This document shows, piece by piece, positions 1-64,000 of a DNA stretch of 64,000 nt; position 1 is the first letter of the stretch, and every line of letters starts with the position of its first letter. This DNA comes from Chloroflexota bacterium (GTDB lineage: Bacteria > Chloroflexota > UBA11872). The notes beneath the pieces are model-generated. The model was given only the letters and a program-made list of their open reading frames with translations. It was not told the DNA's origin and ran no database searches. Location of the stretch: NCBI GenBank assembly GCA_022824865.1, contig JAJDZD010000053.1:1462-65461 (forward strand), in the 5' to 3' direction. The translations under genes were made by a program, and so were the position numbers.

Positions 1-382
1 CGAATTGGTCCTCGGTGCCGGCATCGACGCCCCCGTCAGCTACGACCTGAACGGCAACTTCCGCATCATCGAGCACGTCCTCGCCGCCGTCTGCGAGCTG
101 TTCCCCATCTTTAGCCGCGTCCGCATGCTCCGGCAGTGGGCCGGCACCGTGGATGTCTGTCCCGACGCCAGCCCCATCATCTCCGGCACCCCCATCAAGG
201 GCCTCTTCATGAACTGCGGCTGGGGCACCGGCGGCTTCAAAGCCACCCCCGGCTCCGGCTGGGTCTTCGCCCATACCCTCGCCCACCAGGAACCCCACCC
301 GCTTAACGCACCCTTCTCCCTCGACCGCTTCACCACCGGCGCCCTGATCGACGAACACGGCGCCGCCGCCGTGGCCCACTGA
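1..382 (+). CDS. soxB: sarcosine oxidase subunit beta, C-terminal part (truncated by window edge)
   Basis: [33 protein letters not shown] and the C-terminal [11 protein letters not shown] are characteristic of SoxB; followed by soxD/A/G. Confidence 0.95.
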
Positions 383-388
383 TCCGCC

Positions 389-655
389 ATGCTTCTCATC
401 CCCTGCCCCTGGTGCGGACCCCGCGAGGACGACGAGTTCACCTTCGGCGGCGAGGCCGACATCCCCCGCCCCGCCGATCCCGCGGCGCTCACCGACGAGC
501 AGTGGGCCGACTACCTCTTCATGCGCGACAACCGTCGTGGCCACCACCGCGAACAGTGGTACCACACCGCCGGCTGCCGCCGCTGGTTCATCGTCGAGCG
601 CGACACCGTCACCAACGAGATTCTCGGCGCAAGCACCTACGGCGACTCGCAATGA
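389..655 (+). CDS. soxD: sarcosine oxidase subunit delta
   Basis: MLLIPCPWCGPR...EF..GGEA...WYHTAGCRRWF..RDTVT zinc-binding SoxD pattern. Confidence 0.95.
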   Translation: MLLIPCPWCGPREDDEFTFGGEADIPRPADPAALTDEQWADYLFMRDNRRGHHREQWYHTAGCRRWFIVERDTVTNEILGASTYGDSQ

Positions 656-3636
656 GCCAGCCCTTCCGCCTCGACCACGGCGGCCGCATCCACCGCGACG
701 CGCCCCTCCAATTCACCTTTGACGGACGGCCCATCGATGCATTCCGCGGCGACACCGTGGCCTCCGCCCTCCTCGCCAACGGCGTCTCCCTCGTCGGCCG
801 CAGCTTAAAGTACCACCGTCCACGCGGCATCGTCTCCGCCGGCGCCGAAGACCCCAACGCCTTCGTCCAACTCGGCCACGGCGCCCGCACCCTGCCCAAT
901 CGGCTGGCCACCGTTACCCCCGCCACGCCCGGGCTCGAAGTCCGCCACGTCAACGCCTGGCCCAGCCTGGACTTCGACCTCATGTCGGCCTTCGGTCTCG
1001 CCGCCCCGTTCATCCCCGCCGGCTTCTACTACAAGACCCTCATGTGGCCCCGTCGCCTCTGGCCGCTCTACGAACACTTCCTGCGCCACGCCGCCGGCCT
1101 CGGCCACGCGCCCAACGCTCCTGACCCCGATCGCTACGACCACGTCCACGCCCATTGCGACGTTCTGGTAGTCGGCGCCGGCCCGGCCGGCCTCGCCGCC
1201 GCCCGCGCCGCCGCTCAGACTGGTGCCCGCGTGATCGTCGCCGACGAACAGGCCGAATTCGGCGGCGGCCTGCTCGCCACCGCCGAGCGCGTCGACGCTC
1301 TCCCCGCACCGCAATGGGCCGACGTTGCCGCCGCCCAACTCTCCTCGGCTCCCGGCGTCACCGTCCTCCCCAACACCACCGCCTTCGGCCTCTACGAGAG
1401 CAACCTCGTCCTGCTCGCCGAGCGCCTGCATTCCGACCAGCCCGACAACGCCGGTTCCGAAAGCGGCGCCCGCGTCTGGCGCGTCCTCCCCAAACAGATC
1501 GTCCTCGCTTCCGGCGCCCATGAACGACCCCTGCTCTTCGCCAACAACGACCGCCCCGGCGTCCTGCTCGCCGGCGCCATCTCCACCTACCTCAACCGCT
1601 ACGCCGTCGCCCCCGGCTCACGCGCAGTCGTCTTCACCAACAACGACTCCGCCTACCGCACCGCCCTCGACCTCGCCGACGCCGGAGTCCCGGTCGCCGC
1701 CATCGCCGATGTTCGAGTTGATCCCGACGGCAACCTCCCAGCCCAGGCCCGCGCGCAAGGCATCCCGGTCCACACAGGCGCCGTCGTCGTTCAGGCCCAC
1801 GGCCGCGGCCGCGTCGCCGCCGCCGAGCTTTGCTCCCTGGATGGCGCCCCCCTCGGCACCGTCGAATGCGACCTCCTCGGCGTCTCCGGCGGCTTCGCTC
1901 CCGCCCTCCACCTCCACGCCCAGGCCAGCGCTCCAATGACCTGGAATCCCGAAGTCGCCGCCTTCGCCCCCCAGCCCTCGCACGGCATCCACCCCGCTGG
2001 AGCCGTCACCGGCCAACTGGACCTGGCCTCCGTCCTCCGCCAGGGCACGGCCGCGGGAACCGCTGCCGCCGCGGCAGCCGGCTGCTCCAACGGCCACACT
2101 CCGGCAGCCCCCCAGGCCGCCGAGACTCCCACCTCGGATCTCAAGCCCTACTGGCTCCCCCCCGGCGAACTCGCTCGCACCAAACCCCAGTTCGTCGACC
2201 TCCACGAAGACGTCACCCTCGACGACCTCCGCCTCTCCCTCCGCGAAGGCTACGAATCCATCGAGCACGTCAAGCGCTACACCACCCTCGGCATGGGACC
2301 CGACCAGGGCAAGCTCGCCAACCCCCTTGCCACCGGCGTCATCGCAGAGCTGCTCGGCCGCGACCCGGCCACCGTGGGCACCCCCCGCCACCGCCCCGCC
2401 TACTCCCCCGTCAGCCTCGGCGCCATCGCCGGCCGCCACATCGGCCCGCTCGCCGACCCCGTCCGCGTCACCCCCATGCAGGAGTGGCACGAATCCGCCG
2501 GTGCCCACTTCGAGAACGTCGGCCAGTGGCGCCGCGCCTGGTACTACCCCCACCCCGGCGAATCCATGCACGAAGCCGTCGCCCGCGAGTGCCTCGCCGT
2601 CCGCAACCGCGTCGGCATCCTCGACTACTCCACCCTCGGCAAGATCGAAATCACCGGCCCCGACGCCGGCGAGTTCCTCGACCGCGTCTACACCAACGCC
2701 TGGAAACGCCTCCGCCCCGGCCGCTGCCGCTACGGGCTGATGCTCGGTGAAGACGGCATGATCTTTGACGACGGCGTCACCGCCCGCCTCGACGACCAGC
2801 GCTACCTCATGTTCACCAGCACCTCCAACGCGGCCCCCGTGCTGGCCTGGCTCGAACAATGGCTGCAGACCGAGTGGACCGACCTCCGCGTCTACCTCAC
2901 CTCCGTCTCCGAGCACTGGTCCAACATCGCCCTCGCCGGCCCCCGCAGCCGCGACGTGCTGGCCGCCGCCGGCACCGACATCCCCCTCGCTCGCGACGAC
3001 TTCCCCTTCATGACCTTTCGCGAAGGCCATGTCGCCGGCGTCCCCGCGCGCGTCTTCCGTATCAGCTTCAGCGGCGAACTCTCCTACGAAATCAACGTCC
3101 CTGCCGACCGCGCCCGCCACGTCTGGGAAGCCCTGTTAGACGCCGGCCGCTCCTTCGGCATCACCCCCTACGGCACCGAGACCATGCATGTACTGCGCGC
3201 CGAAAAGGGCTTCATCATCGTCGGCCAGGAAACCGACGGCTCCGTCACACCCGATGACGTCGGCCTCGGCCGCTTGCTCTCCCGCCGCAAGGACTTCCTC
3301 GGCAAGCGCTCCCTCAGCCGCCCCGATTCCGCTCGCCCCGACCGCAAGCAACTCGTCGGCCTGCTCACCGACGACCCCGCCCTGGTCCTGCCCGAAGGCG
3401 GCCACGTTGTGGACGCGCCAGGCCGCCGGCGCCCCCTGCCCATGCGCGGCCACGTCACCTCCAGCTACTTCAGCCCCGTCCTCGGCCGCTCCATCGCCCT
3501 GGCCATGGTCTCCGGCGGCCGCGCCGCCCTCGGCGAACGCCTCTACGTCGCTACCCTCCACGACGACCGCTGGCTCCCCGTCCGCAGCTGCCACCCCGTC
3601 TTCTACGATCCCGAAGGCGCCCGCCAGCATGTCTAG
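652..3636 (+). CDS. soxA: sarcosine oxidase subunit alpha
   Basis: ATG at 652 overlaps the soxD stop (ATGA); GDTVASALLANG, KYHRPRG, GAGPAG Rossmann motif, KRYTTLGMGPDQGK, GcvT-like C-terminal half. Confidence 0.95.
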   Translation: MSQPFRLDHGGRIHRDAPLQFTFDGRPIDAFRGDTVASALLANGVSLVGRSLKYHRPRGIVSAGAEDPNAFVQLGHGARTLPNRLATVTPATPGLEVRHVNAWPSLDFDLMSAFGLAAPFIPAGFYYKTLMWPRRLWPLYEHFLRHAAGLGHAPNAPDPDRYDHVHAHCDVLVVGAGPAGLAAARAAAQTGARVIVADEQAEFGGGLLATAERVDALPAPQWADVAAAQLSSAPGVTVLPNTTAFGLYESNLVLLAERLHSDQPDNAGSESGARVWRVLPKQIVLASGAHERPLLFANNDRPGVLLAGAISTYLNRYAVAPGSRAVVFTNNDSAYRTALDLADAGVPVAAIADVRVDPDGNLPAQARAQGIPVHTGAVVVQAHGRGRVAAAELCSLDGAPLGTVECDLLGVSGGFAPALHLHAQASAPMTWNPEVAAFAPQPSHGIHPAGAVTGQLDLASVLRQGTAAGTAAAAAAGCSNGHTPAAPQAAETPTSDLKPYWLPPGELARTKPQFVDLHEDVTLDDLRLSLREGYESIEHVKRYTTLGMGPDQGKLANPLATGVIAELLGRDPATVGTPRHRPAYSPVSLGAIAGRHIGPLADPVRVTPMQEWHESAGAHFENVGQWRRAWYYPHPGESMHEAVARECLAVRNRVGILDYSTLGKIEITGPDAGEFLDRVYTNAWKRLRPGRCRYGLMLGEDGMIFDDGVTARLDDQRYLMFTSTSNAAPVLAWLEQWLQTEWTDLRVYLTSVSEHWSNIALAGPRSRDVLAAAGTDIPLARDDFPFMTFREGHVAGVPARVFRISFSGELSYEINVPADRARHVWEALLDAGRSFGITPYGTETMHVLRAEKGFIIVGQETDGSVTPDDVGLGRLLSRRKDFLGKRSLSRPDSARPDRKQLVGLLTDDPALVLPEGGHVVDAPGRRRPLPMRGHVTSSYFSPVLGRSIALAMVSGGRAALGERLYVATLHDDRWLPVRSCHPVFYDPEGARQHV

Positions 3637-4249
3637 TCCAACACCCCGCCGCTCACCGTTCGGCGCAATCGAATCCGCGCAGCCACCTCCTCACGAAGGC
3701 CAACTCTTCGAACGCCCCTTCCTCACTCACGTCAATCTGCGATTGGACTCCGCCGACTCGGAAGCCCTCGCTGCAATCCAACAAATGCTCGGCGTCCAAC
3801 TCCCGCTCACGCCCAACACCACAGCCGCCAGCCAAGGACTCTTGGCAATCTGGCTGGGACCCGACGAATGGCTCCTGCTCGCCGCGCAAGATTATTCCGA
3901 GGCCCTGGCCAGTGATTTGCAGGCCGCTCTGACTGGCCACGTCGCCTCCATAGTTGACATAAGTTCCGGCCAAACGGTCATTCGCCTGTCCGGGCCCTCC
4001 GCGCTCGATGTCCTCGCCCGCGGCTGCGCCCTCGATCTCCATCCCTCCGTGTTCCCACCCGGCGCCTGTGCCCAAACCATGCTCGCCCGCGCCCAGACCC
4101 TCCTTATCGCCGTCGACCTCACGCCCACCTTCGACATCATCGTCCGCCGCAGCTTCGCCCCCTACGTCGCCGCCTGGCTCAAAGACTCCGCCCGCCAATT
4201 CGGCCTCCACTTCCCCACGACCGCAACCCCAGGAACAACCCTTGCATAA
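3629..4249 (+). CDS. soxG: sarcosine oxidase subunit gamma
   Basis: ATG 3629 overlapping soxA end; WLGPDEWLL, GCALDLHP, VRRSFAPY SoxG motifs. Confidence 0.9.
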   Translation: MSSPTPRRSPFGAIESAQPPPHEGQLFERPFLTHVNLRLDSADSEALAAIQQMLGVQLPLTPNTTAASQGLLAIWLGPDEWLLLAAQDYSEALASDLQAALTGHVASIVDISSGQTVIRLSGPSALDVLARGCALDLHPSVFPPGACAQTMLARAQTLLIAVDLTPTFDIIVRRSFAPYVAAWLKDSARQFGLHFPTTATPGTTLA

Positions 4250-4297
4250 CACCCCTCGCCCCCAATACCGCGCCCGCTCTTCCTCCCTCTCTCCGTG

Positions 4298-4586
4298 GAG
4301 GCCTTTGCATAACCCCCATCCTCCGGGACGTGGCCTCTTGGCTCGCTTGGGGAAGAGGCCAGCGACGTCTTTGCCGGAGGGTGCGCGGGGTCAATCCCTT
4401 CCAGGAGAAGCCGTCTTATTCCCTCTCCCTGGCAGGGAGAGGGCTAGGGTGAGGGTCGAAAGCCCGGAATCCCTCCCAAGCCCTGAGCCAACCACGCTGC
4501 CCCCTCGCCGCCGCCGCTCTTCCCCTCTCCTGGGGAATAGACAAGGGGTCTTCGGGGCACTCGCGCTAGAGTTACGCAAAGGTCTC
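4298..4586. mobile_element. MITE-like element copy 1 (IS5-like terminal inverted repeats, internal REP-like hairpins)
   Basis: Left GAGGCCTTTGCATAACC, right GTTACGCAAAGGTCTC; flanks CCGTG/CCATG (imperfect target duplication); same ends at 21717 and 44202. Confidence 0.7.
4381..4483 (+). repeat. ~100 bp direct repeat copy A (CCCTCTCCCTGGCAGGGAGAGGGCTAGGGTGAGGG palindromic unit)
   Basis: Closely similar to 5530-5633; the two copies bracket the MBL hydrolase gene. Confidence 0.85.
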
Positions 4587-4588
4587 CC

Positions 4589-5467
4589 ATGACCGCCGAC
4601 CTCCGCCTCGTCCTCATCGGCACCGGCAATCCAACCCCCCGCGCCCACCGCGCCGGCCAGTCCATTGCCGTCCTGACCGACAACGCCGGCGCAATCTTCG
4701 ACCTCGGCCCCGGCTCCGCCATGAACCTCTTCGCCTCCTCCGTTGATCCGCTGGCCATCGATCAACTCTTCTTCACCCACCACCACTTCGACCACATGGC
4801 CGACTTCGGCCACTTCGTCATGGCCCGCTGGGACCAGGGCGCCGGCGCCGGTGACGCCCTCACCGTCTACGGCCCCCCGCCGCTTCGCCGCATCGCCGAT
4901 CTGCTCTTCGGCCCCGAAGGCGTCTACGGTCCCGATCTGCATGCCCGCACCCGCCACCCCCTCAGCCAGCGCATCCACCGGCTGCGCGGAGGCCCCATGC
5001 CCCGCACCCTCCCCGTTCTGGACATCCACGAACTCGAGGAAGGCGACACCGTGGCAACCCAGAGCTGGAAAGTGACCACCGGCCCCGCCCGCCACGTCCA
5101 GCCCTACCTCACCTCGCTGTCGTATCGCCTTGAGACTCCTTCCGCTTCCGTGGTCATCTCAGGCGACACCCGCCCCCTTCCGGCGCTCGTCGATTTCGCT
5201 CGCGACGCCGACGTCCTTGTTCACATGGCCATGGACCTCCAGAACGAAATCGACCGCTGGCCCGAAATCGCCACCAGCTGCACCGGCGCCGCCGGCGCCG
5301 CCCGCATCGCCGCCCAGGCCAACGCCAAGCACCTCGTCCTCGTCCACCTGGACACCACCGCCGATCACCCCGACCGTCAGGACGCCATGCTCGCCGAAGC
5401 CCACGCCGAGTTCTCCGGCAACATCACCCTCGGCGAGGACTTCCTCGAAATCCCCGTCACCGCCTGA
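4589..5467 (+). CDS. MBL-fold metallo-hydrolase, RNase Z/arylsulfatase-like
   Basis: LIGTGNPTP, FDLGPG, THHHFDHMAD (HxHxDH), SGDT, LVLVH. Confidence 0.85.
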   Translation: MTADLRLVLIGTGNPTPRAHRAGQSIAVLTDNAGAIFDLGPGSAMNLFASSVDPLAIDQLFFTHHHFDHMADFGHFVMARWDQGAGAGDALTVYGPPPLRRIADLLFGPEGVYGPDLHARTRHPLSQRIHRLRGGPMPRTLPVLDIHELEEGDTVATQSWKVTTGPARHVQPYLTSLSYRLETPSASVVISGDTRPLPALVDFARDADVLVHMAMDLQNEIDRWPEIATSCTGAAGAARIAAQANAKHLVLVHLDTTADHPDRQDAMLAEAHAEFSGNITLGEDFLEIPVTA

Positions 5468-5529
5468 CCACCTCGTCTCAACCCGCAGGCGAGGCCGACG
5501 TCTTCTTCCGGCGAACCGGGAGAGCAACC

Positions 5530-5633
5530 GTGTGCGGTGTCAAACTCTTCGAGGCGAAGCCGATCTTTTCCCTCTCCCTGGCAGGGAGAGGGCTAGGGTG
5601 AGGGTGGAGAGCCCGGAGTCCCTCCCAAGCCCC
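5530..5633 (+). repeat. ~100 bp direct repeat copy B
   Basis: Matches 4381-4483. Confidence 0.85.
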
Positions 5634-5686
5634 AGGTCAGGCACACGGTCAACATTGCGGACGATCCCGCTCTCCCACGGTCTCGC

Positions 5687-5757
5687 TGTACCCAGGGCTG
5701 GTCGGTCTGTCTCGGCCCAGCAGCTCAAGCCTTGGACAGTGCAAAGCCCTGGGAACA
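5687..5757. repeat. short inverted-repeat element nested inside a REP-like unit
   Basis: TGTACCCAGGGCT...AGCCCTGGGAACA lies between the halves CTCTCCCACGG and AGGGTTGGGGTGAGG. Confidence 0.45.
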
Positions 5758-5855
5758 TACAAGGGTTGGGGTGAGGCTCTTCCGGTCAACGCCATCCGGG
5801 CAAGCACCCCACACCGCCCACCTACCTCCTACCCGGCTCGATACCTGCAACCAAC

Positions 5856-5890
5856 GGGGCCGCGCGACCCAAACAGTCCACGCGGCCCCG
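5856..5890 (-). terminator. GC-rich hairpin downstream of the small minus-strand ORF
   Basis: CGGGGCCGCG...CGCGGCCCCG perfect 10-bp stem; weak U-tract. Confidence 0.45.
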
Positions 5891-5910
5891 CGCTGCTTCT
5901 GTCTACTGCC

Positions 5911-6009
5911 TCAGGCCGCCGCGTCCCGCTCCATGCGGTACCACCACAGCGCCAACGGAACCATCGCCACCGCCAGACCCAGCAGCCCAATCCAAGCTTT
6001 CCGCTTCAT
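5911..6009 (-). CDS. 32-aa small membrane protein (MKRKAWIGLLGLAVAMVPLALWWYRMERDAAA)
   Basis: AGGAG Shine-Dalgarno 6 nt upstream of ATG, basic N-terminus plus one hydrophobic helix, downstream hairpin; below the ORF-track length cutoff. Confidence 0.6.
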   Translation of the reverse strand: MKRKAWIGLLGLAVAMVPLALWWYRMERDAAA

Positions 6010-6126
6010 GCCGCACTCCTAACCGTATAGATCCCGTCCGGGCCAGGCCCACGCCCAACCCTCTACCTTCACCATCGTCCTGCCACCCACCCCCCGTCAG
6101 TCACCTTCACAACCATCCGCCCCCAA

Positions 6127-6278
6127 CCGTTCGCGGCGAGCCGGGCCGGTGTACCCACCGGACCGAGTCGAACCACACAGCCAAGCGCACCCAACTCTCC
6201 CAGCCACTCCGCCGCCGTCCGCATCCCGTTCGGGTGTAGGGGCCGGTCTCTAACCGGCCGCTTCCGCGCAACCACCCC
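6127..6278 (+). repeat. ~150 bp direct repeat copy A with GTAG-type REP (GTAGGGGCCGGTCTCTAACCGGCC)
   Basis: Matches 8101-8275; brackets the 6347-8086 gene. Confidence 0.85.
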
Positions 6279-6346
6279 GCCGGCATCCCGGCGGCTGGTC
6301 GGCACACGGCGGATAGGATGGCGGCGGGGGAGACGGCAATCCGCGC

Positions 6347-8086
6347 ATGACCCACAGCAACGAAGAGATCACCCGGCGGCTGCAACTGGGCGAGGACAGC
6401 GCCTGGGAATTCAAGCAGGTCCAGTTCGCCGGCAACCGACCGGTAAGCCCGCAACGCGCCGACCTGGCGGACGAGATCGTGGCCTTCGCCAACGCTGACG
6501 GCGGCGTCCTGCTTTGCGGTGTCACCGATGAAGGCGAAGTGCAGGACATGACGCGCGAGCGCCTCAGTTCGCTGGACGACTACGTCGTCGAGATCAGCAC
6601 CGACGCCATTGAGCCGCCAGTTCGCATTCGCACCCAGCACATGGAACTCCCCGATCGCAGGCGATTGCTGCTCGTGGATGTACCGGCGGGCGATTCCGCG
6701 CACGAGCGTTCCGGCCAGCGATACATCCGCGTCGGCGGCTCCAAGCGAAGGATGACCGGCGATGAGTGGCTGCGCTTGGCGCAGCGTCGCGCGCAAGCCC
6801 GGTACCGGTCCTTTGATGAACAAACGGTTCCGGACACCGGAATCAACACCCTGGACGAGTCCCTCTGGAAACCACTGCTAAGCGCCGAAGGCGCCGCCGA
6901 ACCCGAGGTGGCGCTCGGCAGATTGGCTCTTCTCGCAAACGATGAGGCTGGCATCCCGCGCGCCACGGTCGCCGGCGTCTTGCTATGCACGCCGGATCCC
7001 CGGCAGTGGCTGCAAAACGCCGGGATCACCGCCACCCGCTATCGGGGCAACGACCGTGCGTCCGGCCAGATCGACGCGCAAGAAATCACCGGCCCGTTGA
7101 ACCGGCAGGTCGCCCAGGCCGTCGCCTTCGCCCTGCGCAACATGCAGGTCGCCGCCCGCAAGGATCCGGGGCGCGTTGACCTCCCCCAATACAGCCACCG
7201 GGCCATATTCGAAGCCCTCGTCAACGCCGTCGTGCATCGCGACTACTCGATAGGCGGCAGCAAGATTCGGCTCTCGATATTCGCTGACCGCTTGGAAATT
7301 CAATCGCCAGGCTCGCTGCCCAACAACCTCACCGTGGAGAGCATGGAAACGCGCCAGGTCACACGCAATGAAGCGTTGACCTCCGTTCTGGCGCGTTTGC
7401 CGGTTGGCGGCATTCAGGGCTCGGAGGAGCGGCAGTACTTCATGGAACGCCGCGGCGACGGCGTGCCCATCATCCGGCGCGAGACTCAGGAACTCTGCGG
7501 ACAGCTTCCGGAGTACCGGGTCATCGACGACTCCGAAGTCCGCCTCACAATCCCCGCGGCCACCCAGGAACACAGCCCCGCAAGCGCTGTGATCACCGTT
7601 CGGTCCGCCGGTCAGCCCCTGTCTGGCGCCGATGTCCTTGCGCTGTTTCCGAACAAGACCTGGAAACGCTCTACCACCAATAGCGATGGCGAGGCGTCGG
7701 TCGAGCTATACACGTCCCACCTCCCCATGACCGTATTCGCCGCCGCCCCCGGACACGCTGCGCACCTCGTACGCCAATGGACGCCCAGCCGGGGCGCGCT
7801 GACGCTCGACCTTCAGACGTTGTCGCATGGCGGCAGCGTCATCTTCCCTGAGGCGGTCGGTCACCTGCCCACCCTCAAAGGCCGCCTCAACCCCATCCGC
7901 GACACGTTGGACAGGACGTACGTCTACGCCTCCAACATCGCCATCAACCAGGGCCAACCCCAACCCGTCCGCTTCACCCCAGGCGAACAGCTGCGCCTCA
8001 CCGACGCCGACGGGCAAGAGGCCCAGATCCGAATCCTGGACGTCATAGGCCGTTCAGCCCTCCTCGAATACCAACCCATCGCCTGA
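6347..8086 (+). CDS. AlbA_2/Schlafen-like domain + HATPase_c_4 (RecG C-terminal-like) protein with extra C-terminal beta-sandwich domain
   Basis: GEDSAWEFK...LADEIVAFANADGGVLLCGVTD (AlbA_2); EALVNAVVHRDY...IFADRLEIQSPG..RN (HATPase_c_4); C-terminal GQPLSGADVLA...TTNSDGEA prealbumin-like pattern. Confidence 0.85.
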   Translation: MTHSNEEITRRLQLGEDSAWEFKQVQFAGNRPVSPQRADLADEIVAFANADGGVLLCGVTDEGEVQDMTRERLSSLDDYVVEISTDAIEPPVRIRTQHMELPDRRRLLLVDVPAGDSAHERSGQRYIRVGGSKRRMTGDEWLRLAQRRAQARYRSFDEQTVPDTGINTLDESLWKPLLSAEGAAEPEVALGRLALLANDEAGIPRATVAGVLLCTPDPRQWLQNAGITATRYRGNDRASGQIDAQEITGPLNRQVAQAVAFALRNMQVAARKDPGRVDLPQYSHRAIFEALVNAVVHRDYSIGGSKIRLSIFADRLEIQSPGSLPNNLTVESMETRQVTRNEALTSVLARLPVGGIQGSEERQYFMERRGDGVPIIRRETQELCGQLPEYRVIDDSEVRLTIPAATQEHSPASAVITVRSAGQPLSGADVLALFPNKTWKRSTTNSDGEASVELYTSHLPMTVFAAAPGHAAHLVRQWTPSRGALTLDLQTLSHGGSVIFPEAVGHLPTLKGRLNPIRDTLDRTYVYASNIAINQGQPQPVRFTPGEQLRLTDADGQEAQIRILDVIGRSALLEYQPIA

Positions 8087-8100
8087 ACAAGTCACCCCCT

Positions 8101-8275
8101 CCGTTCGAGGTGAGCCGGGCCGGAGTCCATCGGAGGCCCGTAGAGCCTGCCCTGAGCCTGTCGAAGGGAACCACCCAGCCAAGCGCACCCAACCCTCCCA
8201 GCCAATCCTCCGCCGCCCGCCCCCTTCCGGGTGTAGGGGCCGGTTTCTAACCGGCCGCTTCCGCGCAACCACCCC
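8101..8275 (+). repeat. direct repeat copy B, including a CCTGAGCCTGTCGAAGG unit
   Basis: Matches 6127-6278; related CCCTGAGCTTGTCGAA unit again at about 8323-8338. Confidence 0.85.
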
Positions 8276-8377
8276 TCAGCCATCCTTGCGTCAAGCCTGC
8301 CCTGACCCTGTCCAAGAGCCTGCCCTGAGCTTGTCGAATGGTGAATCTCGCCCTTTCCGCTCCTATGTCCGTTATCC

Positions 8378-8550
8378 CGCCTCCACCTCCCCACCCGCCG
8401 CATCACCCTCGAGCAAGTCGTCTGGCACCTCATCCGCGACCACGGCGTCCAACCCCGCCGACGACATCCTCTGGCGCCACGAAACCCACTTCCGCGACAC
8501 CCAACGCATCCAACCCCTGGCCCTACGCCCCACCCTTCGACCTGCCGCCA
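8378..8550 (+). pseudogene. 3' remnant of a putative toxin-like gene (HLPTRRITLEQVVWHLIRDHGVQPRR / DDILWRHETHF)
   Basis: Protein-like sequence split over two frames, no start; directly follows the repeat cluster. Confidence 0.4.
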
Positions 8551-8570
8551 GCGGGCCAAGGCCACTTGGA

Positions 8571-8807
8571 GTGACGATCACCGATGAAACGCGACCCGAG
8601 TGGCTGCCCGACGAATACGAACACGTCGTCGTCACTCATGAAGATCCACAGGCGGAAGTGGCCCGCGAGGCGCGGCGGCACTTCCGCCTGACCGCCGGCG
8701 AGTTTCTGCGTATCTACCAAGCCTCGCCCGAGCGACACCGAGGCGCCTCCGTCTGCAATTCCCTCTGCTGCCTCCCCGACTTCATTGCCCAATCCATAGA
8801 GGCCTAG
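8571..8807 (+). CDS. small hypothetical protein, putative antitoxin-like
   Basis: GTG start preceded by GGA; EARRHFRLTAGEFLRIY helical motif. Confidence 0.45.
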   Translation: MTITDETRPEWLPDEYEHVVVTHEDPQAEVAREARRHFRLTAGEFLRIYQASPERHRGASVCNSLCCLPDFIAQSIEA

Positions 8808-9112
8808 CAGCCGCCGAGTGCCAGACACTCACTGCGCTGCATCGAGAAATCTGAAGGCTTCCGTCTGTCACAGCAACTACCTAACCGTAGATGGATGGGT
8901 TCGTGCCAACCCTGATTGCCTGGCACAGATCAGTGGCAGACTCCTATGCGTAAGACAGACGGAAATCAAACAAGTCGATTCCGCTGTAAGACATAGTTGC
9001 CTGTCGCCTTGGCAACGACTTCACTAAGAATCCCTTGCTCTCCCAAGCTCAACAGCGAAATCTGATTCTTCACTTAATGGTCACGATCTACTTTGAGAGA
9101 AACAGAAAGGAA

Positions 9113-9607
9113 CTATCGTCGCCTGCGTCGGCGTGCTCGACGGCTGAGGGGAAGAGGCGCATGAGCTCTAATTCTTTGTTCTTGCAAACGCTCAAGTGTA
9201 ACTCGCTTCCCACTCATACCAAGTGCAAAGTGCCGAGGACCATCTGCCTCACTTACCTTAGTAGCTATATCATCGATTCGAACCGTGATCACCCGGTGCA
9301 GACCACGAGTTGAGAGCCGCGTGCCTGCCGACGACTTTCGGTTCATCCCGCGAACCCATACAACACTTAATTGGTTCTGCACCATAAGATGGGCATGCTG
9401 TTTTCTTGCAGCTTCGTCCGCCGTTATCCAAACATATCCGCGTTGCGACAACCAAGGTATTATGAATTCGTCTCTGCGGCCAATTAGCCCTAAACTGTCG
9501 TGATCTTCAACATGATATCCGACTAGGCTAAGCGCTCGTGCCACGATGTACGGCAGGCACTCGTCCAAGCAGAAGGCGACTTCCTCATCTTCCGCTTCAG
9601 TGAGCAT
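9113..9607 (-). CDS. PIN-like toxin (VapC45/DUF5615-like)
   Basis: FCLDECLP, D..IIPW....YVWITAD motifs; overlaps upstream DUF433 gene. Confidence 0.7.
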   Translation of the reverse strand: MLTEAEDEEVAFCLDECLPYIVARALSLVGYHVEDHDSLGLIGRRDEFIIPWLSQRGYVWITADEAARKQHAHLMVQNQLSVVWVRGMNRKSSAGTRLSTRGLHRVITVRIDDIATKVSEADGPRHFALGMSGKRVTLERLQEQRIRAHAPLPLSRRARRRRRR

Positions 9608-10325
9608 TCGCTAGCAGTCTCTCCCAAGTTAGGGCATCTTTGACCTTTGCGGAATGTATCCCGTATGCCTTGGAGAGGTACTCAGCCGAGTCGCCGCTCC
9701 TATGCAGCGACCACAACGACTCCGTCTTGATTCTGGTCGACTCGACACATGGCGCACCAAAGGAAATCTTGGGATCCATCTTGATGGACTGATAAGGGTG
9801 CCACGAATCTGCGTAATGGTCTGGTCCAAACTGCAACCCATGGTGAACAGGAACAAGATAGTCATATAGAATACTCAAGGCGTATTGGCCTTGCGGATGT
9901 ATCGCAAGTAGTCTTTCATGAAACTCCAAGAACGCCTCAGACCCTGAAGTCCAGAGGGATTCGGTTACGAAAGGACTGCGACTTCCTGTGATTTTCCGCG
10001 CGAACTCCTCAGCTTCAAGAATCTCATGGAGCGGTAGACCGCGAGTTCGCAACAAGGCGACCATCCGCATGCGGACCAAATCTTGAAAGCCGACTGTTCG
10101 CTTGTGCCTGGCTACGGTTACAGTGTCGACTTCTAGGCCCTCACGAATCCAAGCAGAGATAGATTTCGTCGAAGTTCGTACGTATCTGCGGCTCCGCTGG
10201 CGCTGCCAGATATTCAATGGCACATCAAAGGCTGGTGTGGTCGCGCGCAAATAAAGTGCGACGTCCTGAATGGTGTAGGCACCCTGCGTGAAGCCACGCT
10301 CGATACTATTCGCAGGCAGAGCCAT
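9597..10325 (-). CDS. DUF433-domain antitoxin with N-terminal HTH (VapB45-like)
   Basis: YTIQDVALYL, GFQDLV, C-terminal DPKISFGAPCVESTRI...YGI....VKDAL.WE DUF433 signature. Confidence 0.8.
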   Translation of the reverse strand: MALPANSIERGFTQGAYTIQDVALYLRATTPAFDVPLNIWQRQRSRRYVRTSTKSISAWIREGLEVDTVTVARHKRTVGFQDLVRMRMVALLRTRGLPLHEILEAEEFARKITGSRSPFVTESLWTSGSEAFLEFHERLLAIHPQGQYALSILYDYLVPVHHGLQFGPDHYADSWHPYQSIKMDPKISFGAPCVESTRIKTESLWSLHRSGDSAEYLSKAYGIHSAKVKDALTWERLLANAH

Positions 10326-11082
10326 CAGAACTCCGGTCGCGTAGTGACGGAAGAAGTCCGTCTCTGTTGTAGTTGCGTCGTGAGATGTGCAGGTTCGGCA
10401 CTCGCTTCACGTTCGGTATTCGTTCGCTCAACCATAGCATGGCGTGTTTAGTCTCGCCACACTGGTGGCTGAGGCTTTCTCGGTCGGTGATGATGTGAAG
10501 CACGATGACCGAAAGACGTTGGAGAGCTTCGAAGGCAGAGCGGAGCGGGACGGATTTTGAGACTCGAAGATCTCCAGGCAACGTGATGGTAGTGACTTGG
10601 ATCACTCGGCTCGTGCGGTTCGATGCCGTATTCCGACGAGAACTGGTTCTAGGCCCAATCCAATCGGCCCTACAGTCGCACTCTTGGCGCGTTCGGCTTC
10701 AACACCTCCGTCACCAGAGAATGCTGCAGGATTGTCATCGTACAGGCATTGGCCGCTTCCGGCAGCTTCGCAAGCGCTGCCAGCCGATCTTACCCTCGCT
10801 CCTGACCGAATTGCACACCGATCTGACCCGCGTACAAGGAAAGTCCAGAACCTGACCGGGCGTGTGGCGGACTGTCGTGGGGCTCCTCGCAGGATTCTTG
10901 GCCGCACGCATTGGTCGTTACCTTAACGACGACCCTGCCTGATCAACGCGGTACCGGCGCCCAACGCGAAGGCCCAGCGCAGCAGCGTCCCGCCGGTCAC
11001 TCGAAGTCATTGAATTCTTCGCCTGTGCTAGCTGTCGGAATGAGCGGCCATGACGCTGGAGAGAGACCCTCGGAGGCGCCCA

Positions 11083-11385
11083 ATGGCCCCGAACTCGTCG
11101 GCATCTTGGCCAAAGGCCTCGACTTGACTGGACTCATGTTGGCGCTCGGGCGCGACTCCGGTGCCGACATCCACTAACTGCGTGCGGAGCCCCTCGCCGA
11201 CCATAACGCCCTCCGCACTGGAGTCCACACTGGCGACCAGCGTCTACGCGAGGACTTCCATTCTGCAATCTAGAACCTACGCACCGATGTCCATGCGCGC
11301 ACCGAGTGCATCGCCCACCTTCAAAGGCGTCATCCAGGAACTGGTGGCCGTCCGAGATGACCGGGATCGCCACACCGCTGCCTGA
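11083..11385 (+). pseudogene. decayed paralog of the 13177-13542 hendecad coiled-coil gene
   Basis: PELVGILAKGLDLTGLML...ADIH*LRAE..ADHNALR...DQRLREDFHSAI*NLRTDVHARTECIAHL/KGVIQEL aligns with MTPELIAILALGITLIGLL...TERTARLEGVVQGL; similar upstream CCTCGGAGnCGCCC; two stops and two frameshifts. Confidence 0.75.
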
Positions 11386-11494
11386 CCGATCCGCTGAGAT
11401 TCGGTGCCAACGGCCTCGCGCATCCCGCTCTCCGAGACACAGGCTCAACTAGAACGTTCTGCTTCGAGGCCGCCTCCCCGCTAAACACCCGCCA

Positions 11495-11756
11495 ACGAAC
11501 CGTCAACCACTCTGAGTTTTAGTGGACCCTCGGCTACATGCGCACCAACAGCATCGAGAGCCTCTGGGTGCTATTCAAGCTCAGCATCAGAGGTGCGTTC
11601 TACCATGTCTCAGCCAAATATCTCGACCGCAATCTCAAAGACTTGGTGTGGCGCTTCTCGAACCGCAAGAACCAGTATCTCTTCATGGGCTCCCTGCAAC
11701 GTCTTCTGGGCACGCCGCTCATGACTTACCAGCAGTTGATGGGCAAGGCTGCCTAA
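11495..11756 (+). pseudogene. IS1595-family transposase C-terminal remnant
   Basis: RTVNHSEF* then TNSIESLWVLFKLSIRGAFYHVSAKYLDRNL..LVWRFSNR, the IS1595 DDE C-terminal pattern; N-terminal part absent. Confidence 0.8.
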
Positions 11757-11761
11757 GGAGA

Positions 11762-13042
11762 TCAGCGCGAGCAGTGTTCAGCGTAGCGGCGTTCGTTCTC
11801 CAGATAGGAGATGAGGACGGGCAAGTCCGAAAGATCTTTGTCCCAATTCAAGTCGCCCAGCCCGTGGCGCTGCGAGTACTCGGCCTGAGCCACCCATACA
11901 AGGGTCATGGTCAAAAGGTCCCGGAAGTAGCCTCGGATGGGGGTCGGGCGCTCCCCATACCGCTCCGCAAGCGCGCCCCCGATCATGAGTTCGGTCCCGA
12001 ATGCCAGCACTTCGTTCCATAAGCAATCGTTATAACTGCCGCTAAGGTTCCACTGCGGGATTGAGGCGTGCGAAAGTTCGTGTGCAAGCAGCGCCGCCAA
12101 GATCCACGGCTTGGCGGACTGAAACCTTCCGCGGTCAATAACGATGTGGTGGGAATCAGGGAAATAGACCCCATAAGCTCCGTCAAGATCACCCCAGGTA
12201 ATTCGCGTGCGGTTGACCGCGTCCCAATTCCAATGTGTCAGCCCAACCGGTTCGAGAATGCTCGGGATATCCAAGGAGGCGAGCAAGTTCCACGCCTCAA
12301 CCAGCCCAGCATCAATCTGCGGACGGGCGGGAGCCGGGCCAGCCTGCCGAGGTCGCTCAGCAGCGAGAGGGCAAGCTGCACTGCGCCACAGACAGCTGTG
12401 CTCGCCGTACGCCACGCCTTGATGTGTCCCCTGCAGGTAAGCATTCACATTGCCTAATGTGAGCACGTACCTGGCAATGTCTGAAGCCAGCGTTGCATCG
12501 GCCCCGCGGGCGAGTGCCACCAGGCGGATGCGCTCAAAGTCGGGGTGATCCTGTAGCGTCGTCTCTGCCGGATTCTGCGCTGGTGGTATGGCCCAAGCAA
12601 ATGTAGTGCGGACGTCAAGCCGATGGTCTTTTCGACACGCAGATTCGGCTGCAAAATCGTGAACGAAAATCCGCTGGTATATATCAACGTTATGGTGATT
12701 TCCCACTGCAGCCTCAACTATGTCGTTGAGTTCGATGCAGCTGGTCGGCCATGCCGTATTGATAGTCGCCGTTGACGATCCACCCAGCGCCCAGGGGAAA
12801 GCCAACCTCACGTCTTCAATGTGATCGGCTTGACAATGTTCCTCAGCATCGTGGTCATAGGCACGCTGGTAAATGCCGACGTTGCCATCATTGCCGAGAT
12901 GCGCCTCAACGATGTCATTGAGATCAACGCAGGTTGTCGGCCATTGCGCCAGCGCCGGCGTCGCCAGTCCAAGCGCCGCCACGATCGCGATAAGCGCCGC
13001 CACAATGCAGCGAACGCAGCGCATCAACCCACGGTTTTCCAA
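11762..13042 (-). CDS. secreted protein with tandem Cys-containing repeat domain and C-terminal HExxH (zincin-like) domain
   Basis: Signal peptide ending ALA; WPTTCVDLNDIVEA / WPTSCIELNDIVEA repeats; LLAHELSH...NEVLAF; true start may be slightly downstream. Confidence 0.75.
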   Translation of the reverse strand: MENRGLMRCVRCIVAALIAIVAALGLATPALAQWPTTCVDLNDIVEAHLGNDGNVGIYQRAYDHDAEEHCQADHIEDVRLAFPWALGGSSTATINTAWPTSCIELNDIVEAAVGNHHNVDIYQRIFVHDFAAESACRKDHRLDVRTTFAWAIPPAQNPAETTLQDHPDFERIRLVALARGADATLASDIARYVLTLGNVNAYLQGTHQGVAYGEHSCLWRSAACPLAAERPRQAGPAPARPQIDAGLVEAWNLLASLDIPSILEPVGLTHWNWDAVNRTRITWGDLDGAYGVYFPDSHHIVIDRGRFQSAKPWILAALLAHELSHASIPQWNLSGSYNDCLWNEVLAFGTELMIGGALAERYGERPTPIRGYFRDLLTMTLVWVAQAEYSQRHGLGDLNWDKDLSDLPVLISYLENERRYAEHCSR

Positions 13043-13176
13043 GGACCGTTCCGCCCAGAACCGGATCCGGCGCGAAGTCTAGCAACGTCCCCCAGTGCAC
13101 AGGCGCATACCTACCCCTTGCTAGACTCTCCCCGGGCGGTCCGTGACCTTGCAGACCTACTCCTCGGAGTCGCCCC

Positions 13177-13542
13177 ATGACCCCCGAACTCATCGCCATC
13201 CTCGCCTTGGGCATAACCCTGATCGGTCTGCTCATCACGTCCCGACGTGACGCCCGCGCCGACAACCAGGCCCTAAGAGCCGAATTTCGCGCCGACAATC
13301 AGCGCCTGCGTGAGGAAGTCCGCGCCGAAAACCACGCTCTCCGTGCCGAAGTTCAGGCCGGATTCCAGAATCTCCGAGAAGAGGTCCACGCCGGCAATCG
13401 CGCCCTCCGCGCCGAGGTCCACGCCGACAACCAGCGCCTGCGCCAGGACGTCCAGGCGCTTACCGAGCGCACGGCCCGCCTCGAAGGCGTCGTCCAGGGC
13501 CTCGCCGCCACCAGCCCCGACCGCCGCGACGACGACGCCTGA
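13177..13542 (+). CDS. membrane-anchored coiled-coil protein with six 11-aa repeats
   Basis: GGAG RBS; N-terminal TM; RADNQALRAEF/RADNQRLREEV/RAENHALRAEV... repeats; TARLEG C-terminus. Confidence 0.8.
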   Translation: MTPELIAILALGITLIGLLITSRRDARADNQALRAEFRADNQRLREEVRAENHALRAEVQAGFQNLREEVHAGNRALRAEVHADNQRLRQDVQALTERTARLEGVVQGLAATSPDRRDDDA

Positions 13543-13653
13543 CCAACCCGACCAACGTCGCGCTCGGCCAACGCATCCCCGCAGGCCCCTGCTAGCCCCT
13601 CGGCCGCGGGCCGAACCAGTCGTTTCGAAGCCGAGAACCTAGACTCCGGCAGG

Positions 13654-14376
13654 ATGGCCGCACGCCAACGATCCAGAGCCGCTGGGAGGCAACGAATCTC
13701 CGATTTCCCCGCCCAAACACACACCCGGTCGTCGTACCGCGGTCGGTACTTCGACTGGCCGCTTTGGCTCGCCTGGATCGCGGCCACCACCGGCGGTTGG
13801 GCCCTGGCCGAGATCGTCTTCCTGGTCCTTTTCGACACGTTCGCCATCGTCGCGTGGCTAAGGGGCGACCCGGGAATCGGAGTCTTTGTGGCGGTACTGC
13901 AGGCCTTCGTGTTACGTCGGCGCCTCACCCAGCCCGGCTGGTGGATCGTGGCCGGCGGTGTCGGCGGTGTTCTGGGTTCGTTGGCCAGCACCTACGTGAA
14001 TGCGACCGTCTTTGCGGCATTTGGGGTCCACGGAGTATTCGTAGCCACGCTTCTTCTGACCGCGCTCGGAGTCGGAATCCTGCTCGGAACGCTTCAGTGG
14101 CTGGTCCTGCGACGGCAGGTATCCCGGGCAGCCTGGTGGGTGCCGGCTACCTGTCTCGGCATGGTCGCCGGCACCGTCCTGGGTGGATTCGTAGCCGGCG
14201 TGGCGCTCTCGGTCGTCAGTGACGGCCTCGGCCAAGAACCCGGTCTGACAACCATCAACATCGCAACCGGCTTTGTGGGCGCCACGCTTCACGCCGCCAT
14301 CACCGGCTCCGCCTTGATCCGCCTCCTGCAATCCCCGGCGCCCATTGCCGACGACGCCCTGCCCACCCTGCGCTGA
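13654..14376 (+). CDS. hypothetical multi-pass membrane protein (Q..VLRR...WW repeat)
   Basis: Six to seven hydrophobic segments; internal duplication LQAFVLRRRLTQPGWWI / LQWLVLRRQVSRAAWWV. Confidence 0.75.
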   Translation: MAARQRSRAAGRQRISDFPAQTHTRSSYRGRYFDWPLWLAWIAATTGGWALAEIVFLVLFDTFAIVAWLRGDPGIGVFVAVLQAFVLRRRLTQPGWWIVAGGVGGVLGSLASTYVNATVFAAFGVHGVFVATLLLTALGVGILLGTLQWLVLRRQVSRAAWWVPATCLGMVAGTVLGGFVAGVALSVVSDGLGQEPGLTTINIATGFVGATLHAAITGSALIRLLQSPAPIADDALPTLR

Positions 14377-14837
14377 CTCCCCCCGCCTGCGTCGGCTCCA
14401 CCGGGTCGCCGATACCCCGACTTCGCCCTGAAACTTGCCCCTCGTATGCAGCAAGTGTACACTAGCGGGAGACCGCACACAACCCTCACCCGGAGGTCCC
14501 CCTGCTCCCTCCCCCAATCCCCATTCCGCGATCACCGGCGCCTGATTCGACTGTCCCTGCCAAGTCGTCCAGTCCCCTGGTCCCAATCCGTCTCCTCCTC
14601 TGCCTGCTTCAATCCCTGCTCAACCTCAACCTCATCCCGTTCTCGCTCCCTTTGCCCCCGCCCGTGCCACGCCCCGCACCCCACACCATCACCCTCATCC
14701 CGTCCGCATTGAGTTCCTCAGCCACCCCCACACCCCCACCAGCCGCCCCGTCCCGCGCCCGGCCCGGCCCAAAATCCCCAAATTCCTCCCGCCCCACCAC
14801 GCCCCAAACCCCGCCAAAATGCACCCCGCCGCACCTC

Positions 14838-14861
14838 AAGAGTTTTTTGGAAAAAACTCTT
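14838..14861. promoter_or_regulatory. AT-rich perfect inverted repeat AAGAGTTTTTT-GG-AAAAAACTCTT
   Basis: 11-bp arms in a C-rich intergenic region about 190 bp upstream of the ABC operon; function unknown. Confidence 0.4.
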
Positions 14862-15054
14862 AATGCGCGCGAGACCGCCCATTCCGCCCCCCTCCCCGGT
14901 CCGGTCCCGCCGCCGTCTGCGCTCTCCCCGCCTCCCTTCTTCCCTCTCACTGCTCACTCCTGTGCCCTCGCTCCTCGCCATCCCCCTACACTGCCTCCCG
15001 AGTCCGGGCGGTCTCAGGCATTGCCACCACGCAATGCCTCGCTAGGCTGAACGC

Positions 15055-16038
15055 ATGCCCCCCGATGTCTCCGTCCGCCAGCTCGTCAAGCACTACGTCG
15101 TCCCCGAACGCGCCGGCGGCCTCCGCGCCTCCTTCCGCAGCGTCCTCCGCCGCAAGCACCGCCTCGTCCGCGCCGTCGACGGCATCTCGTTCGAGGTCGA
15201 CCGCGGCGAAGTCGTCGGCTTCCTCGGCCCCAACGGCGCCGGCAAAACCACCGCCCTCAAAGTCCTCAGCGGCCTGCTCCACCCCACCGACGGCCAGGTC
15301 GACGTCCTCGGCTACACCCCCTGGGACCGCCGCGCCGAATACCTCTCCCGCATCACCCTCATCATGGGCCAGCGCCAGCAGCTCTTCTGGGACCTCCCCG
15401 CCGCCGATTCCTTCCTCGTCAACAAGGCCGTCTTCGGCATCAACGACGCCGTCTACAAGCGCACCGTCGACCTTCTGACCGATCTGCTCGACCTTGGCGA
15501 CCTCCTCACCAAGCCCGTCCGCCAGCTATCCCTCGGCGAACGCATGAAGGTCGAACTCGCCGCCGGCCTGCTGCACACGCCCCGCGTGCTCTTCCTGGAC
15601 GAGCCCACCATCGGCCTCGACGTCACCATGCAGCAGCGCATCCGCGAGTTCGTCACCGCCTACAACGCCGAAACCGGCGCTACCGTCCTCCTCACCAGCC
15701 ACTACATGGCCGACGTCAAGGCCCTGGCCCGCCGCGTCATCGTCATCGATCAAGGCCAGTTGCTCTACGACGGCGCCCTCGCGGGCCTCGTACAACGCTA
15801 CGCCCCCCACAAGACCATCACCGTCCACCTCGAGCGCGAGGCCGACCTCCCCGACCTCAACGGCCAGGCCGAACTCCTAAGCGTCGACGGCCTCCAGGTC
15901 ACCGTCCGCGCCGGCAAGGACGACGCCCCCGAAGTCACCGGCCGCCTGCTCACCCAACTCCCCATCGCCGACCTCAGCGTCGAGGACCCGCCCCTCGAGG
16001 AGGTCATCGACCAGGTCTTCCGCGGAGAAGGCCCGTGA
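15055..16038 (+). CDS. ABC transporter ATP-binding protein
   Basis: GPNGAGKTT Walker A, LSLGER signature, LFLDEPT Walker B. Confidence 0.95.
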   Translation: MPPDVSVRQLVKHYVVPERAGGLRASFRSVLRRKHRLVRAVDGISFEVDRGEVVGFLGPNGAGKTTALKVLSGLLHPTDGQVDVLGYTPWDRRAEYLSRITLIMGQRQQLFWDLPAADSFLVNKAVFGINDAVYKRTVDLLTDLLDLGDLLTKPVRQLSLGERMKVELAAGLLHTPRVLFLDEPTIGLDVTMQQRIREFVTAYNAETGATVLLTSHYMADVKALARRVIVIDQGQLLYDGALAGLVQRYAPHKTITVHLEREADLPDLNGQAELLSVDGLQVTVRAGKDDAPEVTGRLLTQLPIADLSVEDPPLEEVIDQVFRGEGP

Positions 16039-16841
16039 CCATCCGCCGCGCCACCCTGGCCGGCGCGCTCGCCCTAACCCGCGCCGAAGTCGCCGACATG
16101 TTCCAGTACCGGGTGGTGCTCTTCTTGTACTCCCTCTGGGAAGTCGTCCACCCCATCGTCTACCTGGCCGTCTGGGGCGCCATTGCCGGCGAAGGCGATG
16201 TCGGCGGCCTGCGCCTCAGCGACTTCGCCGCCTATTACCTCACCTTCATGCTCGTGTCTCATGTCACGGCGGCCATCGAGATCTACACCTTCGGCCCGAT
16301 GATCCAGCAGGGCGAACTCTCGCCCCACCTGCTCCGCCCCATGAACCCCGTCTGGGTCGCCGCCGCCCGCAACATCTCTTACAAGAGCGTCAGCATGCTG
16401 CTGCTCATCCCCGTCTGGATCGGCCTCGTCATCATCCTGCGCCCCTCATTCACCGTCACAGCCGGCAGCACGGCCCTGTTCGTCGTATCGCTGGTCGTGG
16501 CCGCGCTTCTCTCATTCCTCGTGGGAACCACCTTCGCTCTCCTGGCCTTCTGGACCACCCGTTCGTTCTCCTTCTGGGAGATCTGGATCGGCCTCACTTT
16601 CCTTCTCGGCGGCCAGGTCGCGCCGGTCGAACTTCTCCCCGGCTTCGTCCAGAACCTCGCCACCGCCCTCCCAATGCGCTACACCCTCGGCTTCCCCATC
16701 GAGGTCCTGCTCAACCGCCTCGACGCCGGCGAGCTGGCCCTCGGTTTCGCCCTTCAGTTCGCCTGGCTCATCGCCGCCGCCCTGATCGTCCGCACCGTCT
16801 GGCGCGCCGGCATCCGCCAGTACTCCGCCGTGGGCGCCTGA
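16035..16841 (+). CDS. ABC-2 family permease (DUF990-like)
   Basis: Hydrophobic; G.LS..LLRP; ends YSAVGA; coupled to the ATPase. Confidence 0.9.
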   Translation: MTIRRATLAGALALTRAEVADMFQYRVVLFLYSLWEVVHPIVYLAVWGAIAGEGDVGGLRLSDFAAYYLTFMLVSHVTAAIEIYTFGPMIQQGELSPHLLRPMNPVWVAAARNISYKSVSMLLLIPVWIGLVIILRPSFTVTAGSTALFVVSLVVAALLSFLVGTTFALLAFWTTRSFSFWEIWIGLTFLLGGQVAPVELLPGFVQNLATALPMRYTLGFPIEVLLNRLDAGELALGFALQFAWLIAAALIVRTVWRAGIRQYSAVGA

Positions 16842-16843
16842 CC

Positions 16844-17629
16844 ATGCGCATCCTCCGCATCGTCTCCGCCTTCCTGCGGGCGGCGATCCTCAAGGAAACC
16901 GCCTACCGCGCCGAACTCGTCGGCAACCTCTTCCGCAGCGTTATCGGCATCGCCGTGGCCGTCGGCGGCCTGGCCGTCGTGTTTTCCCACACCAGCGAAC
17001 TCAGCGGCTGGCGCCTCGAGCAGGCCATGGTCCTGCTCGGTGTCTACTACCTGGTTCAGGGGATCGTCCAGACCGCCCTCAGCCCCAGCCTCAACGAGGT
17101 CGTCAGCGAAGTCCGCAAGGGCACCTTCGACTATGTCTTGCTGAAGCCCGTCCCCTCGCTGCTGCTCTCCAGCACCCGTCGTTTCGTCGTCTGGCACGTC
17201 GCCGACGTGATGCTGGGCGGAGCAATCATCGCCATCGGACTGATCCGCCTGGAAGCCCAGATCACTTTCGGCGTCGCCGCCGTCTTCGTCGGTGTCATGG
17301 TGGGCGGCGTCGCCATCGTGTTCTCGATCTGGCTGGCGCTCACCACGCTGGTCTTCTGGTTCGTGCGCGTCGAGAACATCACCATGATCTTCCAGCTCTT
17401 CTTCGACACCGGCCGCTACCCCGTCGAGATTTACCCCTTCTGGCTCCGCCAGTTGCTGACCTTCGTCTTCCCTGTCGCATTCATCACCACCGTCCCCGCC
17501 CAGACCATCACCGGCCGCGAACCGCTGGTCGCCATCTGGCTGGCGCCCCTTATCGGCGTCCTCGCGCTGCTGGCCGCCGCCCGCTTCTGGCGCATCGGCC
17601 TCAGCCGCTACACCAGCGCCTCAAGCTGA
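16844..17629 (+). CDS. ABC-2 family permease (DUF990-like)
   Basis: GTFDYVLLKP, RYPVEIYP, ends YTSASS. Confidence 0.9.
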   Translation: MRILRIVSAFLRAAILKETAYRAELVGNLFRSVIGIAVAVGGLAVVFSHTSELSGWRLEQAMVLLGVYYLVQGIVQTALSPSLNEVVSEVRKGTFDYVLLKPVPSLLLSSTRRFVVWHVADVMLGGAIIAIGLIRLEAQITFGVAAVFVGVMVGGVAIVFSIWLALTTLVFWFVRVENITMIFQLFFDTGRYPVEIYPFWLRQLLTFVFPVAFITTVPAQTITGREPLVAIWLAPLIGVLALLAAARFWRIGLSRYTSASS

Positions 17630-18307
17630 ACTCGCGGCCAACTCGCGAGCCCGAACCAGCACCGCGTCCAACATCGGCGGCGTCAGCCGCCCCGTAAACG
17701 TGTTCTGCTGGCTCGGGTGGTACGCCCCCAGCAACGTCCACTCCTCAACCGCCGCTTCCACCCCGTGCCCAAACCTCGGCGCCGGCCGAGGCACTGTCAG
17801 TCCCCGCTCTCTGAACACCCGCAGCAACTGCCGCCACGCCTCCCCACCCAGCGCCACCGCCACCCGAGCATTCGCCAACAGATCCAACTCGGCCTCCAGC
17901 CACCGCTGGCACTCCGCGCGCTCCTCGGCCGTCGGCCGGTTCGCCGGCGGCGCGCACCGCACGATCGCCGTCACAAACGCATCGCGCAGTTCCATTCCGT
18001 CGCCCCGGCGCCGGCTCTCCGCTTGGCTCGCAAATCCCGCGCGATGCAGCGCCCCAAACAGGAAATCCCCCGACCTATCCCCCGTAAACACCCGTCCGGT
18101 CCGGTTCCCCCCGTGCGCCGCCGGCGCCAGCCCGACCAGCAGCACCCGAGCTTCCGGATCGCCAAACCCCGCAACCGGCCGACCCCAGTATGTTTGGTCG
18201 CGATAGGCTGCCCGCTTCGTCCGCGCCACCTCCTCCCGCCAGGCCACAAGCCGCGCACACCGGCGACAGCCATGTATCTGCCCCTCCAGCGCCGCCAGTT
18301 CGCTCAC
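17621..18307 (-). CDS. uracil-DNA glycosylase family 5 (UdgB-like, Fe-S)
   Basis: CRRCARL, GLAPAAHGGNRTGRVFTGD, RCAPPANRP, HPSQQNT. Confidence 0.92.
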   Translation of the reverse strand: MSELAALEGQIHGCRRCARLVAWREEVARTKRAAYRDQTYWGRPVAGFGDPEARVLLVGLAPAAHGGNRTGRVFTGDRSGDFLFGALHRAGFASQAESRRRGDGMELRDAFVTAIVRCAPPANRPTAEERAECQRWLEAELDLLANARVAVALGGEAWRQLLRVFRERGLTVPRPAPRFGHGVEAAVEEWTLLGAYHPSQQNTFTGRLTPPMLDAVLVRARELAASSA

Positions 18308-19233
18308 GCCGCCGCGGCCGCCCTCGTCACTCGCTCCAGGAACGGCCGCGCCAGCGCCAGCAATTCACCCGGTCGCTCCTCCTGCACCAGGTGTCCTGCC
18401 ATCTCGACGATCCGGATTTCCGCATCGCGAAACTGCTCCGCCAGCGCCTCCGCCTGCGACGAAGCCGCGGTTCGGTCTGCCTCCCCCCAAACCAGCAGCA
18501 CCGGACACCGCGTCGCGGCAATGGCGTCTTCATAGTCCGATGGATCCACCCCCCGCAGCATCGCCGGCAGCGCCTCAAAGAACCCGGGACTTCCGTACGG
18601 CAGGTACTGCCGGTCCACGTCAGCCTCCGTTGTTGCCCAGGCGTCGTACCGTCCCAGCATCTGCCCCACGCGCACGTACCAGCGTTGCGCATACAGCCGC
18701 CGCGCCATCGCCGCCGAAGCCCCTGGCATCAGCTTCCCGAGCTTGATCGACCAGCGGATGTACCGACCGGCAACCAGGAACGGATCGACAAGCAACAGGC
18801 CAAGCACGCGCTCCGGGTGCAATGCGGCCAGGGACACCGCCGCCTGCGCGCCGGCGGAGCTTGCCACCAGGACAACTCGCGACAGCTGGTGCTCGTCCAG
18901 CCACTCCCCCAGTCGGTCCGCCTGCGCCTCGCCGTCATACCGCGCATCCGCCGGCTTGTCGGACAGGCCGTGTCCCAGCGGATCCAGCCAGTGCACCCGG
19001 TACTCACGCGCCAGCGCCGGCGTAACAAACTCCCAGGTCTGTGAATTTCCGGCGAACCCTGGCAGCAGAACCAGGTCGGGTCCGGCGCCGAAACTGCGGC
19101 TATACACGCGGCCCTCACGCAGCGGCGTGCGGTGCCCGTCCTCCAGGTGGTCCGTGATGTCATACGGTTCCGGACGGCCGCGAAAGGCAAACCACGCCGC
19201 CGCCACTGCCGCGGCCAGCGCCAGCTTTCTCAC
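18304..19233 (-). CDS. alpha/beta fold hydrolase with N-terminal anchor
   Basis: LLPGFAG, DPLGHGLSDKP, ASSAG nucleophile, VWGEAD, AGHLVQEE; GTG start chosen. Confidence 0.85.
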   Translation of the reverse strand: MRKLALAAAVAAAWFAFRGRPEPYDITDHLEDGHRTPLREGRVYSRSFGAGPDLVLLPGFAGNSQTWEFVTPALAREYRVHWLDPLGHGLSDKPADARYDGEAQADRLGEWLDEHQLSRVVLVASSAGAQAAVSLAALHPERVLGLLLVDPFLVAGRYIRWSIKLGKLMPGASAAMARRLYAQRWYVRVGQMLGRYDAWATTEADVDRQYLPYGSPGFFEALPAMLRGVDPSDYEDAIAATRCPVLLVWGEADRTAASSQAEALAEQFRDAEIRIVEMAGHLVQEERPGELLALARPFLERVTRAAAAA

Positions 19234-19348
19234 GCAGAATCTCCCTGGGTCGCCACTACCTCTCCCTATGCTAGGCTGCGACTTCGCAGCCCGTCGCGCC
19301 GGGCCCGCCGTTGCGCGACGCAAACCACCTACTGAGAACAGCCCGCCT

Positions 19349-19681
19349 GTGCGCACTTACGAGCTTGTGGTGATCTACGGGGTCGAGCAAGTCCCCGAAC
19401 TCACTGCCGCCCACATTGACGCCGTAACCGAACGCATCAGCGCGCACGGTGGCGAAGTCGATACCGCCAACACCTGGGGCCGCCGCAAATTCGCCTACCC
19501 CATCAAGAAGCAGCGTGAGGGGCATTACGTCCTCCTCAAGTTCACCATCGACCCCGCCAACATCGGCGAGCTTGAGGCCTCCCTGCGCCTTGTCGAAGAC
19601 GTCACCCGCTTCCTTATCGTCGCCGAAGATCCCGAAGTGGCCGCCTACGAAGCCAAGCAACTGGCCGAGCTTCATCGGTGA
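19349..19681 (+). CDS. rpsF: 30S ribosomal protein S6
   Basis: RTYELVVI...WGRRKFAYPIKK..EGHY; rpsF-ssb-rpsR synteny. Confidence 0.95.
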   Translation: MRTYELVVIYGVEQVPELTAAHIDAVTERISAHGGEVDTANTWGRRKFAYPIKKQREGHYVLLKFTIDPANIGELEASLRLVEDVTRFLIVAEDPEVAAYEAKQLAELHR

Positions 19682-20160
19682 CCGACCAAAGCGGCCAGCG
19701 CCGCGGTCGCTCGCGAGGACTCAATCGCGTGCAGATCATCGGCAACCTGGGGCGCGATCCGGAGATGCGCTTCACCCAGGGTGGCACGCCCGTCACCAAC
19801 TTTTCCGTCGCTGTCAGCCGCAGTTGGCAATCGCGTGACGGCGAGATGCGCGAAGAAACGGAATGGTTCCGTGTTGTCGCCTGGACTCGTCTGGCCGAGA
19901 TTGCCAACGAATACCTGCGCCGTGGTTCCAAGGTCTATGTCGAAGGCCGCTTGGCCACCCGCACGTGGCAGGACCGCGAAGGCAACGAGCGCACAACGAC
20001 GGAACTCGTTGCCCAGGAGATGATCATGTTGGGTGGGCGTGAAGAAGGCCCACGGCGCGACGACTACGATGGCCAGCGCGGCGGCTATGCTGGTGGCCAG
20101 CCTGCCGGACGCTCGGCGGATCAGGACGACGAAATCAGCCCCGACGACCTGCCGTTCTGA
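19678..20160 (+). CDS. ssb: single-stranded DNA-binding protein
   Basis: [17 protein letters not shown] fold; C-terminal DDLPF. Confidence 0.97.
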
Positions 20161-20186
20161 CGGCGTGTGAAACAGGAACAGGTTTG

Positions 20187-20576
20187 ATGACCCAGGACGG
20201 CCAGACAACGCAGGAAACGACCACAGAGGAACCACGTGGCGGCGCGTCGGGAGACGGCCCGCGCGGAGGCGGCCCCCGTGGTGGAGGCGGCCCTCGCGGC
20301 GGCGGTGGCCCCCGAGGCGGCGGCGGACGTGGTCGCGGCCGCGGGCGTGGGCGCGGCTTCCGGCGTCGCGGCGACTACTTCAAGCAGACCGGCGAGCCCA
20401 TCGACTACAAGAACTCCCAACTGCTGCGTCGCTTCATCGCCGACAGCGGCCGCATTGAGTCACGCCGCAAGACCGGGATAACAGCCAAGAACCAGCGCAA
20501 GCTGGCGATTGCCATCAAGCGCGCCCGCTACCTGGGGCTCCTGCCCTACATCGTGCGGCGCCGCCTCCGCGGCTAG
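20187..20576 (+). CDS. rpsR: 30S ribosomal protein S18 with Gly/Arg-rich N-terminal extension
   Basis: IDYKN..LLRRFI..SGRI..RRKTG...[21 protein letters not shown]. Confidence 0.95.
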
Positions 20577-20594
20577 CCTCAGGCCGCCGCGCGG

Positions 20595-21701
20595 ATGTCC
20601 CCGCGCACCAGGGCCCAGCGCCGTCGTGCCCAACGCGACCGCCGGCGTGCCGCGCGCAAACCCGTCCAGGCCCACGTCCGCTGGCGGGACGTCCCAAACT
20701 CGGTCCGCGACTGGAGCGAACTGACCCGCGCCCAACGTACCGCCGCGACAGCCAAGATCGTGGCCGTTGCCGCCACCCTCATCCTCTCGGTCGTAAGTGC
20801 CCTGATCGGCGTCGCACTCTACGGCGAACTCGTCGTGCGGCCCGCGGAGCCGGTCTCCACGGTCAACGGCGAACCGATTCCCGCATCGCGCTACGCCGAC
20901 TTTATGGCCCTGCGCCGGTTCGAACTAAGTCGCGAGCTTGCTGACGCACCAACCTCCACCGATCCCCGCGACCCCAGTCACCCCCAGGCCCAACTCTCCA
21001 CCCTCACCATCAGCGCCGTAACCGAACTCACGAACGCGCAACTCATGCGTGCCGAAGCGGCGGCCCTGGGCGTGCGGATCGATGAGCATGCGGTCAATGT
21101 GGCGCTATACGACTTCGTCAGCGGTCCTGGCGAGATCGCCGACGACTTCGACTACAGCACCGCGTTTGCCGAAATCCGCGATCAAACCCAGCTTGACTCC
21201 CGCACCATTCGCAGCGTCATCGCCGACCGCGCGCTGGCAGACGCCGTGGCCGACCATCTGGCCGCCGGTCTGGACCCCGCGCCCGAGCAGATTCGCGCCT
21301 CGCAGATTGTCGTCCCCACTGAGGAAGCCGCCGAGACCGTGATCGCGCGGTTGGACGCATATCAGCCGTTCGAGCTTGTCGCTGAACAGGTATCCACCGA
21401 CGCTAACAGCGCCCCCGACGGCGGCGAACTTGGCTGGCTGCCCCGCGGCCTGATGCCGGACGCCTGGGACGAGGCCGCCTTCGCCCTTCGACCGGGGGGG
21501 CGCAGCCAACCCATCTCCACCCCACAGGGCTGGCATGTGATTCTCGTCCACGAGCAGTCCGAATCGCGCCAACTCGATCCCGAAGCCGCCGAGAGCCGCC
21601 GCCAGATCACCTACGACAACTGGCTCCAAACCCTGCGCACCGCCGCCGATGTCGAATTCCTCCTGACGCCCGAAATCATCGACTGGGCCACTCGGCGCTA
21701 G
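20595..21701 (+). CDS. membrane-anchored parvulin-type peptidylprolyl isomerase (PrsA/SurA-like)
   Basis: TM helix, TVNGEPI, IRASQIVV, S.D..SA..GGELGW, GWHVI. Confidence 0.85.
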   Translation: MSPRTRAQRRRAQRDRRRAARKPVQAHVRWRDVPNSVRDWSELTRAQRTAATAKIVAVAATLILSVVSALIGVALYGELVVRPAEPVSTVNGEPIPASRYADFMALRRFELSRELADAPTSTDPRDPSHPQAQLSTLTISAVTELTNAQLMRAEAAALGVRIDEHAVNVALYDFVSGPGEIADDFDYSTAFAEIRDQTQLDSRTIRSVIADRALADAVADHLAAGLDPAPEQIRASQIVVPTEEAAETVIARLDAYQPFELVAEQVSTDANSAPDGGELGWLPRGLMPDAWDEAAFALRPGGRSQPISTPQGWHVILVHEQSESRQLDPEAAESRRQITYDNWLQTLRTAADVEFLLTPEIIDWATRR

Positions 21702-21716
21702 GCGTCTGGCTCAGTA

Positions 21717-21877
21717 GAGACCTTTGCGCAACCCGAGAAGCGGGTGTGCGATGTCAATCTCCTCAAGCGGGCGCTGTTCTTTCCCCTCTCCCACGGGAGA
21801 GGAGACTTCTGGCGCCCGCGCCAGAAGGAAGGTGAGGGGTCTTCCGGGCACCCAGGCCCGGGTTACGCAAAGCTCTC
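21717..21877. mobile_element. MITE-like element copy 2
   Basis: GAGACCTTTGCGCAACCC...GGGTTACGCAAAGCTCTC flanked on both sides by TCAGTA; internal CCCCTCTCCCACGGGAGAGG hairpin. Confidence 0.8.
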
Positions 21878-21902
21878 TCAGTAGCCTCCACGTCCTGCGC
21901 GC

Positions 21903-23096
21903 CTACGAGCCCGCCGCAGCCGCCGGCGCGTCGACCGGCACGTCCCCCTTGCGGCGCACCAACGTGCTCAGAATCAGCGCCAGTACCGCCAGCCCGGCGC
22001 CGCCGATAAACGGCACCTGGTGCCCAAAGGCCTCCCACAGGATTCCGCCGGTCACTGGCAACGCCACCGCCGCCACGTGATTCATCGTTTGCCCCGCCAC
22101 CAGGCTCGGACGCAAATCGTCCGGCGTCACCAGGATTCGTCGCAGATACGTCGTAATGCCCACCTCCGCGCTGAAGAACAGGTGGTCAAGGATGTACAGC
22201 ACAAACAGCACGCCCAGCCACGGCACCACGGCGTAACCGACAAATATCGCCGCCAAAGCGCCAAACGCAATCACCAGGATCGGCCGCTCGCCCACCCGGT
22301 CGATCAATCGTCCGAACACATAGGCGCCGCCGATTGACACCATGCTGTTGATCAGCGCCAGGATCGTGATCGTCCGCACCGACACGCCGTAACTGTCAAC
22401 CAGCAGAAAGATCGCAAATGTCATGAAGATATGGCGCCGACCGCCATCCAGAAACGTCAACGCGTAGTACAGCCAGTAGCTCCGCCGCAAGACGATCCTG
22501 GGTGGCCGCCCGATCTTTCCCATCGAGCGCAGCTGCCACACCGCCAGCGCCGCCAGCGCCGCCACGCCGCCCGACAGCAGAAACAGCGGCCGGATGCCGG
22601 TCGCCAGCACCGTCACGGCCAGCAGTACCACCAGGATGCCAATCAGCTGCGCCCCCGCCATCAGCGACCGCAACTGCCCAAGCCGTCGCCCCTGCGTATC
22701 GACAGTACTCAGCCGCAACGCAATTGTGTTGGCCACCGGCCACCACAGGTGAAACCCGATGCTTTGCGTCAGCGAAAAGATGATCAACACCTCCATCGAA
22801 TCCACGTGAAAGTAGTTGACATAACCAATGCACAGCAGCAACAGCGCAGCGGCGCCCACCACCGGCTCGGCGATCGTCATCAACGCCGCGCCCATCACGA
22901 TCGTCAGCAAGCCGGGAACCTCGCGAATGGTCTCCAGCAGACCCAGCTCGCTGGGCCGGATCCCGATCTCCTCCACCAGGAAATTGGTGGACACGGTGAT
23001 GAAGATCGAAAAAGCCAAGCCGAATCCGAACGCGGCCGCGGCCAGCCAGGCGAACGGCGGAATGTCGCGCCCGCCGAAAACGTTCAGATGGCGCAC
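21903..23096 (-). CDS. MFS transporter
   Basis: About 12 TM; GRLIDRVGER MFS motif A. Confidence 0.88.
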   Translation of the reverse strand: MRHLNVFGGRDIPPFAWLAAAAFGFGLAFSIFITVSTNFLVEEIGIRPSELGLLETIREVPGLLTIVMGAALMTIAEPVVGAAALLLLCIGYVNYFHVDSMEVLIIFSLTQSIGFHLWWPVANTIALRLSTVDTQGRRLGQLRSLMAGAQLIGILVVLLAVTVLATGIRPLFLLSGGVAALAALAVWQLRSMGKIGRPPRIVLRRSYWLYYALTFLDGGRRHIFMTFAIFLLVDSYGVSVRTITILALINSMVSIGGAYVFGRLIDRVGERPILVIAFGALAAIFVGYAVVPWLGVLFVLYILDHLFFSAEVGITTYLRRILVTPDDLRPSLVAGQTMNHVAAVALPVTGGILWEAFGHQVPFIGGAGLAVLALILSTLVRRKGDVPVDAPAAAAGS

Positions 23097-23161
23097 GTCA
23101 GTGGTTGGGCGCTGCCAGTGGCATTCGTGCCGAAGCCGAAACGGGGCCTGGCGTCAGCGCC

Positions 23162-23377
23162 TCAGCGACGCAGCCGCCCTTTGCCGTCGCACTTCGGGCA
23201 CTTCCCGCTCAACTCGTGCCAACCGCCGGGCTTGGACGGATCCGGCCAGCGCTCATTGACCGCTCCGGTTCCCTCGCAGCGCGTGCAGATAGGTCCGGTC
23301 GGCGGCAGGATGCGCGGCAACAGCAACACCGCCGCCACCACCAGCGCCGTGAAGATGATCCACACTTCAAGTGGCAT
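23162..23377 (-). CDS. small membrane protein with DnaJ-type zinc finger half-sites
   Basis: N-terminal TM, CTRCEGTG...CPKCDGKG; GGAGG-like element upstream; lies just upstream of the MFS gene. Confidence 0.7.
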   Translation of the reverse strand: MPLEVWIIFTALVVAAVLLLPRILPPTGPICTRCEGTGAVNERWPDPSKPGGWHELSGKCPKCDGKGRLRR

Positions 23378-23506
23378 ACCGACCTCTGCGCTTCGGCGCC
23401 CCTCGCTCGCCCCGCCAGTATAGGCAGCCGCCCCTCGCGGCCACCGGTCGGTTGTCCGAATCTCCGGCCGAATCCTAGAATCGGCCATCACTTGAGGAGC
23501 GCACGT

Positions 23507-26500
23507 TTGGCCGGATTCGCCCACCTCCACGTCCACAGCGAATTCAGCCTGCTCGACGGCTTCTGCCGAATCCCGGACCTCATCGAGCGCACTGCCGCGC
23601 TCGGCATGGACTCGGTCGCGATCACCGACCACGGCGCCATGTACGCCGCCGCCGACTTCTACCTGGCGGCCCGCGAGAAGGGCGTCCGCCCCATCATCGG
23701 CTGCGAGGTATACGTCGCTCCGCGCTCCCACACCGACCGCGACCCCGCGCTGGACCGCCGCTCCTTCCACCTCACCCTGCTTGCTCGCAACCTCACCGGC
23801 TATCGCAACCTGGTGCGCCTGGTCTCGCGTGCCAGCCTGCACGGCTTCTACTACAAGCCGCGCGTGGACCGTGAACTCCTGGCGGCCCACGCCGAGGGCC
23901 TGATCTGCCTCTCCGGCTGCCCGTCGAGCGAACTGTCGCGTGCGGTCTCCTCCGGCAACCTGGCCCGCGCCGAAGAGGTGGCCCGCTGGCACGCCGACAC
24001 GTTCGGTCCGGAGAACTACTACCTCGAGATCCAGCGCCCGGGACTGCCCGACCAGGAACCCTTGGCGCAGGGGATCATCGAGTTGGCTGGCGGCCTGGGC
24101 CTACCGCTGGTCGCCTCCAACGACGTCCACTACCTCACGCCCGACGACAAGGACGCCCACGACATCCTGCTCTGCATTCAGACGGGCAGCTTGGTGGCCG
24201 ACACCGACCGCATGCGCATGGAAGGCGAGTGGCACCTCAAGTCACCCGAGGAGATGGCCCAGGCTTTCGACGATCAACCTGACGCCCTGGCCAATACCGT
24301 GACCATTGCCGAGCGCTGCGATCTCGACCTCCCCTTCGGTCGGATCGCCATGCCCTCGGTCGAAGTCCCGAATGGACACACGGTCAAATCACACCTCGCC
24401 GAACTGGCCACCCAGGGCTTGGCCCGTCGCATCCCGAATGCCGACGCCAGGTACCACGAACGCCTGGCCTACGAACTCGACGTCATCGACCAGACCGACT
24501 TTGGCGAGTACCTGCTGCTGGTGCGCGAAATCTTCGCCTTCGCACGAGACCAGGGCATGTTGACCGCTCCGCGCGGCTCCGTGAATGGCAGCCTGGTCGC
24601 CTTCGCCACCGATATGTCGGATATCGACCCGGTCAAGCACGACATCATCTTCGAGCGGTTCCTCACCATCGGCCGCAAGGGCTCCATGCCCGACGTGGAC
24701 ATGGACTTCCCAAGCGACCGGCGCGACGAAGTCATCGAATACATGATCCGGCGCTTCGGCTCGGACCACGTGGCCCAGATCGTCACCTTCGGAACACTGG
24801 CCGCCCGCGCCGCCGTACGCGATGTGGGCCGCGTCCTCGGCATGGAATACGGCCTGACCGACCGCGTGGCCAAGCTCATTCCGGTCAATCCCGTCGACCC
24901 CTACACCATCGGCCGTTCGCTGGACGAGGTCGAAGAGCTCAAGAGCCTCTACCAGCAGGACGACGCCGTCCGCCGGCTGCTGGACTCGGCGCGCCGGATC
25001 GAAGGCGTGGCCCGTCACGCGTCCACCCACGCGGCCGGGCTTGTGGTGTCGCGGGATCCCCTGCAGGAACACGTGCCGCTCACGCGCTCCGCCGAAGGCC
25101 GGCCGGTCGCGCAGTTCACCTTCCAGACCATAGAGAAAATCGGCCTGCTGCAACTGGACGTGCTGGGTCTTTCGAACTTCCGCACCATCCAGCACGCCCT
25201 GCGGCTGGTGGAGCAGGCCACCGGCCGGGCGCTGGCGCCCCAGGACATCCCGTTGGACGACGACAAGGCCTTCGCCCTGCTGCGGCGCGGCCGCACGATT
25301 GGCGTCTTCCAGATGGAGGGCGCCGGAATGACGCGCACGCTGCGCGAACTTGCGCCCACCAGCATCGGCGAAGTAGCCGCCATCATCGCGCTCTACCGCC
25401 CGGGGCCGATGGCCAACATCCCCACCTACATCGACCGCAAGCACGGCCGCTCCGCCCCCGAATACCTCCACGAACGACTCGAGCCGATCCTCCGCGAAAC
25501 CTACGGTGTGCTCGTCTACGCCGACCAGGTGCTCATGATCGCCCGTCACCTGGCCGGCTATTCCTGGGACGAAGCCGACAACTTCCGCCGGGCCGTCGGC
25601 AAGAAGATCCGTGAAGCCTTGCAAAGCGAACACGAGAAATTCGTGGCGCGGAGCGTGCAGGAAGGGATTCCGAACAAAGTCGCCGAGGAGATCTTCGCGC
25701 TGATCGAGCCGTTCGCCGGCTACGGATTCAACAAGGCCCACGCCGTCTCGTACGCCGTCATCGCCTACTGGACCGCCTGGCTCAAGGCTCACTACCCGGT
25801 GCAGTTCCTCACGGCGCTGCTGGACACCGACGCCGGCGACGTTGGCAAGGTCGCCAGCACGCGCCTGGAGGCCGAACTGCTCGGCGTCAACGTCCTGCCG
25901 CCCAACATCAACCAGAGCGGCGTGACGTTCGAGCCAAGCGGCGACTCGATCGTGTTTGGGCTGGCGGCCGTCAAGAACGTGGGTGAAGCCGCCGTCGAAG
26001 CCATCGCGGCGGCGCGGCAGGAGGAGGGCCCATTCAGTTCACTGGCCGACGCCTGCGAGCGCGTCGATCTGCGCCGAGCCCCCAAACGCGCCTGGGAGTC
26101 GCTGATCAAGGTCGGCGCCCTGGATGAACTTGGTGAACGCCAGGCCATGCTGGAAGCGCTTGAACCCGCCATGAAGCGTGGTCAACGCACTCAGACGGAC
26201 CGGGCCGCAGGGCAGACGACCATGTTTGGCATCGGGCTGCTGCCGGAATCGACTGAGCCGGCGCTGGAACTTCCCGACGTGCCGGCGGCCGCCGAGGCCG
26301 AGCGCCGCCGCTGGGAGAAGGAACTGCTGGGTCTGTACGTAACGCCCAGCCCCCTCTCCGACCCGGCCATCGGCGAGCAACTCGCCGCCAACGTCGACGC
26401 CCGCATCTACGAGTTGGAGGACACCCATCACGGCCAGACGATGACGATCGGCGGGATCGTCTCCAATCTGCGCTCCTTCATGACCCGCAAGGGTCAGATG

Positions 26501-27391
26501 ATGGGCGCGGTCACCCTGGAGGATCTGCCGGGCGCCATCGAGGTGATCTGCTTCCCCCGCATCTGGCAGCGCATTTCGCCAGAACTCAGTAACGACAGCG
26601 TGGTTCTGGCTACTGGACGTATTGAGGGCGACGATGCCTCCCCCAGGATGCTGGCTGACAACTTGTTCCCGTTGTCGGCCGCCTCATCGAATGGCGAGGC
26701 GGCGGCACCGATGCCCGGCGACACCCAGGCCTTGACCGGACAGCCCAATAACGAAGACGGCCCGCCGATGCCCGGCGAAGACGAATCGTCAACCGATTTC
26801 TATATCCCGGAACCTGTACCTGAACCCGAGGACGTTCTCGCGGCCGACGATGACGCGCCGTCTCCCACGACCGGCGCGTCTGAAGTTTCCGCTGAATACG
26901 AGCCGGAAGCGCCGCCCGACCAGAACGGCGTCGAGCCCGCGACCACAGCCGCTAACGGGTCCAGTTCACCTGCCCCAGCCGACCCACCGGAACAGCCCAC
27001 GCCCAGCGGCACCGCGAACGGAACGGATAGCGTCGTCGCGCCCAGCGCACCCGGCGACGGTCCGCGCGGCCCATCCAACGGAACAGCGAACGGCGCGCCA
27101 CCGGAGCAAGAAGCTGACGAGCCTGTTCCTGCGGCGCCCGCCGCCCCGCCCCCCTCGCTCGTGATCGTCACGCTCCGCCGCAGCCCCGACCCCAGCTTCG
27201 ATCTCGACCTGCTCAAGCGCCTGAACGCCGCCGTCACCTCAAACGAAGGCCCAACGCCCCTGCAGCTCAACATCGTCAAAACCGACGGCTCCACGGCCCG
27301 CCTCCGCTGGCCCAATACCGTCCAGCCCGACGAATCACTCCTCGGCGAACTCGGCGCCCAATTCGGCAAGGACAGCGTCGCCGTTACGTAA
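23507..27391 (+). CDS. dnaE: DNA polymerase III alpha subunit
   Basis: GAGGAG RBS + TTG; HLHVHSEFSLLDG PHP domain, RGS, PDVDMDF, GYGFNKAHA, OB fold. Confidence 0.97.
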   Translation: MAGFAHLHVHSEFSLLDGFCRIPDLIERTAALGMDSVAITDHGAMYAAADFYLAAREKGVRPIIGCEVYVAPRSHTDRDPALDRRSFHLTLLARNLTGYRNLVRLVSRASLHGFYYKPRVDRELLAAHAEGLICLSGCPSSELSRAVSSGNLARAEEVARWHADTFGPENYYLEIQRPGLPDQEPLAQGIIELAGGLGLPLVASNDVHYLTPDDKDAHDILLCIQTGSLVADTDRMRMEGEWHLKSPEEMAQAFDDQPDALANTVTIAERCDLDLPFGRIAMPSVEVPNGHTVKSHLAELATQGLARRIPNADARYHERLAYELDVIDQTDFGEYLLLVREIFAFARDQGMLTAPRGSVNGSLVAFATDMSDIDPVKHDIIFERFLTIGRKGSMPDVDMDFPSDRRDEVIEYMIRRFGSDHVAQIVTFGTLAARAAVRDVGRVLGMEYGLTDRVAKLIPVNPVDPYTIGRSLDEVEELKSLYQQDDAVRRLLDSARRIEGVARHASTHAAGLVVSRDPLQEHVPLTRSAEGRPVAQFTFQTIEKIGLLQLDVLGLSNFRTIQHALRLVEQATGRALAPQDIPLDDDKAFALLRRGRTIGVFQMEGAGMTRTLRELAPTSIGEVAAIIALYRPGPMANIPTYIDRKHGRSAPEYLHERLEPILRETYGVLVYADQVLMIARHLAGYSWDEADNFRRAVGKKIREALQSEHEKFVARSVQEGIPNKVAEEIFALIEPFAGYGFNKAHAVSYAVIAYWTAWLKAHYPVQFLTALLDTDAGDVGKVASTRLEAELLGVNVLPPNINQSGVTFEPSGDSIVFGLAAVKNVGEAAVEAIAAARQEEGPFSSLADACERVDLRRAPKRAWESLIKVGALDELGERQAMLEALEPAMKRGQRTQTDRAAGQTTMFGIGLLPESTEPALELPDVPAAAEAERRRWEKELLGLYVTPSPLSDPAIGEQLAANVDARIYELEDTHHGQTMTIGGIVSNLRSFMTRKGQMMGAVTLEDLPGAIEVICFPRIWQRISPELSNDSVVLATGRIEGDDASPRMLADNLFPLSAASSNGEAAAPMPGDTQALTGQPNNEDGPPMPGEDESSTDFYIPEPVPEPEDVLAADDDAPSPTTGASEVSAEYEPEAPPDQNGVEPATTAANGSSSPAPADPPEQPTPSGTANGTDSVVAPSAPGDGPRGPSNGTANGAPPEQEADEPVPAAPAAPPPSLVIVTLRRSPDPSFDLDLLKRLNAAVTSNEGPTPLQLNIVKTDGSTARLRWPNTVQPDESLLGELGAQFGKDSVAVT

Positions 27392-27444
27392 TAGAGGGCG
27401 CTGCAGCAAGGAGCGACGGAAGGTTGGCTATCGGGGACTAGCGG

Positions 27445-28265
27445 TCAGTTGCGTGTACTCCACAGAGCGCGACACCCCTCGGTAAATCCCTTGCGTGCCC
27501 GCCGCACGGCGTCATCGCTTGGTGGATTCCATTTCGAGGCCATGGCTTCGACACGCCTCACAAGTTCAGCGTCGAGTGCTCGCGGCGTCCACCTGAAGCG
27601 GATGACCGATCGCAAAACCACCTGTCGCTCGAATCCCGGAAGGACAGCGACATACCTAAGCGCAAACTGCCGGCCATACTCATAGGGGTCGTCGGCTGAG
27701 ATTTCTATGGTGGCGAGGGGCGGCTTTGAGAATGGCGTCCAGAAGTGAGGGCGCAATACCTCTTGGTCAATTAACAGAAGCTGATCCGCCTCCATGACGA
27801 GCAGATCTGACAAATTAGAGCCCATCACCGGTTCAAACCCCAGCAAGACGACCTCAATCCCAAGATCCTGAGCCTCCCGGACCCCTTCGCGCAGGTCCTC
27901 GTCGCCACCTAGCAGAAACGCGGTCGAGATCGCTCCGCGTCCTGCCAGGACCATAAGGTCGCGAACGATCAGCGAATCGACTCCCTTCTGCTGCCCCGCG
28001 ACCAGCCGCCCCATTCGAAGCTTTACGCGAGGAAGAAAGCCGATGGCCTCGTGGTCCGCTGTGTTTCGCTCAGCGCCGTCGTACCAGTACGTCCGTAGCC
28101 AGGATCCGTGACCGCCCAATACGCGCTCATTGCAGAACCGCGACAGCGCTGGAACTAAGGCCTCGGCATCAAGAAACTGCGATGTTCGGTCGCCGACGCC
28201 GAGACAGGTGAGGCCGCCCTGTAGAGATATCCCGCATCCACGAACACGCAGTAGCGGCCGACCAT
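27445..28265 (-). pseudogene. NYN-domain (LabA/DUF88, PIN-like) protein with frameshift near the 5' end
   Basis: MVGRYCVFVDAGYLY in one frame from ATG 28265; LRTYWYDG, QQKGVD, GGDEDL in another frame. Confidence 0.7.
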
Positions 28266-28430
28266 GAACCCCAAGAAAAAGGGGCTCCAGCAGGAGCCCC
28301 AAATCTGCCCCTCGATCGGGACTGAACCAACAACCCCTCAACCGGGGTGGATATATTGTCTGACGCGAATCAACTCGCGGCAAAGACCTGCAAAGTGAGA
28401 CTGAGCGCCTAGCGGCTATGCCTGCGGCTG

Positions 28431-29375
28431 CTAGAACCAGTCGTTCGGAAACTCCACCGGCGACACGATGTCTCGGAAGTTGCTGAACTCCTCCGCCACG
28501 CGCAGCGCTGCCACGTCAGCGTGCAGTTCCTCAATCGTCGTCGGCCCAATCACGTTGACGTCGATGTCCGGACAGGCCAGCGAATAGGCCAGGGCTGCCG
28601 TCTGCAGGGTCAGACTATGAGCTTGGGCCCGCTCTTCCATGTCGCGAACTTCGTTCAGCACCTCGGGCGAGGCCTCGCGGTAGCTGTAACGTGCGCCCTG
28701 CACCGCGCCGGTGCCGAGGATGTTCCCTCCAAACGGGCTGATGTTGATGACGCCCAGGTTGTACTGCCGCGCGTGCGGGTGAATACGCCGCGCCGCGTCC
28801 TGGTTGAGCAGGGTGTAATGGTGGTACGAGCCGATGATGTCGAATTCGCCGCTCTCGGCCGCCATGGCGGCGAAGTCCGCGTTCCCCACCGCCGTGCCGA
28901 TCGCGCCCACCAATCCCTCGGCCTGCAGGCGCCGCAACGCGGCCAGCATGCCGTTCGGGGCCATGATTTGGTCCCAGTGATCGGGCCGGGCGTCATGCAC
29001 CTTGAGCACCGGCAGATGCTCCAGCCCCAACTCCTCCAGGCTGTCATGCACGCTCCGCACCGCGCGGTCGGGACCGAAGTCGTACTCAATCCCGTCGTCA
29101 CCCATGTACCGCCCGATCTTGGTGACGATCAGCAAATCGTCCGGCGGATCGGACTCCTTGAGCCGTTCCACCAGCCATCCCTGTGCATACGAAGGTGCGG
29201 TATCCACGTGCCGGATGCCCAGTCGGAAGGCTTCGCGCAACAACTCGACGTACGCCTCGTCGCCCACCCTGCCGATCCAGTTGGCCGAACCGAGCGCCAA
29301 CTTCGTGGACCGCACGCCTGAGCGCCCCAGTGTCACGGGCGGAACCTGCGGAAGGTCGGATGCCATAGCAGTCAT
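28431..29375 (-). CDS. aldo/keto reductase
   Basis: GIRHVDTAPSY, TKIGR, SLEELG...VHD. Confidence 0.9.
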   Translation of the reverse strand: MTAMASDLPQVPPVTLGRSGVRSTKLALGSANWIGRVGDEAYVELLREAFRLGIRHVDTAPSYAQGWLVERLKESDPPDDLLIVTKIGRYMGDDGIEYDFGPDRAVRSVHDSLEELGLEHLPVLKVHDARPDHWDQIMAPNGMLAALRRLQAEGLVGAIGTAVGNADFAAMAAESGEFDIIGSYHHYTLLNQDAARRIHPHARQYNLGVINISPFGGNILGTGAVQGARYSYREASPEVLNEVRDMEERAQAHSLTLQTAALAYSLACPDIDVNVIGPTTIEELHADVAALRVAEEFSNFRDIVSPVEFPNDWF

Positions 29376-29514
29376 CCTCCAGCGCTAGCGCCGGTCTCAT
29401 CGTGCGCCTGCGCCAGATTTGCCGCAACCCGCGACCCTCCCGAAGGGCCGGCAGCCGACCTGCGAATCGGGCAATATCAGTTCCAGCTACACCCCGACCC
29501 TTGGAGCCCGCGCC

Positions 29515-30432
29515 GTGGCCGAACCGATTCCGCACTTCGACGTCGAGCTTGAGGACGTATCCGGACGCCTCTCTGAACTGGTCGAACCCGGCGCCAACCT
29601 GGAACGCATCGCCGGCGGCCTCGGCTTTACCGAAGGCCCGGTCTGGCGCGGCGACCACCTGCTCTTCAGCGATATCCCCAACGACCGCATCTGCCGCTGG
29701 CGCCAATTGCCAGAAGGTCCCGAACTCACCACCTTCCGCGCCTTCAACGGCTCCACCAACGGTCTCACCCTGGACCGCGAGGGACGCCTCCTCGGCTGCA
29801 CCCACGGCGCGCGCGCCGTGCTGCGGTTCGACCAGAACAACCAGCCCACACCCATCGCCACCCACTTCAACGGCGGACGCCTCAACAGCCCCAACGACAT
29901 CGTCGTAAAGCGCAACGGCGACATCTACTTCACCGACCCGCCCTACGGGATCGTCGACCTGCCGCCCGAAGTCCAGGAACAGCCGCTCTGCGGCGTCTAC
30001 CGCTTGGACGCGGGTGGCCAACTCACCCTCGCCACCGACCGCTTCATCCGGCCCAATGGCCTCGCCTTCTCACCGGACGAACAGACGCTGTACATCGGCG
30101 ACTCCGGCGGCCCGCGCGATATCTGGGCCTTTGACGTAACCGACGACGGCACGCTGGCCAACCCGCGCCAGTTCGTCGACATGGACTCCTATCCCCAACC
30201 CAACAACCCCGACGGCATGAAGTGCGACACGAACGGCCGCCTCTGGTCCACCGGACCCGGCAACGCCGTGTGGGTGATCGAGCCCGACGGAACCGTGGTG
30301 GGCCTGATCAAGTTCCCCGAACAACCCGCAAACCTCGCCTGGGGCGGCCCCAGCTGGTCCACCCTCTTCGTCACCGCCCGCGGCAGCGTCTACCGCGTGG
30401 AAACGAACTGCACCGGCGTCCGGGTGCCCTAG
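29515..30432 (+). CDS. SMP-30/gluconolactonase family protein
   Basis: FTEGPVW, LFSDIP, NSPND, FTDPPYG, PNGLAFSPDE, PDGMKCD. Confidence 0.93.
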   Translation: MAEPIPHFDVELEDVSGRLSELVEPGANLERIAGGLGFTEGPVWRGDHLLFSDIPNDRICRWRQLPEGPELTTFRAFNGSTNGLTLDREGRLLGCTHGARAVLRFDQNNQPTPIATHFNGGRLNSPNDIVVKRNGDIYFTDPPYGIVDLPPEVQEQPLCGVYRLDAGGQLTLATDRFIRPNGLAFSPDEQTLYIGDSGGPRDIWAFDVTDDGTLANPRQFVDMDSYPQPNNPDGMKCDTNGRLWSTGPGNAVWVIEPDGTVVGLIKFPEQPANLAWGGPSWSTLFVTARGSVYRVETNCTGVRVP

Positions 30433-30446
30433 CGCGTCCGGTTGTT

Positions 30447-30857
30447 CTACGCCTGTCCGTTCGCAAACGTCGACAAGGGTGCGGCTACGTCCGGAGCACT
30501 TCGCAAGATCGCGCGATCTGCAGTCGCCAGGGACACTCCAAGCAGACGGGCCACAACGACAAACTCGGCGTCGTAGGCGGTCAGCCCGCAGTTCAGTGCT
30601 ACCTCGATCACGTCGGAGTGCGGCGCGTCGATCACACGGTCACCCAGCACATGCGACGCCTCATCAAACAGCGCGACAGCCTGTTCTCTTGATATGTCGC
30701 CTCGGCGCACGTATCCAATAAGCACATTTCGCAGTTCACTCTTGAGAATCGGGGGTGCCGTCCACTCCGAATCTCGCTCGTAGAGGCGATCTGCTGCAGC
30801 CTCATACGGCCCGCCAACGACCAGTGCGACCACGACATTGGTGTCGACAACGATCAT
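30447..30857 (-). CDS. VapC-family PIN toxin
   Basis: MIVVDTNVV...E...LTAYDAEFV....LATAD. Confidence 0.9.
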   Translation of the reverse strand: MIVVDTNVVVALVVGGPYEAAADRLYERDSEWTAPPILKSELRNVLIGYVRRGDISREQAVALFDEASHVLGDRVIDAPHSDVIEVALNCGLTAYDAEFVVVARLLGVSLATADRAILRSAPDVAAPLSTFANGQA

Positions 30858-31102
30858 CGTCGACCGGCGTCTCGCAACTCCTTTATGAGGTCGTCATTGA
30901 GGTCGATGGGACCGAGAGATTCGCGCTGTCTCCGAATTCGCTCGAGCAGCGCTTGAGCGTCGACCTGGTTCGAGTGCACCGAGGCCGTTAACCTCGCTAC
31001 GATCTCGCGATTGAGGCTTCTGTGGTTTCGACGAGCGGATTCTTTGAGTTTCAGATGCACGTCCTCAGGGAGTCCACGAACTGCCACCTGCGGCACGGTC
31101 AA
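30854..31102 (-). CDS. Arc/FitA-like ribbon-helix-helix antitoxin
   Basis: VRGLPEDVHLKLKESARRNHRSLNREI; overlaps toxin start. Confidence 0.88.
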   Translation of the reverse strand: MTVPQVAVRGLPEDVHLKLKESARRNHRSLNREIVARLTASVHSNQVDAQALLERIRRQRESLGPIDLNDDLIKELRDAGRR

Positions 31103-31113
31103 GCTCCAAGCTG

Positions 31114-31143
31114 TGCTATCAGTTCACAACCAAAATGATATCA
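31114..31143. promoter_or_regulatory. putative TA operator TGCTATCA-N14-TGATATCA
   Basis: Immediately upstream of the antitoxin; half-sites resemble the Neisseria fitAB operator TGCTATCA...TGATAGCA. Confidence 0.65.
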
Positions 31144-31218
31144 GGAGACCTGCCACCTCGTCGTTCTTCGCACCGTAGAGTTAGACCCGATGGCCATTCT
31201 CGAGTTGACTGCCAGGCA

Positions 31219-31515
31219 ATGCCCCCACAGAAACGACCGAGAGATGTTGGAGTCCGGCCAGAGTGTTCAATCCGCATCCGCGTCCGTCCGTACGCCGACC
31301 TCGCCCGCTTCTTCCCCGGCGAAGGCCGTATCCGCGTCATCGAAGCCTCGGCCGGCTCAACGGTTGGCGATCTCCTTGATGCCCACGGCCTCGATGAATC
31401 GCGCCGCTTGACCCTCGGCGTCAACGACGTCCTGGCCTCGCGCGAGACGCAATTGTGCGATGGCGATACGCTGGAGGTCCTGGTCCCGATGTCCGGCGGA
31501 ATGGGAGCGACCTGA
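31219..31515 (+). CDS. MoaD/ThiS-family sulfur carrier protein (start uncertain)
   Basis: GSTVGDLL...VND......L.DGDTLEVLVPMSGG; stop overlaps AOR start. Confidence 0.8.
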   Translation: MPPQKRPRDVGVRPECSIRIRVRPYADLARFFPGEGRIRVIEASAGSTVGDLLDAHGLDESRRLTLGVNDVLASRETQLCDGDTLEVLVPMSGGMGAT

Positions 31516-33368
31516 TGGCGCCAACCGCGATTCAGAACCGAATCCTGCGCGTGGACCTGACCGAGCGCCGCTGCTGGACCGAGCGGCCCGGTGACGCCTT
31601 CTTCCGCAAGCACCTTGGCGGCCGCAACTTCATCGCCCACTACCTGCTTACGGAGACGCCCCGCGGGGCCGACGCCTTCGATCCCGTCAACCGCCTGGTC
31701 TTCGCAATGGGCCCAACCACTGGCGTGGCTCTGCCGGGTGCCGGCCGCCACAGCGTGGGCGCAAAGTCGCCCCTCACCGGCCTCTTCGGCGAGTCCGAGG
31801 CGGGCGGCTACTGGGGCTCAGAGCTCAAGCAAGCTGGCTGGGACGGCATCGTCATCCAGGGGCGCGCGTCGGAGCCCGTCTACCTCTGGATCAAGGACGA
31901 CCAGGTCGAGTTCCGCGACGCCGCCCACCTCTGGGGAAAGATCACCGGCCCTGTCGAAACCGCGATCCGTGAGGAACTCGGCGACCAGCAGATCCGCGTC
32001 ACCCAGATTGGTCCCGCCGGCGAGAACCTCGTCCGCTACGCCTGCATAGTCAACGACCTTAACGAGGTCGCCGGCCGCACCGGCCTGGGCGCGGTCATGG
32101 GCTCCAAGAACCTCAAGGCCATCGCCGTCCGCGGGAGCACCCGGGTGCAGGTGGCCGACCGCGATCCGGTCAGGGACACGGCCCGCTGGGTTGCGCGGGA
32201 GACCCTCGCCGAGGGTGGCACGCACCACCGCCTGCACACCTGGGGTACCGGCGCGATGGTGCAGTCAAAGCAACTCGAAGGCCACCTCATCGTCCACAAC
32301 TTTCGCGATGGGCAACTGGACGGCGCCACCAACATCGACGCCATCGCCATGCGCGACCAGGTCATCGACCACATGGATCGCTGCTTCGCCTGCTCCGTGC
32401 GCTGCAAGAAGCGGGTCAAGATCGAGACGCCCAAGGTCAAGGTTCGTCCAAAGTACGGCGGGCCCGAGTACGAAACCCTGGCCGCCATCGGTACCAACAC
32501 CGGCGTCACCGACATCATGGCCGTCTGCAAGGGCAACGAGATGCTCAACTTCCTGGGCATGGACAGCATCTCCGCCGGCGCCACCATTGCCTGGGCCATG
32601 GAAATGGAGGAGATGGGCCGCCTGCGCGACCACAACGAGGACGGACAACCGCTCCGCTTCGGCTCGGCGCAGGACCTGCTGGACCTGATCGAGAAGATCG
32701 CCTACCGCGACGGCATCGGCGATCTCCTTGCCGAGGGCGCCCTGCGCGCCGCCCGTGCCATCGGCGGCGACGCCGAGGACTACGTCGTCCACGTCAAGGG
32801 CCTGGAAGTTGCCATGCACGACCCCCGCGCCATGAAGGACATGCGCGATAACTACCCCATCACCCCTACCGGCGGCGACCACACCGGCGCCGGCCTCAAG
32901 CGCACCTCCGTCCGCAACACCGTCGGCCTCTGCCAGTTCCTGGACTACGACGACACCAAGGCGCTGGAACTGCTCAACGCCGCCACCGGCTGGGATATGT
33001 CGCCCGAGGAACTGCACGAGACCTTCGAGCGCGGCCTCACGATGGCGCGCCTTTTCAACCTGCGTGAAGGCATGACCGCCCAGGACGACCGCCTGCCCGA
33101 GCGCCTGCACCAACCCATCCGCCAGGGACCGCTCAGCGACTACCGCCTGCCGCGCGACGAAGTCCGCACCTACGTCCAGGGCTACTACAGCGAACGCGGC
33201 TGGGACCCTGACCGGGGCCTGCCATACGCCGACACGTTGGAGCACCTCGGTGTCGATCCGTCGGAGACCGATCTCGAAGACCTCGTCACCGAGCGCCCCG
33301 AGCCCCTCCCGATCGGCGCGTTGCCCTACACCCTCGAACTCGAATCAACCGCCGGCCACGAGGAGTAG
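31515..33368 (+). CDS. aldehyde:ferredoxin oxidoreductase family protein (tungstopterin)
   Basis: ILRVDLT, KSPLTG, IGPAGENLV, GRTGLGAVMGSKNLKAI, CFAC...C, GPEYET, GMDSIS, DDRLP. Confidence 0.92.
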   Translation: MAPTAIQNRILRVDLTERRCWTERPGDAFFRKHLGGRNFIAHYLLTETPRGADAFDPVNRLVFAMGPTTGVALPGAGRHSVGAKSPLTGLFGESEAGGYWGSELKQAGWDGIVIQGRASEPVYLWIKDDQVEFRDAAHLWGKITGPVETAIREELGDQQIRVTQIGPAGENLVRYACIVNDLNEVAGRTGLGAVMGSKNLKAIAVRGSTRVQVADRDPVRDTARWVARETLAEGGTHHRLHTWGTGAMVQSKQLEGHLIVHNFRDGQLDGATNIDAIAMRDQVIDHMDRCFACSVRCKKRVKIETPKVKVRPKYGGPEYETLAAIGTNTGVTDIMAVCKGNEMLNFLGMDSISAGATIAWAMEMEEMGRLRDHNEDGQPLRFGSAQDLLDLIEKIAYRDGIGDLLAEGALRAARAIGGDAEDYVVHVKGLEVAMHDPRAMKDMRDNYPITPTGGDHTGAGLKRTSVRNTVGLCQFLDYDDTKALELLNAATGWDMSPEELHETFERGLTMARLFNLREGMTAQDDRLPERLHQPIRQGPLSDYRLPRDEVRTYVQGYYSERGWDPDRGLPYADTLEHLGVDPSETDLEDLVTERPEPLPIGALPYTLELESTAGHEE

Positions 33369-33447
33369 CCGGCGCGGCCGGCCAAGGCCCCGCTGGCCAG
33401 GCCTTCCTGTTAGCCACGAGCTGCGCATTCGGGCTAGATTCAGCGCT

Positions 33448-34446
33448 ATGCAGCACCATCACCGCCATCACGGGGACGACGAGAAGCACAGCCACACTCA
33501 TGGCGCAGTCGACCCGACCATTGCGACGACCAGTCGCGGCATCTGGGCCATAAAGTGGTCGTTCGTGGGGCTGGCGATTACCGCAGTGCTCCAGGCAGCC
33601 GTCTTCGTAGTGTCCGGAAGCGTGGCGTTGCTGGCCGACACCATCCACAACGTAGGCGATGCGCTGACTGCGGTCCCCTTGTGGATAGCCTTCCTGTTTG
33701 CTCGCCGCGTAGCAACGAGGCGGTTCAGCTATGGCTTTGGCAGGGTCGAGGATCTGGCCGGAGCAATCATCGTCCTCGTAATCTTGTCCAGCGCCATAGT
33801 GGCCGCCTACCAGTCCATCGACAGGCTGCTCAACCCGCGTGACGTTGAACTGATATGGGCGGTCGCCGCAGCCGGGGCGTTAGGCTTCATTGGTAACGAG
33901 GCTGTCGCGCTGTTCCGCATCCGCGTCGGGCGCGAAATCAACAGCGCCGCGCTGGTGGCCGACGGTTACCACGCCCGGACGGATGGGCTCGCGAGCCTCG
34001 CCGTCGTCGCCGGCGCAATCGCTATCTGGGCGGGCTTCCCGATAGCCGACCCCATTGCGGGGCTGGGCATCAGCGTACTCATTGCAAAGATTGTGTACGA
34101 CTCCGCCAAAACGGTATTTGGCCGCATGCTCGACGGAATCGACCCTGAAACACTCGACAACTTGGAGCACGAAGCCCTGCACGTAAAAGGCGTGCAAGCC
34201 ATCACCCGGTCACGTGCGCGATGGATTGGCCACCGCCTGCACGCGGAGGTGCATCTCACGGCCAGCAAAGACCTCTCGCTGAAGCAGGCGCACGAACTCC
34301 AGAAGCGCGTCTCCCATGAGCTCGCTCACGCCATTCCGTACCTGGGCGAGGCGGTCATTCATGTCGACCCCGCTGATCAAGCAGGCACCGCGAACGATCG
34401 AACATCCGCCCATGAACATGATGGGCTGCCACTCCACAGCCACTAA
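33448..34446 (+). CDS. cation diffusion facilitator transporter
   Basis: His-rich N-terminus, SVALLADTIHNVGD, YGFGRVE, ADGYHARTD, IHVDP. Confidence 0.93.
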   Translation: MQHHHRHHGDDEKHSHTHGAVDPTIATTSRGIWAIKWSFVGLAITAVLQAAVFVVSGSVALLADTIHNVGDALTAVPLWIAFLFARRVATRRFSYGFGRVEDLAGAIIVLVILSSAIVAAYQSIDRLLNPRDVELIWAVAAAGALGFIGNEAVALFRIRVGREINSAALVADGYHARTDGLASLAVVAGAIAIWAGFPIADPIAGLGISVLIAKIVYDSAKTVFGRMLDGIDPETLDNLEHEALHVKGVQAITRSRARWIGHRLHAEVHLTASKDLSLKQAHELQKRVSHELAHAIPYLGEAVIHVDPADQAGTANDRTSAHEHDGLPLHSH

Positions 34447-34783
34447 CGCCCGCGCCGTAGGGCAACACTCGTTTCGACGGCGTGCAACGTTCCCAAAGTC
34501 ACTTGCTGCACCGGGGCAAGAGGTGAGGCGCATGGTCTGCCGGCATGAGCATGATCAGGACGGCGGAGCCTATGACGCCGACTGAGACCGGCAAGCCGAC
34601 AGTCTCGGCGCCTTCCGTTTAGGCCCGTCAGTAGGCCTCGAAGTAGATTCAGCCGGCTCTGGGGCACACAACGAGAGCGCTCACCAGCGCGGCCGGTATC
34701 CACCTGCGGTGGTGGTCGACAGCACGTTCCCTTTGGCGTGACCTTCGCGGCCCATAGCGGCGCACCGCAGATCGGCCTGGCCG

Positions 34784-35233
34784 CTATTCCCCGCGTCCCT
34801 CGCCCTCGGCGAACGTCTTGAAGTCGTTCAGCGTCTTCTTGGTCTGCCCGGTGAACGCGAAACGCATGACGATCGACATCAGCAGCATCTTCCAGTCGGA
34901 GAAGCGGAACTCCGTCTCCGCAATCCAGCGCGTGCGGTTCGGTCCCTCTTCCACGAATCGGTTGTTGATGTAGTTCCACACGCCTTCGGTCTCGTAGGTG
35001 CCCGCCAGCTCATCCGGCAGGCTTTGCGCCGTCACCGTTTCGATCATCTCGACGTCCTGGCCACGGTGCTCGTACACAAGCCGGGAGGTCTCCCCCGGTT
35101 GCCCGGGCTCGCCGCTGACGTGTTCGAAGCTCTTCAGGCCCGTCTGCCACTTCGGCATGTTGTCCCGGTTCATGAAGAGCTCAATCACGCGGTCGCGCGG
35201 CAAGTCGATCACAACGTCACGGGTGTACTTCAC
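34784..35233 (-). CDS. SRPBCC-family protein, paralog 2
   Basis: GGAGG RBS + GTG; KYTRDVVIDLPRDRVIELF...FKTFAE. Confidence 0.85.
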   Translation of the reverse strand: MKYTRDVVIDLPRDRVIELFMNRDNMPKWQTGLKSFEHVSGEPGQPGETSRLVYEHRGQDVEMIETVTAQSLPDELAGTYETEGVWNYINNRFVEEGPNRTRWIAETEFRFSDWKMLLMSIVMRFAFTGQTKKTLNDFKTFAEGEGRGE

Positions 35234-35272
35234 GGAGAGCCTCCAATCCAACCAGGTGGCCGCCGACGGCCG

Positions 35273-35722
35273 CTAGTCCCCACGACCCTCGCCTTCGGCG
35301 AATGCCTTGAAGTCGCGCAGGGTCTTCAGCGTCCTCGAAGTGAATAGCGGCCGCAGCAGGATCGCCATCAGCTTCATCTTGATCCCCTGGGGGCGAAACT
35401 CCGACTCGGCGATCCAGCGCGTGCGGTCCGGTCCTTCTTCCTCAAACCGGTTCTTCATCAGATTCCAGACACCGTCGGTCTCGTAGATGCCTGAGAACTC
35501 GTCGGGCAGATTGCGCTCGGTGATCGTCTCGGTCATCTCGAAGCGGCGCCCCCGGTAGTCGTACACCAGGCGCGACTTGGCGCCGGGCTGTCCCGGCTCG
35601 CCGCTGACGTGCTCGAATCTCTGCAGGCCCTCCTGCCACTTCGTCAGGTTGTCGGCGTCGTCGAACAGCTCGATCACTCGATCGCGCGGCAGGTCGATCA
35701 CGACCTCGCGGGTGTACTTCAC
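35273..35722 (-). CDS. SRPBCC-family protein, paralog 1
   Basis: Tandem paralog; KYTREVVIDLPRDRVIELF...FKAFAE. Confidence 0.85.
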   Translation of the reverse strand: MKYTREVVIDLPRDRVIELFDDADNLTKWQEGLQRFEHVSGEPGQPGAKSRLVYDYRGRRFEMTETITERNLPDEFSGIYETDGVWNLMKNRFEEEGPDRTRWIAESEFRPQGIKMKLMAILLRPLFTSRTLKTLRDFKAFAEGEGRGD

Positions 35723-35851
35723 AGTGAGTCTCCAATCCAACCTCGTGGGTCGTGAGGCGGCGCGACTCTCCGCCCTCGGGACGCGCTGCGAACTTCTGCA
35801 GGCTCGGCCGAGTGGTTGTCGGCAGCCTCGGACTTAAGGTACACGCCCGCT

Positions 35852-36181
35852 CTACTTCGGCGGCAGTGAGCGCGCATAGTCGGCGCCTCGCCGAACCCAA
35901 TCGCCCAGCGCCCCGTCGTCCGCGATGCCCTCGGCGGCCACCACCACCCAACCCCGCATCACCCGCCCGGTCATGTCAAAGACTCGCGCGTGCGGCTGCG
36001 CCAGCGCATCGTCATAAGCCTCCGGCCCCACCCGCACCATCAACTCATCGCCCGAAATGCCCACGGCCATGTTCCCGTGCAGCATGAAGGCAATCCCGCC
36101 GAACATCCGCCGCTCGCTCAGACCGTCGGCGTCCGCCAGCGCCTCGCGAATCCGCTGCGCCAGTCCCTCGTCGTAGGCCAT
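35852..36181 (-). CDS. TfoX/Sxy N-terminal-domain family protein
   Basis: MAYDEGLAQRIR...ERRMFGGIAFM..GNM.....LMVRVG. Confidence 0.9.
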   Translation of the reverse strand: MAYDEGLAQRIREALADADGLSERRMFGGIAFMLHGNMAVGISGDELMVRVGPEAYDDALAQPHARVFDMTGRVMRGWVVVAAEGIADDGALGDWVRRGADYARSLPPK

Positions 36182-36328
36182 GCGTTTCCCGGTAGCTCCA
36201 GATTCGACACTTGGCATTCTCGCGTATCGGGACCGTCGCCCGCGGTCAGCGGCGCTGCTCTGGATGCCTGGCGCAAGTGGCCGACGCACACTGGAATCCG
36301 GTACGCCCGACACTCCGGAGGAAACACG

Positions 36329-36694
36329 ATGATCGAGCAGATCGCAACCGTCGGGATTTACGTCGATGACCAGGAGGCGGCCCTGCGCTTCTGGGTGGAC
36401 CGGGTGGGATTCGAGCTGCGGCGGCGCGAATCGATGGGCCGCATGGGCGATTGGCTGGAGGTCGCACCGCCCGGTGCCGGCTCACGCCTGGTGATCTACC
36501 CAAAGGCGATGATGCCGGACTGGGCCGAGCGCAAGCCCTCCATCGTCTTCGAGTGCGCCGACTGCCAGGCCACCCACGCGCGGCTGCGTGACGCCGGGGT
36601 GGAATTCTCCAGCGAGCCCCAATCCATGGCCTGGGGCACCTTCGCGATCTTTCGCGATCCCGACGGGAACGAGTTCGGGCTGAAGGGCTCTTGA
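36329..36694 (+). CDS. VOC/glyoxalase family protein
   Basis: GGAGG RBS; VDDQEAALRFW...WG.FA.FRDPDGNEF. Confidence 0.9.
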   Translation: MIEQIATVGIYVDDQEAALRFWVDRVGFELRRRESMGRMGDWLEVAPPGAGSRLVIYPKAMMPDWAERKPSIVFECADCQATHARLRDAGVEFSSEPQSMAWGTFAIFRDPDGNEFGLKGS

Positions 36695-36756
36695 CCGGGA
36701 CTCGCGGACCGCTACCCCCACTGGCCTCTCGAACCCCACCTCGCTAGGCTTCGGGC

Positions 36757-38523
36757 GTGAGATTTCTCCGGCAGCTGTCACGCTTCACCCGCCCCGAGCG
36801 CGGCATGCTCATCGGCACGGTCGCGGCTGGCTTGCTCTTCACGGCCAGCGGGCTGGTGCCACCGTTGTTCGTCCGCCAGATCTTGATCTGGCACGCCGAA
36901 GGCACCACCGCCGAGAACGCCATGCTGGTCGTGGTGGCGGCCCTGGTGGGCGCCTACCTGGTGCGCGCCGCCGCTCGGTACACCTACGGCCTGCTCTCCC
37001 ACTGGGCGGCCTACAACGTGCAGCAGGCCATGATGGTCAACCTCTACCGCCACATCCAGACGCTGCCCCACCGCTTCTTCACCGACCGGCGCGTGGGCTC
37101 GTTGGTGTCGCGTTCCGTGGGCGACGTGGAAACGGTCGAGGATTTCGTCGCCCACGGCATCCCCGAAACCGTCATTGCCATTGCCTTGCCGGCCACCATG
37201 CTGATTGCGCTGTTCATCATCAACTGGCAATTGGCCCTGCTGGCGCTCTTGCCGATTCCCATCATTCTCGTGGCCGGTCGGTTCCTGTTTCCGCACATCC
37301 GTAGCTCCTGGCGTGTGGTGCGCGAATCCGTGGCCAAGGTCACCGCCACGGTCACCGAGGGAATAGCCGGCTACGCCGTCATCAAGGCCTTCGGCCGCGA
37401 GCGGGAGCAGCTGCGAATCGTCCAGCGCGACTGGCAGCGCTACCGCGACGACATCCAGAAGGCACAGTTCTTCTCCCTGGTTCCCGCCGGCATGATCGAA
37501 CTCCTCGCGGGCCTCGGCCTCATCCTCGTCGTGGCCGTCGGCGGCGACCTCACCCTGCGCGGCATCGTGCCGGTGGCCGACCTGTTCGTCTTCGTCGTCT
37601 ACCTGGGCTTGATCTACCAACCCGTCATCCAACTGGCCGCCATCAGCGAGAACATCCAGAAGGCCATGGCCAGCACCGAGCGGGTATTCGAGCTGCTGGC
37701 CATCCAAACCGACCTGCGCGACAAGCCGAACGCCGCGGCCCCGTCGGCGCCCGAGTGGTCGGTCGAGTTCGACCAGGTCGACTTCCGCTACGAACCGGAG
37801 GAACCAGTGCTGCAAGGCGTGTCCTTCAACGCCGCGCCCGGCGAACTCATCGCCCTGGTCGGCCCCACCGGCGTCGGCAAATCCACCTGCGCACACCTGG
37901 TCCCGCGGTTTTACGACGTCGATAGCGGCGCGGTGCGGGTCGCCGGCATTGACGTCCGAGACCTGCCCATGGAATGGCTCCGCTCCAACATCTCGTTGGT
38001 CCTACAGGAGGTCTTCCTGTTTGCCGGCACCATCCGCGACAACATCGCCTTCGGCCGCCCCGGCGCCACCGAGGAGGAAATCCTAGAAGCCGCCCGCGCC
38101 GCCAACGTCGACGAGTTCGCTGAACGCCTGCCCAACGGCTACGACTCCCGCGTCGGCGAGCGTGGCGTGCGGCTCTCCGGCGGCCAGCAGCAGCGCATCT
38201 CCATCGCCCGCGCCGTCCTTAAGGACGCGCCAATCCTCATCCTCGACGAAGCCACCTCAGCGGTCGACGCCGAAACCGAAGCCCTGATCCAGGAAGCCCT
38301 CGACCGCCTGACCCTCCGCCGCACCACCCTCGTCATCGCCCACCGCCTCGCCACCGTTCGCCGCGCCGACCGCATCATCGTGTTGCGCGACGGCCGGGTA
38401 GCCGCCGCCGGTTCCCACGACGACCTCGTGGCCGCGGGCGGCTGGTACGCCGACATGGTCCGCCGCCAGCAACTCAGCGCCCGCTGGCGCCTCGAAAGCG
38501 CCGCCGAAGTCCAGCTGACTTAG
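36757..38523 (+). CDS. ABC transporter fused permease/ATPase (exporter)
   Basis: N-terminal TMs; GPTGVGKST, LSGGQQQR, ILDEATS. Confidence 0.93.
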   Translation: MRFLRQLSRFTRPERGMLIGTVAAGLLFTASGLVPPLFVRQILIWHAEGTTAENAMLVVVAALVGAYLVRAAARYTYGLLSHWAAYNVQQAMMVNLYRHIQTLPHRFFTDRRVGSLVSRSVGDVETVEDFVAHGIPETVIAIALPATMLIALFIINWQLALLALLPIPIILVAGRFLFPHIRSSWRVVRESVAKVTATVTEGIAGYAVIKAFGREREQLRIVQRDWQRYRDDIQKAQFFSLVPAGMIELLAGLGLILVVAVGGDLTLRGIVPVADLFVFVVYLGLIYQPVIQLAAISENIQKAMASTERVFELLAIQTDLRDKPNAAAPSAPEWSVEFDQVDFRYEPEEPVLQGVSFNAAPGELIALVGPTGVGKSTCAHLVPRFYDVDSGAVRVAGIDVRDLPMEWLRSNISLVLQEVFLFAGTIRDNIAFGRPGATEEEILEAARAANVDEFAERLPNGYDSRVGERGVRLSGGQQQRISIARAVLKDAPILILDEATSAVDAETEALIQEALDRLTLRRTTLVIAHRLATVRRADRIIVLRDGRVAAAGSHDDLVAAGGWYADMVRRQQLSARWRLESAAEVQLT

Positions 38524-38527
38524 TGCC

Positions 38528-38866
38528 TTAGGGGCGACCGGCGACAAGCCCATGCCCGCCAGCCGGCCTCTTGTAGATCACGATCCCAACGCTCTCAATG
38601 TGTCGCTGAAGCGGCGCGTAGGTGATCTTCTCGTAGGCCTGCAGATCGCACTCCTGCGGGATTGGAAGATCGTCGAGGTCCAGGGCGAGACGTCCCAAGC
38701 GATGGTCGTCTGCAATACCTCGCGTGGCGAGGTCGATGTCGGACCGAGCATTGGCCGCCCCGGTGGCTCGTGAGCCGAAAAGCACGACTTCCGTTAGTTC
38801 CGGATACGCAACAAACACTCGCGTCAATGCAGCCAGCGTTCGGTCCGACAGTTCCGGGGCGTTCAC
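38528..38866 (-). CDS. minimal nucleotidyltransferase (MNT) of a HEPN-MNT module
   Basis: LFGSRATG.....SDIDL. Confidence 0.9.
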   Translation of the reverse strand: MNAPELSDRTLAALTRVFVAYPELTEVVLFGSRATGAANARSDIDLATRGIADDHRLGRLALDLDDLPIPQECDLQAYEKITYAPLQRHIESVGIVIYKRPAGGHGLVAGRP

Positions 38867-39279
38867 GACCCGAGCGCCTCTTTGGCCAGCCGGTCGTACA
38901 AGTCGCCCAAAATCGAAAGGTAGCGGCGTCGCACATTGCCGGCGACGGCCTCGAACCTGGCAGCGTCGTAGGTGTGAGCCATCAGATTTCGATCGGTCAG
39001 CATGTCAATCCACGCATCACCGTCCTCGATGAGCTTGGCTCTGAACGCTGCCCGGATCACATGGCGCGGGCTGACGGTGTCGAGCATCAAACCGTCGTAC
39101 TCCATCCGGTCCTTGAGCGTGTTCCAGGCCAACTCGAACGTGTACTCAAAGCGCTGGATCACTCCTTCACGCTCCAACTGGCTCAAGTCCTTGACTTCCA
39201 CCTCCAGCGCCTCCCGCAAGAGGGCGTAAGCCCGCGAGAAGTTCCTAAACCGGTACTTCCAGCGAACTTCCTCGCTCAC
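38863..39279 (-). CDS. HEPN-like nucleotidyltransferase substrate-binding protein (HI0074 family)
   Basis: GVIQRFEYTFELAW, RNLMAHTY (RxxxxH). Confidence 0.9.
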   Translation of the reverse strand: MSEEVRWKYRFRNFSRAYALLREALEVEVKDLSQLEREGVIQRFEYTFELAWNTLKDRMEYDGLMLDTVSPRHVIRAAFRAKLIEDGDAWIDMLTDRNLMAHTYDAARFEAVAGNVRRRYLSILGDLYDRLAKEALGS

Positions 39280-40421
39280 CGCACCGCCACCCACGCCCGC
39301 TCCCGCTCCGACTCCCGTGCCGCGTCTACCGCCCGCGCCACCGCCAGCCCGTCGTGAAAGCTCGCCAGTTGGGTGGGCGTACCGGCGGCATGCGCCCGCA
39401 GACCCGGAATCACAATCTCCCGGAACATCGCCGTATTCTGCGCCCGCGGCGACTCGTGGACCCGTACCGGCACGTCGATCACCTCGGTGTCGACCCCGCG
39501 CACCAGGCTCACCTGGCCGGCCCGCCGGTTGCCCCCCGAGTAGCTCACAAACGCCGACGCCTTGGACCCGTGCACCTGCACGTCGGGTGTCGGCCCGGGC
39601 CGCGTAAACGTGGTTTGGCCCGCGGTGAATGTGAACAGCGCCCCCGAGGCCATCTCACCGTGAATCGTCCCAAAGTCGCTCGCGGTCACCTGTGCCATTG
39701 GGGTTCCTGGCGCCGCCCCCTGCGGGTTCTCGGCCGACCAGCGGTTGGCGTCGACTCGCGAAATGTCACCCATATCCGGCCGCTCCGGCACCACGATAGG
39801 CAGGTGGCCCAACACCGCGGTGATCTCGCTGCCGGTCAGGTAGCACGCCAGGTCCAGCAGGTGCACACCCAGCAGGCCGATCGACCCGGCCGGGCACTCC
39901 TCCTCGGTCATCCACCACTGCACCGGCTCGTGCAGCGCGCGCGGCTGCCAGATGCGGCCGAACATCGCCTGCACCTCGCCGATCTCGCCCTCATCGATCA
40001 GCCGGCGGACGGTCTGCATCGGTTCCGCGAACCGCATGTAGTGCCCCAGGCCGTGGCCCAGCCCCGTGCGCTCCGCCGCCGCCACCATCTCGGCGCACTG
40101 CTCCGCCGTATTGGCCAGCGGCTTCTCGCACAGCACGTGCTTGCCCGACTCCAGCGCGGCAACGGCCACCGGGTGGTGCATCGCGTTGCTCGTCACAATC
40201 GCTACCACGTCCACGTCGTCCCGCGCCACCAACTCGCGCCAATCCGTATGGGTGTCGGGATTCCCATAGGCCGCCGCGGTCTCCGCCAGCGGCCCGGGCC
40301 TGCGGGCGGCTATCGCACGCAGCTCCAGGTCGGGCAGGTCAATGGCCGGGTTCAGATAGGTCGGCGCAAAAAGCCCGGTCGCCCCAACCACGCCCATTCG
40401 CAAGGCGGTTCCTTCATTCAT
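39276..40421 (-). CDS. Gfo/Idh/MocA oxidoreductase
   Basis: GVVGATG, GKHVLCEKP, VHLLD. Confidence 0.9.
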   Translation of the reverse strand: MNEGTALRMGVVGATGLFAPTYLNPAIDLPDLELRAIAARRPGPLAETAAAYGNPDTHTDWRELVARDDVDVVAIVTSNAMHHPVAVAALESGKHVLCEKPLANTAEQCAEMVAAAERTGLGHGLGHYMRFAEPMQTVRRLIDEGEIGEVQAMFGRIWQPRALHEPVQWWMTEEECPAGSIGLLGVHLLDLACYLTGSEITAVLGHLPIVVPERPDMGDISRVDANRWSAENPQGAAPGTPMAQVTASDFGTIHGEMASGALFTFTAGQTTFTRPGPTPDVQVHGSKASAFVSYSGGNRRAGQVSLVRGVDTEVIDVPVRVHESPRAQNTAMFREIVIPGLRAHAAGTPTQLASFHDGLAVARAVDAARESERERAWVAVR

Positions 40422-40433
40422 GTTGATGCCACC

Positions 40434-41045
40434 TCAAAGCGGGTCTGGAACGTCCGGTGCGGGCCGGCCGCGCAGTTCACGCGAAACGCTGACGAGATAG
40501 TAAAGGCCTGAAGCAAGCGTCATGACCAACGCGAACATCACCAGAGCCCAGGTCAGCGGCACCCGGTCCCAGATCAGCGCGGCCAGACCGATGTATTGCC
40601 ACATCATTTTCATCTTGCCCAACTGCCCCGCGCTTACCGTAACGCCCTGCGCCCCGGCGTAGGCCCGCATTCCCATCACGAAGATCTCGCGTCCGATGAA
40701 TCCAACCGCAATCCACCCCGGAATCCAGCCCAGCTCCACCATCGTGATCACCAGTGCGGCCACCACCAGCTTGTCGCCCACCAGGTCGAAGAAGATCCCC
40801 AGCTGCGAGCCGGACCCATAGCGACGCGCGATCAGCCCGTCCAGCACATCCGTGATGCCCGCCACAATGAACAGGCAGGCGGCCGCCTGGTTCGAGGCTT
40901 GGCCGTCCCACAGCAGCAGCCCGATCACCAGCGGGATCACCAGCACTCGGAACCCGGTCAACAGGTTGGGCAGACTGGCAATCCACCCGGTTGCATCCCG
41001 GTCCGCGGACCGCGGGCCGATACCGTTCGCTTGCGGGGACGTCAT
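40434..41045 (-). CDS. pgsA: CDP-diacylglycerol--glycerol-3-phosphate 3-phosphatidyltransferase
   Basis: LPNLLTGFR, TDVLDGLIARR....SQLG.FFD..GDK, RE, GKMKM; follows rodZ-like gene. Confidence 0.85.
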   Translation of the reverse strand: MTSPQANGIGPRSADRDATGWIASLPNLLTGFRVLVIPLVIGLLLWDGQASNQAAACLFIVAGITDVLDGLIARRYGSGSQLGIFFDLVGDKLVVAALVITMVELGWIPGWIAVGFIGREIFVMGMRAYAGAQGVTVSAGQLGKMKMMWQYIGLAALIWDRVPLTWALVMFALVMTLASGLYYLVSVSRELRGRPAPDVPDPL

Positions 41046-41049
41046 TGGC

Positions 41050-41724
41050 TCAGCCACCGGCGTCAACCTGCCAGGTCCGCTGATACGATCCGCCGGGCGG
41101 ACCCAGCAATCCCATCGCGGCGCCGTCGATTCGCACCTCGATCGCGTCGGGCGCTTCGGCCCGCACCACGATTTCCCGCTGCGGCGACCACGTCTGGCTC
41201 GACCCGGCCGAGATCTGTCCATCAAAGACCGACCGGCCGTCCACCACCACCGCAATCTCGGTAGGGCGCACGGCTACCAGTTCCAGCACGCTGCCTGGCC
41301 GCAGCCCGATGCCGGTCGGCGTCGCGACGGGCGTCGACGACCCGGAAGCCGCCGGTAGGGGCAGTCCGCCGGATCGGACCACGAGCAGCACCGCCACCAC
41401 GATCACGGCCACTCCGGCAAAGACCCCGGCTATCAGGCGCCCCTGGCGACGCCGCAGCGCCCGGTTGGGCGCGCTGGCGGCAAGGCGTCGCGTGTTCAGG
41501 GCCGTGGCGTAGGCGTTCAACACGGGCTCTTCCGGCACCGCCAGCGCCCGGGTATACACGCGGATCAGCCCCCGCGTGAACGGCTCCGCCGGCAACACAT
41601 CCAGGTTGTCGGTTTCCAGCGCAATCAGATTGTGGCGTGGAATCCTCGTGGCGCTCGAAACCGCCTCAAGGCTCATCCCGGCCTGGTCCCGCGCCGCGCG
41701 CAGCATTTCACCCATCGTCGCCAT
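41050..41724 (-). CDS. RodZ-like protein (HTH_25 + TM + DUF4115-like)
   Basis: GEMLRAAR...SLE.VS..TRI....L.ALE.....LP...F.RG.IR.Y; TM; C-terminal beta domain. Confidence 0.85.
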   Translation of the reverse strand: MATMGEMLRAARDQAGMSLEAVSSATRIPRHNLIALETDNLDVLPAEPFTRGLIRVYTRALAVPEEPVLNAYATALNTRRLAASAPNRALRRRQGRLIAGVFAGVAVIVVAVLLVVRSGGLPLPAASGSSTPVATPTGIGLRPGSVLELVAVRPTEIAVVVDGRSVFDGQISAGSSQTWSPQREIVVRAEAPDAIEVRIDGAAMGLLGPPGGSYQRTWQVDAGG

Positions 41725-41765
41725 AGGGGATTATCGCGCGGCGGATAGACGGTATGCCCGGACCC

Positions 41766-43271
41766 TCAGGTTCGCTGAATGCTGAAGTCCGGCCGCGGCT
41801 TCAGGATGATCCCAAGTCCCGTCAGCCGTTCGTTGGCGTTAGCGATGTCCACGAACCGGTTAAGGAAGTCGTCCATGCCCGACCGCAACTCCTCGTTCAC
41901 CGCTGCGCTATTGCCCTCGTGCTCGGTGACCAGCGAGTCGCGCCACGAAGCCAGCAACTGCGTCAGGCCCTCCTGCAGGATGGCGGCTACGAACTGATCC
42001 GCGAACTCGGGCACCCCCAGCCGGATATACGCGGTCAGGTCGGTCACGTCGTACTGGAACTGCACCACCAGATCTTCAGGCTCCGCCTCCGTCGGAAATA
42101 TCAGCGTCACCGGCGCCGCTCGATCCGTCAGGTTGATCAGCCGTCGATCCGTCACCGGTTGCGGCCAGCTCCAGAAGAGTCCCGGGCCCTGCACGACGCT
42201 GAGCGTGCCCACGCCGGATTCCTCCGGCTGGTCGAATCCCTTACCCAGCGACAACACGCCGGCGCTGCCTGGAAACACCACCGCCTCGTTCTGAAGCAGG
42301 ATCAGCGCGTCGTCGGCGCTCAACCGAAAGACCCCGGCGGCCAGGAACGTCACGACCGCCGCCAGGGCGCCCAGCAGCAGAATCGCCGGAACGGTCACGA
42401 ACGTGGGCACGCGCGACCGTGAGGCCGGGTCGTAAGGCGACGTAATCGTGGCAATGTGCGCCGAGTTCCGCCGCGCGTATAGCCCTGGAATCAGGCGCCG
42501 CGGCGGGCGGCCGGCCCGGCGAAATTGGGCGGCCATGTCGGCTGCGAAGGCCTGCACCGCGTCCTGGTTGTAGTGGGCCGCCAATTGCTTCAGCCGGTCG
42601 AACCTCGTCGCCAGGCGCAGCGCCCGCTGGCCGTCGACCCGTGCCCGTCCGCCCATCAGGCTCCCGATGTCTGCCAGCAGCCCATCGGCGGCGGCCAGGA
42701 ACGGCCCTGCGCCCTCGCGCACCTGCAGGTCGGCGACCCGCAGCGCGCCCTCGGCGCCGCGAGCCAGCGGGTGTGCCGCAACCCGTCCGCGGGCGCGGCG
42801 GATCAACCAACCGGACGGCAGCAGGGAGATGAGGACGGCCAGCGGCAGTCCGCCCAGGGAACCGCCGGCGCTGCCCAGGAAGTCGGCAACACTCGCTCCC
42901 ACGGCCGGGACATTGCGAATCGGCACCGACATCAGCCCCAGCAGCGCCGCGACCAGGAACGGCAATCCCACCGCCGCGATCACGTGCACCCAGAGCCGCG
43001 CCCGGACATGGCGCCCTGAACGTCGCAGTTCCCGCACGGCCTTGGCTTCGATCCGATCCACGGCTGAGGTGTCGTCGGGACGCGCATCGACCCATAGGGT
43101 GCGAGCCGGAATCAGCACTCGCCCCGCCACTTGCCTGAGCCGGTGCCGGTCGTGCGCGATCAGCACCGAACCGTGCGGGCCCGCGGGAATCGGCACGTAG
43201 TCCAGCGGAATCGCCGCGGGATCGTCCCGTTCGGCCGTCATGCTCGCCATGGACGACGGTTCGGTCCGCAT
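41766..43271 (-). CDS. hypothetical membrane protein with C-terminal SPFH/HflK-like domain
   Basis: Three TM segments; AAGVFRLSADD...GPGLFWSWPQPV...VQFQYDVTD resembles band-7/HflK N-terminus. Confidence 0.7.
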   Translation of the reverse strand: MRTEPSSMASMTAERDDPAAIPLDYVPIPAGPHGSVLIAHDRHRLRQVAGRVLIPARTLWVDARPDDTSAVDRIEAKAVRELRRSGRHVRARLWVHVIAAVGLPFLVAALLGLMSVPIRNVPAVGASVADFLGSAGGSLGGLPLAVLISLLPSGWLIRRARGRVAAHPLARGAEGALRVADLQVREGAGPFLAAADGLLADIGSLMGGRARVDGQRALRLATRFDRLKQLAAHYNQDAVQAFAADMAAQFRRAGRPPRRLIPGLYARRNSAHIATITSPYDPASRSRVPTFVTVPAILLLGALAAVVTFLAAGVFRLSADDALILLQNEAVVFPGSAGVLSLGKGFDQPEESGVGTLSVVQGPGLFWSWPQPVTDRRLINLTDRAAPVTLIFPTEAEPEDLVVQFQYDVTDLTAYIRLGVPEFADQFVAAILQEGLTQLLASWRDSLVTEHEGNSAAVNEELRSGMDDFLNRFVDIANANERLTGLGIILKPRPDFSIQRT

Positions 43272-44180
43272 CTACAGCGTCTCCGGCGCCACGGCGGCCG
43301 GCCCGGCGATGAAGACGGCGCCGGCCGCTGCGGCCAGGGCCGCTGCGCGTTGGCTCGCCATCCGACCCACCGCCACGGCCGAAGCGCCAATCGCCCCGGT
43401 CCCGTGCGCCGCCCACGAAGCCAGCGTGCGGTCGGGCGGCTGCCCCGGGGTGGTCGCCAGCACCCCTGGCGCAAGCGAAAGAACGCCAGCCATGTGCAGG
43501 TCGTCGTTTTGCGGCGTCAGCAGGTTGATGCCGCGCCGGCGAATCTCATCCGCGGTGCGCTGCCCTTCGTCCTCGCCGATTCGCGCGCGCCGGTCGTCAT
43601 GCCACCGTGCCTCGGACTGCTGGCCGTGCGCATGGAGGATCAAGGCGAGTTCCTGGGCCTCAATTGCCGCGCCCCCGTCGCGCAGGTCCAGCACAAACGA
43701 CGGCTCAAAGGCGTTCAGCGATGCGCGCAAGGCGGCCCACGCCCGGGGCCGCAGCGGCGAGGCCAGCAACCGCAGGGCGGCGGGCAGGCCGAACGCCGGC
43801 TGCTCCGGCTGGGGAATGTCCCCAAACGCAGCGGGCTCCACCAGGTACAGCAGCAGCGCAACACGCGAGAGCAGCGACTGTCGGTCGCTGGCGGGCGTCC
43901 CGAACGCGCGCGCCACGGCCCGTCCGGCCGCCAGCACTGGCATCGTGAGTGTGTTGGGCGCCGCGTCGATCGCGATTCGGACCTCGGCCGCGGAGTCGCC
44001 GGCTGTCAACTCCAACAGGCGACCTTCCTGCAGGCCCCCGATGGGCCCTTCGTAGATCGTGCGCTGGGCATAGACGCCGGCCAGCTTCGAGGTCTCGTCC
44101 CGCCAGTCCGTCGGGCGCAGCAACCGGCGATAGCGCGACTCGTCAATCGGAATGTCAACGCGCACGCCCTCGGCAATCAC
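43272..44180 (-). CDS. hypothetical protein, possible inactive M14 carboxypeptidase-fold
   Basis: IGGLQEGR, LLSRVALLLYLVEPAAF, FEPSFVLDLRD echo M14 motifs without the His/Glu ligands; abuts the next gene. Confidence 0.6.
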   Translation of the reverse strand: MIAEGVRVDIPIDESRYRRLLRPTDWRDETSKLAGVYAQRTIYEGPIGGLQEGRLLELTAGDSAAEVRIAIDAAPNTLTMPVLAAGRAVARAFGTPASDRQSLLSRVALLLYLVEPAAFGDIPQPEQPAFGLPAALRLLASPLRPRAWAALRASLNAFEPSFVLDLRDGGAAIEAQELALILHAHGQQSEARWHDDRRARIGEDEGQRTADEIRRRGINLLTPQNDDLHMAGVLSLAPGVLATTPGQPPDRTLASWAAHGTGAIGASAVAVGRMASQRAAALAAAAGAVFIAGPAAVAPETL

Positions 44181-44201
44181 GGCTCAACGCCCCCGCTATT
44201 T

Positions 44202-44331
44202 GAGACCTTTGCATAACCCTTCTTCCTCGGAGCCGCAGCCTCTTGCCTCTCCGGGGGGAGAGGCCGGCGCCGTCTTCGGCGGCGGGTGAGGGGTCTTCCG
44301 CGCAACCAACCTCGGGTTACGCAAAGGTCTC
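44202..44331. mobile_element. MITE-like element copy 3
   Basis: GAGACCTTTGCATAACCC...GGGTTACGCAAAGGTCTC; flanks TATTT/TACTT. Confidence 0.8.
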
Positions 44332-44340
44332 TACTTGGGA

Positions 44341-45042
44341 TCATCCCGGTCCCCCGGTTGCCGCGGCCGGGGCTGGCAGCGCCAGCCGCCACGGGTTGTG
44401 CAGGGTCTCGTCCGCGACCCAGAAGCCGATGTGCGGCGGCAGTGTGGACGGGTGCATGCCCCCCGCCAGGGCCTCGTATACCTCGGCAACCTCGTCCAGC
44501 CCGTCCGCCCGCGCCAGCACCGCGCCCAGGGCGTAGGCCGCCGTGTCGTCGTCGACCTCCCGCATCGCGCGCTCGATACGCCCAAGTCCGGCGTGAGCGT
44601 CCGAGCTGACCAGCGGCGACTGCGCCGGCGCGGCCGGCGACTGGGCCACCGGCGTAGCCAGGCCAAGCAGCCATCGCAACCAGCGCCGGCCGGCCAGCAA
44701 CCAGGCGCCCGCCAGCGCCGGAACCCAGTGCCCTCCGGAGGCGATGATGAGCGCCAGCCCCAACGCCACTTCCATCCAGATCATCATGCGTCCGCGGCGT
44801 CGCGACCCATCTCGCGGCGCGGCGTCTCCGGCCATGCGCGCATAGTCCACGGCCATCGTGGCGGCCCGCGCGGCCAGGGGCGCCGAAAACTGCTGGCTTT
44901 GCGGCTGGATCAGCGCAATGCGCCAGCCCCAGAACTGCGGGCTCCGGGATGGCGCCGCCTGCAGAATCGCGGCCGTCGAACGATCGGCTCGCAGCACATA
45001 GCCGTCACGAATCGGTACCGCCCAGCAGGCTAGGTTCATCAT
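44341..45042 (-). CDS. hypothetical membrane protein
   Basis: ATGA overlap with upstream gene; central hydrophobic hairpin. Confidence 0.7.
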   Translation of the reverse strand: MMNLACWAVPIRDGYVLRADRSTAAILQAAPSRSPQFWGWRIALIQPQSQQFSAPLAARAATMAVDYARMAGDAAPRDGSRRRGRMMIWMEVALGLALIIASGGHWVPALAGAWLLAGRRWLRWLLGLATPVAQSPAAPAQSPLVSSDAHAGLGRIERAMREVDDDTAAYALGAVLARADGLDEVAEVYEALAGGMHPSTLPPHIGFWVADETLHNPWRLALPAPAAATGGPG

Positions 45043-45794
45043 TGCGAGCGAGCTTCCAGGTACGTCAGCGGATGAGGCGCCGCCCATTGGCCGCGCGCTC
45101 GGGCCCGCAGCCGTGCCAGTCGGCCTTGTGGTGTGGAGACCTTGGGCGCGGCCGCCAGGGCTCGATAGAACCGTGCCGCCGCCGGCCAGCGCACACGGAC
45201 TCGCGCCGCGCGCTCCAGGCGCATCAGGTCGCGCGGCTCGTTGGGCTGGTCGATAAACCGCCAGAGATCGCGCAGCCGCGCCAGCGAGTCCCCGTCGCGC
45301 CCAATGGCCGTTGTCGGCAGCAATTCGCCAACCTCCAGCGTTGCCCGTGCGCGTGCGCCGACCCGCCGCCGCGCCACCGCGCGCCAGGCCAAAAACAGGC
45401 CCGGAACGAATCCCAGCGGTACTGCCCAGGCCACCACCGCATGCACCGGCTCACGGTTCAGGAATAGAAACGCCAGCAGGACACCGACCACGCCCAGTTC
45501 AAGCAACCCCGTCAGCAGCGCCAGCAGCCACCGCCGGCCCTCCCCAGCCGTACGCACCGCGTGCGTAAACAGATCCGCCTCGACCCGCGCCCGGATTACC
45601 GCCAGTTCCCCCATCGAGAGCGGCAACCGGCTATACAGCGCGATCTGAAACGGTCCGGCCACGGCGTCCAACTGCCCGTAGTCGGCGTCGATCAGCACCA
45701 CGCTCCCCGTGTCCGTGGGAACCACGAATGCGTCAATCAGTTGGGCGTTTGGATCGGAGTCCTGCACGGCGATAGAAGGCTCCAGCGGCGCCAC
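45039..45794 (-). CDS. hypothetical two-TM membrane protein (start uncertain)
   Basis: Divergent from mnmG; two hydrophobic helices; coupled to 44341-45042. Confidence 0.7.
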
Positions 45795-45891
45795 GGCGCG
45801 CCACGACGACGGCGGCGCAAGTATCCGAGTGTATATCGCCGTCAAACCTGAAATTGGACCTAAACACACTGGCGCGTGGGAAGATGAAGCC

Positions 45892-47877
45892 ATGCGTTTG
45901 CGACGACCCCGCACTCCCGCCGCCAGCTTCGACGTTTTGATCGTGGGTGCCGGCCACGCCGGTTGCGAGGCGGCCCTGGCCGCCGCGCGCATGGGCTGCC
46001 GCACCGCCCTGCTGAGCACCAGCCTCGGCACCGTCGCCCAGATGCCCTGCAACCCCTCCATCGGCGGCCCGGCCAAGGGCAACCTCGTCCGCGAGATTGA
46101 CGCCCTCGGCGGCGAGATGGGCCGCAATACCGACCGCACCCAGATCCAGATCCGCGAGCTCAACACCAGCAAGGGCCCGGCCGTCCGCGCCCTCCGTGCC
46201 CAGTGCGACAAGCATGCCTACGGTCGGCTCATGCGGCGAGTGCTGGAGAGACAGCCCAACCTGACGCTCCTCGAAGCCCACGTAGCGGGCCTCATCTGGG
46301 ATGCCGAACCCTCGGAAGGAGCGCCCGCTTGGCGCGTACGCGGCGTCCGAACGAGTGAGGGCGAGGAAATCCGCGCCCGTGCCACCGTCGTCACCACCGG
46401 GACATTCCTGCAGGGCCGGATCATCCTGGGCGACTCCGAATCCCCGGGCGGACGCCGCGGCGAACCGCCCGCCACGGCCCTATCCGAAGACCTGCGTCGG
46501 GCCGGCCTGGAACTCGGCCGCCTCAAGACCGGCACCCCGCCGCGTCTTGCCGCCGCCAGCATCGACTACAGCCGCACCCGCGTGCAGCACGGCAGCGAGC
46601 AGCCCCTCTGGTTCAGCTTCGATCCGCCGCCCCGCTCCGAGTGGCACGAGGCCGCGCCGGACCCCGTCTATCCCCACGTCCCGCCCCCCGGCTGGCGCAC
46701 CCAGATGGCCTGCTACCAGGTCCACACCACGCCGCAAACCCACGATCTCATCCGCGACAACCTGCACCGCGCGCCCATGTACAACGGTTCGATCACCGCC
46801 TCCGGCCCGCGCTACTGCCCCTCCATCGAAGACAAGATCGTCCGATTCGCGCACAAGGACTCCCACTCCCTCTTCCTCGAACCCGAGGGGTTCCGGACCC
46901 ATGAGGTCTACGTCCAGGGCGCCAACACCAGCCTGCCCGCCGAAGTGCAGCTCGCCATGATTCGCACTGTTCCTGGCCTGGAATCTGCAGAGATGCTTCG
47001 TCCCGGCTACGCCGTGGAGTACGACTTCGTCCACCCCCGCCAGCTTCGGCGCTCCCTCGAAGTCCGCAACGCCCGCGGCCTCTTTCTGGCCGGCCAGGTC
47101 AACGGCACCACCGGCTACGAAGAAGCCGCCGCCCAGGGCCTCATGGCCGGCATCAACGCCGCGCGCCAGTCACGCGGCGAGCCTGCCGTCGAGCTCGACC
47201 GTGCCCAGGCCTACATCGGCGTGATGATCGACGACCTCGTCACCAGTGAGCTCACCGAGCCCTACCGCCTCCACACCTCGCGTGCCGAGTACCGTCTGCT
47301 CCTCCGCCACGACAGCGCCGACCGCCGCCTCACCGAACTTGGACACGAAATCGGCCTCGCCTCGGATCGCCGTCTCGCCCGCCTCCGCCGCCAGCGCGAC
47401 CGGTCCGACGCCACTCTGGCCTGGCTGGAGCGCCTCCGCGTGCCGGCCACGTCTGCGGTCAACGGACGCCTCCGCGACCTAGAACTGGCCCCGCTCCGCC
47501 AGACCACCCGCGGCCTCGAACTCCTGGCCCGCACCGGCATCACCTGCGACCTCATCGCCGAACTCGCGGGCGATCCCCCGCCTCCACCCGAGGCCGCCGC
47601 CCACGTCGAATTTGAGATCAAGTACGCCGGCTACATCCGCCAGCAGGAAGCCCAGGTCCGCCGTGCCGCCGCGATGGAAGATCACCGGATTCCGTCCGAC
47701 CTGGCCTACCTCGACCTCCGCGCCTTGCGCACCGAGGCCCGCCACCGCCTCGAACGCTTCCGTCCCGCCACCGTTGGGCAGGCCGCCCGCCTCGAAGGCG
47801 TCACCCCATCCGACATCGCCGGCCTCCTCGTCTACCTCAAGCGCCACACCGAAACGGCTGACGCCGAGCGGCGCTAG
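45892..47877 (+). CDS. mnmG: tRNA uridine-5-carboxymethylaminomethyl(34) synthesis enzyme MnmG (GidA)
   Basis: [54 protein letters not shown]. Confidence 0.97.
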
Positions 47878-47949
47878 TCGCGGGAAAGGCTCCGACCCTC
47901 GCCCGTTCACGAAAACGAGCGAGGGTCGGAAAGAAACGTGACCGGCGAC

Positions 47950-49752
47950 CTACGGCATACGCCGCCTGATCCGCCGGATCACCGTGCGATGCACGCCCAG
48001 CGCGCCAAGCCCCAGCGCGCCAAGGACTGCCGCGATTGGGGCAACGATGATCCCTACGACAATGGCCGCGTTGGCCGCCCACTGCCCGATCCGCGTCAAG
48101 ACCTCAACCGAATTGTCAACCGTCTCGCCGGGATCCCAGTCGTCGCTCTCACTCACGACGAACTCTCCGTCTTCGCCCTTGGGAATCGCGGTGATAAACG
48201 TCACGCGTCGGTTATCCACGCGCGCGCGGTCGCTCTCCGTGGACTCGATGGACGTTGCGAGCCATTGTCGTCCGGTATCGGCATCGAGCCGGACGACGTA
48301 GCTCACGCTGCCGCTGGCGCCGGGCGAAAGCTCGGGAAACTCCCAAACGATCTCATTCCGGTCGGTATCAAATCGCCCGCCCCGATTCGCTCGCATGAAC
48401 GTCATGCCGGTGGGAAGCCGCTCGACCAGGCGCACGTCCCGCGCGTCCCCGTTACCTCGATTCGAGTAATTCAGCACCATCGTCAACTCTTGATCGATTT
48501 CAATCTCGAGGTCGGGGTCCTGCTGGAGGCTCAGGTCCACGAAGAACGGCAAGGTGACGCCGGCCTGGTCCTGTTCCGTGTTGCGAACATCGCTGTCCGT
48601 GCTCGCCTCGGCGCTCAGTCGCATCGCCTGGCCGTCACCCTCAAGGCGAACGCGCGTGCGAAGTTCGAGCGACTGACCCGGCGCCATTCGGTCGATCGTC
48701 CACACCACGCTATGCGTGGATTGGTCGTACTGCCCTGGCTTCGTCGCGTTCTGGAACACCAAACCCGGATCTAGCTGATCGCGCACGGTCACGTTCCGGA
48801 GTTCCACCGTCCCGTCATTGATCACGCTGATCGGAAACTCAACCGAGTCGTGCATGGAGTACTGGTCGGGCGCCCGCCGTTCCACCCGAAGGTCCGGGAT
48901 CGGATGCAGATTGACCGTGACGGTCGACAGCGCCGCCTGGTCCGCCAGCACGTTCAGCTGACCCTGGAACGTCTCGATCTGTTCACGCACCTGGGCAACT
49001 TCGCGCTGCACGTCCAGCGTGTCCTTCACGGTCCTGGACGTCGCCATGATTTCCAGCAACTGCTGCTCGGTGGCCTGCGCGTTTCGCATCCGGGACTCGA
49101 TGTCCGTAAACGCAGCCGTAACGTCCTGCCCGGTCACGTCCTCAGCCACCACCTCGCGCCCGTGAGCGCGCACACGTTCGACTGTCTCGTCAAAGCGCTC
49201 GGCCGGCACCCGCAACGTGATCGAACTGATCCGGTACGGCTCGTTGCCTCCGATTTTGGTGTGCGACACGAAGGCCCCGGGAATCGAAGCCACGATGCCG
49301 CGGATCGCCTTCACGCTGGTCGGCACGTCAGCCACCACGATGCCGATGCTGGCGGTGCGAATGACCTTGCGCGCGGAGTTCGGAACCTGCGTCTCAGCAG
49401 TCAGCAGCGAGCCGGTGGATGTCTGGCTCGGGGCGCCGTCCGCCGGCGCCGCCTCCTGGACGACCGAGCCCGTCTCCCCCGGATCCGTGGTCGCGACGGC
49501 GTCGAATTGGACCGCCTGCGTCACCACCTTTTCGACCTGTACCGACCTCTGAGCGGCCATTGGGGCGGCAGCGGCAGCTGGCATGGCAGCCGGCCGGGCC
49601 ACCATCTTCTCAACGGCTGGTGGCTGTGCAGCCTGAGGGGGCTCGGCCGACGAACTTTCTCCGCATGACGCCACCAGCATCGCCGCCAACGGTATTGCCA
49701 ATATCAGCGATCGTCTCGGTCCTCGCATCGCTAACCTCCTCGCCAGATACAT
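47950..49752 (-). CDS. lipoprotein with DUF4349 domain, two DUF11-like domains and C-terminal TM
   Basis: LVASC lipobox; RKVIRTA..TLRVPA..QDVT..IETFQGQL; V.V.D.L.PG..F repeats. Confidence 0.8.
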   Translation of the reverse strand: MYLARRLAMRGPRRSLILAIPLAAMLVASCGESSSAEPPQAAQPPAVEKMVARPAAMPAAAAAPMAAQRSVQVEKVVTQAVQFDAVATTDPGETGSVVQEAAPADGAPSQTSTGSLLTAETQVPNSARKVIRTASIGIVVADVPTSVKAIRGIVASIPGAFVSHTKIGGNEPYRISSITLRVPAERFDETVERVRAHGREVVAEDVTGQDVTAAFTDIESRMRNAQATEQQLLEIMATSRTVKDTLDVQREVAQVREQIETFQGQLNVLADQAALSTVTVNLHPIPDLRVERRAPDQYSMHDSVEFPISVINDGTVELRNVTVRDQLDPGLVFQNATKPGQYDQSTHSVVWTIDRMAPGQSLELRTRVRLEGDGQAMRLSAEASTDSDVRNTEQDQAGVTLPFFVDLSLQQDPDLEIEIDQELTMVLNYSNRGNGDARDVRLVERLPTGMTFMRANRGGRFDTDRNEIVWEFPELSPGASGSVSYVVRLDADTGRQWLATSIESTESDRARVDNRRVTFITAIPKGEDGEFVVSESDDWDPGETVDNSVEVLTRIGQWAANAAIVVGIIVAPIAAVLGALGLGALGVHRTVIRRIRRRMP

Positions 49753-50002
49753 GCTTCGGCGTCGCCCGACAGGTGCTGAGACTCCCTTACGTCGATGCCG
49801 GTGCATTGCACACCGTGCGCCATCGACGATGACCTCAACTTAGGAGACGCAACCCTGTCGGCACAACGTCACCTCGGCTCTGTCAGTACGGCTCCACAGA
49901 TAACTACGCTAACCCGACGAGATTCGTTCCCTGCGTTCTGGGCTTCGTCTCTCACGACTGCACCGCGCGGCCGGGCCGAGCCTCCCGACCGCTGGCCTAC
50001 GC

Positions 50003-51727
50003 TTATGCCTCCGAGCGGGTCCGCCGTTTCTTGATCGCCCGTACGCCCCGCCAGACCAGTACCCCAACCACCGCAAACGGCCCCGCCACGATCACCACCA
50101 CGATCGCCGCATTCGCCAGGAAGCGCAGAACGTCCAGCAGCAGCCCCACCGCGCCCCGCGCCGTAGTCCCCGGCCCAAACACGTCCCGGCCCGCCACGTC
50201 TTCCGGCAGCGCCGTCAGGAACGTCACCACCCGATTGTCCACGTCGGCCCGGTCCTCGTCGGCCGACACGATCGTCGTCTCGGTCTCGAACCGTCCCTCG
50301 CTCCGCTCCACCCGCGCCTCGTAGAACACACCCTGACCCGAGTCCGGTGCCATGCGCGGAAACTCCCACACCACCGTCCGCGTGCCCTCGTCGTAGCGCC
50401 CGCCGCCCTCCGCGCGCACGAACGTCATGCCCTCCGGCAGGCGCTCCGTCAGCCGAACCTCCCGCGCGTCCCCGTTGCCGCGATTGTGGAAGTTGATGTA
50501 GTAGCTGACGTCCTGACCCACCGGGACCGACGCCTCGCCCTCCTTGAACACGCTCAGGTCCACGAAGAACGGCAGCGTCGCCTCCGCCCGGTCCTCATCC
50601 GGTTCGCGCACGACTCCGCTGGCCGTAATCGTCGCCGTCACCCGCATCGGCGAACCGTCGCCCTCCAGCCGCACCCGCGACCACACGTCTTGCGAGGTGT
50701 TTGCGCCCACCCGGTCGATCTCCCAGACCACGCTATGCGAGGCCGCCTCGTAGACCCCCGGCGACGACGCCCACTCAAACACCATCCCCGGCGCCAGCTG
50801 GTCCCGCACCACCACGTCGCGCAGGTCCACCGTGCCGTGATTGGCAATCGTGATCGGCATCTCGGCACTGCCGTGCATCACGTAGCCCTCGGGTGACAGC
50901 CGCTCGATCCGCAGGTCCGGCGCCGGGTGCAGCCGCACCGTGATCGTCGCCAGGTCCGTCTGATTCGCCAGCAGGTTCAACTGCCCCTGCAACACCTCGA
51001 TGCGTGAGCGCACCTCCAGCAATTCCCGCTGCACCTCCAGCGTGTCGCTCACCGTCTGCGCCGTCGCCAGGATGTCCAGCAACTGCCGCTCCGTCGCCTC
51101 CGCCGTCCGCAGCCGCGCCTCCAGGTCGGTGAACTCCGCCGTCACGTCGCGCCCGCCTACGTCCTCGAACACCACCTCGCTGCCCTGCTCGCGCACCAGC
51201 CCCCGAACCTCGTCAAACCGCTCCACCGGCGCGCGCAGCGTCACCGTGCTGATCGACCGCGGATCGTCGTCCCGCACGTCCGCCGACGCCACAAACGCCC
51301 CGGGAATCCCGTCAACCAGCGCCTGCAACCGCCGCACCGCCTCCGCAATGTCCCCCACCACGATCCCAATCGTGGCGTCGCGAATCACCCGCCGCTCAGT
51401 CGCCGCGGCTTGGACGATGGACTCCTGGCTCTCCGACTCAACCTGCACCTTGGCCGCTGCCGGCGCGGCTGGCGCCGCCGAAGTGTCGGCAACCCGAATC
51501 ACCGCCCGCTCCGCCGCCATCCCCATTGCCGTCGCCGTTTCGCGCGACATGCGATCGCTCTCCTGCACAACCATCGCCGCCGGCCCCTCCGGGGCCATCG
51601 CCATCGCGGGCGCGGCCATCGACCGCTCCTCGCTCTCCCCGCCAAACGGGGATTCCCCGCACGCCGCCAAACCCAGCGCGCCTACCACCAAAGCGGCCAC
51701 CAACACTCGAAGTCCCCTCGGCATCAC
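50003..51727 (-). CDS. paralogous DUF4349 + DUF11-like lipoprotein
   Basis: LAAC lipobox; same domain order as 47950-49752. Confidence 0.8.
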   Translation of the reverse strand: MMPRGLRVLVAALVVGALGLAACGESPFGGESEERSMAAPAMAMAPEGPAAMVVQESDRMSRETATAMGMAAERAVIRVADTSAAPAAPAAAKVQVESESQESIVQAAATERRVIRDATIGIVVGDIAEAVRRLQALVDGIPGAFVASADVRDDDPRSISTVTLRAPVERFDEVRGLVREQGSEVVFEDVGGRDVTAEFTDLEARLRTAEATERQLLDILATAQTVSDTLEVQRELLEVRSRIEVLQGQLNLLANQTDLATITVRLHPAPDLRIERLSPEGYVMHGSAEMPITIANHGTVDLRDVVVRDQLAPGMVFEWASSPGVYEAASHSVVWEIDRVGANTSQDVWSRVRLEGDGSPMRVTATITASGVVREPDEDRAEATLPFFVDLSVFKEGEASVPVGQDVSYYINFHNRGNGDAREVRLTERLPEGMTFVRAEGGGRYDEGTRTVVWEFPRMAPDSGQGVFYEARVERSEGRFETETTIVSADEDRADVDNRVVTFLTALPEDVAGRDVFGPGTTARGAVGLLLDVLRFLANAAIVVVIVAGPFAVVGVLVWRGVRAIKKRRTRSEA

Positions 51728-51907
51728 GCGCTCCTGTTGACGTTGACGTTCGGAATGAGGCCACCGGGCGCTGCCCGTGGACCCTTCCTCGTCAAGACTA
51801 ACGGCGCCACCGTGTATTCGTATCGACTCACATCAACCGCTCCAAGTGGCGCTGTACAAGTGACTACGCCGCCCAACCGCAAATCGTTCCCTCGCCCTTG
51901 GTCCGTC

Positions 51908-52459
51908 CTACCGACTGACCAATGTGGCCGCCAACCCGTACAAGTCAGCCAAATCCCCCCGCCCAATCGCCCGAAACCGCCCCTGCGCCTCTTCCAGCGA
52001 CACCGTCAGCACCTCAACCACATCCTCGCCGTCCCCAATCGTCGGCTCGCTCACCAGTGCCACCTGCCCCACCCCCACCAGCCGCTGAAACCTCGGGTGC
52101 GGCAAATGCGGCCGGTAGGGCGCCTCCGCCGTCGAAACGCAATCCCACACCCCGAACGGCCTGAACGACAAAAGCCTCGCCCCCGCCTCTTCCATCAGCT
52201 CCCGCCGCAGCGCCGCTTCTATCGACTCCCCCGGCTCCCGCGTCCCTCCCGGCACCTCCACCCGCCCGTCCACCATCGCCAGCACCACCCAACCCGCTGA
52301 CGTAAAGGGCACGACGTTCACGTTGCCGACCAATTCGTCCGAAGGCGCCTTGTCAATCCGTCGAAACTTCGCCGAAGCGAATCCCCAGTCCGCTGGCGCA
52401 AACAACCCCGGAAACCGCGTGGCCTCGCTACCCGCCGCCGTTCTCCCCGTCGCGCCCAT
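51908..52459 (-). CDS. NUDIX hydrolase
   Basis: [24 protein letters not shown] Nudix box. Confidence 0.9.
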
Positions 52460-54890
52460 CCGCCAGCCGCGCCACTCGCAGCAGGTCCACGCCCTCGTCC
52501 ATCCGCATGATGATTACCCCGGCCGCCGCCCGCTTGATCGGGCGGACGTTCCCCAGCCCGCAGCGCATCACCTGCCCGTCCGACGACACCAGCGCAATCT
52601 CCTCGTTCTCCGCCAGCAACCGGCGCGCGTCCGCCACCTGGCCGGTCTTCTCGCTCAGGATGATCGACTTCAGCCCCTGCCCGCCGCGGCCCTGCGGTCG
52701 GAACTCGCTCACGGCCACCTTCTTGCCGAAGCCATTGGCCGTCACCAGCAGCACGAACCCGTCGTCCTTCGTCAGGTCCATCGCCGCCACTTCGTCGTCG
52801 TCCGCGAGCCGGATAGCACGCACGCCTCCGCTGGTCCGGCCGCTGGCTCGTATCGAATCCAGCGCAAACCGGATCGACATCCCGTTCCGCGTAAAGAACA
52901 TCGCGTGCGTCTCATCCGTCGCCAGCCGCACCCACACCAGCTCGTCGTCCTCGTCCAGGTCCATCGCCAGCAGCCCGGTCGTCCGGATCGACACGAACTG
53001 CGTCAGCGCGCTCCGCTTCACTTCGCCCTTGCGGGTCCCGAACACCAGGTAGTCGCCCGCCTCGAAATTAGGAATCGCCAGCACCGCCGTCGCCCGCTCG
53101 CCCTGCTCGATCGCCAGCAGGTTGATCAGGTTGTGTCCCTGCGCGTCGCGCCCCTGCTCCGGCAGTTCGTACGCCCGCAGCCGGTACACCTTCCCCCGGT
53201 TCGTAAAGAACAGCAGGTGGTCGTGCGTATTCGCCACCAGGAAATGTTCCACCACCCCGCCCGTCTTGCTGCGGAAGCCGCGGATGCCCTTGCCGCCCCG
53301 GCCCTGCCGTCGGTAGGTGTTGGCCGGCACCCGTTTCACGTAGCCGCGCGACGACATCGTGATCAGGCAGTCCCGATCCTCCACCAGGTCTTCCTCGTTG
53401 AATTCGCCTGACGCCTCGCGCTGGATCTGCGTCAAGCGCTCGTTACCGAAGCGTTTGACTACCTCGCGCGTCTCCTCGCGAATGATCCCCAGCACCCGCG
53501 ACTCGTCCGCCAGGATGTCCTGCAGGTCCCGGATCGTCGCCCGTACTTCTTCCAGTTCGGCCAGGATCTGCTCGCGCTCCAGCCGCACCAGCCGCCGCAA
53601 CTGCATGTCCAGGATCGCGTTCGCCTGGATCTCGGTCAGACCGAACTCTTGCATCAGGCCGTTGCGGGCCTCCTCGGTGTCGTCCGCCCCGCGAATGATC
53701 CTGATCACCTTGTCGATGTCCGCCAGCGCGATCACATAGCCTTCCAGCAAGTGCTCCCGCGCCTGGGCCTTCTTGAGGTCGAACTGGGTCCGTCGCCGCA
53801 CCACCGTCTGCCGGTGCTGCACAAAGAGTTCGACGAACCGCCGCAACGGCAGCTGCTCCGGCTGCCCATCCACCAGCGCCAGGTTGTTGATGCTGAACGT
53901 CGACTGCAGCGCCGTGTGCTTATACAGCTGATTCAGCACCGCCGCCGGTCGTGCGTCCCCGCGCAACTCAACGACCACCCGCATGCCATGACGGTCCGAC
54001 TCGTCGCGGATGTCACGCACGCCGACAACTTTCTTGTCTCGCACTAGTGTGGCGATCTTCTCCACCAGCTTCGACTTGTTCACCAGGTAGGGAATCTCCG
54101 ACACCACCAGCGCCATCGTCGTTCCGCGCACTTCCTCTACGTTCACCACCGCCCGCACGCTGATCCGCCCCCGACCCTGCGTATACGCCTGCTCGATCCC
54201 CTCCGCCCCCACGATGATCCCGCCGGTTGGGAAATCCGGCCCTCGCACGAACCGCATCAGGTCCCGCGAGGTCGCCTCCGGGTTCTCGATGTAGTGCTCG
54301 ATCGCCCGCCCCACCTCGCGCAGGTTGTGCGGCGGAATACTCGTCGCCATCCCCACCGCGATGCCCGTGGACCCATTGATCAGCAGGTTCGGCACAACCG
54401 ACGGCAGAACCTCCGGCATCTCCGCCGTGCCGTCGAAGTTGTCGACGAACTCCACGGTGTCCCGGTCCAGGTCGTCCAGCATCGCCGCCGCAATCGGCGT
54501 CAGCCGCGCTTCCGTGTAGCGCATCGCCGCCGCCGGGTCGCCGTCCACCGACCCGAAATTGCCCTGCCCGTCCACCAGCGGATACCGGATCGAAAACGGC
54601 TGCGCCATGCGCACCAGCGCGTCATACAGCGCCTGGTCGCCGTGCGGGTGGTACTTCCCCATCGTGTCGCCCACCACCCGCGCCGCCTTGCGGTACGCCG
54701 CGTTCGGCGTGGCCGAAATCTCCTCCATCGAGTACAGCAGCCGCCGGTGCACCGGCTTCAGCCCGTCGCGCACGTCCGGAATCGCCCGCGCGACGATCGT
54801 GCTCATCGCATAGTCGATATACGAGGTCTCCATCTCCTCGACAATGTCGACTTCCCGAATCCCGTCGCCCCCCACAAACTCCTCCGTCAC
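52428..54890 (-). CDS. gyrA: DNA gyrase subunit A
   Basis: [27 protein letters not shown], GyrA box QGRGGKG. Confidence 0.97.
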
Positions 54891-54930
54891 GCCCCTCCAC
54901 TCCCCTCGTCAAAGACGTCTGGCTGCTCTA

Positions 54931-55560
54931 CTCCCTCTCCCAGTGGACGAGGGTTGGGCTGTGCGTCTTCCGGGCAACCACCGCCGGTTAGGCAACGATC
55001 TCTCCTGCGCGAGAGGGCTGGGGTGAGGGATCGTCCGCGCAACCACCGAACCCACGCAGAGCCGCCTCTTCCTCCCTCTCCCTTGAGGGAGAGGGTGGGG
55101 GTGAGGGTGGCTGCCGGCCCGAGCAACCTCGCAACGTCACCAGCAACCCGCGCCGGAACGCCCGCCCTTCTTCTCCTGAGACTCTTGAAAACCCCCGGCT
55201 TCCACAACGCTGCGGCCGCTCTTCCTCCCTCTCCCCGTGGGAGAGGGTTGGGGTGTGGGTCTTCCGGCCAACCACCGCCGGTTAGGCAACGATCTCTCGT
55301 GCGCGAGAGGGCTAGGGTGAGGGGGCTTCCGCGCAACCGCCGAACCCACACTGAGCCGCCTCTTCCTCCCTCTCCCTTGAGGGAGAGGGTTGGGGTGAGG
55401 GTGGCTGCCGGCCCGAGCAACCTCGCAACGTCACCAGCAACCCGCACCGGAACGCCCGCCCTTCTTCTCCTGAGGCTCTTGTAAACCCCCGGCGTCCTCG
55501 AAGCTGCGGCCGCTCTTCCTCCCTCTCCCCGTGGGAGAGGGTTGGGGTGAGGGTCTTCCG
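54931..55560 (+). repeat. tandem ~294-bp composite repeat (2.1 copies), each with three CCCTCTCCC/GGGAGAGGG...GGGTGAGGG REP-like palindromes
   Basis: Units begin near 54931, 55225 and 55519 with near-identical linkers. Confidence 0.9.
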
Positions 55561-55622
55561 GTCGTGGACTGACGGACACCAAAGCGCCCATTCTTCGTCC
55601 CAAACGAACGTGCATGTCGGCC

Positions 55623-56132
55623 CTATCCCTCATCATCCGCCCGCTCAAAATCCCCACTCACCCCGCCCGTCTTCCGCACCAGCCGCACGTCCGCAATCCG
55701 CATCCCTCGATCCACCGCCTTACACATGTCATACACCGCCAGCGCCGCCACCGAAACCGCCGTCAGCGCCTCCATCTCAACCCCCGTCCGGCCCACCGTC
55801 CGCACCGTGGCTTCAATCGCCAGTGAATCCTCATCCTCCGGCGCCAAGGAAACGTCCACCGCGCTTAGAGGCAACGGGTGGCACAGCGGAATCAGGTCCG
55901 CCGTCCGTTTGGCCGCCATCAGCCCGGCCAGCCGCGCCACCCCCAGCACGTCGCCCTTGGGAAGGTCCGATTCCTCGCCGGCCATCTGCTCGCGAATCAT
56001 CGCCAGCGTCGCCGGCTGCATCACCACCCGGCCCCGCGCCACCGCGGTTCGGTCCGTCTCCGACTTAGCCGACACATCCACCATCCGAGCGGACCCATCC
56101 GCGTCGAAATGCGTGAACGAAGGCTTGGCCAA
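55623..56132 (-). CDS. moaC: cyclic pyranopterin monophosphate synthase MoaC
   Basis: [52 protein letters not shown]. Confidence 0.97.
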
Positions 56133-56504
56133 TCCGGTGGTTAAGTCCCTGCGCCCCAGGAGAAACGACCTGTCCCCATTCTACCGCGCGCCCCCCACCG
56201 GCACTCGGTTCCGCGCGAGCTCTAGCCGTTCGCGGCGAGTCCGCACCCGGCTTTTTTCAGGGGCCTGCCTCGGAGCAAATTCCGCACGACCCAAGCCGTC
56301 CCCTCGCTGCTCTCACTTCTTCCCTTCGTGGTCAACGCCGCCTCCGCTGTGTGGCATAAGCGCCGGCGCCAGAGTGCCCCTGCCGTCCCACGCCATCGCC
56401 CATGGGTGCATGCGCTCAGCCGCCGGAGGCTTGGCGAAAGGCGCGGGACGCCAATGCTTGAATGATATGGTTCAGCCATACCCTCGCCCCACGGCCAGCC
56501 CGCA

Positions 56505-56741
56505 ATGAAGACCACGCTGAACCTGAACGATCAAGTCCTGCGCCAGGCCAAGCGGCGGGCGGCGCGCGACGGGATCACGCTGACCCGATTCGTTGAGGAC
56601 GCCCTGCGCGCACGCCTGGCGGGTCCACGCGGCCGCAAGCCGCCCTTCCGTCTGGAGCTGGAGACTGTTACTGGAACGGCACCCCCCACCGTCGACATTG
56701 CGGATCGCGACGCGCTCTACAACGTCATTGACCGCGCGTGA
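56505..56741 (+). CDS. VapB-type (RHH) antitoxin
   Basis: MKTTLNLNDQVLRQAKRRAA; overlaps toxin start. Confidence 0.85.
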   Translation: MKTTLNLNDQVLRQAKRRAARDGITLTRFVEDALRARLAGPRGRKPPFRLELETVTGTAPPTVDIADRDALYNVIDRA

Positions 56742-57166
56742 TCGCCATCGACACCAACGTGCTGATATATGCCCACCGGGGCGAGACCGACTGGCATCAC
56801 CTGGCCGTATCGCGGCTGGTTGCGTTGGCCGAGGGCGCCGAGCGATGGGGCCTGCCCGTGTTTTGCCTTACCGAGTTCCTGCGGGTCACCACCCACGAAC
56901 GCGTGTTTCGGCCGCCGTCCACGCTTGAGCAAGCCACGGCGTTTATCAGCGGACTCGCGAAGGCTCCCAGCTGCGAGGTCGTGCGGCCCGGTCCTGGGTT
57001 CCTCGAACTTCTGGCGGAAACCGCGCGCCAGGCCAACGCCCGCGGCAACCTGATCTTTGATGCGCAGATCGCCGCCCTGTGCCTGGAACACGGCATCGAC
57101 ACGGTGCTTACGAACGACCGCGACTTCAGTCGCTTCAAGCACTTGCGCGTCCAAACGCTCGACTAG
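56738..57166 (+). CDS. VapC-family PIN toxin
   Basis: IAIDTNVLIYAH, EFLRVTTH, GNLIFDAQIAA, TNDRDF. Confidence 0.92.
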   Translation: MIAIDTNVLIYAHRGETDWHHLAVSRLVALAEGAERWGLPVFCLTEFLRVTTHERVFRPPSTLEQATAFISGLAKAPSCEVVRPGPGFLELLAETARQANARGNLIFDAQIAALCLEHGIDTVLTNDRDFSRFKHLRVQTLD

Positions 57167-57305
57167 CGGCCGGCGTTCCTTCGGTACCTACGCGAGCGCC
57201 ACCGCGGCGCCTCAGACGCGTCCGCCGTCCTCGCAAACCCGTCCCAGGCTCCGCCTTCTGTAAGAGTGGCCCGCCTAGCCGTTCGGCCCCACCCCGGACT
57301 CGCTT

Positions 57306-57468
57306 CACCGCGGTACGGTCCGTCTCCGACTTAGCCGACACGTCCACAATCCGAGCGGCCCCATCCGCGTCGAAGTGCGTAAACGAATGCCTGGCTAATC
57401 CGGTGGTTAAGTCCCTGCGCCCCAGGAGAAACGATCTGTCCCATTCTGCCGCGCCCCCCGGCATTCGG
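57306..57468 (-). pseudogene. duplicated moaC 5' fragment plus upstream region
   Basis: Direct repeat of 56040-56208; encodes [30 protein letters not shown]; start TTG changed to TTA. Confidence 0.9.
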
Positions 57469-57486
57469 GGGTGGACAAACTCAGAT

Positions 57487-57508
57487 AGACTAGTCTTCAG
57501 TCTAGTCA
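57487..57508. promoter_or_regulatory. putative operator of the Phd/VapC module (AGACTAGTCT palindrome followed by GTCTAGTC)
   Basis: Paired CTAG-centred sites about 40 bp upstream of the antitoxin start. Confidence 0.5.
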
Positions 57509-57544
57509 GTTCAGGATCCGTCTGAAGCCGGCCCGGAGGAATGC

Positions 57545-57805
57545 ATGGACAACGTGTGGCAGGTACAGGAAGCCAAGGCGCGATTCAGCGAACTGCTGGC
57601 AACCAGCATCGCCGAAGGACCGCAGATCGTGACCAGGCGAGGCGTCGAAACCGCCGTACTCGTCCCCATTGAGCACTGGCGACGCCTTGAGCGCCTTACC
57701 CGCCCCAACCTCAAGGAACTGCTGCTCGCGCCCGAACCGCGCACCGAAACTCTCACCCCGCCGCGACGTCAACTCCCACGTCGTGCCGTCCCGCAGTTCG
57801 ACTAG
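57545..57805 (+). CDS. Phd/YefM family antitoxin
   Basis: GGAGGA RBS; WQVQEAKARFSELL.....GPQIVTRRG...AVLV. Confidence 0.92.
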   Translation: MDNVWQVQEAKARFSELLATSIAEGPQIVTRRGVETAVLVPIEHWRRLERLTRPNLKELLLAPEPRTETLTPPRRQLPRRAVPQFD

Positions 57806-57806
57806 C

Positions 57807-58232
57807 GTGTACCTGCTCGACACGAACGTCGTCTCTGAACTGCGTCGCCCGCGTCCCAACCCGGCCGTCCTCGACTGGATTCAGTCGGAGCCCGCCGATC
57901 ACCTCTACCTGTCCGCCGTCACCGTCGGTGAGATCCAGGCTGGCATCGAGATCACCCGTGAGCAGGACCCCGCCAGGGCGGAGCAACTGGAAGCCTGGCT
58001 CGACCGAGTGCAATTGAGCTACGACGTACTGGCCGTAGACGCCCCTGCCTTTCGGATCTGGGCCAGGCTCATGCACCGCCAGTCCGACACCCTCATGCAG
58101 GACGCCCTCATAGCCGCCGTCGCCACCGTCCACCGCCTCACCGTCGTCACCCGCAACACCCGCGACTTCCACCACCTCCACGTCCCCACCCTCAACCCCT
58201 TCCAGCCACACTCGCACCAAGCTGTCCCCTGA
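57807..58232 (+). CDS. VapC-family PIN toxin
   Basis: YLLDTNVVSELR, GEI, DALIAA, VVTRNTRDF. Confidence 0.92.
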   Translation: MYLLDTNVVSELRRPRPNPAVLDWIQSEPADHLYLSAVTVGEIQAGIEITREQDPARAEQLEAWLDRVQLSYDVLAVDAPAFRIWARLMHRQSDTLMQDALIAAVATVHRLTVVTRNTRDFHHLHVPTLNPFQPHSHQAVP

Positions 58233-58793
58233 GTGCAATGCGCCGTGGTGTTCCAGTAGACATCGGAGCCTCGTGTACAGCGATATGCCGCGCTCCCTAG
58301 CCCGGACGGAGCAGCAAGAGACACGAGCCTCGATTACTTCGTGCGGGGTTGTCCGTTTGCCACGCGGATAGCGAAGCGTGTCCCCGGACGCTGGCCGCGG
58401 CGAGATGTCGCCCCAGCCAAGAGCGCGCGCGACCACGCAGTTCCATCACCGACCGTCGCATTGGCCTTCGGAGAAGCTTCGCTTGAACTCGTCGAACGGC
58501 CGGACTCTCCCAAGATCCGCGAATCGAGCGACCGCTTCGCACCTCCCTGGTCGGACAACCGTCCGCCAGTCACAAGCCCGTTGCCCTGACTGGAATTCGT
58601 ACACCTGCCGCTTGTACCGGACAATCGTTGCTCGGCCGCACATATCCGGCCGTCGGTTCGAACACTCTAACTAGGTAGGGAAAATCCAGATGCGCTTTCC
58701 AGTGTTTTTCATGGCCTGCCAACATGGCCACGCTACCCACAGGGAATCCTGATTCCGACAATCGCGCCCGCACTCTTGGCCCACACGCTGGTC

Positions 58794-61700
58794 TTGACGC
58801 TGACGTCCATCTGGAAGAATCGGCGCATTGCTGCGTGCGTGCTGCTCGCCTTTGCGACTGCAGCCACACTACTCTCTTCGTGCGGTCCGCCGGCGCCAGC
58901 GGCTTCTCCCGCTTCGCCAACACCAACCACGCCAGTCGTCGCTTCAGCGGTCGGGACTCCGTCCGCGACGACTCCTTCCGTCGAAAACTCGAGACCACCC
59001 ACCACCTCGCCGGCGACCCGACCGGCGGCAACAGCCGCACCGGCCCCAACCAGCGGCCTCGCGCCGAGCCCTCGCCCAACCGCTGGCCCCTCGCCGAGTC
59101 CGTTGCCAACCGCTTCGCCGACGCCCACGCTCGCCGTCACAGCCAATCCACCTGAACAAGCTCACGCGCGGCAGATCGGATTCGACCTGGGCGATCGCAG
59201 CTTCTACGAAGCCACTTGGCGAGATGTATTCGAAACCCTCTCCCCGCCCGAGCAATCGTGCATACGGAATGAACTGGACGCGGGACAGCTGACCTCCGCA
59301 CTCCAAGGCCCCCTACTCCGGTTCTTTACGTTTCCGGCGCCCTGGCAAGTGGCCTTCTTTCGCTGTCTCGACCACGAGACCGGTCTGTTCTTGCTGATCT
59401 ATTGGCTGGGCGAAGGATCGGAAGGGAGCACCGCCAACAGCATCAGTTGCGCACAAGCCTCGCTGGATGAAGGCGACGTTGTGAACTATGTCGCTGGCAC
59501 TCTTCTTGATGCCGATCCTGACGACGTTAACTTATCCAGAGCCGTGTATCGCAGCCTGCTCGAATGCAACATACGACCGCTTCGCGACCAACAGCCTCAC
59601 TCCGGTGGCGGTGGAACGAAAGTTACAGATTTGTGCATCTACAGCAGGTTCAGCGAAACACTCCAAGCATTGATGCTGGGACGGACGCCTGAAGACATCT
59701 CCCAGTCGTTGCAAGAACAGGTATTTGCCTGCCTGGAAGCTGACTCCGTGGCGCGACTCTTGTTCGCGGTGCTTCCTACGGCGGCAGGTGGCGTTCTTCC
59801 GGAGCAAGAGGACTGCGTGCGAAATATGTTCGATGATGCCGCAATTGCTCGCGGCATATTGTTCCCATCCAATCCAGACCGAGCAGCAGCCACCCAGGAA
59901 CTAGTCGATGGACTGCGCACCTGCATTCCAGAGCTTGAGCTATCTGGCGAAGACGCACATCCGGTGGAACGTTATATGGAGCATTGGAGTTCCAACGAAA
60001 GTTCGTGCCTGACCGTCGAAGTCGGAGAGACGTTCTTGGATCTGGTATTGGGCAAGCCGTTTCGGCCGGACCCGGAAATCGTCATGACGGTGCAGAGTTG
60101 CTTCGTACTTCCAACGGCCGCGGCAATATCGCTGGCAATCGTTTCCCAGGAGCTTGATGGACTAACCGGTGAACACCAGACGTGTGTCCAGTCGCTTCTC
60201 GCCGACACAGAATTTGAGATCGCGCTGCTGCCTGGCCAAAGGCTGGCAAGCTCCCCTGAATTTCAGGATTTTGCTTCGGGTTATCGCGCCTGTATTGCGG
60301 ACGCGATCGCCTCAGGCGAGAAAACAACCGACGACCATCCAAGCGGTGTACTGCCACTTTGGCGATTCTCGACCGGCGGCACAATCGCATGGGCCCCATC
60401 CGTAAATGACGGTGTGGCGTACGTCGTATCCGATGACCAAATCGTCTACGCCATTGACGCTGGAACGGGCGAAGGAATGTGGACCTTTGACGCTGGCGGC
60501 GAAGTGAGATCCCCGCCGGTTATCGCCGATGGCGTGCTCTACGTCGAATCCACAAGCCACGTCAATGGGTTGAATCAAGTCCATGCGTTAAATGTGTCCA
60601 CCGGCGAACTGTTCTGGCGTTTCGATGCCGGACCTGAAGCGCAGCCCATGCCAACTGTCGGAGACGGGCTTATCTATGTCAACGTGCGGGTTGGCAACGC
60701 ACTTAACACGCACGCCTTGGAAGCGCGTTCGGGCAAGGTCATCTGGATCGCCGACGTACCGATTTCTATCGTAAACAGACTTCGCCCGACAGTCATCGGG
60801 TCCCGGATTTTCATTGCCGCCTTAGGGAATAAATTGCACGCGCTGGACTCGGCCACGGGCGCAGTCGCGTGGACATTCGCTCCGGACTTTTATATAGCGG
60901 CTCCACCCGTGACTGCAGCAGGACGAGTCTTCCTCACTGCGGGAACCAGCATTTACGCGCTCGATGAAGTCACCGGGAGACTAATCTGGCAGCATGACTT
61001 CTCCTGGTCGTTTTGGCCTGACGGTCAGTTCTTGTCTCACGACATTCGGCCGATTGTCGACGAAGACACGGTCTACTTCACAGCCGGCAAAAGCATATAT
61101 CGCCTGGATGCGGCAACGGGTGAGGTCCTTTGGTCATTTCAGGTGGGTGGATCAATCGCGACCCCTCCGGCGATCGAGCAGGGAATCGTGTACATCGCTT
61201 CGACAGGGAATCAGATATTCGCCAATGATCCATCAAAAGCTCACTACAAGCCTGAAGAGATCGTCTGGGGTATCGACCTCGGCAACGAGACGCTACACAG
61301 TCCGACGGTGGCCAGTGGTGTCCTTTATGCCCAATCCAGCGACGGAACACTCAAGGCATTCGACGGGGCCACTGGATACCTGCTTTGGGAATCTAACGTC
61401 GGTGACTTTCCTGACAATCCATCCTACACCGCAGTGGACAATACCGTGTATTCAGCAACCTCGGATGGCAGTGTATTTGCTATCGCTACGTCTCCAATTC
61501 CTGTCCCCACTGAGATGCAGGATGTGCCGGAGACGCGTGAGTCTGAACAACCTCAAGTACCGCTAACTGCACAAACATCTGATGACCTGGCAAGCCAGGA
61601 CTTTGACACGTATTCGATGGCATTTAACGACGATGGCGCAAGCATCAACGCAAATCGAAGCGGATATGAGCTGACCATGGCTGCGAATTGGGAACCACCC

Positions 61701-64000
61701 AAGAACCTCGTGCAGTGGACGCCGGACGGATCGCGAATTCTCTTCGGCGTGGGTCCGAAGATATTTCAAGTGCAGGCGGATGGATCGGGACTTCGGCACC
61801 TCGTCGACGCCAGCACTCACATGCGCCAGGTCGCCGGAGCGGCATACGAAGACTGGGCGCTGCACGCCATCCAGATCTCGCCGGACGGGAAGAATCTGGC
61901 CTATTCAACGTTCGAACATCCGGATCGCCCCGCAGGTCGTTCGCTGCCAGACGCGTTTGAATACGAGATTGGAACACTGCAGATTGACGGAGAGCATCGG
62001 AAGTCGTTAACGAGAAACTACGCTTATGATGACTATCCGGCCTGGTCTCCCGATGGCTCGCGGGTTGCATTTGTTCAGTGGGATTTTGACTCGGGCTACG
62101 GCATACGGACTGTCAATACGGACGGCACAGAAGAATCTGTAGCAGTTCCGGGCTATCTGCTGCCTCGTGCCGCCACGCATAGGCAGACGCCTGTCTGGTC
62201 GCCCAATGGCCGGTATCTTGCGTTTGTGGGTGTCGAGAGAGAATTAGGACTTGGCCGGGCCATCTACACAGTCGGAGCCGACGGTTCGGACCTGCGGTTT
62301 CTGACGGAAACAGCAAGCCCCGCATCATGGTCGCCAGATGGCAAGCGAATAGCCTTCGCTAAACCGGACGGCGACAAGCTGGCACTCTTTACGATCGCCG
62401 CGGACGGTTCTGACGTACAGCGAATCACCACCGTCGAACTGTCCAACGATCGGTTGAAGTACATCGCTGTCAACTATGAGCGAGACCCACCGGGTTCGTC
62501 CGGTTACAACGCAAGCAATGGATGGCAACCGCCGAACTTTGAGTCCTTGGATCCTGCGAGCATATGGTTGGAGACTCTGGCTTGGTCAGCGGACGGATCG
62601 ATGATCTTGTATAGCTGCGGAGCGTTGCTCTGCGTGGTAGCAACGAACGGTTCACCGATAGGCGCGTCGCCGTTTACGCTCAAGAACGGCATGGTCGGAG
62701 CCTGGTCGCCTGACGGGTCGCGCATCGTGGTCGCCAAGCTTGAGCTGCCTCGACCGGCCTACGACGACGGAATCGCACTCTTCAGCACGGCGCCTGACGG
62801 GACTGACGTCCGAATCCTGCTCCGGCACGACTCGGAAGGCGATCTTCACCCGTTGGGATCCAGCCGCGAGCACGCGCCTGCGGCGACCATCGGCTGCGCC
62901 GCTGGCCCTGCCGTACCCAATCCATCTGCCAACCCGAACCTGGTGCGAGACTGTCAGACCCTGCTGACGATTCGCGACACGCTTGCCGCGTCGCCGCCCT
63001 TGAATTGGAGTGGAGACCTCCCGATCACTGACTGGGAGGGCGTGGAAGTCGGCGGCGCCCCACTACGTGTACTGCGGCTCAAGCTCCCCCAGCGCGCCCT
63101 CAGCGGCGTAATCCCAGCCCAGCTGAGCTCTCTCACGCAACTTCAGGAGCTGGATCTCAGCTGGAATTTCCTGAGCGGTCCCATACCTTCGGAGTTGAGC
63201 AGCCTGGAGAATCTCCAATCGCTTCAGCTACACGCCAACTACCTCAGCGGCTACATTCCGCCTGCTCTAGGTCGCCTCACCCACCTGACTCTCCTGTCGC
63301 TTAGTTCCAACTTCCTCCAGGGCCCGATTCCCGTGGAGCTTGCTGGCCTGACACAGTTAGAGTTCCTTGATCTGGGATCAGCTCTGCTAACAGGACACAT
63401 CCCCGTAGAGCTCACTCGCCTCACCAACTTGCGATACCTCAACCTCGCAGGCAATCACTTAACCGGGACAATTCCTCCGGCTCTCGGCGATATACTCTTC
63501 CTCGACTCCCTGGTTCTTAGCCAGAATCAACTTACGGGTAACATTCCGCCGGAACTTGGACGGCTTCTATACCTCGGTGTACTCAAGCTAAACCACAATC
63601 AACTCACCGGACCGATTCCCTCTCAGCTTGGCAATCTGACGAATCTGCGCGAGTTGATGCTCAGCCACAATCAGTTGGACGGAACAATACCTGCCGAATT
63701 CGGGCAATTCTCAACCCTATGGCATCTACATCTCAACGACAACCAGCTAACAGGTGAGATTCCGGCTGAACTCGGCAATGTGACGTCAATGACCGAGTTG
63801 TATCTGCAAAACAACGGCTTGACCGGTCCGATCCCTCCGGCGATTGGACGACTCCACGAGCTCCAATACTTGAATGCAAGCGGGAATCGTCTATCGGGCT
63901 CACTTCCCCCGGAAATCGGAGAACTATCTTCACTGTCTAGTTTAGATCTAAGTGACAATCAGATTGGCGGTCTCATTCCGCCTGAAATCGGACAATTGTC
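58794..64000 (+). CDS. giant lipoprotein (partial): Pro/Thr linker, Cys-paired helical repeats, PQQ-like propeller, TolB-like propeller, plant-type LRRs
   Basis: Same frame at both ends and no stop in the stretches translated by hand (absent from ORF track, which needs a stop); LLSSC lipobox; A.D..TG...W repeats about 60355-61490; WSPDG repeats about 61700-62830; at least 12 24-aa LxGxIPxELGxLxxLxxLxLxxN repeats from about 63100; start codon uncertain. Confidence 0.9.
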   Translation, partial: MTLTSIWKNRRIAACVLLAFATAATLLSSCGPPAPAASPASPTPTTPVVASAVGTPSATTPSVENSRPPTTSPATRPAATAAPAPTSGLAPSPRPTAGPSPSPLPTASPTPTLAVTANPPEQAHARQIGFDLGDRSFYEATWRDVFETLSPPEQSCIRNELDAGQLTSALQGPLLRFFTFPAPWQVAFFRCLDHETGLFLLIYWLGEGSEGSTANSISCAQASLDEGDVVNYVAGTLLDADPDDVNLSRAVYRSLLECNIRPLRDQQPHSGGGGTKVTDLCIYSRFSETLQALMLGRTPEDISQSLQEQVFACLEADSVARLLFAVLPTAAGGVLPEQEDCVRNMFDDAAIARGILFPSNPDRAAATQELVDGLRTCIPELELSGEDAHPVERYMEHWSSNESSCLTVEVGETFLDLVLGKPFRPDPEIVMTVQSCFVLPTAAAISLAIVSQELDGLTGEHQTCVQSLLADTEFEIALLPGQRLASSPEFQDFASGYRACIADAIASGEKTTDDHPSGVLPLWRFSTGGTIAWAPSVNDGVAYVVSDDQIVYAIDAGTGEGMWTFDAGGEVRSPPVIADGVLYVESTSHVNGLNQVHALNVSTGELFWRFDAGPEAQPMPTVGDGLIYVNVRVGNALNTHALEARSGKVIWIADVPISIVNRLRPTVIGSRIFIAALGNKLHALDSATGAVAWTFAPDFYIAAPPVTAAGRVFLTAGTSIYALDEVTGRLIWQHDFSWSFWPDGQFLSHDIRPIVDEDTVYFTAGKSIYRLDAATGEVLWSFQVGGSIATPPAIEQGIVYIASTGNQIFANDPSKAHYKPEEIVWGIDLGNETLHSPTVASGVLYAQSSDGTLKAFDGATGYLLWESNVGDFPDNPSYTAVDNTVYSATSDGSVFAIATSPIPVPTEMQDVPETRESEQPQVPLTAQTSDDLASQDFDTYSMAFNDDGASINANRSGYELTMAANWEPPKNLVQWTPDGSRILFGVGPKIFQVQADGSGLRHLVDASTHMRQVAGAAYEDWALHAIQISPDGKNLAYSTFEHPDRPAGRSLPDAFEYEIGTLQIDGEHRKSLTRNYAYDDYPAWSPDGSRVAFVQWDFDSGYGIRTVNTDGTEESVAVPGYLLPRAATHRQTPVWSPNGRYLAFVGVERELGLGRAIYTVGADGSDLRFLTETASPASWSPDGKRIAFAKPDGDKLALFTIAADGSDVQRITTVELSNDRLKYIAVNYERDPPGSSGYNASNGWQPPNFESLDPASIWLETLAWSADGSMILYSCGALLCVVATNGSPIGASPFTLKNGMVGAWSPDGSRIVVAKLELPRPAYDDGIALFSTAPDGTDVRILLRHDSEGDLHPLGSSREHAPAATIGCAAGPAVPNPSANPNLVRDCQTLLTIRDTLAASPPLNWSGDLPITDWEGVEVGGAPLRVLRLKLPQRALSGVIPAQLSSLTQLQELDLSWNFLSGPIPSELSSLENLQSLQLHANYLSGYIPPALGRLTHLTLLSLSSNFLQGPIPVELAGLTQLEFLDLGSALLTGHIPVELTRLTNLRYLNLAGNHLTGTIPPALGDILFLDSLVLSQNQLTGNIPPELGRLLYLGVLKLNHNQLTGPIPSQLGNLTNLRELMLSHNQLDGTIPAEFGQFSTLWHLHLNDNQLTGEIPAELGNVTSMTELYLQNNGLTGPIPPAIGRLHELQYLNASGNRLSGSLPPEIGELSSLSSLDLSDNQIGGLIPPEIGQL

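Follow-up and report, generated by a model that had tools for sequence, protein, structure and literature searches.

Upstream of a RodZ-type gene and pgsA in the genome of a Chloroflexota bacterium lie four genes, referred to in the following as A, B, C and D. They raise the question of what their products are, and whether these form a membrane complex of their own, as the initial annotation had proposed. The genes were analyzed within a 64,000-nucleotide stretch of DNA, here called the window, in which all four open reading frames are indeed present in the same orientation on the minus strand, at 41766–45794 (Table 1). The cluster is divergent from mnmG, which was identified by a GIDA match (E 2e-155), with about 97 nt between the start of A and the likely ATG of mnmG. 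At its other end it runs, as had been noted, into rodZ, a cell-shape gene, and pgsA. The rodZ product matched the Pfam models HTH_25 (E 1.9e-17) and RodZ_C (E 3.3e-7), with a transmembrane (TM) segment at aa 93–127, and is the only match above the HTH_25 cut-off in the genome; pgsA exceeded the cut-off of TIGR00560 (109.1 bits) with a score of 120.9.

Table 1. Features of the A–D locus in the window.
Feature	Coordinates	Strand	Description
mnmG (gidA)	45892–47877	+	Divergent from A
A	45039–45794	−	251 aa, GTG start at 45794
B	44341–45042	−	233 aa, ATG start
MITE-like dispersed repeat	44196–44340		Core 44202–44331 between terminal inverted repeats
C	43272–44180	−	302 aa
D, N-terminal half	42417–43271	−	aa 1–285, paralog module
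D, C-terminal half	41766–42416	−	aa 286–501, TM3 and SPFH1+SPFH2
rodZ	41050–41724	−	224 aa: HTH_25, one TM, RodZ_C
pgsA	40434–41045	−	CDP-diacylglycerol--glycerol-3-phosphate 3-phosphatidyltransferase

The spacing is tight except at the repeat between B and C. The stop codon of A overlaps the start codon of B in an ATGA (45042–45039), the TAG of C directly abuts the ATG of D, and B and C are 160 nt apart. Among the 19 loci compared, a 4-nt overlap was found in nine at the A/B junction and in ten at the B/C junction, while C and D are separated by no nucleotides in six and overlap or lie within 10 nt of each other in 15. Reading frames and lengths of A–D are preserved across relatives with identities from 94% down to about 26%. 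Metatranscriptome contigs from four libraries of one study, matching in pieces at 90–99% identity, span the A/B, B/C and C/D junctions, which is weak evidence of a single transcript because DNA carry-over is possible.

The cluster is conserved: D was present in 40 of 41 close relatives and in 66 of the 98 genomes of the class. None was found among the sampled genomes of other classes. All 21 D matches in a sample of 251 genomes from the phylum fell inside the window's own order, and the D profile gave 52 matches among 1.84 billion cluster representatives. The gene order A–D is fixed across the class, and rodZ lies directly 3′ of D in 38 of the 39 genomes with downstream DNA at hand. The position of pgsA is 3′ of rodZ in one family (f1) and non-adjacent in another (f2). 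One complete genome (G042) has kept A-B-C-D followed directly by pgsA, with no rodZ alongside and its best HTH_25 match, a weak one of 25.8 bits, at another site; A–D can thus be retained when rodZ is not their neighbour. A further family of the same class (f6) has D in none of 17 genomes, yet possesses rodZ-pgsA and two MreB genes, so RodZ/MreB function can do without A–D. In one genus (g19), where A and B were not detected, a different ORF of 456–460 aa precedes D-rodZ. In distant families, C has diverged beyond the reach of the order-level profile. The four genes constitute a genuine operon, inherited vertically and confined to one Chloroflexota class, whose transcription continues into rodZ and, within the family to which the window belongs, into pgsA as well.

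The initial annotation could assign the genes to no named system, and this still holds: searches of A, B and C against Pfam, NCBIfam and PADLOC returned zero families. Small two-TM membrane proteins and SPFH-type proteins are found in some defence systems, which would fit an anti-phage defence or conflict system. We regard this as very improbable, as PADLOC returned no family for any of the four proteins, and each gene is present once, its synteny next to mnmG and rodZ unchanged throughout the class, which points to vertical inheritance; the strain-specific repeat is the only mark of a mobile island at the locus.

A, B and the N-terminal half of D share the layout described in the initial annotation, and the N-terminal and helical-tail motifs quoted there were all recovered. 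Protein A begins with a small beta/alpha domain, which is followed by a hairpin of two TM segments (aa 88–138) with Arg-rich stretches on either side; in its helical tail, which is cytoplasmic, W178, E194, W203 and Y210 are conserved. B carries P10 and G14 in its N-terminal beta motif, a short, Gly-rich hydrophobic hairpin (aa 84–111) with a conserved GGHW-P turn, and H150, L153 and Y189 in its helical tail. The N-terminal half of D has a beta/alpha domain (aa 21–61), TM1 (about 91–119) and TM2 (about 132–157), in which the motif GGLPL is invariant, followed by a bundle of helices in the cytoplasm (aa 173–277).

The three were compared by hhalign, using profiles from enriched alignments of 21–26 sequences each, with reversed templates across families and thirty block shuffles as controls. 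A and B aligned colinearly over 180 columns (score 53.7, probability 93%, E 3.5e-7), and A and the N-terminal half of D over 196 columns (score 44.8, probability 83%, E 9.4e-6), with both the N-terminal and the helical-tail motifs in register. The highest scores among the shuffles were 34.3 for A–B and 28.1 for A–D, and reversed templates reached at most 1% probability; the real scores exceeded the controls in every trial. Six cross-comparisons with C or the C-terminal half of D gave at most 0.5%. The claim of three paralogs thus stood for A–B and A–D, but B and D had no direct support, their score of 30.7 (17% over 33 columns) falling inside the control range, so that these two are linked transitively through A. 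Judged by these profiles, A, B and the N-terminal half of D descend from one ancestral module. In this module a hairpin in the membrane joins two cytoplasmic parts, a small beta/alpha domain and a helical tail; D has gained a third TM segment and an SPFH domain on top.

The third TM segment of D, already seen in the initial annotation, was confirmed at aa 286–320, directly before SPFH1+SPFH2. The HflK/band-7-like segment described there was likewise recovered by three methods, although below the Pfam cut-off. An AF2 model of D (pLDDT 81.4) matched prohibitin, HflK/C, stomatin, flotillin and erlin in Foldseek with E-values of 1e-6 to 1e-3, among them 8rrh, 9cz2 and 7vhq at 1e-6 to 1e-5. By VIA, residues 295–501 gave Z-scores of 10–11.4, the highest for 7vhp_G (Z 11.4, rmsd 3.6, 166 residues aligned). 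In hhalign, the C-terminal half aligned with four Pfam-verified Band_7 proteins, preselected among the tail-end hits of the D profile, at 98.8% probability (E 1.2e-16, 146 columns). The Pfam Band_7 model (PF01145) has a gathering cut-off of 23.6 bits, whereas the window's D scored 11.7 (E 0.28), and only four of 16 members of the D family had any Band_7 match (best E 0.043). NCBIfam, including HflK and HflC, returned no family for D, nor did Pfam HflK_N match it. Fold and profile-profile comparison support the assignment of D as a divergent stomatin/HflK-type SPFH membrane protein. TM parity and the positive-inside rule predict that its SPFH domain lies on the non-cytoplasmic side of the membrane, with the N-terminus inside.

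D ends at residue 501, which is the end of the aligned SPFH2, and has no C-terminal coiled coil (CC1/CC2). The VIA targets run 20–260 residues past the aligned part where D ends, 7vhp_G having 299 residues (1–216 aligned), QmcA 276 (1–164) and flotillin 419 (1–157). Like HflK/HflC and prohibitin, D has a TM anchor followed by SPFH1+SPFH2 (VIA Z 10.8–11.4; Foldseek E 1e-6 to 1e-5) and the same predicted topology, N-terminus inside and SPFH outside. HflK/HflC and prohibitin are also paralog pairs that build membrane cages, so that the idea of paralog hetero-assembly is common to them and A, B and D. Unlike HflK/HflC, D lacks the CC1/CC2 tail, falls below the Pfam Band_7 and NCBIfam HflK/C cut-offs, and has its anchor preceded by 285 residues that form a module with two additional TM segments; moreover, the paralogy of A, B and D sits in that module and not in the SPFH domain, which only one of the three carries.

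These likenesses bear on the possibility that D, with A and B, encloses or controls access to a membrane protease, FtsH for example, and that co-regulation is all that connects the genes with rodZ. The top structural matches of D include HflK/C complexed with FtsH (9cz2, 7vhq, 7vhp and 7wi3), proteins with HflK_N plus Band_7 make up the tail of the hits to the D profile, and the topology predicted for D would be that of HflK/C. We nevertheless consider a protease regulator unlikely, if the least unlikely of the alternatives: D is missing the coiled coil from which the HflK/C cage is built, four canonical Band_7 proteins are already encoded in the genome, and the conserved cluster contains no protease gene, C itself showing no conserved catalytic residues.

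SPFH-NfeD operons, described in PMC2636767 together with an SPFH subgroup (SPFH11b) that has no coiled coil, offer another comparison. As in the stomatin/QmcA-YbbJ and flotillin-YuaF pairs, an SPFH gene is accompanied here by small multi-TM partners with a small soluble beta domain. This domain, however, is N-terminal to the TM segments in A and B, whereas the OB-fold domain of NfeD is C-terminal, and none of 19 A and 19 B sequences matched the Pfam NfeD model. A and B are also, unlike NfeD partners, paralogs of the SPFH protein's own N-terminal half, and the peptidase-fold protein C is of M14 and not ClpP type.

C had been called a pseudo-peptidase, which agrees with an M14-like fold from which conserved metal ligands are missing. 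The protein is soluble, and its AF2 model (pLDDT 85.5, pTM 0.89) has the alpha/beta fold of M14 carboxypeptidases (Zn-exopeptidases). VIA matched it to 3ieh_A (Z 17.5, rmsd 3.3, 232 residues aligned), 4a37_A (Z 17.2) and the cell-shape carboxypeptidase Csd4 (Z 14.1), and Foldseek to 4b6z_D (E 3.7e-7). C is thus like the M14 metallocarboxypeptidases 4a37/4b6z, Shewanella 3ieh and Helicobacter pylori Csd4 in its whole-protein fold and colinear secondary structure. 4a37 and 4b6z are bacterial cytosolic-carboxypeptidase-like M14 structures. Unlike these enzymes, C lacks HxxE...H, a Pfam match and a signal peptide, apparently also a conserved catalytic Glu, and is encoded in a membrane-protein operon. 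Among 19–21 aligned sequences, no His or Glu that could provide the zinc ligands HxxE...H is invariant or near-invariant; residues conserved to this degree are limited to G61, P160, G239/G217, W26, R100, D168, A263, R278 and A279. The last core strand (aa 264–271), which probably corresponds to that of the general-base Glu, has no conserved acidic residue. Peptidase_M14 (Pfam PF00246 or related) matched none of 19 members at E-values up to 1, and a PDB profile search with C returned no peptidase. The family comprises 27 proteins, all unnamed and confined to the class. Because it has neither a conserved histidine nor a signal peptide, C is probably a cytoplasmic pseudo-peptidase.

D74 and D168 appear to be placed at what we take to be the M14 histidine positions, by the topology of carboxypeptidase A and with ligand positions assigned from secondary-structure order; a divergent metal or ligand site is possible for this reason. 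D168 is conserved and position 74 mostly acidic, both apparently near the expected metal site, and the M14 fold is common to MpaA-like and Csd4-like murein peptidases. C might accordingly be an active divergent hydrolase or a ligand-binding protein, acting on or sensing, for example, peptidoglycan peptide stems. Given that no His, and no Glu at the presumed general-base strand, is conserved in 19–21 sequences, and that Peptidase_M14 fails to match any member even at so permissive a threshold, the chance of this seems small.

The likeliest reading, which we hold tentatively and at a little below an even chance, is that A–D make up an envelope scaffold linked to RodZ. We infer a four-protein hetero-oligomer working with RodZ from just two observations, gene order and translational coupling. 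The hairpins and cytoplasmic modules of A, B and D would pack together to form a hetero-oligomer, and this packing of paralogs would replace the oligomerizing role of the coiled coil missing from D. At the outer surface of the membrane the assembly would present an SPFH domain, and at the inner surface C would dock as an adaptor. Produced in a fixed ratio with RodZ, the assembly would organize the membrane zone in which the MreB/RodZ machinery elongates the cell wall, or else proteins that partner with this machinery; the window's genome has two MreB genes. A conceptual precedent is provided by the flotillins FloA/FloT, SPFH proteins that influence the MreB/RodZ elongation machinery, flotillin-type proteins affecting how MreB moves and how peptidoglycan is made in Bacillus subtilis according to PMC7360373. 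Their homology to D is restricted to the SPFH domain and, unlike D, they are oriented towards the cytoplasm, possess long coiled coils and are encoded apart from rodZ.

A RodZ-independent role is conceivable, in which the SPFH protein and its paralogs would organize or sense anionic phospholipid domains or membrane damage. PMC8581546 assigns SPFH proteins a role in membrane surveillance in B. subtilis. Strongly conserved Gly/Pro/His/Trp motifs, in D within TM2 and in B within the hairpin, suggest a specific intramembrane site, and pgsA follows rodZ in f1 and D itself in G042. Such a lipid or envelope-stress module is nonetheless rather doubtful, for it is rodZ that adjoins D almost throughout while pgsA is non-adjacent in f2, and the cluster contains no stress regulator. 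Slightly less probable still is that the genes are merely co-transcribed, their products acting separately or pairwise with no four-protein complex. The gene set does vary, A and B not being detected in g19, rodZ not adjoining in G042 and C having diverged in distant families. Against this, the stop codon of one gene still overlaps or abuts the start codon of the next across families, the gene order is fixed over the class, and every paralog has its own invariant residues, as expected of non-redundant subunits.

The repeat between B and C was correctly named a MITE. It has a core of 130 bp with 18-bp terminal inverted repeats and a predicted folding energy of −79.5 kcal/mol (z −4.6), and a search of the window's own genome with the 160-nt B/C gap gave 48 matches. 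Relatives lack the element, their B/C gap being 25 nt or a 4-nt overlap, and contigs from the relatives' RNA libraries link 44195 to 44337/44341 with the MITE missing. The element is short and non-coding, carries inverted repeats, occurs in many copies and is polymorphic for presence and absence; its insertion between B and C is peculiar to the window's genome.

The four co-oriented minus-strand genes, referred to in the following as A, B, C and D, had been described in the initial annotation as divergent from mnmG and leading into a rodZ-like gene and pgsA, and both the open reading frames and the family matches agree with this layout (see table). In the window, the TGA stop of A and the ATG start of B overlap as ATGA, and the TAG of C is followed by the ATG of D with zero spacer. 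Across 19 loci, a 4-nt overlap was found at the A/B junction in nine and at the B/C junction in 10, while the C/D gap was 0 in six and ≤10 nt or overlapping in 15, counts for which the start positions in the distant loci are approximate. Long ORFs are also numerous in the remaining frames and on the opposite strand, as expected from DNA of this composition (62–74% G+C); the frames conserved as protein in relatives are those of A–D. The NTase_sub_bind and Gfo/Idh/MocA oxidoreductase genes lie outside the conserved cluster.

Features of the A–D cluster and its surroundings in the window
Feature	Coordinates	Strand or orientation	Details
NTase_sub_bind (nucleotidyltransferase substrate-binding) protein	38863-39294	-	143 aa; downstream of pgsA
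Gfo/Idh/MocA oxidoreductase	39276-40421	-	downstream of pgsA
pgsA	40434-41045	-	TIGR00560 120.9 bits vs cut-off 109.1; downstream of rodZ
rodZ-type gene	41050-41724	-	HTH_25 E 1.9e-17, RodZ_C E 3.3e-7; downstream of D
D	41766-43271	-	501 aa
C	43272-44180	-	302 aa
MITE-like repeat	44196-44340; core 130 bp 44202-44331		18-bp terminal inverted repeats
B	44341-45042	-	233 aa
A	45039-45794	-	251 aa; GTG start at position matching ortholog starts
mnmG	likely ATG 45892	divergent, upstream of A	GIDA E 2e-155
618-aa protein	47950-49806	-	DUF4349, two DUF11 repeats, C-terminal hydrophobic segment; downstream of mnmG, opposite strand

The tight spacing is broken where 160 nt separate B from C, the site of the MITE proposed earlier. 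This gap proved to be a dispersed repeat bounded by terminal inverted repeats, which gave 48 matches (E ≤ 0.001) when searched in the 3.5-Mb genome that contains the window. Two more partial copies were seen elsewhere in the same contig. As RNA, the repeat folds at −79.5 kcal/mol (z = −4.6), and 0 of 200 shuffled sequences were as stable. No MITE was present at the B/C junctions of relatives, one of which (L030) has a gap of 25 nt, and in RNA-library contigs of close relatives position 44195 was joined straight to 44337 or 44341. Its absence from the relatives' loci and RNA contigs therefore indicates a recent, strain-level insertion inside the operon. The operon is otherwise coupled at the level of translation, and the hairpin within it might alter B/C coupling in the window's strain.

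Of the 41 nearest-relative genomes (two families, one order), 40 gave a match to the D protein; the remaining one is 93% complete. Within the class, the D profile matched 66 of 98 genomes, and the counts for its families f1 to f6 were 37/37, 17/19, 1/1, 3/9, 7/14 and 0/17. When the phylum was sampled evenly (251 genomes), 21 genomes matched D, all of them in the window's own order (f1 and f2; f3–f5 are absent from the family tally displayed for this sample), and no D was found outside the class among the genomes sampled, with the best six candidates per genome scored. An exhaustive HMMER search of 1.84 billion cluster representatives returned only 52 proteins matching D at E ≤ 0.001. The C family comprises 27 proteins, all unnamed, with a restriction like that of D. 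The relatives for which a source name was seen are metagenome-assembled genomes titled 'Chloroflexi bacterium'.

The order A–B–C–D–rodZ, divergent from mnmG, was kept in the order-level loci and also in the distant families f3, f4 and f5 (loci L031–L034 and L037), where a 341–412-aa ORF, alignable with C when included, takes the place of C. The initial annotation had staked its proposal on conservation of the cluster; both the order and D occur in f1–f5. Directly after D, rodZ was found in 38 of the 39 genomes with downstream DNA, and one further locus stops at the contig end. In G042, which is complete and belongs to the same family (L040, G042:C1:1799282-1814745), A–D are followed directly by pgsA, and an HTH_25 search of this genome gave no strong RodZ, the best match (25.8 bits) being located elsewhere. 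Retention of A–D in G042 without an adjacent rodZ argues against strict dependence on RodZ, as does family f6, which has RodZ and MreB without A–D; there, rodZ–pgsA is present and the upstream genes are unrelated. A rival reading takes A–D as a module for lipids or stress that is linked with pgsA, the gene directly after D in G042.

In a genus of relatives, g19 (L035, L036 and L038), D–rodZ is preceded by a different ORF of 456–460 aa that is unrelated to A, B or C, and A and B were undetectable at these loci. A gene with flagellin-like termini, as judged by eye, lies a few kb upstream of D–rodZ in this genus. For another genome, G031, two near-identical copies of D are reported (contigs C18 and C6). 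One copy lies where its contig ends, and the pair may stem from duplication in the assembly and not from a true second copy.

A, B and the N-terminal half of D, D(N), had been regarded as three distant paralogs sharing an N-terminal motif, a hydrophobic hairpin and a helical tail. With small order-level alignments, hhalign gave 20% for A–B, 60% for A–D and 0.9% for B–D. With alignments enriched by distant-family orthologs (21–26 sequences per family), local hhalign gave 93% for A–B (E 3.5e-7, 180 colinear columns) and 83% for A–D(1–285) (E 9.4e-6, 196 colinear columns), while six comparisons involving C or the C-half of D (aa 286–501) gave ≤0.5%. The motifs are present, and an N-terminal xxYxxPxxxG strand-turn, the hairpin and an A-x-x-Y-x-x-L tail helix were in register across the alignments. 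Reversed templates, in which hydrophobic segments are preserved, reached ≤1% across families, and the maximum score of 30 block shuffles was 34.3 versus the real 53.7 for A–B, and 28.1 versus 44.8 for A–D(N). Because A–B and A–D(N) exceed both the reversed and the shuffled controls, we accept A, B and D(N), on profile evidence, as one putative family in which A links the other two. A direct similarity between B and D(N), with a score of 30.7 over 33 columns, was no better than controls, and the proposed paralogy thus stands through A and not through a B–D(N) link.

No match to A, B or C came from Pfam, NCBIfam or PADLOC, and the best protein atlas scores, 0.87 for A (the 2-TM families DUF4231 and DUF3318) and 0.75 for D(15–290), were under 0.9 and serve as leads only. 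Against a reading of the cluster as a defence system, PADLOC returned 0 matches.

Hydropathy analysis gave two TM segments in A (aa 88–138), Arg-rich on both flanks, a short Gly-rich hairpin in B (aa 84–111), and TM1, TM2 and a third TM at aa 286–320 in D. The positive-inside rule would place the N-domains and helical tails in the cytoplasm and the C-half of D outside. A, B and D each have their own set of invariant residues, which fits non-redundant subunits. TM2 of D (aa 132–157) is strongly conserved at G136, G140, G141, L142, P143, L144 and P152, as is the hairpin of B (aa 95–116) at its G-G-H-W-x-P turn and W114; this conservation hints at a specific intramembrane site, not a plain anchor. 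The extreme C-terminus of A orthologs tends to Arg-x-x (RSQ, RSR, RTS, RAT, RAW and similar), an ending that might have a function of its own or might simply reflect constraint by B, whose ribosome-binding site and start overlap it.

SPFH proteins, including stomatin, prohibitin and flotillin as well as HflK/C, are universal membrane organisers. Pfam Band_7 scored 11.7 bits on D versus a cut-off of 23.6, with any match in only four of 16 family members. Foldseek matched the AF2 model of D (pLDDT 81.4) to prohibitin, HflK/C, stomatin, flotillin, erlin and QmcA, with E from 1e-6 to about 1e-2, and VIA-align of residues 295–501 with SPFH structures gave Z 9.9–11.4. The tail of the D-profile search held four proteins called Band_7 by Pfam, two of them with HflK_N, and hhalign of the C-half of D with these four, which were chosen through D itself, gave 98.8% (E 1.2e-16). 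Predicted fold and profile together support the C-half of D as an SPFH domain and remote member of the superfamily, in line with the third TM and HflK/band-7-like segment first noted and despite the sub-cut-off Pfam score.

In all structural alignments, D stops at the end of the target's SPFH2, and the targets run on into coiled coils. Because D ends there in every alignment, the cage-building coiled coil is missing; to our knowledge, every recently solved SPFH cage relies on a coiled coil at the C-terminus. D fails the curated sequence cut-off and is without the coiled coil, and so is none of HflK/C, prohibitin, stomatin or flotillin. An alternative is that D is an HflK/C-like protease regulator; the Foldseek matches and the HflK_N proteins in the search tail speak for it, and the missing coiled coil speaks against it. 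Having lost the coiled coil, the SPFH domain of D is joined in one protein to an unrelated two-TM module, two copies of which are encoded next to it. If A–D assemble, this would be a different way to build an SPFH scaffold. The window's genome encodes four ordinary Band_7 proteins besides D. PDB sequence-profile searches with D and with C returned chance helical matches only. The whole-model structure search barely covered the N-terminal domain of D (aa 21–61), and the matches of D's central helical bundle (aa 188–282) to CheA-P1-like four-helix bundles, at Z ≤ 8.3, are below the meaningful level for helical bundles.

The AF2 model of C (pLDDT 85.5, pTM 0.89) matched M14 carboxypeptidases over its whole length. 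VIA-align gave Z 17.5 with 3ieh (rmsd 3.3, 232 aligned), 17.2 with 4a37, 15–17 with carboxypeptidases B, T and D and 14.1 with H. pylori Csd4, compared with 12–14 for other Zn-exopeptidase clans; Foldseek gave E 3.7e-7 for 4b6z. Pfam models matched 0 of 19 family members. Across 19–21 sequences, the conserved residues are G61, P160, G217/G239, W26, R100, D168, A263, R278 and A279, and there is no conserved histidine or glutamate. From secondary-structure order and carboxypeptidase A topology, not superposition, D74 and D168 presumably occupy the places of the two zinc histidines, and the strand presumed by this mapping to carry the general base has no conserved acid. No N-terminal signal peptide was found in C, and its Ala-rich C-terminal helix belongs to the fold. 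An enzymatically active C, a less likely reading, would agree with the M14 fold; judged by its conserved residues, C does not qualify as an M14 enzyme. C is most likely cytoplasmic and, as initially suggested, a pseudo-peptidase, which would make it a clear case of a membrane operon that has taken in a pseudo-enzyme.

Mere co-transcription of A–D is a further alternative. In four metatranscriptomic libraries from one study, short contigs of 90–99% identity partly covered rodZ, D, C, B and A, and they bridged A/B, C/D and, lacking the MITE, B/C; strand, ends and a single transcript are not readable from them, DNA carry-over is possible and depth cannot rank the genes, so that they give a weak hint of operon transcription. 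The promoter and terminator scan gave no sigma-70-like site and terminator-like sites solely inside coding sequence, and is uninformative on transcription. Complex prediction of A+B+C, with C as partner, gave a score of 0.00 (mark 0.32), which says nothing either way on binding.

The anatomy, fixed order, coupling and lineage restriction of A–D are established by these analyses, and we class A–D as a putative SPFH scaffold of new architecture with three unnamed partner families. We infer that A–D assemble into a RodZ-linked scaffold. A, B and D(N) would pack via their hairpins and cytoplasmic modules in place of the missing coiled coil, C would dock on the cytoplasmic side, and D would show its SPFH domain on the outer face, beside the outer domain of RodZ. 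The four proteins would be made in fixed ratio with RodZ and would arrange the zone of membrane that belongs to the MreB/RodZ elongation machinery. The hetero-oligomeric envelope scaffold of ancient paralogs in the initial annotation thus holds in its anatomy, its complex and function being conjectural. We would give little credence to a bolder version, in which A/B/D(N) are a new membrane-embedded oligomerisation platform replacing the SPFH coiled-coil cage, in an assembly spanning both membrane faces, and C, with a kept peptide-C-terminus pocket, is the receptor for the stem peptide of a peptidoglycan precursor or for a partner's conserved C-terminal tail, coupling precursor supply to the RodZ/MreB elongation machinery.

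The A–D set, which includes a dead-looking carboxypeptidase, is nearly always connected to the cell-shape gene rodZ; if its proteins assemble, it would be one of few genomic ties of SPFH proteins to the elongation machinery. With it come three protein families that have no Pfam model and are confined to an uncultured marine and sponge-associated Chloroflexota class; the practical reach is limited, since the hosts are uncultured and the role of A–D is so far only inferred. The nearest operon analogy is with the SPFH-NfeD operons, as they appear in the portion of PMC2636767 available to us, from which A and B differ in not being NfeD proteins. Among the titles and abstracts listed for the SPFH, RodZ and Chloroflexi literature, no description of an A–B–C–D operon was found. 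A conceptual precedent is that flotillins affect MreB movement and wall synthesis, according to the available portion of PMC7360373. The window's genome has two MreB genes, and its single HTH_25 match over the cut-off is this rodZ. MreB copy number does not track A–D, two copies being found both with and without the module.
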